The notes under the pieces: generated by a model | Databases searched by the model: none | Told to the model about the DNA's origin: nothing | What the model saw: the letters and a program-made list of their open reading frames with translations, nothing else | Assembly (NCBI GenBank): GCA_021613535.1 | Contig: CP075492.1 | Span: 7,812,001 to 7,876,000 of the forward strand | From: Adineta vaga | Lineage: Eukaryota; Animalia; Rotifera | Reading direction: 5' to 3' | DNA: 64,000 nt | Shown: one piece after another, positions 1-64,000 of the stretch | Layout: each line of letters opens with the position of its first letter | Numbering within the stretch: position 1 is the first letter of the stretch | Made by a program: the position numbers and the translations under genes

Positions 1-1381
1 ATCTTCTGGTAATTTTTCTAGAAAAACAATATCTATTGAAATAATTGATCGTGATCAATATCATCGTAATGAAACATTTCTCATACGATTAGGTGAACCA
101 GTATTAATTAAAGATGATGACGAGAAAGGTGATGATTCACGTATGTTAAATAAAGAAAAAGAATATAATGATTGATTTTTATTTATTCCTTGTTTTTCTT
201 CTTCTTCTTTTTCAGCTCTGACAGATCATGATAGATTAATTGCGGAATTAGGAAAACCAAGATTAGGCGAAAAAAATGTTATTCGCGTTCGAATACGTGA
301 AAGCAAAGAATTTAAAGTATAAAGCCTACAATCATTCATTTTTGATTCTTTTCAATTGAACGTTTTATTTTTTTTTCTTCTACAAAAGAATGCAGTCGAT
401 AAAGCTTTATATAAAGCAAATACAGCTATACTTGTTGGCACATCGACATGGTTAGAACAATTCAAACAAGCTTTTAGTGTGAAAGGTAATATTTCTTAAA
501 CCAAATGAGAAAAAAAAAACATCCCATCTTTTTCTTGATTTTTAGATGATGACGATGATAATGATGTTGTTGAATCTGGTGATGCAAATGAGAGTAATGA
601 TGAACCAGCAACATGTAAAGATTATATGTTACATTTTATTTCATTTTTTTGGAAATTTTTATTTGCATTTGTGCCGCCAACAAGTTAGTGTTTATTTGTT
701 TTTCTATAGATAATTAATTTTATGAACATTTATTCTCAATAGGTATTGGTGGTGGTTGGCTTTGTTTTGTTGTTTCAATTTTAATTATTGGAGTGTTAAC
801 AGCAGTCATCGGAGATTTAGCGACACATGTAAATGAATTTATTTGATGATTTCATTTCATTATTTATCATTTGTTTAGTTCGGTTGTACAGTTGGTCTTA
901 CGGATACAATGACAGCCATTGCTTTTGTTGCTTTAGGAACATCATTACCAGGTAGGATGATCGAATTTTGTTTGAAAATCAAATCTTTCTTTTGTTTTTC
1001 ATAGATACATTTGCATCAAAAGTTGCTGCTGAACATGATAAATATGCTGATAGTTCAGTTGGAAATGTCAATGGTTCAAATGCTGTGAATGTTTTTCTTG
1101 GCATTGGTTTACCATGGGCGATATCAGCATGGTATCATTATTTTAAACAAACAAAATTCGAAGTGGAAAAGGGTTCACTATCCTTTAGTGTTACTTTATT
1201 TTGTTCATTTGCAGCTGTTGCTGTAGTAATTCTATTAGTAAGACGTTTAAAAGTTTTCGGAGGAGGAGAATTAGGTGGTCCAATGAAATATCGTCTCATC
1301 TCAAGTTCGATTTTTCTTCTACTTTGGATTGCTTATTTAGTATTAAGTGGACTCGAAAATTATTGTCATATTAGTTTGTAA
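1..1381 (+). CDS. NCX: Na+/Ca2+ exchanger (NCX/SLC8), 3' part, multi-exon; 5' end lies outside the window
   Basis: Spliced exons give the end of a Calx-beta domain (IEIIDRDQYHRNETF), W.EQFKQA, HFISFFWKFLFAFVPP and the alpha-2 repeat GTSLPDTFASK...GNVNGSNAVNVFLGIG; C-terminal TM region ends at stop 1379-1381. Confidence 0.95.
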
Positions 1382-1463
1382 AAACATTTGATGTCTTTCC
1401 GTTAAATACGTTTACTTGTCGATGTGTCTGTGTGTATTTTTTCTTGTCTCTCTTTTACAGAAA

Positions 1464-1502
<39 letters not shown>
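1464..1502 (+). repeat. (AAT)n microsatellite in NCX 3' region
   Basis: About 13 consecutive AAT units. Confidence 0.9.
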
Positions 1503-1503
<1 letters not shown>

Positions 1504-1635
1504 GAACAGAACGGTGCACTTAGGAAATTTCCTTAATGGATACCAGATTGATTTGATTGAAATTTAGTATTCATACAAAATAACACAAAAATATTTGTTT
1601 CTCTACATTAATAAAGTTCTTCGCTGACAATGATC

Positions 1636-1845
1636 TTACAATGGCAAATATTTTTGTTTGTCTCGAAATGGATTCTCTCTAGATGATTGAAATCTACCAA
1701 CAAGTGCATCATTTGTTTGATGATCTGTTGAATACCGAACGAGATCTTTACAAACAATAGATACTTTTACACGTTCACGTTCGGCTTCTTCACATAGCTG
1801 CTCACATAAACAACCGTTGAGCAAGATAAGTAGTTTGTGTGTGAT
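1636..1845 (-). pseudogene. G-protein gamma subunit-like sequence, probably degenerate
   Basis: EQLCEEAERERVKVS...DLVRY...DAL...ENPFRDK matches the GGL domain. The C-terminus is YLPL, so there is no CaaX cysteine. The N-terminal helix (HTQTTYLAQR) lies in another frame and no convincing ATG was found. Confidence 0.6.
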
Positions 1846-3755
1846 CTAAAAGAAAGAAAGACTTCGAGCTTAATACTATCGTGATTCGATGAAATCTTCT
1901 TCTTCTTCTCGATTCATTTCAAAGTAACTTTTCGTGACAATAACAGAATTTATCAATGTCAAAACAGGCGAGTCTCAGAAGTATTCTGCTGTTCTATAAA
2001 ATTTCCCGTCATCGTATAAATAATTTTTCTTCTCATAATTAGACAAGTAATATGATTAATCTTTTTAACTAGAGAAACTTTTACACTTACTTTCAAGTGC
2101 ATATGAACGTGATAAGGAAAAGTTGTCTGATATACGTCGATTTGAAATATGATCATGACTCGAAGATAATTGATTCAAACTAATAGTGTTATTATTTTGT
2201 GAGACTGACATTCGAATGATTTACAGGCTTTGAATTAATGATAATTAATCAAATTGTATAGCTTCTATTTTGGCATGATGTATATATCAATGTGGTTCTT
2301 TGTTTCAAGTTGAGAGATAAATACAATATTCGCAGTTGATATTATAAATTAACATAATTATCTACAGTTTGTTGACCAAATTTGTTAATCTCATTATTAT
2401 TCTAAATGAATACGAGTGTCAAATTGCAATAGTTAAATAACAAACGAACGAAGATTTTATAGACTTGAATGAAAAGAAGAAGAAAGAAAGAAGATATAGA
2501 AATTTACTCTTTTTCTTTTTGATGTACCGATGGATAAAATCTTTAGTATTCTTCTTTTTTTTGCATATCTACTGAACTTCTTGAGTAATTCTATTAAGGG
2601 AGAAAAGAAATAACTCAATATTAGCATGAAGAATTCAATTAATCGTATTGTATCTCAAGATTATCAGGTTTAATTAAGTCAAACTTTGATTGTACATTGA
2701 TGAACCACTTTATTCAGTTGATCGGAGGATGAGAAGAAAGAGAGAAATAGGATGCGCTTGGAAATTCCCGAAGAATGTCTTACATCAATCGATATTGACA
2801 TAAGAAACATTTCTTTTGTATTATTGTTTGAACACTAAATATAGAAGAAATTTCGAAGAGTAACATCATTGAGTAAATATAACTTTTTAGTAGGTTATCG
2901 TTTGCTCCACATTGTGATGCCTCGAATCAATCTCTGACTTACGACCATATTTGTAAACAATTCAACTATCACTTTGAATCTGATTATCAAATATCAAATT
3001 TCTGTATTCTCTATAAACTCACTTGTTTTCAACAACAAGACCTATACCTATAATAATCCTTTTCAATGCATACGTGTGGCTATTTCTGGCAATCTGAGGA
3101 CCACAAGAATTTTTCTATTCCTATAAATCAAAAAATTTTCAGTTTACTTGAATTATCAATTCAAAAGACACTCGGAATACATAATTACTCCACAAAAACG
3201 GGAAAATATCTGATATGAAACAAAATCACTCATTATCAACCAAACATATCACAGATGATCTATGAAATTTGAACTTTGTAATTCTCTTCGTGTTGTTTAC
3301 TGATCCATTTCAAATTATATGATCATATTCATATTTATAAATCAGACGTTATATTTACAAACAAAAGTCTGTGAAACTAAGAGTTTTTCATAACATATAG
3401 AAATATAGATGTGGTCTGAGAATCGATTCTGAGCACCATAATTGCAGTTAAATGACAGTCATTTAATTTTATACAGTAATTTATTTCTTTTGAATTCATT
3501 TTACACAATGAGCAACAAACAGAAAACAAACAGACATAGAATGAGTGTGTATATGTACGTATGTGTGTGTATGACTAGAAAGGAGATTCGTCATGAAATA
3601 TTCTTTTCTGTACATTTAATATCTATATATTTATATAAAGAAGGAAAAAACAGAGAGAGAGAAAGAGAGTGAGAGCGAGAGAAGAGGAATCATTGATGAC
3701 AAAGAAAAATGTATTCGAATACTAAAAAAGAAGCTTTGTTTTTATTAAAGAATAT

Positions 3756-5659
3756 TTAAGTTTGAGGTGGAGCTGGTTGATATTGTCCTTGTTGATAGGA
3801 TGCATATTGTGGTTGCATCATCATTCGTGGTTGATTTTGCCATTGAGGAGGTTGTGTTTGTTGTTGCATGTGATAGTTTTGTTGAGGATGATACATTGGT
3901 GGTTGTTGAGGTTGACCACCGTAGTTGTTATAAGCCATCTGTTGTTGTTGTTGTTGTTGTTGCTGCGATGATGATGGTGGTGGTGGTTGTTGATTAGATA
4001 CAAGATTTTGTGTATTCGTGGCTTGTGATGGTGAACTTGATGATGAAGGTTTAGGTGATGAAGGAGCTGGAATAATTGATTGTTGTTGACCATTTAATGG
4101 TGAATTAGGTTTAGTAATTTGATTAGGAGGAACAGTCATTCCTGGATCTGAAAAGTCAAATTTTAGCATAGAAAAATCTGTCGTATATTTTGGTTTACTT
4201 TGCTGCTGTTGATGATACATTGGATAGTGTTGTTGAGGCATACCACCATTAGGATGATGACCATAACCGTTTTGTTGCATTGGATATGAGTGTTGTTGTG
4301 GTGGTTGTTGCTGTTGAGGCATGTATGCTTGTTGTCCTTGCATATACGAAGAGGGTGCTTGTCCACCTGATGAATGATCCATTCCAGTACCATTCATAAC
4401 TCTACCTTGTTGTGGCATCATTTGTTGAGAAGGTAAATAGGGTCGTTGTTGCTGCGGTTGTGGCATAGATGGTAAATGAGATGATGTTGGTTGTGGTGTT
4501 GGTGCTTTATTCATAACTGGATTTTGGGGTGAAATAGATGATGCCATTGGACCAGAAGGAGATGGCGATGGTGCTGAATGAGCAGGTGATCGTTGTTGTT
4601 GAAGAGAAGATGCTACAGATGAATTAGTTGAACTAGTATTAGATGGCGGATAAAGACCACCACTTGTACTACCATGTGGACTTTTATTTAATGTTGATGA
4701 AGGAACATTCGATGGTACTGGACTATTAGTTTGAGCTCGATACACTTAAAAAACAAAATAATAGTTAATTTAATTAAAATTTGAATTAGAAATTCTATCA
4801 GATTGATCGATATTTCTCTCATTTAATGAATGTGATGAAAGCATTAATTCTAAGTTAACAGCTATCGAAAAACAGAACCATTTTTCTATGGATATGTTTT
4901 AATTTTATAACTCATAGTTTTGACACTTATCTAACTAAAACAAAATCATCTTCATATAATTCAATTTAACTAATTGTACGACAATAGTTACATTGAAAAA
5001 CACCACCTATCAGTATGATGAAGAACTGACACTTAACATATTAAACAATAAAATATACTTCCAAGTCATCAAATAGTCGATCTATCATAATATTTACTTT
5101 GTTCTGAAGTTGATGGTGGTCCACTCATTTGATTCTGTTGCATCATAGTATTTCCCTAAAATAGAGCATTTATGTATTTCATTGTCAGTCTTTTTCTTTA
5201 TAGAATTCTACCATCATCATCGGTTGTTGTTGTTGTTGTGTTTGCATAAATGCTTCCGGAGGCTAAGATGTCAAAGAAAACGAAATACTACTATGGAATT
5301 CTTCGAGATTTGAACATACGGGTAAATTATTTGGATGATGTGATTGTGTCATATCAAATTGTGTTAAATAAGTTAAATTTCGATGTAATGTACGTTGATA
5401 TCTAGAGATATAGAAGAATTATGATACTATTTTTCAAATTAAATAACATACTCAACGCATTCAGCTGGTCTTCCTTTCGATTGTAAATCAATTATTAATG
5501 ATATTAACTGTGAATTATCATCAAGTAACTAGAAAATAAAATAAATGAGCTATTCAAAAGTCAGCAGATAGATAGATAGATATTTACTTTTTGAATCGTT
5601 GGTTTTTGTTGCTGAGGCATTGGAGCCATTTGTTGTTGGGAATACATTGTTGAAATCAT
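3756..5659 (-). CDS. SS18: SS18/SSXT (SYT) family BAF-complex subunit
   Basis: Spliced exons give MISTMYSQQQ...LLDDNSQLISLIIDLQSKGRPAECVE.YQRTLHRNLTYL (SSXT domain), followed by a long QPGY-rich terminal exon at 3756-4745. Confidence 0.9.
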
Positions 5660-6264
5660 GCACAAATAATAACTGAGAGAGATTAGGATAGAAAAAAAAC
5701 AAGTAGTTCAAAAGAAAGAAAGACATGAGTTATTCACCAATGAATTTTTTCCAATGTAAAAAAAAGAAATGAATTCATAGAATTAATTGATTTTATTAAG
5801 AAATATTTTAAGAAAATACGTTTTTGATTCAGAAAAAATGAAATTATATTATAGATGTCACTCTCCTCACCAATAAGATCATTTTCTTTAATTGACAAAT
5901 AAACAACCATTTAGTTCTTTGATACTTTGATTCAATAAAGATTTTAATTTAAACTTATCTTAATAATGAAAACTAAAGAAGAAAGAGGACTTTTGTTCAA
6001 TTACATCTGATCTGAAAATCGAACATTAAACATTTTATCATATCTAAAGTTAGTTATTCGTCTGCAAAAGTGAACGATTGTAGTAAATTCTATTATTAAG
6101 AAGTACTTCTTAGCTTAGGTATGAGTTTCTTTTCCGATGATAATTCAAGTGCTTCGAAGTTAATAAATTTCCTTTGATTCAATACTAATCATTTCGATTA
6201 AATAGTTTATATTAGACAAATTCAGAACGATTTGTCATATTGAACTAATTCAATCGTATTTTAG

Positions 6265-8384
6265 ATGTATACTCGTCTTATCGTTAATTCTCGTTTGCAA
6301 CTATCATTATTAGTTCAACATATCAAAACTTTCTCTACAAAAACAACAACAACAGACATTCTTAAACCTTACCCGAGTTATACTGAACGTCAAATTACTC
6401 TTAGTATTAATACATCATCAGGTGATGATTTCGTTGAAATTGATCGTGAAACGAAAATTAAAGTTGTTAAACCAACAACACATATTCGTCCAACTATAAA
6501 TTATGTTGATACAAATCCATTAGGTGATAAAAATCAACCAATTGTTTTACTTGTACATGGTTATCCTGGTGCACATGAATCAACAAAAAATCTTATTGAA
6601 GAATTTCAACGAAGAAATTTTCGTTGCATTGCACCTGATATGCCTTGTTAGTTGATTCGATTTCAATTTCATTTAGATTCTTTGTTTATTTAGATTGTGG
6701 TAAAACCAAAATGCCGTTATGGAGTTCATTAGTTTGGAAAAATTCCGTTTATTTACGAGCGAGATTTCTTGGAGAATTACTTAAAAGTATAATGGGAAAT
6801 AAACTAATGTAGGTGAAATGATTTGAAAACGTTTTCGGTCTTTTTTTATTTATTTGAAGATTTCTTTCTCTTTTATTAAAGACCACTTCATGCTGTCATT
6901 GGTTTTCATGAAAATGCATATACATTAATGTCATTGATTGATCAATATGAATACTTTCGTTGTCAATCATTAGTTTTAATCAATCCAGTATCAAGAAAAC
7001 TGCTTCGGTAAGGAAAATGTACTGATTGTGAATGAAATCAACGATTTTGTTTTTATTCAAAGATTTCTTCCATTATCAAAAATGGCATTTGATTTCGGTA
7101 GACTTCCTCTTCATTGGCCCGTAGCAAAATTTCTTTTGAAAACTCTTGGCTATAAGGAATTATTGAAATATTCTCAACAGGAAATCATGGGTGCATTACG
7201 TATTTGGATGCTTGAAGATAAATATGAAGTAAAGTATTGATTTTATTTTCGAAAAAATGAACAAACTTATATTTTTGCTACTTTTTAATTAACAGTATGA
7301 TGCATACATTCACAATTTATGGATCTCTCGATTACGAACAATGGTGATTGTATCTGAAGAAGATAAATTCTTGGATAGAAAATTATTAAATGCATTAATT
7401 ACAGATTTAGCTGTGGAACCTTTCAATAAATGTAGGTGAGACAAAAAGAAATTGCAAATAATATAACAATGTATAGACTACATACTGACAATAGTCATGA
7501 GTGAAACCTTGAAACATCGATTTAATTGATAGATGCACATCTATTATTTATTCAGACAATGAAAGATACTTAATGAAACCTTAATTTTTTGAATGTGGAA
7601 TTCTTTTTTTTGATGAGTAAATTAGATTATCATTTTTTCCATTAATTACTATTCAATAATGAAATCAAGTTTGTTCGACCAAGAAACATCGTACATCATT
7701 TAATTTAAAGAAAAAAACTAGGAACATTCAGTGCTAAGGTACTATGGAGTCATTTGTGATGGGTTAATGCGACATAAAACTAATAGATCTACATCAATCT
7801 GTTGCTTTTCCCTAAATTTCAGCATTGATTCATTGTTTTTTTCTTCTCTTTTGTATTCTAGTCAATATGGCTAATGCAGTGATTAAAAAATATGCTTGTA
7901 CTCAGGATGAATTACTAACTGATCGCGTCAGTTTTGTTGCTGATGATATCGAAACGTTTGTTTCTTTAGCGCTTAAATCACCAGCTGCGACCATGTTCGT
8001 ATTTATAAGATTTCTTTCTTTTTCTTTATTCTTTCTACGTTTTCTTTCAATTTCATTAGAACACAATCATACGCATCGACAATAGCAAAAGAAAAGGGAA
8101 GGAAAACGCCTATCCAGACATCCGACAACGAACAAGTAAAATCGAATATTGAATTAGATGAAAATGCGTATAGACGCGCTGCGGCAAATGACTTTTTCTC
8201 CAATGCATTTGGTCCAAGTCAATCCGAATTAAAACCAAATCAACCACATAGTATACGTTCGACATTCGAAACTATTGCTGGTGGATTTATTGAAAAACGC
8301 AAAGCTGATACACCGCGAGAAACATTAGCAACGATAAAAGAAGAAATGAGAAAGAAAAAAATTCGCATTGAGACGAAAAATTGA
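6265..8384 (+). CDS. Alpha/beta hydrolase-fold protein, probably catalytically inactive, 7 exons
   Basis: VLLVHGYPG oxyanion motif, FRCIAPDMP and LVLINP strand. The nucleophile elbow reads GFHEN. The N-terminus is rich in R/K/S/T (mitochondrial-presequence-like). Exons join in frame to the stop at 8382-8384. Confidence 0.8.
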
Positions 8385-8529
8385 ATTCACATATATCTAT
8401 ATATGCAAATAAATGAACGTGAGATTGATGATTTGTTTTAACTATAAGTGTTTATATTGACACTAATCATGTAGATTTGTATGACAAAAGGTCATTTCAG
8501 ATTAAACATGTTCATTTGTTTTGTTTCAG

Positions 8530-11500
8530 ATGTTCTCATCACATCTCTATTGGTTTTTGTATCGTCGTCGAAACAAATTTATCATTCTTCTGATTATTAT
8601 ATTTTGTATATTATTTTATTTTCACACAACTGATCGTCAAAACAAATCATCCGAAGTTGAAAAAAGAACAAGTGTAGTAAACAAAGCGCATAATGGAAAA
8701 AAGATACGTATCAATCGAGATATTTACACAATACCTGAACCGTGTCATGGTTGTCCAGGTGAAAATGGTCAAGGCGTACAATTATCAGTAATGATTAGAG
8801 TAGAAAGATTGATCTATTTATTTATTGAAATCAAATTTTTAGGCAGCAGAATCAGTTAATTTAGATGCGGTTATAAAAAAAGAATTCTTTAATTTACGTG
8901 CAAGTGACAAAATTTCACTTTGGAGATCAATACCAGATACTCGTGATTCGTTGTATGTGAAATCTGTTTTATAGGAGACTATTTTCCATGAATATATCTT
9001 TGTCTATAGATGCAAAGCGATAGAATATCCGAAAGATTTACCAACAGCATCAGTTGTAATAGTATTTAAAAATGAACGTTGGTCACCAGTACTTCGAACA
9101 GTTTATTCTGTCTTGAATCGTTCACCAAAACATTTGCTCAAAGAAGTTATTCTCGTTGATGATCAATCGGATATTGGTGAGAGAAAAGAAAAAGTTATAT
9201 TTTGAAGAAAAGAAAAAACGAAGATAATTATTCTAGAGGAAATGGGTCAACGTCTAGACGATTATTGTGAAGAGAATTTTGGTGATCTAGTACGAATTTT
9301 ACGAGCACCAATGCGACTTGGATTAATTAAAGCGAAAAATTATGGCGCAAAAAATGGTTAGTCATCTTAGTAGTGATCGAAAGTAGAAGATCAATTGATG
9401 AAATATTTTTGTTTTTAGCTACGGGAGATGTTGTGGTATTTCTTGATGCTCATTGTGAAGCTAATACCGGATGGTAAATATATCGAATCTTTTCCCTTAA
9501 GTATAAGACTCATAAGATCTAGGCTTGAACCATTAGTTTATCGTATTAAACAAAATCGGGCAGTTATACTTTGTCCTATCATTGATACAATCAATAGGTT
9601 TTCTTTAACATACCGTTCGGGTTGGACTAACTGGATTGGCATATTTACATGGTCACTTCATTTTTCTTGGTCGCCTGTTTTTTCAAGAATTCAAAATTCA
9701 CGAAAATCAATCATTGATCCTACTCCGTAGTTTACCTTAGCTTTTGTCTTCGAGTTATCTTTTTTTTTGCTTTGTTTCATTTTATTTTGGTGATTGGTCA
9801 TTTTGATTTGTATAGGCTAGAACCGATTTTGCTCCGAATTAAGCAGAAACGTTCAGCTATTCTTTGTCCGGGAATCGATATGATCAGTGATAGTAATATG
9901 GGTTATGGTGTAAGTAAACTTACATGTTTTGTTGAAGATATTATTTTGAGATTTTCTAAGGGTACGGGTGATGGAAGTGTTGGAGGATTTTGGTGGTCAT
10001 TACATTTTAATTGGATTCCAGTTCCACAACGTATTCGAGATGCACAAAAAACTCGAGTTGATCCTTATCCGTATGTGGTTTTGGTTACATTTCTATTTTG
10101 AAAAAAAAACAAACAAATGCAACAATATATAATTACTAACGAATGTCGATATTTTAGATCACCAACAATGGCAGGTGGTTTATTAGCTGCACATCGCGAA
10201 TACTTCTTTGAAATTGGTGGTTATGGTGAGTAGTTTGATAAGAGATGTTTCAGTATCTTTATTTCTTTTCTTGTATTCTCATTTAGATGACGATATGGAG
10301 GTAAGATTTGTTTATTTCATTCGAATATCTATGAAATTAGAGAGAAAAATAAGAATAATAAAACACATTTGTAAAATATCTTTTCTATTTTAGTCGATAT
10401 TGAATTATAAATTGTCATATTTTAACAGGTTTACTATGCATGTCTCATAGGTTTTTCGAAAATGTGTCGCGATTCAGCTATTGCATGAATATTTCGCACT
10501 CTCCGATTGGAGGATTTATCTTTGGATCACCAACATCAATCGTTCGATTGAAAAAACTAGACAGCTAGGACTGAGTATCATTGCATGTTTACGTTTGCTT
10601 GAGAAACATTTTCGAAAATGTTTCTCAAAATTATCAAATAAAATACACTCAGAAGATATTGCCCTTCTGATTTCATTTCATATAGAGCTAAGAGATGCGA
10701 CTTCTTACATTAACAATAGAATATCTTCTTCTTGCGCATATAATCGATTTATTTTTAGGTTTGGGGTGGTGAAAATCTTGAAATCTCATTTCGTGTATGG
10801 ATGTGTGGCGGTAGTTTAGAATTTGTGCCCTGTTCTCGTGTCGGTCATATATTCCGTCCAGGTCATCCTTATAACATGACTGGAGCTAAAGGTAATTGTT
10901 CAATTGGTTATTAAAGAAAACAATTGTTTTATTCTCGTATTGAAGGTAAAGGTGATGTTCATGGTCGAAATTCGATGCGACTTGCTGAAGTATGGATGGA
11001 TGATTATAAACGGTTCTATTATATGCATCGACATGATTTGATAGTAATCATTTATGATAGATGTCTGAGAGTTGTTTTCTCAAGAGAATATTTATGTTTC
11101 TATAGGGCAAAGATTATGGTGATGTAGAAGATCGTCGAGCAATACGAAAACGTTTAAATTGTAAATCATTCAAATGGTATTTGGAGAATGTTTTTCCGGA
11201 AAAATTTATTCTTGATGAAAATGTTCATGCCTTTGGTGAAGTAAATAAACAAATACAAAGAGAAACGAGAATTTAAAAGAAAACCTTTCTTGTTTTCTTT
11301 TAAGGTTCGAAATCCTTCATCAAGTTTATGTTTAGATACATTAGGTAAAGATGAAAAAAGTTCAATACAATTAGCAATATTTTCTTGTCAAAATGGAGCA
11401 TCTGCAAATCAATACTTTTCATTAACAAAAACTGATCAATTACGTCGTGAAGATACATGTGCAATTACGTCTGGACGTACTTCAGATTCTGTAGGCGTAG

Positions 11501-11741
11501 TTTTATCTCAATGTGATTATTCTGATAAAAATCAAAAATGGATCCATGAAAAAGTAATGTTTATTTGAAAGTTTTTTCATATTCTATATTATCATTTCAG
11601 AACGGAACAATTGTTCATCATCCAAGTGAACTCTGTCTAGATGTTGAAGGTCTTGCCAATAATGATCAACTTAAACTAAGAAAATGTCAACCAAATAAAC
11701 CATCACAACAATGGCTATTCGAACATTATTCAAATCCTTAG
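8530..11741 (+). CDS. GALNT: Polypeptide N-acetylgalactosaminyltransferase with ricin-type lectin domain
   Basis: N-terminal TM segment, [24 protein letters not shown] (DxH), [45 protein letters not shown] and C-terminal QxW ricin repeats. Confidence 0.96.
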
Positions 11742-12189
11742 TATAATTATTGTAACCATCCGTATGTCTATAGAAAATATTAATTACTCAAGTTTCTTTG
11801 CTTCTTCTTCTTCTTCTTTTCCATTCCATATTTATGTTAATAACAGTGCTGTTGCTATTTCGTGATAAGAGACTTTTATTGATGTTGTTGATTTTATCTT
11901 TCTTTTTCTTGGCTTTAATTGTTTTGTTACCATTAACTATTAAATTATAATAATGAGAATGTATTCACAATCGTTCTAATTTCATTCTTTCAGTGAAAAG
12001 AATCAAAGATATTGGTTATTCTATATTTATATGTACGAACACATCAAAGGAAAAATTCATTGCACACATTCGAAAGACAGAAGCAAAGAAAAAATTGAAC
12101 ATTCCGCTGATCATACATATAAAAAAAACGAGTCTTTATAAATATGTCGAATGAAATGAATACAAAACACACATAAAAAGGAAAGGTGA

Positions 12190-12222
<33 letters not shown>

Positions 12223-12314
12223 CGTATGTCTTTATTGAGCATCATCATAAATTGAGAAAATGATGTCACCGGAAATTGAACAAATGAAAAGTAGATGAGA
12301 AAGAGAGAACTAAA

Positions 12315-15300
12315 CTATGAAGCTGTATTTGTTTCCAATAATGGTTGAGGTTCAGTGATCGTCTGACGATGTTCAATTTTGTCAGCTTCGCTGAATTCAC
12401 TTTCAAAATCTTCATCGATGAAACTACTTGTATTATCCTGTTCTTCACTGATACTTGATACTGTTGATGTTTGAAGTCTAAAATAATTAAGAATGAATTT
12501 CAATTTATTATCTTATGAGAGAAAGAAAGTAAAGCAGAAAGGAAGGAAGGAAATGTCAAATCCACACAGATAGTATATATATACCAGACTTCATTAAATG
12601 CTCGTATCATATACATTTCAACGAGTCTATTGAGTTTTAGCTGTTTTTTAAGATGACTAAATAAAGATCAACTTACTTAGTCGTTGTATTGCTACTATTT
12701 CCCGGTGAGGAGTTCGATCGATTTCTCGCGACTTCTTCCAAAGCAGTCGTATTTAAAAATGTATGTTGTAATAATGAACTATCAAATTGATCAGGGAGTT
12801 TGGAATAAAAAAAGATATTATCTTTCTTACCTATCATTAAGTGTTATATTTGCATCATATGCATGTGATTGTAATGAACAAGAAGATTGAGTTGTTGGAA
12901 TACTTTGTAGTTTTGTAATTGGTATTCGAGGTGGAATGGGTGGTGCTGGAGGTGGTGGTGGTGCTGGACGGCCCTTCTAAAAAAGCGTTTTAATACATGT
13001 AGAGATAGTTTTCATGGAAGAAATAAACTTACGGCTGATGTTGTTCGTTTGATAGGTTCTTTATTTCCTGTTGGAAGTGTTTTGTTGTGCATAGAATTCA
13101 TATCTGGTGATGGTGGAGTTGCAGGTGATGCATCAACACTGACAAAATTTGGAGGTAAAGTTGTAGACGGAGATGGTGTTGTCGATGAAATCGAACCTTG
13201 TCGACCCGAAAATACACCGAAGATTTTCGAAAGGCCTCGTCTTTGACGACCAGAATTTGTATTGGTATTATCAATGGTTGAATTTGAACCATTATCACTA
13301 CGTGACGTAGAACGATGTTCCACTTGACAATGAATATTTTCAAGATCCGTTGAAATATTTAAATTTTGTCCAATACACAGTGTTTGAGAAAGTTTTCGAA
13401 GTTCTTCACGTTTCAATCGTTGCCTTTGTTGGGCTACTCGACCGCGAAGACTTGGTGATTCAATTGCAATATGTACCGAATTGAGCAATAGCGTGAGAAA
13501 ATAATCTCGAAATGATTTATCACTTTGATACATTCCACCGGGTGGATCAATTGTTTTTGTTACATCGCCACGATGCCAAATACCAATCTACAATAAAAAG
13601 AAAACTAACATTTCAAATAATCTCATGATTCGTTTTACCTTATAATAAACTTGTTCATTGATTTTATGAGGTTGTACAGTAATATATATTTGTGTAACTT
13701 TACCAGAAATAAAATCCGGTGAAAATTCTGCATTTGGTTCTTGAAAAACAATACAAACAAAAGCATTTCCAACTAGACCTTTACGTTCAATACATTGTCC
13801 ATTGGCTTTTGTTGATGGAATAATTGGAGCAATATTAAACATAATTTCATGATTTTTATATTGAGTATAATAAGAATATTCACCATGTAAATCATCTTTA
13901 GTATCAAGATCACCACGACATTTTGTAAAACCTTTCAAACGTACACGATCGGCTAAGATTTGAAGAAAATCTAATAGATCAATGGATAAGAAATCATTGC
14001 TATAGATATCATATTCCATTGTTTGATCTGAACGTTGATAGATAAGACCAATTTTACAGTTATGCCTTTCATCATTTGATTTATCAGATAAATAAATCTT
14101 TTCATTTGCCTGTTAACAAATAGAAGAAAAAAAACCGTGTTTAGTGAGATTTTCATTGCAATCAACTCTCACCTATACTCACTTTTGGATCACCGATCGT
14201 TTTATATGAATGAACTACAGATAGATTAGCTTGATTGAATAAGATTTGAAGAATATTATCTTCATTTGTACTATCAACCATAAACGAAACATCATCATTA
14301 CGATTCGATGTCCTAAGCAAAAAGAAATCAAATTTATATCTTAACAGCATGTTCATTATCAACATATTGTATTACACCATCGTTCGAATTATCGATAACT
14401 ATATAAATTAAATTAACCTTGTATGAATTATATCTATATATGTTTATCACTATTGAACTAACACAGAAATCTACTATCAGATGCTCTTCTATTTTGTTTC
14501 CTGAGTAACTAGGGAAAAGAATATTATCTACTTAGAGTTACAACTACTTCATTAACCTTTTTATACGAATGATCTGTTCGTGTGATACTTATCTATACAA
14601 AGTTTTCCCCTCATTTACATACCGAATAAGTGCTCGTGCTTGGCAATGAACATCCGGATCATCCGTTGATTTGGTATAGAAATAGCGTAATGATGCAATA
14701 AATGGTCCTTCTTGTTCGAGTTCGCCACAATAATTTGTATGAAACTAAATGATACTTATCTTTGTCTTTATTTGGATTAAATATCGATTCACTTACATAT
14801 TCAAAGAAATATTCACGATAAATCTCTGCTATACATAGTGGTGTATGTATTTCAAGTTTGAGTGTTCCACCAGAACGTAGTTCATTGGAATTGCTATCGA
14901 AACAGAATAGCGACGTACCAGAAGATACCGATGATGTTCTGTAATCTTCTTGTATAACAGATGCTAAACGATCATTACTAGTTGTTGAATTTGTTCGGCT
15001 ATTGTTCAGAGTTGAATTTGATAATTTCTATATGAGAAAAATCATGTAAATCCAATGACTTTAGGGGTAGAATCATATTTTTATTAAAAAAATTTTATGA
15101 ATAAAAGAATCTAGGGTTTGTTAATATTTTCGAATACAAAAAAAAGCAATATTTTCTTACTATCATCTGTTGGTTGGAATAATTATTAAAAATTCTCTTT
15201 AATTTTCTCTGAGGTAATGTTGTTGCAGTTGCAAGAATACTAAACAACATGTTTTATTCATGAAAGATCCATTACTCTAATTTAATTTTTTGACCCGATT

Positions 15301-16101
15301 ATATAGCGTCATGTTATCTTTTCTTTTTCTTTGTGCATGACGTCGTTTTAATAAAAAAAACTCTTTGTTTAGCATGACAATACATTTGACTTACCATCGA
15401 TGAAGGTGGTTCGGTTTTCATTGTCATCATGTCGTTGTTATGTAGTGAAGAAGTACTATTGAAACTATTTGTTATTGTACTTGTCTCGTCTCTAGAAAGA
15501 AAGTGTTTTTCACAATAAAAAAAAGAAGAAGAAAATAATGAACGCACAAACACACACACATGTTGAATCTAATATAGAATAATCGACTGCATCTAACTCT
15601 CAGTTACTGATAAGAGAAGAAAAGAATTGTTAGTTTTCTAATGAAAATGACGTTGTTTTAACAACGACATCCTTATCATTATCATCTGCTTTTTATACCC
15701 ATCGTTATAGTAACTTACTTGTTAATGTTTTTCAAATGTTTATTAGAACGAAAAGCATTTGGAAGTAAAGCACTGAAATTAATTTGAGATGTTGAATTTC
15801 GTCGTTCTGAATGATTATTTTGAACTTGTTGTATATGGGATGGTTTTAATTCACTAAATCTTCGATTACGTTTGTTATTCACTTGTTTACATGTCATATA
15901 TGGCATTGATGATAAATCTGTAAGAATATCACCAGAAATTTCTTCTGTACTCGATGTTGTTCGATGCATTGAATGCGAACGTTGTTGATGATTCTTTAAT
16001 GAAAGTCTTGCATATGGATGATGATTATCTGATTGTGATACGGTCGAATTCATTGGTTTTTTACGAAATATACTTCCTTTACTTGGGGAATCAATTGACA
16101 T
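12315..16101 (-). CDS. Rap GTPase-activating protein (Rap_GAP domain), multi-exon
   Basis: FLQILADRVRLKGFTKCRGDLD, HEIMFNIAP, CIERKGLVGNAFVCIVFQE (Asn-thumb region), FRDYFLTLL; upstream exon YREYF...HTNYCG. Exact 5' and 3' exons uncertain. Confidence 0.85.
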
Positions 16102-19100
16102 GATAATATGGAAAGAAATTTTCTAAAAACGAAATTACGATTTATCCTTCTTGATAGAATAAAAAAATATAGCATTGGTTCAAAAGAATACTTTTGTTTT
16201 CTTTTGTAAATGTCAATAGAAGAAAATACTGATGAGTTTTGATTAGAAAAAGGTCATTCTGTTGTGCAAAGAACAAAGCTATCATTTCCTAAATGTAAAA
16301 ATACTTACCATCCATTCGTTTGTCAGCCATATATACGATTATTTTCAATATTCTGTTTTTATTTGTAACGATTTGATTTCTATTCTTTCATGAAAATGAT
16401 ATAGGAATAAATAAATCTTCCGTCACTTTTTCTCCGCCCTTCTCGACGAGAAAGAGAGCGCGAGAGAAAAAAAGAACATACTGCAAGCTGTATTTTTAAT
16501 ATATCTGATACATTCTACTCATATTACTTGCACTTGAGAGAAAAAACAAAAGCAAACGAAATGTATAGCACAATTGAATTCAATTTAACTTAATGTTAAC
16601 ATCTCAACCGTTAATGATATATACATACTAGCAATTATGTTCTGCTTCATTGATCATTCGATGATATACATGAGTCAATAATTAGAAATAGTATATATAC
16701 ATATTGCGCATGCTCTATCTCTTTAGAGAAATTTCTATATATTTGAAATATAACACGTTATATCGGCAATATCAAATTGTTCTTAATAGTAAGAGTAGGT
16801 GGATGAGGAGGTGTGAATAAATACATATATATATATATATATATTGTTATTCGTTGAATATTATATTTTTAAGAGCTTATCACAGGTAACATCGAAGGTG
16901 ATTAAATATATTATTTGCGATGATTCTCTCGAGCTACTCAAATATCCATTATGACTTCTTTTGCTTTTCATGATTACTAATCTGATTTTGAAGCGACTAA
17001 ACTTATTTTTAGCATAACTGCCAGGTAGAGTACTGAAGAATGAGTTCATACTTAGAAAAACCTTAATCTAAACGAGTAGATATTCACTCAAGATGAAAAA
17101 GTGAACAATTCGAATCAATGAAAATTTCAAAATCATCGAAGAAATACTTGGCCTTTCATTTTCTTTTTTTTCAAATTCTAATTGCGTTATTCTTTTTTCT
17201 TCTTCTTCTTCATTTACATTATTTGTCAAGAACAGTCAAGAAGAGAAACATAGAGCTGTCTAGAGCCTTGAAACGTGTCACCTTTTTTTTTTGCAACAAT
17301 TCTGTGATTGTTAGTCTAATTTCTTTTTCGCTTTCTTAGTTATTGATTCTTTTTCTATTTGCACATCTAAAAAAAGATCAAGAGAAAAGTAAATTGATTT
17401 ACTCAAAATTCGAAATCAAACAACGACAAAAAGAAACTCTTATATATATATATAACATCGTCATTTCATTTTAAGAATAGCAAAAATCAACTCGACATAT
17501 GGAAATCTAATTTCTTACCGAATAGATTCTTTGCCATTCATATGTATGCGATTGATAGGTATAGTTTTTTTGTTATGATTATTATGTATGTAAATGTAAC
17601 CTTTTTGCGATGAACTTTTTATATTATTATACATCGATACAAATCAAAATACTACTTATTGTACACAAGATATTATTTGTATATGGTAATTGATCTACTC
17701 ATATCGAATAACCTGAATGATTATGTAAATAGTAAAAACGTTATTGTAAGATTATGAAGGAAAAAAGAAAAAATTCATTATTTATTTCAAAAATATCTTT
17801 TCTATCAATAAAGATAATTAATAGTTTCTAACTAAGAAAGAAAGAGACAGAAAAGAAGAATGTATTAAATTTCTAAGAAGATTAATATCAAAAAGAAAAA
17901 AATGTCATGTTAAAGAGATGGTTAATCTTAACAGAGAAAAGAAAATCATGTTTTCTTATAGTCCAATGTATTGATGCTCTTTTCATAATTAACAATGATG
18001 AAAGACGACATTTGCATTTTGTTCAATTTATTTATAGCAATGCTATATGTACTGAATAAAAAGACGAATGATCAAAATTTCATTGGACGTTTCAATCAAA
18101 TGAAGTCATAGAGTTTGTATTTACATAACTGTTAACATAACACAATCGACTTAGTTGATTATATTCGAGTCAGATGATTCGGAAAATTTGACCTTCGAGA
18201 ATTTTTGCGGTTTAAAACACAGAATCATTTTTATAATAGTTGATTCTTATAATTCATTTGTTAAAAAAATTTCCTCGAGAAAATGCTGTTTGAAATCGAC
18301 TATGTTTATTTTGAACAGGATGACCTTGTCTTCACGTAACTGTACACAAAGAAAGTTAACGTTAGAATCTAATCTTGTAACAGAAATGATCTGATTCTTG
18401 ATATTTATAATAATATGTTCAGATTTTACGTACAAAAAAAATCATCTTGATGTTGAAATCGCAGACGATACAGTGTGCCGCTGTATATTAATAAACTATC
18501 ATTTTTCTGTCAGATTGTTTCATTATATTTGAGTTGAAATGGAATAGAGTTTCATTTTATAAAGTTAATAATTAAATTCTGTCTAAAACATACACTGTTC
18601 TTCAAATATCGCTAATGTAACGAGTATGAATAAAAGAAAACAATCATGAAAATTATATATTTCAGTAAATAGTCGGAAAATAGAATTCGAATGACATAGA
18701 CTTTTTTCAAATTGAATATTGCAAGTTGATTTTATTTCCGAGAATATATGCATCTAAGATTAGAACTAGAAAAATACCTATATCGTTGGTGATTGAACGT
18801 TTATTATCATAGATTTTATTGTTGAATAAAACGAAAGAATAAAATAAAAACTCCATGATTTAATATATTATCGTTTTCATTCGTGACCATTCATCACTAA
18901 TTTGAAATTGCGCATCTATTTGAGGTGAGAAATTGATTTTCATTATAATTTAATACATTCACGAATGTGTAATACTACTTTGAAAATCAAGTTTGAGTGC
19001 ATTCTTTGCATAATGATTTGTTTCGATAGTGAAAGTATACGATACCTTTTTTTAATAATAGAGTTTGACATTTGTGCACTCTTCACGTTTTCTTTGGCCC

Positions 19101-19236
19101 GATATAGTGCATCAAGTGAAATTATTTTTTAGAAGTCTATAAAAAAACTAAGTAACAGAGAATATTTCTTCTTCACTGTTAACTTTTATTTCCTATCATT
19201 TTTAAGAACTCTTTTTGGAACAAAGAAATCAATAGT

Positions 19237-20771
19237 ATGTTGTCATTTTACAATCCTATATTCATTTGGTTTATTCCGATTACTCTCTATTTTCCAATTG
19301 AAGTTCATGGATATCAATCACTTTTTAGTTTATCTGCTTCAGGAAAGAAGTTCTTTTCTGAAAATGAACAAGTTCTACTTGTATCTAACATCAGTACGAA
19401 TTCAAGCATCGAATGTTTGCAGGCATGTCATGCAAATGTCTATTGTCGTGTATTTGATTATGATGGAGAGACAAATCAATGTCGTCTATTCGAAGGTGAT
19501 GTCAATAGTATGGGTATCATTGATGTACCTTCTTCACTATTATCAATTGTTGGTTGGATTCAGTTGAAAAAAGAAGCATTTATCAGTAGAGGCTGGCCCT
19601 GTCATTTTTGCGTGTATGAACGCAATTTGATATGTAGAAATTCAACTTGCCAATGTTTAGCACGCACGTATTTTGATGGATCAATTTGTCGTAGTCAAAA
19701 GTTGTTGGGAGATCAGTGTACTTCTGAAACAGATTGTCGAAATGATGTGAATCTAACTTGTTTATCACGAAAACAATGTGGACGTAAGTTCTCCTAAAAG
19801 AAAATTATGGAAGTTATATATAAATATATAGAGAAACGTTTTTTTTAAATATTCTAGCATTAATTATTCAATCTGGTATTACTGTTGGTGGTTATTCAAA
19901 TGGTTTGCCAGGACTAACCAATGATGCACTTTCGGCTCCATTTGGTGTTGTAGTAGATCAAGATGGTTCATTACTTGTTAGTGATGCTTCAAATGCTCGT
20001 ATTATGCGATTATATGAAGGATCTATAGTGGGCACCGTTGTTGCAGGAACAGGAATTGCAGGTAATGAGTCTACAAGATTTAGTTTTCCTTCGCATTTAT
20101 TTATTGATAACGCGTCGAATGTTTATGTTGGTGATACTCTGAATGGTCGAGTTATGTTATGGTTGAATGGTTCTTCTTCTGGTGTCTCAGTAACAGGTTC
20201 AACACGTATATTAGGTCGAACTATAGGCGTTGCTGTTGATTCACAAAAGAATGTTTATGTAGCTGAAACAGATAATCATCGAGTAACTAAATGGGCACCC
20301 AATGCTACATCTGGTATCGTAGTTGCTGGTACAGGTATATCGGGAATGGATAATCAACATCTCAGTTTTCCTTTTGGACTTTATCTCGATGAAGTACAAT
20401 CGTATCTTTATGTTGCTGACTATGGAAACAATCGTATTCAAAGATTTACTCTTGGAATATCATTGAATGGAACAACTGTAGCAGGTGGAAATGGTTATGG
20501 TTCAAATGATAATCAATTATCTTTTCCTCAAGCAATATGTGTGTCGAAAAAGACCGGTGCAATCTATATTGCTGATACATTCAATAATCGTATTGCACGT
20601 TGGAATGCTGGTGCAACAAGTGGAGCAACACTCGTTGGTATTACTGGAATGTTTGGAACAAATGCAACATTTTTATATGGTCCTGGTAGTGTTACTTTAA
20701 ACAAAAATGAAACATATCTTTATGTTGCCGATTTAAATAATAATCGAATTCAAAGATTTACACTTATTTAA
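19237..20771 (+). CDS. Secreted PAN/apple + Cys-rich EGF-like + NHL-repeat beta-propeller protein
   Basis: Signal peptide, PAN motif (CLQACHANVYCRVFDY...C.L), Cys-rich module, one intron (about 19784-19857), then about 6 NHL repeats (LYVADYGNNRIQRF). Confidence 0.9.
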
Positions 20772-21516
20772 AGTCGTTTTGTACATATACAAAAGCTAAA
20801 CAAACAAAACTTCAATTCATCACATTCATTTCCAATAAAGAAAAGTTATCGATTATTTCCTAATAATTTCTTCTTCTTCTTTTTTTCTGATATATATATA
20901 TATAGAAATAAATAAGAATATATCTTTTCTTCCAAATCTTACCAATGAGAAAGCGCGCGCAAGCACACACACATTAGCACTTAGGAAAAAATAATCATCA
21001 CAAATAACTTGAAAATAACCACAGCAACAACAAGAACAACAATAAAGACATTGAGAAAACGGAAAAATAATAACAAGCTAAACAAAAGAAAGACATACAA
21101 GAAGAAAACAAAAATCTTGTTTTGTTTTGTTTAATTTAGAAGAAAAGAAAGAAAAGAAAGAATCAAGAGATTCATCAATTGAAGATACTGTGTTAAACAA
21201 GACCATTTATCACTAAAATAAAAAGTTATTCAATTAATTTTCTAGTTTTTAAAATCAAATGTTAGTAAAATAGGCACACTCAATAAATAATGTCGATGAA
21301 TCAAATTTAAGATTTGAAAATTTCTCGAAAATGAATTATCTCACACACACACACACTCTCATTTTGTTAGTCAACTTAAAGCATTTTGTCTAGAAAGCTG
21401 TTTCGTACACGCACGCATGTATTATACTATTAACGACTAGTACTACGACGACGACGGAAAAGTTTCTTAAATATATTTCCTATCGATGAAAGGATCATAT
21501 GTTCTATTAAATAGTT

Positions 21517-24002
<2,486 letters not shown>

Positions 24003-25147
24003 TGTTTAAGTTAATTGAAAAGACAAAAAGAAATCAGCTTTTTATATATGATGAGATTTTTCAATGCATAGTTGAGATTTTCTATGCGGAATTTAGAAGT
24101 GCCTGGATTTTATAGAGAAAAAAAATAGAAAAATGAGATAATGGAACTATTTCGTATTGGTCAATGATCTATGCAATCATAGATGCCATATTTATGTCAA
24201 TGTATTGGAAACCAATTCATACGTTGCCATGACATTTGTATTAAAAATGGTGGATAAGTTTTTTTTTTTTGTTGACTTTTGCCATGAAATGAAGGAATTG
24301 TAAGTTTTACTAAGATACAAGGATGTATCGAAGGTAATTTAATATTTATTTTTGTTTCTCAAGATAAAATACTGTATCGAGCGTTTATTAGTCATACTAT
24401 GACCAAAAGGTTTCCTGATAGATTTACTGTAGTTCGATCTTGTATAGTATTACGAAAAGGAATTCGTTTCTAATTTAAATATTTATTTTAAAATATTACA
24501 CAAAAACAAAGATACATTAGATATTTCCAAGCGTTCATACTGTAATTTCGTATAGTAAAGGTTTTTTTGGAAAGTCTATTAGTCTTCGTAAGAAACATAA
24601 AAGGAACTAACAAATAGATAGTCATATTTATTCCTCTACAAAAGTATTGTTTTAGAAACGGTGTGACCGATATCTTTTAAATTACTTCAGTAGTATGCGT
24701 TTCATAGTTCATATTTTTAATTCCAATGTATAAGTAGTTAATCCATATATGAACAAAGATATACTTAGAAAAAATAACAGAACGAAAGTTTATTTATGCC
24801 AGATGAAGAGAAATTAATCATTCATAGTTTTAGTGTGATGTGCAATCTTCTTATCTTTAGATTAGTTTAAGTCGAATTAGTCGTATTATAAAATAAACAA
24901 TTAGATCAATCATTTGTAAAAAAAAAGGAACTTTTTGTTTTCGAATAAAATTTGATAAATTCGTCTTCTATATTCAGAGAAAAAAACATTTTTATTATAA
25001 ATGTCACAATCAGAAATCGAAAGACTCAGTTACTCACGTCTTAAAGACTTTATCTTTTTCTCGATCTATTTCTGTGTGTTCTACATTACGAATTTATATT
25101 TCTAGATATGCACTTTTTTTCCTGTAAAAACTGAAGGATTCTTTTAG

Positions 25148-28100
25148 ATGTACGATCGAGCATCACGTACTTTTCATCAAACAACAGGATGTACACTAGA
25201 TCATGTAGGCCCTGGAACATATGATCATCAACGAAGAAAACTACTTGACGGTAAGCATACTTCTGTTTTCACATGGATTAGTTTTCAAGATTTGTTTTTT
25301 GTTTTACAGAAGGTTATGCTCCATTTTTATCGTTGGCAAATCGCGGACACATATTTTCTAATGATGAAAATCCTGGACCAGGTCAATATGAGCTTCGTAA
25401 TGCTCATCTTTCGACTGTTAAAGTAAGAGATATCTGTTCTAATTGGAATTATCATTTCATCGAAGAGTAAACAAAAGAATCGGTTTCGATTGTCATTTTT
25501 ATTTTTTATTTTCCAAGTACACGTCTAAGAAAAAAAGCTTTTAGTGTAATCAATTATCATCGTTGTTGAACGATGAAATAGTACACTTGAGAAAATAGTG
25601 TTTTGAAAAGATCTTCTTGTCTTGTTTTGTTTTTTTTACTTCGGTAAGAAAAAGAGATAAAATCTGCTTGTTGTTGTTGTTGTTGTTGTTTTTCTTTATT
25701 CCGTGTTGCATAAACGTTCAACTGACATGGCCCGAACCTTTGAACGCTTTTCTTCATTGATATGTGGTTGAAGAGCACTGAGCAGTTCATCGGTTATTGC
25801 ATAAGTTAAAGCAGGACAATCAAGAAATGGTAAAAATGAATTAGCTGTTTCATAAAGATTGAAATATTTTTCCGTAAATCTTTCCAATTGATTATGTTGT
25901 TGTTCTGACCATTGAGAATAATCATTTTTCGTATTACTGAATTTCAATAGAAACAATTTTTTATCGTCATCAGTAACATGTTTACTTTCAAGTAACATGG
26001 TCTTTAAAAATGGTAAATTCCATTCGATTTTATAAGCGGGATTTTCATTTGGAGTATGAACCACAGTAAATAATAATTTCAAAGGATTCAAATGACGCAT
26101 AAGACTTGCTTTTGGTTTGAGAAATGTTGCAGTTGGTGAAGTTGATGATTGTTGCTGATGATGAAGAAGTGGTTTTCCGTGAATTAATGTTAGAAAAAAT
26201 ACGAAGAATATGAACAAGATGAAAATCGTTGATTTGTGCATTGTTATTGATGGAGAACTGTTAGAGCAATCTAAATGTTTGTCTTGGTTTTCCTTGTGTG
26301 TCGATAGCACTCGCAAGTGAGGATGTGTGAAAAGAGAATGAGCAGGAGTAAATCTACAAAACTTTTCTAGTAGAATGAGTGTTTAAAAAGAAAAGAAACA
26401 AGAGAAATATAAGAGAGAATCTTGAACTTGCTTTTATATACTCGAAAAGAAAAGGAAGATGTCACATAAATTATCATTAGATGAATAATATTCTATGACG
26501 ACATCATATCCGTATCGGACGTCCTTTCAAAATTTTATCAACATACGTCATACGTTCTTAGATGCTTGATAAACGAACTTTATCACCGCCCGTAGATTGC
26601 CTCATTAAAGTACGCATCTATTTTTGTTGAAAGTGTTTAAATGATACGAGTAACAATAAGCGACTTTTAATTGTTAGCGAATACGCAAAAGTTAAAAATA
26701 AGTCAGTGAATTCGAATAAAAAAAATAAAACTGGGTTCTATTTTTCTTTATATTTTATTCAGACTACTATACTCGTCGTTTAATTACATATGGTAATATA
26801 ACAAACCACTATAATTTCGCTCTTTCTTGCTATAGCTTTTATGATGATTACATGGTTTTAAATAACCCATTGACCTGTTTTCGCTGTTGACGTAGGTTTG
26901 TTCTCTTTTAGGGAGGTAGTACACTTGCCAATCGAGCTAGTCGTTTCAGTTCTAAACCATCAGAAGATACACCAGGTATATACAAAAACAAAAAATCAAT
27001 TGATATCTTAAATATTTCTGTTCAATATTTCAGGACCTGGTGCATATGAACTTCGAAAAAGTCAATCGGCTCGTGTTACAGCTGCAGATATCAATAAAGT
27101 AAATAGTACTTATGACCTCGAAATAGTATCTTTATAACTATCCATTATAGCAACCACGTCAAAATCTACTGAAATACAATCGAAAATCGCTCCCACCTTC
27201 GATTCCTGATCCAAAATATGCTTATGGTTTCGAAGAAGATAATGCAGGTGTTTTAGTACCACAAAAACCACCAACTAGAGATGGTTCTATAGGTCCAGCT
27301 TTCTATAATCCACCACCGAATGTTTGTTACAATGTCATTCATGCGAAGAGAACAAGAGGGAAAATATTTTATTTTTCTATCAAATAGGTTGAAGTCGATG
27401 CTACGAAACTCTATCATGGTGTTCATTTCGGAAAATATTCAGGTAAACGTACAGATTTTGCTGGTAAAAATGGACCTGGTCCAGGCGAATATGATCCAAC
27501 TGATCCTGTTAAACTTGAAATTCATCATATAAATATGAAATCAACCGATCGTCGACCCGAATTACAAGTTGCACGATATCCTGATAATATTCTCAAAACA
27601 GCTAATAAAGAAGTAATACTTAATAGGAAAAAACTCAGTCATGCTAAAAAAAATGTTTTTATCTTTTGCATTAGAGTATACCAGGACCAGGTCAATATGC
27701 AATTAGACGTGAATTAGACCCAGAACCAAGTAAAGGTGATATAATTGGATTAGAATTCGAACGACCGCCATTTGGTTCACAAACAAAAGTAATATTTTCT
27801 ACGAAGAAAATTCTGACAAATTTTAACTCTACTTTTTCTTTCATATTCTTAGCGATTTGATAATGTATCATCGGATGTACCTGGTCCGGCATCGTATAAT
27901 GATAAATTTATGTCTGCATTTAATGGTTCTCAATCAAAACCATCAAGTTTAAAACGAAATCCTTTTAATCAAACATCAGCAAGATTTATTACTGTGGATT
28001 ATAAAGCAAGAAGTGCTCCGGGACCTGGTCAATATCGTATTGCTGGTTTCGCTGATGAAAATTTACGAAAAGCAGTTGTAGAAAGTGGTAAAAAGCCACC

Positions 28101-28868
28101 ATTCAATGTCGCATCTGTTCGAGGATTAAATATGACACGAAAAGATGAATATAATGCACCAGGTAAATCATCTATCTCATATTTAATTTTGACTATTAGT
28201 ACTATCTGTATAGGTCCAAGTAGTTACGATATTAAAACAACACCATTTAAATCAAAAATCGAACATCAAACCGCCAATTTTTCGTCCAATACTACACGAG
28301 AACTTGTTGTTGAAGTAAATCAAAATAGTTGCCATCATAATGATTGTTTGCTTGTTTATTTCCTCGAAAGGATATTCCGGGACCAACAGCATATGATGTT
28401 TCACGTGCTTATCAAGCACTTACATCTTCTCATAGACAAGGACCTCGTTCTAAGAATGCCCGTAAACGACATGCCAATTTTTAAGTGCAGCAAAACGAAC
28501 ATTTGCTGGTGATGCACCAAGTGAAACACCTGGACCTGGTGCCTATGATGGATATATTATTGAACATGCACGTGGTATTGCACCACCGCGTGATAGTCGT
28601 TTTCGTTATGAAACTTCCAAAGCACCAGGACCTGCTGATTACGAAGTAAGACAATGTAACGAATGATTTCTTGCATTCAATTTCTTTATTTTAGTTATCA
28701 CCACTTCTTCAAGATACTGTTCTTCGGGGTACATTTAATACAACATTGAATAATCCTGTTTTAACTAAGTTACATAGTCGCGCCTTACGTGAAGAGAAAT
28801 CATCGACTATGAATACTAAACCTATTGGTACTAGTGATGATACCGAAGAAGTAGTTGTTCACGCTTAA
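25148..28868 (+). CDS. STPG2: Sperm-tail PG-rich repeat (SHIPPO-repeat) protein, STPG2-like
   Basis: MYDRASR...VGPGTYD, PFLSLANR, PSIP...YGFEE and many PGPGxY repeats; apparent 1-nt frameshift in a T run at 28478-28482. Confidence 0.85.
25696..26241 (-). CDS. Intronless secreted protein of unknown function, nested antisense in an STPG2 intron
   Basis: 181-aa ORF from ATG 26241 with a signal peptide (MHKSTIFILFIFFVFFLTLIHG), two C-terminal Cys and an upstream TATA box. Confidence 0.75.
   Translation of the reverse strand: MHKSTIFILFIFFVFFLTLIHGKPLLHHQQQSSTSPTATFLKPKASLMRHLNPLKLLFTVVHTPNENPAYKIEWNLPFLKTMLLESKHVTDDDKKLFLLKFSNTKNDYSQWSEQQHNQLERFTEKYFNLYETANSFLPFLDCPALTYAITDELLSALQPHINEEKRSKVRAMSVERLCNTE
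26431..26440 (-). promoter_or_regulatory. TATA box of the nested gene
   Basis: TATATAAAAG on the minus strand, about 190 nt upstream of ATG 26241. Confidence 0.5.
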
Positions 28869-29357
28869 AACTAGCATAACTAAGCACTTGAATTTCTTTC
28901 TTTCTTTCTTTCTATTTTATTCTATTTTTGTGTATACATAAAATAAATACTGAAAAATAATCTAATGCAGTGTGTTGTTTTTTTTATTCTCAAACGAACA
29001 TATCAAAAAAATTGATATCATAATCTTTGAAATAAGAATAAAAGACAACAATATGTTCATTTATGCTTCATTCTTTTTTGATTTATTTGTGTATATATAT
29101 TATGTTTTTTTTGTCAATACGAATAGATTCACACATGGACATCGATGTATTACATGACTGAATGTAAAATACATAAATAAACGTGAACATAATCGAATTA
29201 TAACACAAAACATAAAGAAAAACTAGGAAAAAAGTCGTTGATGCGAAATAAATGACTCTATGTTCGGTTTTCTTTTTTCATATTAATAAAAATAGAAAAA
29301 TGAAAATTTATCTGACTGATTTGATTCGTATAAATGAGAAAAAAAACTCTAGATATT

Positions 29358-29736
29358 TTAATGAAGCCATTCAGATGGTGGTGGTGGTAAATTTGAACAT
29401 GGCGGAGGTAATGAACATTTTCCTTTTGATCCCGGAGAATATACATCTGGTACACAGAAGGATAACAACGATGAATGATCTAGAATACTCATACAAAAAT
29501 CAAGCGATTGATTGGTTCAATATCTTACCTATTCTAGTCTTTTGAAAAGTATACGGTGTTCGATATACAGGCAAGAAATCTTTTGTTCGATAATTATCAT
29601 AGAATTTCGATGACCAGAAAATATATTGTTTTGTTTTCATCATTTGACGATTATTATAGATCGATTTTGATTGATGTTGTGTTTCTCGTGTCGAAATCAT
29701 TGTTTCATAATATGCATCACGATGTCCGGAATACAT
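29358..29736 (-). CDS. Small two-exon orphan gene (109 aa)
   Basis: Exons 29736-29529 and 29479-29358 are joined in frame by a 49-nt GTAAG...TAG intron; product ends CSLPPPCSNLPPPPSEWLH. Confidence 0.55.
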
Positions 29737-29890
29737 CTTAAAAATAACAACAACGAATACAGATATGTATAAAAGAACATGTTAAAAGACAGTTATAATT
29801 TGTGTTCAATTCCTTGTCTAATATGATAAATGTTTAAAAAAAATAGTTATATGAACAAAAAAAAACAGATTTACAAAAAAAAAGAATTCA

Positions 29891-32800
29891 TCACAGGGTC
29901 ATTAACTCTTCAACAGGAGCCGTCGTCGAAGATGACGACGGTATCAAATTTGAAATAGCAATTGTAACTGGAACATTTGAGGAAATAACTGATGATGGAC
30001 GTAACACAGATGCTGACGATAATTCCGTATTTGTTGTATTTATTGAATCTTGTATATCACTTCGGAATTGTGTTATATTTTGAGTAAAATTTTCCTTATT
30101 TGATTCTGTTAATGTACGATCAATACCGACCATTAAATTATCTAATGCTGTTGATAAAATTGCTTGTTTAGCTTGCGTATGACCGAATAATAATTGTTGT
30201 TTAATTTCAGTAAAGAAATTATTTTCATTCAGTAATATAAGACCAAGAAGAGGCTTGGAAATTGTATAAATATTTCTAAAAATTAGATTTAAAAGAAAAT
30301 ATTCATTACATAGTAAGTACTAGTTTTTTTGGTAACTGATGAATCAGCTTACCTGCATTCGGCATATATAATTCCATTCATTAAATTCACTAGTATCTGT
30401 CGAAATAAACTTTCATATTTTTGAGCATTTGCCATGAGATTTGTTGATGCTGTTTTCTTTTTCACAGAACGAAATATATGGAATAAATAAGCATCTAGAT
30501 ATACACAGCAAGAATTTTGTATGGTTTGTTCGTATGAAACGAATCCTTCGCTTATTGTTTCAAGTACATAACCAAATAATGGAATAGATAAATTTGCTAG
30601 AAAATCAATTTTAATTATTGATAAACTTTCAATTAAAGAAAAATAGGCCGTTGTTAATTTCGGATACGAAAATAAGTCCGTTTTTTTAATAGATGTTAAT
30701 ATGGCAATGAATACTTGTAAACAATTATCAAAACATGGATCTGAATAAAGTTGAAAAACACCAAAATTTAGATAATTACCTACAAATCAAATGCATATCT
30801 TTGAATATCTGTAATCTTATCAAATCCTTTCTTACCAACTAAACATGTTTGTATAATTTTTAAGCATGTTGTAATAGGTTTTAGTTTGGATTTATAATAT
30901 AGAGTTCCATCACTTTCTGGTACTGTTGTATTAACATGTACGAGTGTTTTAGTTTGAAATATATAAAGTAAATTTGATGTTTCACGAAATAATAAATAAG
31001 CATTTGCTTTCGTTGGATCGAATACTAAACGATCTTGTCGATTCGCTGCTAATTCATGAATAAATTTTAATAGAGGATTATAAACTTCGAGTCGATCATA
31101 GAAAACATAAAGAGCTTTGAGAAATATCGGTAAATAAGATGGATATAACCAATCAAAAAATGAATTATAAGCTTGTTTAGAAAGTAAGGAACTGCATAGA
31201 CCACGAAGATCACGAGTTATACCAATAATAAGTGATTGAACTTCATCAAGAGATGCTGAAGTTGGACTGAAAAAGACAATTGAATTTTAGAACAAAATGT
31301 TATCATGAATGAAAAAATCTTTTCTTACTTAAATTGATTTATAGTTGTGAATTGTCCTGAATTCATTGATGAAAAATCCGCAAATTCTTTAAAGATTTGT
31401 ACTAATCTTGTACATTGAGTTGTAAATGGTATCATAAATGCTTCGACACGATCATCATCATCTTCATCATAACGAAAATCATGCATCAACATTCGTCCAA
31501 TTGCCGAATAGAATGTTGTTCGTAAACGTGACCAACTACTTGCCGTTATCGTACTATTATGTGAACGTTTTGCCGAGAAGATTGGATGAAGAAATGGAAA
31601 GAGTTCTTGCGTATGATTATTAATAAAATATTGTATCGGATCAAGTTTAACTAATTTACGTACACTTTGATATCCATGAGTTAATTCACTAAAACATCCG
31701 ACAGTTCGTTCAATTAATTTATCTGATATAATGGAATATTGTAAATTAGTAAACAATTTCTTTACAAAGATACATAATAATTGTTCTTCATCGGTAATAC
31801 CTAAACGATAGAAACAAACAAACGGAAACTGATCGTGTGTCAATTATTCATGATTTAGTTTTCTACCGAGATGTTTAAAAAGTACTTGATAGATTTTATC
31901 CGATCTTCCATGATCACCAACATATTGTTTACGAAATTGATCGAAAAAGAAAAGAACAGCTAATTCTAATTTTTCGGAATAAGGTGTGGTATTGATTTTT
32001 TCTGTTGCTGTTGTTGTTGTTATTGCTGTATTGATCGGTTTTTGATTATTTTCATGTGAAGTTTTCTGTTGAATATATGTCATCAATTGTAAAACACGTA
32101 CAACTAATTCACCATCGAATAAATCTTGATCATCATTTGACATGGATAATGATGATAATGTTATACCACGTGCGCCAAGTACACAGCCAAGAACATAAAT
32201 CAAAAAAGTTAAACGTCGTTCAACTGTTTCAGAATTGACTGCCTGAAAGTTGAAAATTTAGTAGAAAAGAAAAAAATCATAAATGAAATTTACCTGTTGA
32301 TATTGTTGAGCTATATCATCGAAAAAATTACAAAGAAGAACACAAGTCTTATTATAATCTAATCTTGACATAATACTAATCATGTCTAATTGTTGTTGTA
32401 ATATTGTTTGATCATTATCAAATAATTCATTATAAAGTGTTTCATCTGTATTCAATGCATCTAAACGTGATTGAATATAATATGCAACTATTTGTGGAAC
32501 ATAAATATCTAGTAAATGTAAAGTTGACGATTCATCTGTATCGGATAATTTCGATATATGAGATAGAAATGCAACTATTTTTGACCAAAATGATAAAATA
32601 TAATGTAGAGTATTGGGTGATAAATGATATTGTCGATGATGATGAACACTTAATAGATGATCGATAGTAAAACGAAATAATCGCTCCATAAAAACTTGAT
32701 AATTATCAATTCGAACTAATTCATGTAATTGTGCATTGGATTTCAAACGAGCAATTAATCGACAAAATTCATGTAGAGATTTTTCATCTGCTAGAAGACC

Positions 32801-33966
32801 ACCGGGTTGTTCAAGAATTGATCGAATTCCTACAATAAAATATCTCATTGAAATACAATCTTTCATGTTTTCTTTTATCTCTTTCGAACTTACCATATGT
32901 AATTAAATTCAATACAATTAAACGTTCATTCGTATTCAATAAAGATCGTCGTACACTTGATAACTGAACAAGACATGATATAGCAATGGGTACAAGTGTT
33001 GTATTTGAGAAAAGAAAATAATACGAAAAATACAATTGATAAAAACTTCCATCAATCATATGATCATGCCATGCTATTGGAACTTGTAAAGTTAAATGTT
33101 CATCGGAAATATCCACATCTTGTACACTAGAACCAGTTCCTAGAGGCAGAAGATAAGAAAACATATTGATTCGATATCTCAATCGTCCTAACGTATTTAC
33201 CAAGAAAATCATAGGTTAAACAACTTAATGCTAATGAAAGTAATTTCTCAACAACTATGTAATAATTTGATTGTAATTGAGCAGTATGAATTGTTTTGGG
33301 ATAGTCAGTAAATTCAATGGATAAACCTAACGCTTTCTTTTGATTAACAATGACATCACGTAAAAATTTACAAGCAAATAAATAGATATCAATTAATTTC
33401 ATATCTCGAAATGAAATACAAATTTTTCGATGCTTTGTAAATGCTCTTGCAGTTGTTTCATCATCATTTGGAACACTCATTTCTGTAAGAATAGCAATAA
33501 GAATTTGTAGAGCAACAGCAAAATGTGATGGATTAGTTTGAAATTTAAGTAAATCATCTGTAAATGTTTGAAATGGATATGTTTCATTATTCACTGTAGG
33601 ATTTAAATCAAACCAGAAATTTTTCGTTAAACGTGCATATAATTTCACTAATTCAGCTGAGACAAACTGAGCTAAAGAAGTATTATGTTTATATAGATAT
33701 TCAAGAATATATGTACGTAATTCATATCGTTCAGCAAAGGATATAGATGATGGAGTTGAAATACAATTGAAATGTTTAATAAGTGTTGTAGCACCAAAAA
33801 ATTGAGTATAAGGAGTTAATGCACGATCAAGTAAGACACGACATTGTGCAAGACAATTTGGTTGATTAACAAATGTTTCAAGACGTTGAGAAGCAAGTCG
33901 CATTTGATCATTATTTCCACTTCCATATAATTGACTACATAAATGTTCAATTTCTAAAGCATCCAT
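29891..33966 (-). CDS. XPO7: Exportin-7 / RanBP16-17 family
   Basis: MDALEIEHLCSQLY, LTLQVPIAW, HEFCRLIARLKSNAQLHELV, DGELVVRVLQLM, EKLELAVLFFFDQFRKQYVGD, NKENFTQNITQFR. Confidence 0.93.
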
Positions 33967-34359
33967 TCTTCGACAGACAGAAAATCTTGCAAATGTAGTA
34001 GTTGACACCACTCTTTCCTCTCGAAATCGATCGAAACGAGAAAAAAAAAGAGAAAAAATATTGGATCTAATAAAACTACATATCGTTTTTAACCAATTGA
34101 ATATTTCAATAAAAAATCCAAAGAAAAAATGGAAAATTTCAATAATTCGAATGAATTTATTTTTAAGAAATTAATCCGGTTAATTATAAGATTAGTTAAA
34201 AACAAAAATGATAGATGTCGCTGATCAATGAATACAATGATAATTCTTTTCCAAACTTTTAAGTCTTGAAATATGGATATTAAAAAATAATAACAATACA
34301 ATGCTTGTCTACTAGATATCTATTTATTTCAGAAGAAGAAAAATTCAGCAATAATCTTT

Positions 34360-34979
34360 CTAATAATTAAAATACGTTAATGGATCATCTAAATAAAATG
34401 AAAACTATCGTTATTATTCATTTAAATTGAAAAGAATATTTATATACCTTCAGTAAACACACATGTTGCAATATTATGTTTAATCACTTCGTGTAAAGCA
34501 TAGAAATCACATTTATCTTGACTTTTATGACGATGGACACGAATATGAATATATAAACCATCACCAATTGAAACTTTTAGAAAATAATTTATTCCATAAG
34601 CAATTTCTTCTTCTGCATATTTTGTTACTCTAAAGATATTTTCTTTTAAAATAATTTATCACTCGATAACATTCAATGGAAAATTTACTTCCAGTTAGCG
34701 ATATGTTTTTCTCGATGTTCTTCGGTAAAACGATGTACTCGATGTTCATTATGTTTTCTATAGAGTGTATCTATTGCAGAATAGATTACTTCCGGACGTT
34801 CGCTATTGAAAGAAAAAGATACAAATAATAAATTACATGAATTTCGTTAAATAAACCTTATTTTCTGAATTTCTGGTGTTGTATCCTACAATGATAGAAT
34901 TAACACCAGAAAAAACAACAACAATTATAAATCAACAAACCATTACCGGACTCATTGAATTGTGATGTTCATCCGACAT
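34360..34979 (-). CDS. Stefin/type-1 cystatin-like protein (128 aa, 5 exons; absent from the ORF track)
   Basis: Exons 34979-34947, 34885-34857, 34802-34689, 34629-34448 and 34388-34360 join in frame: ...TPEIQKI...WKVTKYAEEEIAYGINYFLKVSIGDGLYIHIRVHR...DDPLTYFNY, matching stefin NYFIKVxVG...HxRV...DxLTYF. Confidence 0.8.
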
Positions 34980-35434
34980 TGTTATAATTTGCAATGATGT
35001 CAATTTCTAGATGTTTTTTTCTCTTCTTCAAAATAAGTTTCGCGATGTAACGACAGTGTTTTTCTGAGCGCAATGATAAAGAAAAGCAAGAGCCTGAATT
35101 CAACTATCGACTGATATGTTTACAGAAGAAAATATTTATAGAATTTTCTTTTCTTTCTCTCTATATCTCTATCTGTTTGTTTTTGGTCTTTTCTTAGATC
35201 GTGTAATCCTTCTTTCAACTAAAATGTCATAACGATAATCTGATTGAGGAACTTACAGATTTTCAAGTAATAGTAGCAAAAACGAAGAATAGACAAACCT
35301 TTTCCTACAAATCAACGTCTTATATTCTTTCGTTTATTCGTATCAATATACTAATCACTTCTTTTTCTTCTTCAATGATTTGATTATAGAAGTTACATAT
35401 TGAATATATTTTAGAGATAAAACCTATCTTTTGT

Positions 35435-36483
35435 TTATTTTACTTTTCGAGCAAGAAAAAAGAAATAAGGAGTAAAAATGCCACTTTCACCGGCTTGTAT
35501 CATAACATGAGCTGTGTTTTCAAGTATATTAAGTGTTGCGAGACTTCCTTCAGCTGCTAACCAACTCTTTTCCATAAGCCATACCATATTACGTGTTAAC
35601 CATCGACCTAACACCGTCGTACGAAAATTTCCAATTGATAAAAACGAATCAGCACCTTTCAATGGTTGGTACCATGGAATATCAGCAGGCGGTAAATCTT
35701 TACTTTCTTCGACAATAAAACCGACCGATTGAAGATCATGAACTAATTGTTTGGTCGATTGCAGTTCCGGTAAAGCACTTGCATCTTCAGTTAAACGTTT
35801 TAATTCCATATGTTGAGAATTTCGAAGATCATATTTATCAGTTAAACAACAATCATACCCAACAAATGAACCACCTGGCTTAAGAACACGAAAAACTTCT
35901 GCACAACATTGTGCCTAGAAAAATATAGATTTCATTCACGGTTGTTTCTCTCTCTCCAAAGATATCGTACTTTATTCGGTGAATGACATACAGCTTCGAT
36001 AACATAAACATGATCAAACGTATTATCTTCAAATGGTAATTTCATAAAATCACCATGAATAAACGAACAATTCGTCGGTATACCAATAGTTTTTGCTCGT
36101 TGAATTTGATATTCACAAATCGATATTCCAGTAATATGTGCATTAGTTAAATAGGCAATACGTCGTAAAGGTCCACCTACTCCACAACCCATATCAAGAA
36201 TTTGATCCCCTGGTTTTGCTTGCATCTTCAATGCTAAATAAGATTCATGTCGTTGTATTGATTCAACTAATGTTTCGCATTGATATCGATTAGCAAAATG
36301 AAAACTTTGACCCCATCCATATTCGAAGAAATCAGTTGCTAAATTATAAAATTTTGATACAAGATTTTTATATTGATCTTTGCGTAAATCATTCGTTGAA
36401 GTTTTTTCGCTTAGTTTATTAAATAAGGATAGTTCTTCACGAACAGCTCCATTGGAACGATGGATAATCGCTTTCTCTGCCAT
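35435..36483 (-). CDS. SMT: SAM-dependent sterol methyltransferase (C24-SMT/ERG6-like), 2 exons, 330 aa
   Basis: FYNLATDFFEYGWGQSFHFA (sterol-binding region I), LDMGCGVGGP, GDFMKLPF, IEAVCHSP, VLKPGG, IPWYQPL and GIFTPYFFFLARK; intron at 35915-35970. Confidence 0.93.
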
Positions 36484-36744
36484 GACATACCAAGTAAAAT
36501 TATTAATACAGATAGAAAATTCGGTACTAGAATGGGGTGATGTATATTCTTTTTCTATTCGCTCTATTTCATAGATGACGCTGAAAACACTTCGATATCA
36601 TTTCTAAAGATGTATTCTATCACATAAAAAATCATTAAAACTAAAGTAAATTCAGCTTTATTTTCAAGATTTTTATTCAATGAGATATAAAAATTTAGAA
36701 ATGATTTCAAATCAATGTTTTATTGACTAAACTATAGTATCAAA

Positions 36745-37590
36745 TTAAAATTTACAATTTTTTCTACGATGTTCATGATTGTCTTCGTTTTTTCGTTTTT
36801 TAATCGTCAAGAAAGTTTCCCATCGATCTTGTAGATCATTCAGCACGGATTCATAGTCGATGGTTTCTTCTTTCTTTGCTGATTTTTTTGGACGAATTAA
36901 AAGCCATTCACCATCATTTGTGTCTGGCAAATTTTTTGCATCATGAATTTTAACATTTCCTATGCCTTCTTTGGCATTTTCAAGTGTTTTTGTCACTTGT
37001 TTCGTAGTCGATGATGTGATCATGTTAATGCAGACATTATTTTGTTTTTCTAATGCTGCAATATAACCTGTTCGACTTATCAATCGACCACGTTGTTGTT
37101 CTTTACGCTTTTGAAGTGATGTATCTGAATTTCCATTCACTTCAAAATTATATGGTAAGAAAAGGAATATGCCATTTTTCAATGGTTTGGGTTGGTTTTT
37201 TTTCTTTTTTGCCAATCTTTTATTAGTATCCATGTGATCCCTGTCATCAGAATTCGATGATGATGAAGAATATCGTCGATTCAATGTTGGCGAAGACTGA
37301 ATCCGATTTTCTTTTATAATATTTTCTAGTCGATTCAATGCTAAAACAAGTACAGGATTGTCTTGTTTATCATGATCTATTTGATCAGCAAGTTTTTTCA
37401 AATTAATTAATTTATCCCTATCATTAATTAGTAGTGATTTTAATGTTAAGTTATCAGCGTCGTGACATGTACAACATTTACGAGGCATAGTTCGTAATGT
37501 TGATGTCGATACATAATCTTCATTTCGAAGATCATTGATAACACTATGAAATAATGAACGATAACGTGGATTGTGAACTAAACAAGTCAT
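36745..37590 (-). CDS. Intronless hypothetical protein (281 aa), basic NLS-like patches, possible degenerate KH-like segment
   Basis: Long ATG-initiated ORF; RGRLISRTGYIAALEKQNNVCINM loosely resembles a KH motif. Confidence 0.65.
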   Translation of the reverse strand: MTCLVHNPRYRSLFHSVINDLRNEDYVSTSTLRTMPRKCCTCHDADNLTLKSLLINDRDKLINLKKLADQIDHDKQDNPVLVLALNRLENIIKENRIQSSPTLNRRYSSSSSNSDDRDHMDTNKRLAKKKKNQPKPLKNGIFLFLPYNFEVNGNSDTSLQKRKEQQRGRLISRTGYIAALEKQNNVCINMITSSTTKQVTKTLENAKEGIGNVKIHDAKNLPDTNDGEWLLIRPKKSAKKEETIDYESVLNDLQDRWETFLTIKKRKNEDNHEHRRKNCKF

Positions 37591-38107
37591 TGTTTGAAGT
37601 TATTTCAAAGTAATGGCATGTGAAGAAGAAAATCATTGTTTATATATATTTAAAGGTAAGTGTTGCCTAATAACAAAATGACATCATTAGGTGAAATACA
37701 GAATTGAAATCTGATTGGATATGAGTCACCGAATTCACTTCTTTCACGACACGGGTAAAACCCAAGTCGACAGTAGAAAACGAACGCTAGAGATAAGGAT
37801 GCCATCAGAAATTTTCCGAGAAAATATGTTCGTAAGAATAAAACTGAAAAATAAAGAAACAACTTCAGAATCAAGGTCTCTAGAACAAACTGGATACAAG
37901 GAAAATGATTGCACTTACGCACAAAATCTGTGCTACTAAATCACATAAACATAAATATTTTGTACTGATATCGAACGCCCTCTTTCTATTCTTGCAGAGG
38001 TTAACTAAAAATTTTCATGCAATAGTAAACTTCATCTCATGTCGGTCTGTCTGATCTATTGTTCATCGTAAAACGAGAGAATTTGGCTAACTAAAGAATT
38101 CGTTTCA

Positions 38108-38825
38108 ATGCTTCGATTACGTTTTCATGCATCTTGGTTACCTGATGAACATAATCAATTTTGGACAGTGATTGATAGTACAACAACTAATAGAACAATA
38201 CGTGATTTACTTGAATCTTTTAATGAACAACAAATATCATTTGCTGATTATTATCAATTTCATATACCAAAACGAGCGAAAAAATTGAAATATCTCAAAG
38301 CTTTTTTGAATGATTATGTTTTACCTCCACATGCTCAAATAAATCATATTCTACGTGAAAATGATGAAATCGAGTAAAGTTTTTTCGAAAAAAATCAAAT
38401 AAATATCTGTTTGTTTTTAGTTTTCGTTTAGCAATTGATGCAGAAAATGATTGGCTTACTGTCAAACCTGCTCCAACATCGAAAAGAAAACGATCTACTG
38501 AACGAGAAGTTGTTTCTCCGCAACCCTCTCCACCCCCTCGTCCTCCTCCTCCTCCTTCCAATGATTTGGATACAGTTCTTCGAACAATTGCTCAACCAAC
38601 AGCAACAACATCAACAACAACAAAATCACCAATGAATGACTCATTTTCATTTCAATTCGGCAATAAACGTGGTCGACCTATTCCTCCACGTCCTCAAGTA
38701 ATCTCAGCTGTTAAAGTAATACAAATAATTTCTTTTATACATTCGAATAATTTCATTTCTTCTTCTTCTTCTTCTTCTAGGTAAATTCATTAGTTCCACG
38801 GCAAGTAATGACAAATAAAAGATAA
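38108..38825 (+). CDS. Short protein with a coilin N-terminal-like domain (3 exons, about 200 aa)
   Basis: LRLRF...FWTVID...TIRDL...FLNDYVLPP...HILRENDEI matches the coilin N-terminal pattern; followed by a Pro/Thr-rich basic tail. Confidence 0.7.
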
Positions 38826-39167
38826 TTTTCTTATCGTCTTAATTCTTTGCTGAGTTTTTTTCTTGAAAAAGCAAAAACAAACGCTTTTTGTTCGAACAAA
38901 TAAAACGAACATCGACAATAGTAAAATTCGACGAAGAAAAAAAAGACAACAACACTGAGAAAAGAAAAACATTGTGCAGTGCATGTGTATTTGAAAAGAA
39001 AAACACAAAGAGAAGAAAAACATGAGCAAACAACAGATATGAATAAAACTAATAAGGTTCGTCAGACGAAAAAAAAAGAAAAGAAAGAAAACGGACAAAT
39101 AAAAGAGATATGACTATCGTTTATTTACATCAAAACAAACTTTGAACCACGTGATCATCGTGATATT

Positions 39168-41067
39168 TTAAGCATTCGTACTAAAAAAAGAAAAATAGAT
39201 ATTTATTTCCTAAAGGATAAACATACGAAAGTCTTGTTTGTCGACGATTTGAAGATGAATTGATATTTATTGGATGTTTTCGAGTATTCGGATATGAACG
39301 ATAGGATGTTGAAGGTTTAACTGATACCATTCTACAAATCAAATCATTGAATATCTACTTTGTTATAAAAAAAATTGACTTACGGTGATGTTACTCTTAA
39401 AATAACATTTGAATGTGATGAATGAGTATTTCCTGTAGGTGTCCCTACACTACAATTTTCTTTTTCTAATGGTCGTTTCTTTGTTTGCGATGACTCAAAC
39501 GAACTAAGAACAAATGAATAAAGTCAAACATTCTTTTCTTTTCTTTTCCTTTCTACTTATAAATAAATACACACTTTGCATGTGCTAATTTTGGACGAAG
39601 AAATTGTTTTCTAATACCAATATGTGAAGGTATTTCATGCGTTGCCCTAGAAGAAGAAAGAAAACTAGTAAAGATTTCAAATAAAAACAAATTATTTTGT
39701 CTTACATTCGATTGTGATGATGTGGATGAGGATGATTATTATTTTGTAATAAAACATTTTGAATACATGTTAAATGTTGAGAATTACTCATTCGTAATGG
39801 ATCATCATAAAATCGAACAATTGGTAAACGTGATATTGCAGTTGGTTGAGTTATTGAATTGTTTCTATTTACAAAAAAACAAAGATTATCATGAAATTTA
39901 TTTCGCATTCAAATGAACATTCCACTTACGGTGAGATTATTGAACGAGTTTCATTTGTTTGTAATGTGTTGGAAACAGTTGGAACAACTGGAGTAGTCTT
40001 CGTAGTTAAACGTTGTATCCGTCTTTCATGTACAGATAATCGTGGCTTGGATCTAATCAAATAATTAATATTATATTCAAGATGAAAGATTTACAACATT
40101 GAAGAGTATACTAGGAACTTACATAGAAGATTTTGAAGTTAGAATGACTTTTTTCAGATTATTAATCATTACATCTAATTGATGTATTGAATCAAAATGT
40201 TTTTGTCGAGGTATTTCTTCTTCTAATGTTGACCAATTCATCGGTTCGTTTGAGTTTATTTGACATCCATGTCGAAAAATAAGTGTATGATCAGTTACTA
40301 AAATGATATAGAAAATTGTAATAAGAAAATAAAACCTATGAAACAAGACGTTATATTTACGATAAGCACAAATTTGATCTTGAATTGTGTAACGACGTTC
40401 ACGTTCTAATTCACGTAATAAACGACTACGTGTTGCTTCATTTAAATGAGCTGTATGAGTACGACGACATTGCAAACGACGAAGTGTTCGTTGACCACGA
40501 ACATATCGTTCATAAAGTCTACAAGAAAATTAATAATAAATTCTATTGACGACTTCATCTTTTATCATCATTTTACTTTCGATCTTTTTGCTCTTCCAAC
40601 ATATGTCGATGATGACGAGCTAGTAGGTCATCGTAGTCATCGTCTTCATCATTAATTAGTGAATTGTCTTCAGTAGGTTCATTCTCGACTTTACGCCATT
40701 TTGGTGCTAGAAGAAAAACAAACAAATTTGTTTTTTCAAAATTTACATATGAAATTCCATTGCTTTCATACAGGTTTCACGAATGATTGGTCGAGGTTTT
40801 GTTTGTTTAAGAACAGACGTTAAACGAAGACTTTGACGTCGATTCTGTTGATTATTTATTGCAATTGATCGACGATCTTTTGGTTTCTTAATACTATGAT
40901 ATTAAACAAAACGAAATTATTAGAAAAAAAAAACATTGGAACATAGGTGTATATACTAACATTCGAGATGATGATGATGATGTTGAAGATATAACCTTAT
41001 TTGATGGTGATGATGAAGAAACAAAGTGCTTTGATGGGTGTATACGAAGATTATATCGTGGTTTCAT
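39168..41067 (-). CDS. PEHE-domain protein, MSL1-like, multi-exon
   Basis: APKWRKVE...DDDYDDLLARHHRHMLEEQKDRK...RGQRTLRRLQCR resembles the MSL1 PEHE region (PSWR...RH..LE..EK...QRILQRLQLR). Confidence 0.65.
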
Positions 41068-42220
41068 TCGATTGAATATCAGTGTAAACTAGAGAATCTA
41101 TAATCGAACAGTCAATTTATTGTACAGAACAACTACGATGCGAACGAATTTAACAATCGAAAGAAAGAGAAAAAATAATAAACTATGGCAGCCATTTATG
41201 TTGACAGATCATATTAATTAACCAATCAGAAATGAAGAGGAAAGTATTGGGAAGATTTTATTATTACTATTATTATTAATATTATTTGAATATCAATCGA
41301 TTTTAGGAATTAAACTTAATATAAAAAAGAAAATATAAAAATTATTGATGTACACTGCTGACATCTAATGAATGTTGAAAGTCAAATTGTATAATAGAGC
41401 ATATTACCATTGTGACTTTAAAGTGAAGAATTAACGTTCTTGAATACAATAATATGGATTTATGTGTAGTCAGGTATCTATAAATATACTCAATTCCAAT
41501 GAGATATCAACACAAAGAATAATATTGATCAAATTAGCAAAAGTATAGCGAAATAAAACGATATTACGATCATAATTCATTGTACATCAAATAATATTAG
41601 ATAAATCATTAAAAAGTTGCCATATTACTATATTGTATTTTTTTTTCGAGTATGACTTCATGTTAATTAATATTCACATGTTTTCAATGTGTTTATATAA
41701 ATCTCATAATATATCCCTTTGAGCAAACAACAATTAAACCTTGGAAGTCTTTGAATTGCATGACAAGACAAACATTGTCTGGCTTTTCTCTTAAAGATTT
41801 GCATACCGACTGAAATGCGCTTAATATATTTTTTTGTTTCAATAATGTTTGTTTTTCAAAAAATGTCTTATATACTCGCTCTACGATTTCGATGAGCTGA
41901 TTGTTTTTTCTTTGATATCGATCTATTGTCACTATTTTAGTTATAGAATGAGAAATACGCATTCTATTCTACGTAATAAATGAAGGTCGTATTTTGTTTG
42001 TTGACTGTAGATTTTGTGACAATCTTCGTAGAGATTTAGTTTGATTGTCGGAGACATCTACATCGGATAAAGTCTAAACCAATCATCATAGATTCTATGC
42101 GTTAGTTAGTCAATCAATCATATTTCATCATATTTATTTTTCCTTATTCTTCATCGTTTCAATGACGTTTGAAGCAACTCTATCATTTACTTAATTTTCT
42201 TTTTAGTTTTTAATTTTATA

Positions 42221-42483
42221 ATGAGCGCATCAACGTCAAATACTAATAATTCATCAAATTCAGTGTCTGAAGTTGACGATATCAATCTATTTCAAGCAGC
42301 AAGACGGAACGGTCGACGAAATGCATTAGCCGATCTTGGCGAACAGATTTCTCAAGGTAAAACTTTATTTGTCTTTGCTATTTACTGTATTATACTCAAT
42401 TTTCTTTAGCAAATACAGCAATATCATCACCAGAAGTCGATAAACTCGGACCACATTTTCAATCGATGTCCCTTAAACATTAA
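42221..42483 (+). CDS. PKI: cAMP-dependent protein kinase inhibitor (PKI family), 2 exons
   Basis: Pseudosubstrate FQAARRNGRRNALADL; exon 2 gives the NES-like LGPHFQSMSL. Confidence 0.85.
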
Positions 42484-42816
42484 TTTGACGTTCTATTCAA
42501 TAGACAAGCATGTTCAATACATTTCTTGTCTATGCTGTGATAGAAATATGATCAAAAGTCTTCTACAGTTTGTTTTTGTTTTTGTTTTATTTTATTTTAT
42601 TGTAAAGTGATCAACGAGAGAATGATGAAAACAACGAAAGCTATCTTGTATATTGCATACATATTTATTTGAATAAATAAAAATCTCACATAATACAAGC
42701 TATTCAAGCTAGTAATCATATCTCATCTATGTACATGTATGTATGTATGTATGTGTGCTTCTATTTCTAGATGTTAGATTAATTTAATTTCGAAAAACGA
42801 AACTAATCTGTTCATT

Positions 42817-43746
<930 letters not shown>

Positions 43747-44061
43747 TCGTTCTCGTTTATTCTATTGTACATTAATTTCTTTGTTTACTCAAAAAGAAAA
43801 GGTAGAGTAAAAAAATCTATATAAATACGTATTTTTTTTTATAAAATAATCTATTCTATTTGATTTCTTTCTAGGAAATGAAAAGAAAACAAATGTCCAA
43901 ACTATTTTCGAACAGTGCAATAGCTTCTTCTTTTTCTTTGAATGAATATTTACACAAGATGCTTTCTTTTTGTCTACTGTAACCAAAAACAGAATATAAT
44001 CCTTATTTAGTGAATCATAGAACTTTGATATTTGAAAGAAATCGAATGAATTCTTTTTCAG

Positions 44062-45163
44062 ATGTCATCAGAATTGATACTTGAGCAAAGTATAAAATCT
44101 TTTGACGGTTATCAATATGTTTATAGTCATGAAAGGTATCAATGAAAATTCTCTATTCGATTTGTTATGTAATTCAATATTTAGTTTTACTGTAGAATGT
44201 AAAATGAAATTTGGTATTTACATTCCAAACATAGCAGATCATGAAAGTGTACCCTTGCTTATATTTCTTTCTAGTTCGTAGAATTTTCCAAAGAAACAAA
44301 CAGTTATTATCGTATTTCGATTAGATTTTAAATGTAATGAACAAAGTTTTATTACAAAATCAGGTGTTCAACGTTTAGCATCAAAATATGGATTCATTGT
44401 TGCTAATCCTGATACGAATCCTCGTATGTATCAGAAGAAAAACAAACCATATTTGATAATTAGATTGGATATGTATTGTAATAGGTAATTGTGAAAACGA
44501 ATGTGAAGATGAAGGATATTATATTGATGCTACACAGAGTCCATGGATAGAAAATTATCAAATGTTTTCATATATAAATGATGAATTTTATGAATTGATT
44601 TTAAGTAATTTTAATGTTGATATTGATCGAATTGGAATTTTTGGGTAAAATATAGATATTCTTATGCAAAAAGGAAAAATGTGTATTCGATTTTAGTCAT
44701 GGAATAGGTGGTCACGGTGCTTTAATAAGTTTTTTTAAACGTCCTAGTCAATATAAATCGATTTCTGCTTTAGCACCGATTTGTCAACCAATGAAATGTC
44801 AATCAAGTAGAAATGCATTTCTGAAATTTCTCGGTGAAAGTAAGTTAATGATAATTAAAACTGATCAAATAAAACCTTATTGATCTTTCAACAGATGAAA
44901 CTGTTTGGAAAGAATATGATGCTTGTGAACTTGTGAGGTCATATGAAGGCCCTATACCATACGCACCGTTATTAATAGATCAAGGTTCAACTGATGAATA
45001 TAGAGAAAATTATTTATTAACCAATGACTTTCTTTATGCATGTGCTAGTGCTTCGTTTCCAGTACAATTACGTGAACAAGTAGATTATGATCATAGTTAT
45101 TACTTTCTTATGACTTTTCTTGAAGATCATTTTAAGTATCATAAAAATGAGTTTGAACATTGA
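44062..45163 (+). CDS. ESD: S-formylglutathione hydrolase (esterase D)-like protein lacking the catalytic Ser
   Basis: KSFDGYQ, CKMKFGIYIP, VANPDTNPR, YYIDATQSPW..NYQMFSY, IFGHGIGGHGAL, SALAPICQP, LIDQG..D and YDHSYYF. Confidence 0.88.
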
Positions 45164-45218
45164 ATAAATATAACAAAAAAAAGTATTTCAGTTCTTTTCC
45201 ACTTGAACATGTTTGGTT

Positions 45219-46079
45219 TTATTTATCAATAATTTTCATACTAATTATAAATAGAAATAAGGAGATTATATTAATGTAATCATATTTAAATATTCCTCCA
45301 TTACTACGAAATTTTACATTCATTGCAGATAATGTGTAATTATGTATAATTGCTTTTACTTGTTCAACTTTTGATTCATCATTACAAGCAGTTGCATCAC
45401 AAACGATTAGTTCAGATGTTTTCTCAACTGAATTTTCATTTTTTGATGTGATGATATAACCAAATTCTACTCTCGTATGTAAATCTGGAGAACATCGTTG
45501 ATGAAGAATATTCGTATGATTAAAAATACAAGTTGAACGTGGCGATATTGAACATTCTTGAAAATCTTTTATTTCTGAATTATAACAAACTAATTCTGGT
45601 GTTTCGTGTAAATTATAAAGTAATTCTTTTAATTGATTCATAGGATTGGATTTATTTACATAGAAATGAAATAAATCTTCGATGTAAAGCTCTGCACATT
45701 CATTACTTGTCTGACAAACAATATGAATTCCAATGAGAAGTTGATTTGTATGAAAAGATTCCATAAGGAATACAAAATAGATGACAAATTTCAAATTATT
45801 CTTTTCAAGTATTTCTTCAATTTGTGTTTCAATAACATGATTTCTTTTACCTAAAGCATATGTTATATATTTGAGATGATGATGATTATCATTATCATAA
45901 TGAATTATTAATTGTCCAAAACATTGTTTTGCGTTACTATCTAAATAACACTCGAATGGGCGTAAATGTTTAGAAAAAGGTGTCGAATGATTGATTCGAA
46001 CAAAAGAACATTGATAAATACAAGAGATTTGTTCTGATATTTGAAAACTATTAATTAAAATGATAAAGAAAATTTTCAT
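45219..46079 (-). CDS. Secreted Cys-rich, putatively GPI-anchored protein (Ly6/uPAR-like pattern)
   Basis: 286-aa intronless ORF with N-terminal hydrophobic leader, two Cys clusters (CIYQC...C...CA; CYN...CDATACN) and a C-terminal hydrophobic tail. Confidence 0.7.
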   Translation of the reverse strand: MKIFFIILINSFQISEQISCIYQCSFVRINHSTPFSKHLRPFECYLDSNAKQCFGQLIIHYDNDNHHHLKYITYALGKRNHVIETQIEEILEKNNLKFVIYFVFLMESFHTNQLLIGIHIVCQTSNECAELYIEDLFHFYVNKSNPMNQLKELLYNLHETPELVCYNSEIKDFQECSISPRSTCIFNHTNILHQRCSPDLHTRVEFGYIITSKNENSVEKTSELIVCDATACNDESKVEQVKAIIHNYTLSAMNVKFRSNGGIFKYDYINIISLFLFIISMKIIDK

Positions 46080-47774
46080 TGATTTTAATTTACCGCTTTA
46101 TTTCTTCGAACAATCGTTTTTATTAAAGTCGAGATTTTTTCATACTTATTGAAAAGACACTCGAGGTTATTTTTTCCTCGCTTTTCGATAGAATCAGAGA
46201 CGTCAGTAAGTAAAAGCAATTATATTTTTTTTGTGTTTGAAAAGCTTTTGATATATGCTTTTCATTGCTTCTTTCTTGTTGTAAGAGCAAGCATGAAGAA
46301 TCGTCAATGAGATCCATTAAGAACCTTTTTTTAGTAGACATTCGAAGAAAAATAATCCAACGGAAGAACAGAGTAGAAGTAATAGACGATACGAGAAGAC
46401 TTCTTTTTTACATATTTCATTTCCTTTTCTCTCTTATCATACTAATACAAACAAAACAAGCAAAGAGCATTCATGTCAAAATCATCTGATCAATCCGAGG
46501 AAGTAAGAGATAGAAAAAAAATTCATTTTCAGCAAAACAAGAATGTACTTTTTAATTCATGAATATGTAACGGATATTCAATTCAGATTTTGATGAAAAG
46601 AAACAGCAGAAAGCTCTTCCGTTACTCAAACAAATAGGCATGCATTGCATGATAATATTTTGTTGACTGACGAAGAGAATATTTGATAATAAGAACATTT
46701 CAGCTTGACAAGATACCTAGAGAACAGGAAATAAGTATAAAATATTGATACAATCATATAATTTTTTTGCGTATAACATACGGAAATCGAATAAAATTTA
46801 TTAAGAATGATGAATATGACACTGATTATTGGTGAAGTAAGTATAAGATGAAAAAGAACCGAATATATTAGTTGAAGCAATGAGTGGAATGAGTTGTAAT
46901 GAAAGAGGAGATTAATGAGAAAAAATAATCGAGTCGACAATGAATCATCTTTCTTTTTGTGTTGTAATAATTAGATTAATAATAAGTTTAGTTTGTTTAA
47001 ACTGTCTTTCAAAGAGTATGACAAGCATCAGACAAACTATCGTTGTAATCTGTCATGTCAGAAAATATCGACTGTTCTTTTTCAGAAGATTGACAATTCA
47101 TATTATACTACTACGTAATTATATTTAGGTCAGTAGAATATTAAAAAAGATCATTGTGTCTTAGTGAATGAAACATTTATTTTTAGCTGTATTAATTTCT
47201 TTAAATTGTCCTATTGGTGATTAGAAAAAAATGTCGCCATAGAATCTGTTTTTTTTCTTCTTGCTTTTGCTAAGAATTCAAAGAATAAGAAGTTCATTGT
47301 TGGATGCCAATGAGATAGAGGAAAGTAGAAGGTCGTAAGTACTGATTCTCATTGAAGAATTTCAAGAAAATGAATTTATCTTTGAAATATAAGTTATTTC
47401 ATCGCACATTTGAAACTCTTCTTGTTGATGAGCATAACTGATGTAGTCCCAAACTACGTTTGTGGGCGTATAATCTACCAACGTGTGCATTAATGAAATT
47501 TTGCGACATTATTTCCCTGTAGGCACAGACTTGGTTATGTTAATGTTAGATTTTTCATCGTGGAAAATTTACATATAACATTAGTTTTATCGTAAGTTAT
47601 CGGTTGTCAAATGATATTAAATTTTTTCTTTAAGTTTATATAGATGAATATGATTGTAGATTTTATTGTAAGATTTTTCTACTAAATTCATCATATGATT
47701 GATTATAGTATACAGTCATTGGATTATTTATGTAAAAAAATAGCATCAATGTTCATGAGATTGTACCTGGAAAT

Positions 47775-49422
47775 ATGTTGAACAATAAGGTATTGACTGA
47801 TATAGAATTAAATTCAAATTATTTGTAGTAATAGCATGATTGACTGAATAAAATAGAATCGAGAAAATGTATCGGAATATATTCTATTTCTTTGATTTAG
47901 ACGAACATTCTTACTAACAATAATTTAACTTTATGCAAAGCTGATTATTTCGAAACATGTTGGTGTCAATTTAATAGCAGTGAACCTGTCAAATGTTCTT
48001 ATCTCTTACGTCATGTAATAACATCTTCAAATTCAACACATTTTTGTGTTTATCATAATATTCGAAAAATAATTGAATGTTTCAATTCAACAACCATTCT
48101 AGTAACATCATCTGTTTCACCTTCAAATTTTTATATTTATTTCACCATTCTTCTCTTTGTTATTGGAATTCTTGGAAATGGTTTATCAATCATTGTTCTA
48201 TTCGATAAAACACTTCGATGTTTAAGTGTTTATAGAAATTTCATTATCTTTTGTACATTAAATATATTCTACTTATTAGCAATATCAAGTCGACATATCA
48301 ATAATTATAATCAAGATTTACGTAATATCTCACCGAATATTTGTCGTTGGCATACATTTATTGTCGCTTTTACTGGTCATCTTTGTTCATGGCAACTTGT
48401 TTCGACAAGTATTCAACGTGTTCATGCATCACTTAGTTTACAATTACATCGAACAGCATCATGGGTATGTATGAAAGCCAATGAATACATATTGAATATT
48501 TCAATCATTTATTTAGATTCAAACTTTTGCCATTTTATTTTTCTGCATTATTCTTCCTCTCTTTGTTTTCGATGGTCAACTTTTATTCAATTATGGACTT
48601 TTCTCAAAACGTCGCATGTGTGATGAAAATTCCATATTTAAAATCAGACAATTTCAACGTTCATTAGATTCTCCACTAACAAATCAATCGACACTATTGA
48701 AAAATATTACAACACGATATTATCCGACAATTTTTCGAACATCAAATTTCAAACCAAATGTTTGCAGTGTTTGCATTCTTTGGAATATTTTCGATACATT
48801 TATCTATGCGATCATTCCCTTTCTACTCATATTGATTAGTAGTATTATAATTATCGTCAAAATTTGTGAACGACGTCGTTCAACTATTGTTTTTGGTGGT
48901 GTATGTCATACGAATTCACGAATAATTTCTACTCAAGATAAATTATCTATGTTTTTAATTCTTATCAATTGTTTATTTTTGATTATGACTGGACCATTTA
49001 ATACCTATTTGATTATTCAATCGATGTTGAAATACTTTTTTTCGAAACCATGTACATCGAAAATAACAACGCAATTAAATGAATATCTACGTTTACTTCA
49101 AAATTCATATCATGCTTTATCATTTATATTTTATTGTCTTATTGGAAATAAATTTCGACAATCGGCATGGTCAATGTGTCAACGAATATATTGTAAACTT
49201 ATTCAATCATTCTATGGATATTCACACACACAATCATCACTGATGCCATCATGTTGTATTGAACGTCAAAATTTCAAAAACACAGGTCCAGCAGCATCAT
49301 CAACTACAATTGGGAATAAACGACTATCGAATTTCTTACCAATGACTTTGATGCGTAAAAAAAGTTCATTCGTTGAGATTTCATATGATCAACAAAATAA
49401 AGAATCGGATGTATTTATTTAA
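47775..49422 (+). CDS. Divergent rhodopsin-like (class A) GPCR
   Basis: TM1 GILGNGLS, TM3 ICRWH...SWQLVSTSIQRV, TM5 YAIIPF, TM6 FLIMTGP, TM7 FIFYCLIGNKFR. Exons start at 47901 and about 48517; the first exon at 47775 is tentative. Confidence 0.8.
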
Positions 49423-49907
49423 AATAAAACAAAAATCCAGTGAATATTCATTTCGTTGTCTTATTGATGTGATAATAATTAGATTCACAATTCCACAAAA
49501 ACTAATGCATAGTATAGTGTACTATTGTTGTTTTCGTTTTCTCATCTATTTATTTTTGAGAAATAAAAATTTATGATGCTATAAAGCTTGATTTCTTGTT
49601 TTTTCTTTCCTTCTGAAACGTCTTCATCCATAAATAATATTCAAGGATCCGATGAGCAAATACAGCAACTGAGTAAGACTAAATAGGTTCTATTGCTTCT
49701 TACAGAAAGAAAGAAAAAAACTTCTACAACCATGTGCTCCAACCAGTCAGAAAAAATATAGAGGAAAAATCAACGCCATATTTCTTCTTTTCTTCGGTGC
49801 ATTTTATCCACTGGTTACATTGACATATTTGAGGAAAAAAAGTGATAAATCGGATGTTTGCATAATTGTGTGTCAGCAAACGTTTGATTTTCTTTTTTAG
49901 TTCAACG

Positions 49908-50999
49908 ATGGAATCAAATACGAACACAGTGTTGAATACAACTGAATCGATAAATACTGATCCATTGATGAAACCAGAAGTAAATGTTGTTAGTTCTAAA
50001 CAATTATCTGAAACACTATTTCAACGTTTTTCTGGTATATTCTATGCGGCATTTTCAGCATTTCTAATAACAGTCTCCATCTTTATAACAAAACAACTAG
50101 ACGTCGATTTACTTGAAGCATTAATTCCACGATTTATTGTTCAAAGTATACTTTTATTCATCTATATGAAATTTGTAAAACATTATACATTCTATAAACA
50201 GACGAGCAAAGGTGAACGTTTACTTTTGTTCGTCAATGCATTCTCTTCTACAACTGGCTTTTTTGCTTTTTTCTTTGCATATCGTTACTTGTCATTACCA
50301 GATGCAACAACTATACGTTATAGTCAAGTAATTTGGACAGCAATTCTATCGGCAATTGTCTATCGTGAAAAACCATCTATACCAATGATCTTAGCAACAA
50401 TACTAACAACAATTGGTGTCACATGTGTTGCTCAACCGACCTTCTTATTTGACAAAACATCAAATCTTACAATGCATGAAACTTCTTTTACAAATCATCA
50501 ACAACGTTCAATAGCGTTGTTGATTGTATTGTATTCTTCAATTGCTATGTCAATTATGATTGTATCAAACAAACATTTACTGTACAAATACAAAACAAAA
50601 CACAGTTTAATTGTTTTACAATATGCATTTATTTCATTATGTATTATGGTGATTTATTGTTTTTATAAATATTATTTTCTTTCAAATCGAATTGAATCAT
50701 TGAAAACGAATTTTTTCAATTGGAAATATGCATGTGCATCAATTGCTTGTCTTTTACAAATTGTTTCGTCTACACTCGTACAAAAAGCACTTAAACGTGA
50801 ACCACCGTCCATATTTACAATTATTCAATCCAGTGATATTTTATTTTCTATTCTATTACAAAATGCTTTTTCATCGGTCAAATCTAATCTTCTATCGATA
50901 TTTGGTTCGATTCTCGTCTTAACAAGTATAATAATTATTAGTACTTTTAAATTTTTCAATGAAAGAAAAATGAAGAAAAACATCGAACAACCGCGATGA
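49908..50999 (+). CDS. EamA/DMT transporter (SLC35G-like), intronless
   Basis: About 10 TM segments in two EamA repeats; RF.VQ, AYRYLSLPDATTIRYS, YREKP and VAQPTFLF. Confidence 0.88.
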   Translation: MESNTNTVLNTTESINTDPLMKPEVNVVSSKQLSETLFQRFSGIFYAAFSAFLITVSIFITKQLDVDLLEALIPRFIVQSILLFIYMKFVKHYTFYKQTSKGERLLLFVNAFSSTTGFFAFFFAYRYLSLPDATTIRYSQVIWTAILSAIVYREKPSIPMILATILTTIGVTCVAQPTFLFDKTSNLTMHETSFTNHQQRSIALLIVLYSSIAMSIMIVSNKHLLYKYKTKHSLIVLQYAFISLCIMVIYCFYKYYFLSNRIESLKTNFFNWKYACASIACLLQIVSSTLVQKALKREPPSIFTIIQSSDILFSILLQNAFSSVKSNLLSIFGSILVLTSIIIISTFKFFNERKMKKNIEQPR

Positions 51000-52712
51000 G
51001 ATAAATATTTCTCAAAGTGATCTATACGGAATCGATTCTATACTTTTCGTTTGAAAGTTCAATGGATTATTAGAATCATTTCTATATGTGATTCTTACTA
51101 GCATACTTTTACCTTTATAAATATAAAAATAACATTCAATGATGTCATAACGTTATAGTAGTACGTATACTACTATATCTTTCTTTCAATTAATATAAAG
51201 ATTAAATCTAAAAACTCGAACATGATTCGATGTTCAACATGTTCGTATCGAACACATATTTTTTCGCATTAGCTATTTGATCTAGTGTGTTTGAAGACTT
51301 ACAAACGTATGCAACTATGTTCAATAAGTTAACTTTTTTCATACAAGTTATTTTAAAGGTGTACATTCGCTTGCATTTTTCAATTGTAGTCTTATTTCAC
51401 AGTTGCATTATATCAAGATTGGGATGCTTATATTAATTATTGAAAGGGACAGACTGTCGAGTTGAAGGCCAAAGTAGTTGTGACAAGGACTCTGTTTTGT
51501 TAAATAAAAGACAAAAACAATGAAGTTTTCGTTTGGAATTTGAAGGGAAAACAAAAAGAAGTTAGAGAGATATGATTTCTAAAATAGGTTGCAAATAGCA
51601 GTAGTATGCTTGCTCTTTGTCTCAATATCTTGTTGCACATCAAATATAATTTTGGAAAATAATCAACTAACCAATTTAATCTGAACGATTGGATGTTCAA
51701 TTTCAAACTAGTCACTCATCTTGTCTCAGATTTGAAAGAAAAAAAACTATAGGTTGTATTCTTCATCTAATTAACGCGAAGAATAGATATATTTAATACT
51801 AGTTCAGAATTAACGAGATTGACAAGGATCTTGTATTTTAATCGATGTATGTTTTGAAATTTTATATTGAAATTATTCAGTAATACAACACTTTTTAACG
51901 TGTATTTGAAAGCAAGTAAAACAGTAAGAATACGAGCATCTATTAAATGAATAAAGTATTGAGTAATATTGACAATGATGATATTGATCTTTTTCAAAGA
52001 ACATGATGAATTTGCATAAAATTCTGCACTTTTGTGAACTTTCTTTAATAGGATATTCTTTCGATAACAGCTTTTACATTGAATCATCTACGCTAATATA
52101 AGGTTATAGGAATACCATATGTTGTCTTCGTAGTCACAAAAATCTTTTTATCGGATAAAAAAATATGAAATTGTTTGAGAATTCATTTAGATTTTTCAAA
52201 TAAAACTAAAATATTCATTGATACTGAATCGAATAGTTTTCGAGACTCCTAAGAAGATCTCTAATTTTAATTTATTTCTGATCAATGTTTAGATTAAACA
52301 CTTGAACCATTATTACTTTTCATCTAGCGTTTAATGCTCGACGAATATGTATGTATATATATATATATATTTATAAGTTTCGGACTTAAACGAAAAGAAA
52401 ACGAGTCGAAAAAAGAGTAGGTACAGAAAACAGGTATGAGAGAATTGTTTTGTTTTGCATGTATAACCTAACTAAATAGAAAAGTATCAGAAAATCAAAG
52501 CGAGAAAAGCATTAAAAGGAGAGAAAAAAAAGAGTGTTTGATTTTCTTGCATCATACCGTATTTGTCAAGAAAAAAGAAACGAAAAGAAAAAAACAAATC
52601 GAAATCGAAACATTGTATAAAGTATATAGATCCGATGACTAAAAACATATTTATTGTAGATTGTTCAACAAACGGAATGTCAATGGAAGAAAAAGAGTTT
52701 ACTGATTCAGAA

Positions 52713-55643
52713 TCAAGTAGCACTTGTCGATGAATTAGTTGGTTTTGTCAGATGTGAAATCGGATCGTATCGTAGTACCATATCATGTGCTTCAGGATGA
52801 AGACGAAGATATTCATTTTTTGCATTTGAATAGGCTTGAACCATTTCTTCATAATGAAGTTTTTCACTTTGATTAGATAATGTACATCTTAAAAGAAGAA
52901 AATCATTCATTATCTAATGAGAGTAATTTTCATCGAAATCTTACTTTTCATTATTAGTAAAATGATCATAACCATTGATTGTTTCGCGACAAACATAACA
53001 AATAAATAACCCACATGATGAACAAGTCATTTTATTACAACCTTCCACTTTATAAAATCTCTATAAACGAAGGAAAAGACACGATTTTCAAATCATTCAA
53101 TGTCAAAACAATCACAATTCCTACTTGTGTACAACGAGGACATTTTCGTATCATTGCTTCAGTAACATGTTCTTCAATAAATTTACGCATTTCAAGTTCA
53201 ACACCTTTTTCAACTTCATCACATCGTAATGGAATATGATTAGGTTCTTTACATAATCTAAAATACAAATAGAGATACTTTAAAAATGAATAAGAGAAAT
53301 ATCATTGTAAATTAACCTGCAAGTTTCTCTCATACATTCAGGATTTAAACAACGAAATACTTTATCATCAGGATTATCAACAATAGCAGCATATGGACAA
53401 TAAGGACAGCATTCAAGATCGTCGATTTCAGCTAAACAAAACAAACAAATACTGATTAAAATCAAAAATATTATTAGAAGAAAAAAAACAAACTCAAAAG
53501 TATTCATCTCTTCGAATCTCTTGATTTTTCTGCTATTACAAATTAGTTTACCTTGTCGAATATTTTCTTCTTGTATCCGTCTGTTCAATCGATTTAAATC
53601 ATTGGGTGATAAAAGTTCACTAACAAGTTGTATTGCATATTCACCTGGACATGAGCTTTCAACACAAGCAAATCGACATTTGCCTTCTTTGAAAGAAACA
53701 TCAATATGTGTTCGAACACAACTTCTATAATAAAGAGAAGAAAAAAAGGGAATGCAGAAAAGTTATATAGAGACAAAAATGGATTGTATCAAACGTACCG
53801 ACAATAAAGATGCCCTACTGTACATTCTACCATATCATCAATTAATAAGTCTTCTCGACAACATATTTCACATTCCAATGTTTCATTGCCTTTTTTGGCT
53901 TTTTTCACACGTTTTTCATGGTCTTTAGACATTTTACCGAGATAACCTGAAAATTTGTTTATACAAAAATAATATTGATAGAAAAACAACTGAAAAATAT
54001 TCTTACGTCGAATTTTCACTTCATTCTTAGCAAAACGAAGTTCATCATAGAATTCTTCACATGGTGTATGCGGAATTGCATATGCAAACTTGTTATTTTT
54101 TATTAACCATGAGGCGGATGGCATTCGACTGACACCACTTGTCGAAAGATCTAATTAAATATTTTATTAATAAATAGTATCCATGAATATTAAATTTACA
54201 TACCAAGCATATCTATGGATTTTCGAATAGCTGTTCGTTGTAGAAAAGTATTTGTTCGAACAGATAAACGTGTTTCTAATTTTCGGATTGTTGAAAGAAA
54301 ATGATAATTTTCTTCTTCTAAAGCTTGTTCAAGAATACTTTTATCCGTCGTTGGAAAAGCACGAACAAGAAATGCTTTCGCATGATTAATATACGATTCA
54401 GATTGTTTACGTTGAGTATCGAAAAAATATGTTAAAGGATCCGAATAAGACGATAAAAATTTTGGTATATCATCGATTGTCTCAGACCACGAACGTTTTA
54501 ATGACATATGTCGATTATGATCTGATGATTTCTTTTGTTTTTTCGTATAACCATTATCGAGAAAATTTGTTACTATATCATTAGTTGAAGGAATTGGATT
54601 CATGGCGGTAATTGTTCGACGTGCTACATCAAGATCAATATCAGGTATGACAGCTTCGACTTGTCCAAGAATTTCTTCAACATCGATTTCAGGTACTAGA
54701 ATAAGTTCAGTTTCAGTCACGGGATTTTGAGGTGTAATTGTTGGTTGAACTATTTGCGTAGGTGGTGGAATTATTGGTGCGGGATACTGTTGCATTGGAG
54801 GTGTTGGATATGTATATGTATGTGGTTGAACCGGAATAAAATCTCTAGAAGAAATATTAATCTTTTAAAACGTCATAAATTGCACTTTACTCAGAGATAG
54901 TGAGTACTTTCAAGTTGAGATTGAAAACGGTACAGAGTTAGGCAGAAAGGAAAAAAACAGGAAACGTCATAATAGAGATTTCTTCAATGTATTAGTTTCC
55001 TTATTTAATGAATTTTTAATTATCTTTTCAGTCTACTAAACATCTAATTCAGATATAAATCATCGTATTTCTTATATATTATCTTTTTCAAGAATTCGAT
55101 ATTCTGCATACTGTAAAAATCCATCTAATAGTTGGAAAATTCCTTTTTACACATGTCATCTTTTCACTGGGAATATGACAAACTTCTCAATAGTTGAACT
55201 GTCATAAATGATTGTTTTTATATTTCAACGAACCTGATAGGTGTAGATGGATTCACTGTATTATTTGTTGTTAAATCAATAACATCATTTGTTATCGTCT
55301 GTTGTGGAGAATTAAAATTCATCATTGGAAGTGTCGTCATTGGCCATGATTGATTATTATTTAAACTTATCCATGGATATGTCGGAGGTGTTTGTTGATT
55401 ATAAAGTGATGGATAAATAGGCGTTGTTGTCGTCGGCCATGGATTGACTGTTGTCGGCATCCAAATTCGATCGAACATAGTTGGTGTTGCACCAAGTTGA
55501 ATATTCCTCCAATCAGATAAATCTTTTGCTTGTTGATTCACAGATGTTGCTGTTGCCGACGTTGTTGTCGTTGTTGTTGTTTGTGTATTTGCCGATGAAA
55601 TATTTAATGAATGATCAAGTTCATTAAAATCCAAATAATTCAT
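52713..55643 (-). CDS. RNF216: RBR E3 ubiquitin ligase, RNF216/TRIAD3-like
   Basis: RING1 CEICC...C..GHLYC, IBR CPYC...CLNPEC...C..C..HIPLRCDEVE, IEEHVTEAMIRKCPRC and RING2 EGCNKMTC..C...CYVCR...GYDHF. Confidence 0.9.
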
Positions 55644-56494
55644 GGCTATATGCTCTAAAAATTCATATGTATACGTCTCTTTAATTTAGATCATATAAGA
55701 AAAAAAAACCAATCAATATGATGATGAAAAAAAACATAGGATGAGGAGGAGTTGACCGTCTATACACGAACGTAACGAATGAACATATCAATGAATGAAG
55801 AAAAAGAAATTGTAAATACTCCTACTCAGTAACAACAGCATTTTTCTATCCTACCACCACAACAACAACAACAGCGTCATAGCTTGCAAAAAAAAAACGA
55901 GAGAAAAAACTAAACGAAGTATGTGTTGGGAGAACGAACAACGCACAACGCCGCGGCGTATAATAACGGAAGAGGAAAATGAGAGAAAATGTATGAGAGC
56001 TTGAGGGACCGACCGATCGACTATCTGCTTGTTTCTTCTCGTCGATAACGAACATTAATAAACGTTTCAATAGTCTCACCTACTGAACAATTTTTTTCTT
56101 TTACTCCCTTTTTTCTTCTATGATTTAATATGACATAAAAAGTCTTGTTAACGAGTTGAAGATAATGACAAATATATTTTTCATGAATATACATATATTC
56201 ATGATGCTTGAATCAGTATGGTATTAGTCATTGTCATATTTCAATATTCAGGTAGAAGGCAAAAAAAAATACCAATTAAACTGATTGTAGCGACATCTGA
56301 TTTTTATTTTTGAAAAGAATTTCCTTTAACTTTTCCCAATTGATAAAATTTCTATAGAATTATATTCATCATGAAAAGAAAAAGCCATTTAATCATCTGT
56401 GGATCTTTCCTATTGGGTTAAATATCAGCTGATAAGAAATGATGTAATTCTTCTAGATCTAGAATAGAATTATTATTTTTGTATGTACATATGC

Positions 56495-57648
56495 ATGTTC
56501 AGAAATTCTCAACAACGTTTGTGGAGGAAAAGTAGGATTTGTAGTGAACATCTACATCCATATAACAACAATTTCATCCGATCTACTTTTCCATCATCTC
56601 GGTAATTTTAGTTTTCTTTCGCAAAAAAAAATAAAATGTATTCTTTTCGTGTAAAGATCATTTAGTTTAACAAAATGTCGCTGTAAAACAGCAAATATTA
56701 ATTCACGAAATTATTATGATCTATTAGGTGTAGAACGAACAGCAACACAAAAAGAAATTCGAAAAGCTTTTGTAAAATTATCCAAAGAGGTGAATATGAT
56801 TAGATAGACGAATATGATTATCATTATAAAAGACTTCAAGTTATAGTATCATCCCGATGCCAATTCAGCCGATAAATCTCTTCATGATAAATTTGTAAAA
56901 ATTAATGAAGCATTCAGTGTTCTTAGTAAAACATCAACAAGAAAGACTTATGATCAAAGTAATTAAATAGTTAAGTACACTTGGTCTTTAATGGGATTGA
57001 TTTCATCTAGCGTTCAATCCTTCACAACAACAGCAACAATCGTATACTCGACGATATTCTGCTCCTCCAACATCACGACAACAATCATCAACTAGTTCCT
57101 CATTCGAATGGACAGCTCGAAATTTTAGTAATCGAGGAGCTCATGAACGTCAATCAACTTCGAATGATTATGATTGGTAAGTAGGTGTAAATATCTTCTT
57201 ATAACTCTTTAAAACAACAACAAAACTATATATCTTTAAGGGGAACACCTCATTTTGATAAGACCTTCTATGACATGCTTCGTCGACAAATGAAACAAGA
57301 TCGAAAACGTCAAGAGAATTATTCACGTAATCCACCGCCAGGATACGGATTGATCAATACTTACTTCGCTCCATTTTCAATCATTTCATTTCTAATCGGT
57401 TTTGGTATTTTGATTCATGTTCTACAAGGACGGTAAGAGATTGAGAAAGATTTTTCTTCAAAATAAAATCGATGCAACGTATGTTTATTAGCATGGTGCG
57501 ATTTTCTGATCCAAATTATGTTGTTGACCCACGAAGTCGAAGTTATCATGCTTACCGTGAATGGCAACGATTGAGTGCACTTAAAGATGCTGAATCGATG
57601 CCGTTACGTGAAAGTTTAACACGACGTAATGATAATGAAGAAAAATAA
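56495..57648 (+). CDS. J-domain co-chaperone (DNAJC4/DnaJ-60-like) with C-terminal TM segment; absent from the ORF track
   Basis: Spliced NYYDLLGV...KEIRKAFVKLSKEYHPDAN...HDKFVKINEAFSVLS...RKTYD; hydrophobic FSIISFLIGFGILIHVL. Confidence 0.88.
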
Positions 57649-58402
57649 ATTTTCTTTCCTTTTTTTTTCGTTATCAACCTTGTTCTTCTTGTACGATATT
57701 ATTTAAGCGAATAAACATAGCAATTCATACAATGTTATGAACATTTATCTGTAAGAAAGAAAAAAGCAGTTAGTTTTATGTTTCTACCATTCGATGTCGT
57801 TTGTCGTCAGTTTTTTCTTCTTCACAAGAAACAAATGACTGTACAAGGTAAGACGATTGTTTAATAAAAATAAGACGTAAAAACGAGAGTATTTTTTAAT
57901 TGTCAGTCTCGTCGTTATGTAATTATTTTCAATTTCATGCCTATGCGTAGAAAAGAATCTCTTGTCATACAGATTTTTTTTCTTTTTTCGATAAGTAGAA
58001 AGATATTATCTGAGAATGTTCATATGACGTATTTCATGTCTATTTCTATTGGTAGGATCAATGTCATAATATGTAAATTAAATTAATCAACAGATTGAAA
58101 ATGAAAATACTATTTTGAGAAAATCAAAGCTGTTGTTCTCATCATCATATGAACGGAATTGTGACCAGATTCGAAAGAAAGGAATAACTATAAATATCAC
58201 GAATAGTCTTAACCAGACAAGACATAAAGAATGGTCTTCTTTCTGAACAGCACCAGAATGCATTTGGTATATTAGCCTTCAGAAACATCCACTGGAAACA
58301 GCTATTAATATCTATGTATAAACTAATCCGGATCATCCGAAACGTCAACAGTATAAATACTCGAGCGTTCAATAGAACATCAATATTAGATTCTGAATCA
58401 TA

Positions 58403-59560
58403 ATGAATTCTATCTTACAATCACGTGATACACCAGATTATATTTCTATTTTAAAACCGCCTCTTATTGGTAAACTTTATTTATGGGGTTATTTATGTTT
58501 ATTCATTCTTGGTTTTACTGGTAATATTGCTAGTCTATTAACATTTACTCGGCCAACATTACGATCGGTTTCGACAAGCACATTATTTATTGTCTTAGCC
58601 ATTTCGGATACGATTTTTCTACTTATATCCATCATTGATTTCTTTGATTTTGGTATACAAATTCCTCTAGTCAACTATGTTGACTATAATGCCTTATGTC
58701 GCATGCGATTATTTATCATTTCAATGGCACAAATTTGTTCAGCTTGGATTCTAGTTGTCATTTCATTGGATCGATGGATTCGTACACGATTTCCATATAA
58801 ATCAGCAATGATCTGTACTCAAAAGAAGGCAATACTCGCTGTTATTATCATCATCATTCTTGATACAGGTCTTCATGCAATTATGTTGACACCAATGATC
58901 GGTGGTTTATTTCCTGGAGTTGCACTGTTAGCTTGTGGACCGCTTACGTGGAATTATTTATACTTTTATTATATATCATGGACAATTATACAAGTGAGAT
59001 AGATGATCTTATTAACGAAGTTCATTTCTTCTTCTTCACCTAGGTTTTCATCAATTGTCTTGTACCTGTAATGTTAATGTTATTTTTTCTTATTGATATG
59101 TTTATTAAAATTCGGCTTCAAAAACATAATCTAAGTCAACCAATTGAACTTCAACCTCGTGGTCAAGTAGTACCAAATCCAGCAGCTAAAAGAAATAGTC
59201 GTTTACAAAAGCAATTATTCGTTTTAATCTTATCGAGTATTATTATCTTTCTAACGACAACTTTACCCGTCGCTGTATATCGAATTGTATTTCCACGACA
59301 AATTCTTTCTGTACCAATAACAGAGTTCGAATCTATTGCAAAAACATCAGCTTGTTTAACATTCTTCTGGAGTTTTAACTATGCTGTAAGTTGGTCATTG
59401 ATCAACCGATAAAATTAAATCCACTTCCTTTTAGATCAATTTCTACATTCATTGTTTAACTTCAACATTATTTCGCAGAGAATTTCAAAAATATCTTGGT
59501 CTAATATGTAACAATGGACAAACTCAAGTGGTTCCGACTACTTTTATAACATTACGTTGA
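58403..59560 (+). CDS. Rhodopsin-like (class A) peptide-type GPCR, 3 exons
   Basis: GFTGN, LAISD, SAWILVVISLDRW, TTLP and NYAINFYIHCLTSTLFR. Confidence 0.9.
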
Positions 59561-60068
59561 ACATTTTCTGTTGTCCATATCTTTATTGTATAGTTAGTGA
59601 TCATCTGATGTCCCTGTCCGAATCATATAGTATTGTACAAAATAAAAATTATCTTGATTACAAGAAAGAAAATTTGATGATGCAAAATCTTCCTACGCAA
59701 TATAATCGCATGGTGGATTCAAGCTAATCTGAATACTACTGTAGGAAATAAGAAGATGTCAGAAAGGTTTCTTCGTCGTCGATAAAGAGTAGAAAAGAAG
59801 TGGAACATTTTCTACTCACAAAAGAGTGACGAACCGGTAGATAAGCAATTTTATTTAATTATTTTAGATAAAAACGATACAAAGCAAAACACAGACAGAC
59901 AATAATAAAAATCAATTGAACTTTTAATACATAGATGTAATTTGTTTTTTCATTGAATACTGAACATAAAATAGAAAATGAAACATTGTACAAATAAACT
60001 CACTAAATGTATATATGTATCACAGTTAAAACAATAGAAAAAAGGACAAGAGCTTTATTTTGATCATT

Positions 60069-63000
60069 TTATGATGAAAATGATGGAGTTCTTGCAATTT
60101 CTTTCATATATACAGGATCATCTAATATTGAAATATAAGTTTTTTCAACATCGACATCTTCTTCTTTCATTTGTTCGTGTAATGCTATTAAACGATACCA
60201 TGTTATAACATCTGGATCAGCAAGATTCATTGAAAGTGAACATGCATCAATACCATGATTATCTTTTAGTAAAGGATCAGCACCACGTTTAAGTAAAAGT
60301 ATAATTGGTCTAAAGATATCAATTTGATTACAATAATGACAATAGGGAATATAAACATACCCGCGTCCTTTATTCGCCAATTGAGTTGCATAATGAAGAG
60401 GTGTTCTACCATCTTCATCAGCTAGATTGACTTTCGCATTATTTGTTAGAAGAAATTCAGCAGCTGCTACGGATTTCTAGAATATAAATACATCGATACA
60501 AGGGCTGATCAGAATATGCCGTCTTTGGAAAAACAAAAGTCAATGTGTACTAAGAATTCATCTACTATCAATTGAAATAAGATTAGAAAGAAAACTAAAG
60601 CATACACTTAAGATTGCTTCAATTAATGGTGTTCGTCCATGATCATGTTCATTGGAGAAATTTTTATCAGCATTAAGTGCCAGTGCATGTAACATCATTG
60701 GAACATTACGATTACGAGCTGCATCATATAAATAGATATTCACATTCCATATCAATGGTTGGTTATCTTCAAAAGATGAAAAACGATTAGAAAAATATGA
60801 ACGATTATCTTTCATCTTACCTGTAACAATACCATTATCAGAGGGTATGATTGGCTTTCTAAAATATTAAACAAATCTAAATGAAATGAGACATCGAACG
60901 AAACAAACCGAAATAATAGTTGTCGATTATAAGTTTTCAATAAATGTGATGTATTGTCATCGTCAATATCACATCCAAAACTCGTTGATAATGCGGTATT
61001 TTTCATTATAGTCCATCGTCGTATATTACGTGTTGTCGATCGCAAATGATTGGATGGTGGCAATGGACGTATAAATGCTTTTTGAACATATTTTGCATCG
61101 ATATAACTTCGACGTTTAGTACTAAGTAAAGCGAGAAAAAGTAATCGTTTAGAAAAGAAACAACTTTACGTTCTAATTTATTCTTACGGATCTGTATCTG
61201 TTGTTGGTTTTTGTATTTCATCTGATCGTTGTGCTTCATAAATATTATTGACAATATTATTACCTAATTCTGACATGACTAGAAGTGTTTCTAAATCCCA
61301 TGTATCCATATGAACTGATCGAACTTTCGAAAGATTAACACCAAGACCTCTGATAAAAGAATTTTATGATTAAAAAATCAATTCTAAATCAAACAAACCG
61401 ATGTGCTCCACCGCAATTTAAACAAAGTAATATGCCTAAATTAATCGATGCCCATTCAGGATTATCAGCATCACAATCACAACATTTATCATTGCCGGGA
61501 AGTGAACGTACATATTCAATTTTTTCTTTAATCCTAAAATATAGAATTCTTCGATACAAACTAAATAAAACATATATTTTCTCATTACATCTTTTGTTTT
61601 AATTCAGTTTTAGCCATTAGAATTGTATTTGAACGATCATCAAACAGAGATTTCGGTGAAGACTATAATAATAAAAATTCAGTAGAGAATTCATCATTTC
61701 ATCTCAACGAACTGTTGATGAAGTTGGTCTTCCATCATCCGATGATTTGAATAGATCCGCAATTGCGGAATGAAGTACATTAATCCATTGTTCACAAGCC
61801 ATTTGTGAATCTGCTTGCAGAAGATGTGAACTAAAACGTTCAAAGATTATCGAAAACAAATTCATGAAGAAAGTTCTTACCTGTTCGGTGAAATAATCTC
61901 GAATACAAATCGACGATCGTTATCATTTGTAGAACGAATCGTACATAGACGTAGATCAGGTACCATAATTGAATAGGGAAATTGTTGGGGAGAATTTTCA
62001 TTAAGAGCATTACTACTATTTCGTTTCATATATAATAATTGACCATTTCGAATACAAAACCAACGTCTAAACAATTATATAAGTAATAAGTTACATCGTC
62101 TAATAACCAACCTATTCCATGTCTTGAATTTATTATGTGAACGTTTAAACAGATAACCTGGAGAGAAAAAGACGATGACTTTGTCTCTTACTGAATAATA
62201 ATCGTTTATTTACCTTCTTTAGTCACTTCAGTACCATTCGATGGCATATTTGATAAACTTTGTTGTGAAATATTTCTTGATAGAATATTTTTTGACTATA
62301 CAATACTTCTATATTTGACCTACTAAAGAATTATTTTTCATCACTTACTAAAGATAAAGAAGATTCTGGTGTCATTCCATCGTTTCTGTTCTCGTCTGGG
62401 TTATACTAAAAATAGAAAAGGAGATAAATTCAAGATGATGATATGAAACATTTGTATGAATTAATACTCTTTTTTGATTGATTTCATGTATTTTTTCTAA
62501 TAATTTCTCTTTCTGTCCATTTTCTTGTTTCATTTTGGTTAACTAAACAATCAGTCGAACATGTATTTATTTATTTATTTACTTAATTAACAATTACTTC
62601 TGTATTCATCGAATGGACATCTTTTTCTGTTTCAGTTGATAATAATTCATAGCCTTGATGAAAAAATGCTTTATGAAAATTGATATACGATAAAAATAAT
62701 TCAATTAGATCGACTTTATGGTGATTAAATAAGACATTTATTTGAGAAGTATAATCAATTGATGTATGACCGAAACAACTTCGAGTAGCAATCAAATTTT
62801 TACTAACATCTTCACATAAATGAGCTAAATAGTCAAGAATTATGTATACAAAACTTGATATTATTGTTTACTTACGTTTTGTTTTCGATACATCTGCATT
62901 CTTTTGTAAAGCTGAAAAATAATTGATTAATTTCAATGACTTATCGTTGATAAAACAAAAAAAGATGTTATTACCAATATCATAATCTGTACTTAAACGT

Positions 63001-63553
63001 TCGAATAATTTTCCTTGATCTTTTACTTTTCTTATATCTTCTTTTAACATTCGTGTTAATGTTCGTAGCATACTATGTGATGTTTGTTCCAATAAATTCT
63101 ATTTGAAAAATATCTCTCTTTGTTTTTTTTCCACCAATAAATCAATTTAGTGACTTACAGAAAATAAAGTTTGTATTTCATACAGATAATTACCAAATTT
63201 TGCGAGACTTTTATAAGTTAATTCATCTGTAGAAAAGAATTCGCGAACATCAAAAATGCATTTAATAAATTTCCTAAAGAAGATAATCGTCTTTTTTTCT
63301 TCTAAACAAATTTCACCAATAGTTTTTCTTACTGAAAATCTTGCACAAATAATTTGCCACTATTAATAACTAAATTGCACATTTTATACATTTGTTCTAA
63401 ACGATCTTCAAGTATATCGATGTGATTCGCAGCTTGTCGAAGTTGACTTCTTTTTAATCAAGATATTATTTTATATAAACAATATAAAATTGAAAAAACA
63501 TACCGATAAACAGGAGAATCTTTAAGACATTCTTCAAAATCGATGGTATGCAT
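60069..63553 (-). CDS. ACAP: Arf-GAP with BAR, PH and ankyrin domains (ACAP/centaurin-beta)
   Basis: [16 protein letters not shown] domain (GYLFKR...TWNRRWF...DLRLCT), ArfGAP zinc finger CCDC...[21 protein letters not shown] and ankyrin repeats GRTPL. Confidence 0.93.
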
Positions 63554-64000
63554 GACTAAAAGGAAACAGTAGTATCTGTTATGATAATACAATATAACTC
63601 GTCGAAGGCATTTTTTTTTCTATCTCTCTTTTTCTCCTCTCATATTATATAACCTAATGGATAGATATTGGAGTATCGTTGTCACATTTACTGATGAATG
63701 CCGACAGCTCGCGCCTCTCTTTTTCCTTCTCTATTTGTTCATCATACAAATGTATATGTGTTCAGTCAGAGTGAAAATGAGTAATTATATACGAACGATA
63801 GAAGAATAACACATGTTTGTTAGAAGTGCTTGACCTCTCGTCGGCATCAATTTCACGGAAGCTACTTACTTCATCGATCGCACTGTACAATTCGAAATGG
63901 TAACTCATCATCGTATTTGATACGAGAAACGAGAAAAACAAATGAAGGATAGGAACAGATGGTCATCTCCATAGGGTGTTTTGCTTTTCTATTGTCTTCA

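Follow-up and report, generated by a model that had tools for sequence, protein, structure and literature searches.

Tandem homologous exons in the catalytic domain of a predicted polypeptide GalNAc-transferase gene of Adineta vaga and other bdelloid rotifers

A GALNT gene with two homologous cassettes

The window (that is, the whole stretch of 64,000 nucleotides of Adineta vaga DNA that was analyzed) carries a gene that is predicted to encode a polypeptide GalNAc-transferase (GALNT) (Table 1). Counted with one of its two cassettes, the gene has 13 coding exons and 583 codons, and counted with both it has 651 codons; one of the coding exons (10287-10300) is only 14 nt in length. The product of the gene is represented in the public databases by the A. 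vaga protein UJR08957.1 (P0299), which contains the exact peptides of both cassettes. As judged by Pfam, P0299 contains a Glycos_transf_2 domain (PF00535, E 3.9e-32), a Glyco_transf_7C domain (PF02709, E 1.4e-10) and a C-terminal Ricin_B_lectin domain (PF00652, E 7.9e-25). The product has a GT-A catalytic domain followed by Glyco_transf_7C, an arrangement that is characteristic of CAZy family GT27. The DxH metal-binding motif is DAH, encoded in the exon at 9419-9473, and the Gal/GalNAc-T motif (WGGENxE) is WGGENLE, encoded in the exon at 10759-10891. The nearest solved structures are those of GalNAc-T1 (1xhb and 8v9q). The gene is GalNAc-T1- or "GALNT9"-like, and we predict that its product is a GT27 polypeptide GalNAc-transferase. 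Exons were compared singly, by their coordinates in the window, and full-length comparisons rest on public database proteins.

Table 1. Positions of the GALNT gene and of the features of its cassette region, numbered from the first letter of the window
Feature	Positions	Strand	Basis
GALNT (polypeptide GalNAc-transferase) gene	8530..11741	+	Exon limits from sequence and tblastn with P0088
Constitutive exon E5, with the DAH (DxH) motif; ends in TG; donor GTAAAT	9419..9473	+	Sequence
Intron E5-A, 49 nt; purine/A-rich before the acceptor; TCTAG|G conserved	9474..9522	+	Sequence, alignment
Exon A, unsplit 204-nt cassette of the G-I/V-F-T/S-W type; weak donor GTAGTT	9523..9726	+	Sequence, BLASTP
Intron A-B1, 89 nt	9727..9815	+	Sequence, alignment
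Conserved intronic element GGTGATTGG	9789..9797	+	Alignment of 13 species
Exon B1, 94 nt; first 31 codons of cassette B; donor GTAAGT	9816..9909	+	Sequence
Intron within cassette B, 51 nt; phase 0, between codons 31 and 32	9910..9960	+	Sequence
Exon B2, 110 nt; last 36 codons of cassette B; G-G-F-W-W type; ends in CC	9961..10070	+	Sequence
Intron B2-E7, 87 nt; TACTAAC-like branch site	10071..10157	+	Sequence
Constitutive exon E7 (SPTMAGG...)	10158..10225	+	Sequence

Between exon E5 and the exon for the SPTMAGG motif (E7) lie the two cassettes. Exon A, which is bounded by an AG at 9521-9522 and a GT at 9727-9728, is read as one base, 67 codons and two bases and contains no stop codon. Cassette B is divided by an intron into exons B1 and B2, which together amount to 204 nt and have phases identical to those of exon A. 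The Trp codon at the E5 boundary is composed of TG from E5 and G from either A or B1; likewise, the Pro codon at the E7 boundary takes CC from either A or B2, and its third base is the first base of E7. In BLASTP comparisons the peptide of exon A was 53% identical to that of B1 (E 2e-11) and 52% identical to that of B2 (E 5e-11). A and B are adjacent, on the same strand, homologous, and interchangeable in length and phase, which are the hallmarks of tandem-duplicated exons. An earlier, sequence-only reading of this locus had described A and B as stop-free paralogs, both of 204 nt and with the same phases, and the BLASTP identities and a re-reading of the coordinates from the sequence confirm that description. 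It had also held that both cassettes fit between E5 and the SPTMAGG exon; this stands, except that the SPTMAGG exon begins at 10158 (its AG is at 10156-10157) and not at 10159.

The cassette coincides with a functionally important segment of the enzyme. Residues V255, L270, F280, W282, and Y284 of GalNAc-T2 belong to its acceptor-peptide groove (PMC4432651). When GalNAc-T2 was matched to exon A, which required no gaps, the equivalents of all five fell inside the cassette, in agreement with the original proposal that this segment lines the groove. The equivalents of F280 and W282, the two groove aromatics, are kept in both A and B, and residues of the GT-A fold are likewise present in both. Other positions differ: the equivalent of V255 is T in A and M in B, the equivalent of L270 is W in A and S in B, and the residues flanking W282 are not the same in the two cassettes. 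Also, the turn that is G-G-F in the family at large is G-I/V/T-F in the A cassettes of bdelloids (G-I-F in A. vaga). Given that the fold and aromatic residues are kept and that other groove positions differ, it is reasonable to infer that the A form would be an active enzyme with an altered acceptor-peptide preference.

Conservation of exon A and its splicing signals in bdelloids

We identified 17 further bdelloid loci by word, contig, and pattern searches. Among them are loci from assemblies of Rotaria sordida and Adineta ricciae, as well as a locus on a contig with a G+C content of about 50%. A representative search with exon A also brought up open reading frames in metagenomes that were 51-68% identical to it. 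In every one of the 17 loci exon A is exactly 204 nt in length, retains its AG and GT, and is free of stop codons and indels. The layout of the region is shared by all 17 as well: E5, A, B1 (94 nt), B2 (110 nt), and E7 follow one another in this order, and the introns that separate them measure 46-66 nt (E5-A), 69-92 nt (A-B1), and 46-63 nt (B1-B2), with a further intron between B2 and E7. In every species the A-B1 intron exceeds the other three local introns in length. Meanwhile, the flanking introns vary by at least 20 nt in length while exon A has not acquired a single indel.

How strongly is the reading frame of exon A constrained? Variability is highest at third codon positions (0.25, 0.18, and 0.40 at the first, second, and third positions, respectively). 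Mean pairwise synonymous differences are 0.50 for A and 0.48 for B, and mean pairwise non-synonymous differences are 0.20 and 0.07 (statistics for cassette B being sums over B1 and B2), so that pN/pS is 0.40 for A as against 0.14 for B and the amino-acid rate of exon A is three times that of B. The sequence-only reading had proposed dN/dS of exon A across related species as a check; the values for exon A are about 0.1-0.6, below 1 for A as for B, and the exon, conserved as it is in 17 bdelloid loci, is not a relic. Synonymous divergence among the exon A loci reaches saturation. We also carried out a neutral simulation at the observed third-position divergence, and under this simple model only 5-17% of lineages remained free of stops. 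The probability that exon A would be open by chance in 17 of 17 loci is less than 1e-10 under a star tree, and it is very small even if fewer lineages are counted as independent. Chance is far from sufficient to account for a frame of 67 codons in AT-rich DNA that has stayed open in all of the related species examined. These comparisons point to exon A as a coding exon that is under purifying selection, albeit of a more relaxed kind than that acting on B. Ongoing gene conversion between A and B was considered separately and rejected, the fraction of identical codons being 0.56 within species and 0.52 between species.

The residues of exon A that are invariant are those that are conserved family-wide, namely L-E-P, two Arg residues, C-P, I, Y, G, F, W-S-L-H-F, and W. 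Such invariance of fold and groove residues would be expected only if A sometimes takes the canonical place in the enzyme.

The splicing signals of the two cassettes are of unequal strength. The mean pyrimidine fraction ahead of the exon A acceptor is 0.40, as compared with 0.59-0.66 ahead of the acceptors of B1, B2, and E7, and in the bdelloid loci the donor of exon A invariably starts with GTA and has G or C as its next base. B1, meanwhile, lies behind a strong pyrimidine tract, and GTAAGT, its donor in almost every species, is the strongest donor of the region.

Finally, the intron between A and B1 contains a conserved element (Table 1). Its core, GGTGA, is invariant in all 13 aligned species, mostly in the form TGGTGAT(T/C)GG, and is also present in an A. 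ricciae locus (L066). It is located 27-46 nt upstream of the B1 acceptor. The introns of the region are otherwise unalignable, and the A-B1 intron is the only one with an invariant element. No such element is found in the corresponding intron of a duplicate of the gene on chromosome 6, which lacks exon A, and no analogous GGTGA was found between the cassettes of Physella, of Hypsibius, or of two unassigned metagenome loci (L038 and L042). The element looks like a 5' splice site (ATG|GTGAT) and is also complementary to the first six to eight bases of E7. As regards a docking/selector interaction, the start of E7 is one of the element's three best pairing partners in 8 of 12 species, a figure to be read with the facts that the pairing spans only 6-8 bp and that its target is fixed by coding. 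The one informative substitution (in locus L023) disrupts the pairing and is not compensated, and there is no covariation. We take the element to be a sign of regulated splicing, and it may well take part in the choice between A and B.

Origin of the cassettes and comparison with other GALNT genes

The chromosome 6 copy is collinear with the gene in the window. Its exons are 70-75% identical to those of the latter, and flanking genes are common to both. In this copy B1 and B2 are present and are separated by the same intron; no remnant of exon A was found, only an intron of 62 nt at the corresponding site. In other GALNT paralogs of A. vaga the cassette segment is a single unsplit exon of 204 nt. 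Because the unsplit form is present in these paralogs, in Brachionus, and in molluscs, it is evidently ancestral, and because both ohnologs have the intron of cassette B, that intron would be older than the duplication that gave rise to the chromosome 3 and chromosome 6 copies. The sequence-only reading had invoked loss or gain of an intron after duplication of the cassette. For the split cassette, the presence of the intron in both ohnologs is more simply read as a gain in B that preceded the bdelloid genome duplication. As for exon A, it would either have been lost from the chromosome 6 copy or have originated in the chromosome 3 lineage, in which case it would have lost the intron.

Bdelloids are not alone in having a pair of such cassettes. 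A profile search revealed pairs of RefSeq isoforms (X1 and X2) in Mya, Argopecten, Biomphalaria, Physella, Littorina, and Lingula, the orthologous gene being named "probable N-acetylgalactosaminyltransferase 9" or "13-like" in RefSeq. In these six mollusc and brachiopod species the members of each pair are identical outside the cassette and 49-62% identical inside it. Third isoforms (X3) in molluscs contain both cassettes and are 64-70 residues longer. Among mRNA-derived contigs of mollusc-type orthologs, all of those examined had a single cassette, with both types represented. The genomes of Physella and of the tardigrade Hypsibius have two cassettes in tandem; Brachionus has a single cassette and no adjoining introns. 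We found no paper in the literature describing the RefSeq X1/X2 isoforms, and the isoforms go unmentioned in a paper on the Biomphalaria enzyme (PMC6994419).

The pairs of molluscs, Lingula, and Hypsibius resemble the bdelloid pair in several respects: the cassette is of 67-68 residues and lies between DxHCE...GW and SPTMAGG in an orthologous gene, and one member is of the GGFWW type and the other of the F-T/S-W type, the two being about 50-60% identical. They also differ. The WW type comes first in the mollusc and tardigrade genes but second in bdelloids, the mollusc cassettes are unsplit whereas bdelloid B is split, and bdelloid A, unlike the cassettes of the other phyla, has lost the second Gly of the GGF turn to another residue. 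In Hypsibius the WW-type cassette is also split by an intron, at a codon and in a phase unlike those of bdelloid B, and a two-exon alternative, which had been considered unusual, is therefore not unique. The best tree placed bdelloid A and bdelloid B together with support of 91/93, which suggests that the duplication in bdelloids was independent of those in other phyla. Orthology of bdelloid A to the TW-type cassette of molluscs is not favored by the tree; an approximately unbiased (AU) test did not reject the grouping of A with the TW type (p 0.365).

Alternative exons are known from other GALNT genes. The pgant5A and pgant5B forms of Drosophila arise from alternative exons in the catalytic domain and differ in substrate preference; their use is tissue specific, and they are functionally non-equivalent (bioRxiv 10.64898/2025.12.22.695686). 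Like the A. vaga gene, pgant5 is GalNAc-T1-like and has its alternative exons inside the catalytic domain. The pgant5 region (residues 398-457), however, comprises the catalytic flexible loop and a helix-turn-helix and lies downstream of the Gal/GalNAc-T motif, whereas the A. vaga cassette ends before SPTMAGG, upstream of WGGENLE, and is not a pgant5-type region. In Drosophila pgant9, homologous exons (8A and 8B, giving pgant9A and pgant9B) switch substrate specificity (PMC6115407). The pgant9 exon codes for the alpha repeat of the lectin domain and acts via the charge of a loop, in contrast to the catalytic groove segment encoded by the A. vaga cassette. Finally, substitution of tandem duplicated exons in GALNT13, Pgant5, and gly-5 has been cataloged as a recurrent, convergent event in vertebrates, arthropods, and nematodes (PMC9741552). 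The cataloged events are in other regions of the gene (those in GALNT13 and Pgant5 being given as "different region, convergent"), and the catalog covers neither rotifers nor the A. vaga cassette. In this literature on alternative GALNT exons (pgant9, pgant5, and the catalog of GALNT13, Pgant5, and gly-5) we found nothing on the present cassette or on rotifers.

Use of the two cassettes

Public bdelloid gene models are of two kinds. A followed by B in tandem is found in A. vaga UJR08957.1 and in models of 650-651 amino acids from A. steineri and three Rotaria species, and B only is found in 582-amino-acid models of A. steineri and R. sordida and in the A. ricciae model P0212, whose locus has an intact exon A that the model leaves out. 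No A-only transcript or protein from bdelloids turned up in representative, word, profile, and region searches or in cluster listings, a negative that carries little weight owing to the length windows and word limits of these searches. A spliced bdelloid mRNA was found as an environmental (metatranscriptome) contig from a JGI sample (L065); it runs E4-E5-B1-B2-E7-E8-E9 and beyond and lacks A. Four bases from the end of the intron (ATAG) are retained in front of B1, and they create a stop at the E5-B1 junction. On the evidence of L065, exon A can be left out of the mRNA, but this contig is a flawed witness and not a clean, productive B form.

We consider that the best reading of the locus, and a rather probable one, is that A substitutes for B, B being the default. 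Tandem duplication would have provided the 68 residues between the DxH and SPTMAGG motifs in two versions that can stand in for each other. B, with its strong splice signals, would be the default version, and its intron would be removed constitutively (as suggested by its donor, the strongest of the region), such that B1 and B2 would act as a single exon of 204 nt. A, with its weak acceptor tract and weak donor, would be a regulated, minor alternative that would replace B rather than add to it. The two are probably used as alternatives, presumably in a mutually exclusive manner, as the sequence-only reading had proposed. In favor of substitution we count the common length and phase and the homology of A and B, the intact state of exon A in the 17 loci and the selection on it, its invariant fold and groove residues, the lack of gene conversion, the unequal splice signals, the element of the A-B1 intron, and the skipping of A in L065 and P0212, as well as the mollusc and brachiopod X1/X2 pairs that differ only in the cassette; against it we count the absence of A-only bdelloid products, the public models with both cassettes, the preservation of the frame when both cassettes are included or both are skipped, and the spliceable length of the A-B1 intron.

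Those same models give reason to entertain a second reading, according to which exon A is included only together with B, so that the gene would give rise to an enzyme with B alone and to a B-containing enzyme in which 68 residues are inserted after the DxH motif. Every public bdelloid model that has A also has B, the A-B1 intron has a usable AG and GT and is of a spliceable length, inclusion of both cassettes is in frame, and RefSeq lists both-cassette X3 isoforms in molluscs. Gene predictors, however, join any exons that are in frame, and nothing would require the fold and groove residues of a mere insertion loop to stay invariant through 17 lineages. Moreover, in an AlphaFold2 model of the protein with both cassettes, A (residues 201-270) is disordered, with a pLDDT of about 30, and B, at 71-91, is in the core, although this result is biased toward B because homologs with a single cassette are placed on the B columns of the alignment. 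The single-cassette state of the mollusc-type mRNA-derived contigs also speaks against co-inclusion, which we consider unlikely.

Less likely still, in our view, is that exon A is spliced in too rarely to matter as protein and has a function at the level of RNA, for example as a regulatory decoy that tunes the output of B. The weakness of its acceptor tract and donor, its threefold higher amino-acid rate, and the transcript record (no A-containing transcript, and an unproductive A-skipping form as the only mRNA contig) would fit such a role, but its signatures are those of protein coding rather than of an RNA element: variability is greatest at the third codon position, 204 nt have taken up no indel and no stop in any lineage, and the conserved residues are the functional ones of the enzyme. 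That exon A is a decaying pseudo-exon left over from the duplication and open by chance, as its absence from the ohnolog and its faster evolution might suggest, is contradicted by its open frame, exact length, and splice sites in all 17 loci, and we regard this as highly improbable.

If A does replace B, by what means might inclusion of both be prevented? Three candidates were considered and rejected. Nonsense-mediated decay (NMD) cannot police exclusivity because inclusion of both cassettes and skipping of both remain in frame. Steric hindrance was set aside since an A-B1 intron of 69-92 nt is spliceable in a genome with introns of 46 nt, and incompatibility between U12 and U2 sites was set aside since all sites are GT-AG. 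We raise, with considerable doubt, the possibility that the GGTGA element is a decoy 5' splice site that mimics the E5 donor and is too near the B1 acceptor for splicing to occur; by occupying that acceptor, it could couple inclusion of A to skipping of B1 and B2. If true, this would be a mechanism of exclusion distinct from the four known ones, namely steric hindrance, spliceosome incompatibility, NMD, and competing RNA structure, and it would operate in a genome of short introns and intron definition.

Substitution of A for B would have consequences for the databases, in that the public models of A. vaga, A. steineri, and Rotaria with both cassettes would probably depict a protein whose core segment is duplicated and which is not made as the main product. 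It also bears on the enzymes themselves. GalNAc-transferase isoenzymes decide which proteins receive mucin-type O-glycans. The Drosophila genes pgant9 and pgant5 show that a swap of one homologous exon can retune specificity in vivo. In A. vaga the swap would be in the groove segment itself, which contains the equivalents of F280 and W282, and it would have been maintained across bdelloids. Because molluscs, a brachiopod, and a tardigrade also have a duplicate of this exon in their orthologous gene, this segment may be a preferred site of splicing-based diversification, and the A/B pairs would offer enzymology a set of natural groove variants.

Gene models and the 5' end of the gene

The public A. 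vaga model of this GALNT gene, P0299 (UJR08957.1), differs at its start from the GALNT reading presented here (positions 8486-8800 of the window). The exon that starts at 8530 encodes a hydrophobic anchor, which is missing from P0299; the donor used in P0299 lies 12 nt farther downstream, adding the residues V-M-I-R; and orthologous models from Rotaria match our reading. P0299 therefore seems to be wrong at its N-terminus, and it also seems to be wrong in joining cassettes A and B. The gene immediately upstream encodes an alpha/beta-hydrolase, and three public models from A. ricciae and R. sordida (P0212, P0273, and P0287; 1012-1097 aa) fuse an alpha/beta-hydrolase to GALNT. A search of the upstream side of the chromosome 6 GALNT copy for the hydrolase gene gave no match.

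Coordinates of features in and next to the GALNT gene and of the split tardigrade cassette
Feature	Location	Strand	Description
Alpha/beta-hydrolase gene	window, about 6500-8385	+	immediately 5' of the GALNT gene
14-nt exon	window, 10287-10300	+	codes for D-D-M-E plus split codons
Intron 3' of the 14-nt exon	window, 10301-10758	+	458 nt
Hypsibius exemplaris WW-type cassette	L062:2534-2818		interrupted after codon 34 by an 81-nt intron of phase 1

Transcripts, a short exon, and a long intron

In R. sordida, a B-only product of 582 aa (P0226) and A+B products of 650 aa (P0285 and P0279) are annotated on the same contigs, and in this annotation a single gene seems to give rise to both kinds of product through two transcripts; the 582-aa form is not recorded as the longest product of any gene. 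In a spliced environmental bdelloid mRNA (L065:141-151), the sequence ATAG, which corresponds to the final four bases of the A-B1 intron, is retained between exon E5 and B1, creating a TGA at the junction. An AG four bases 5' of the B1 acceptor was absent from all genomic loci compared.

The 14-nt exon lies between the SPTMAGG and WGGENLE exons and is retained in three other bdelloid loci (L022, L023, and L024) as well as in the environmental mRNA. The intron that follows it is several times shorter in related loci. A perfect 30-nt palindrome, detected as a minus-strand self-match, is found within this intron at 10599-10628. These features may reflect an inserted element.

Cassette arrays and split cassettes

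Open frames (P0002, P0003, and P0040; L038-L040 and L042) carry between two and four copies of the same GALNT cassette in tandem, with four in P0002. Arrays of more than two cassettes therefore exist. The TW-type cassette of Hypsibius exemplaris is unsplit, and Hypsibius, like A. vaga, has one split and one unsplit cassette. The split Hypsibius cassette is a second, independent instance of one alternative being split.
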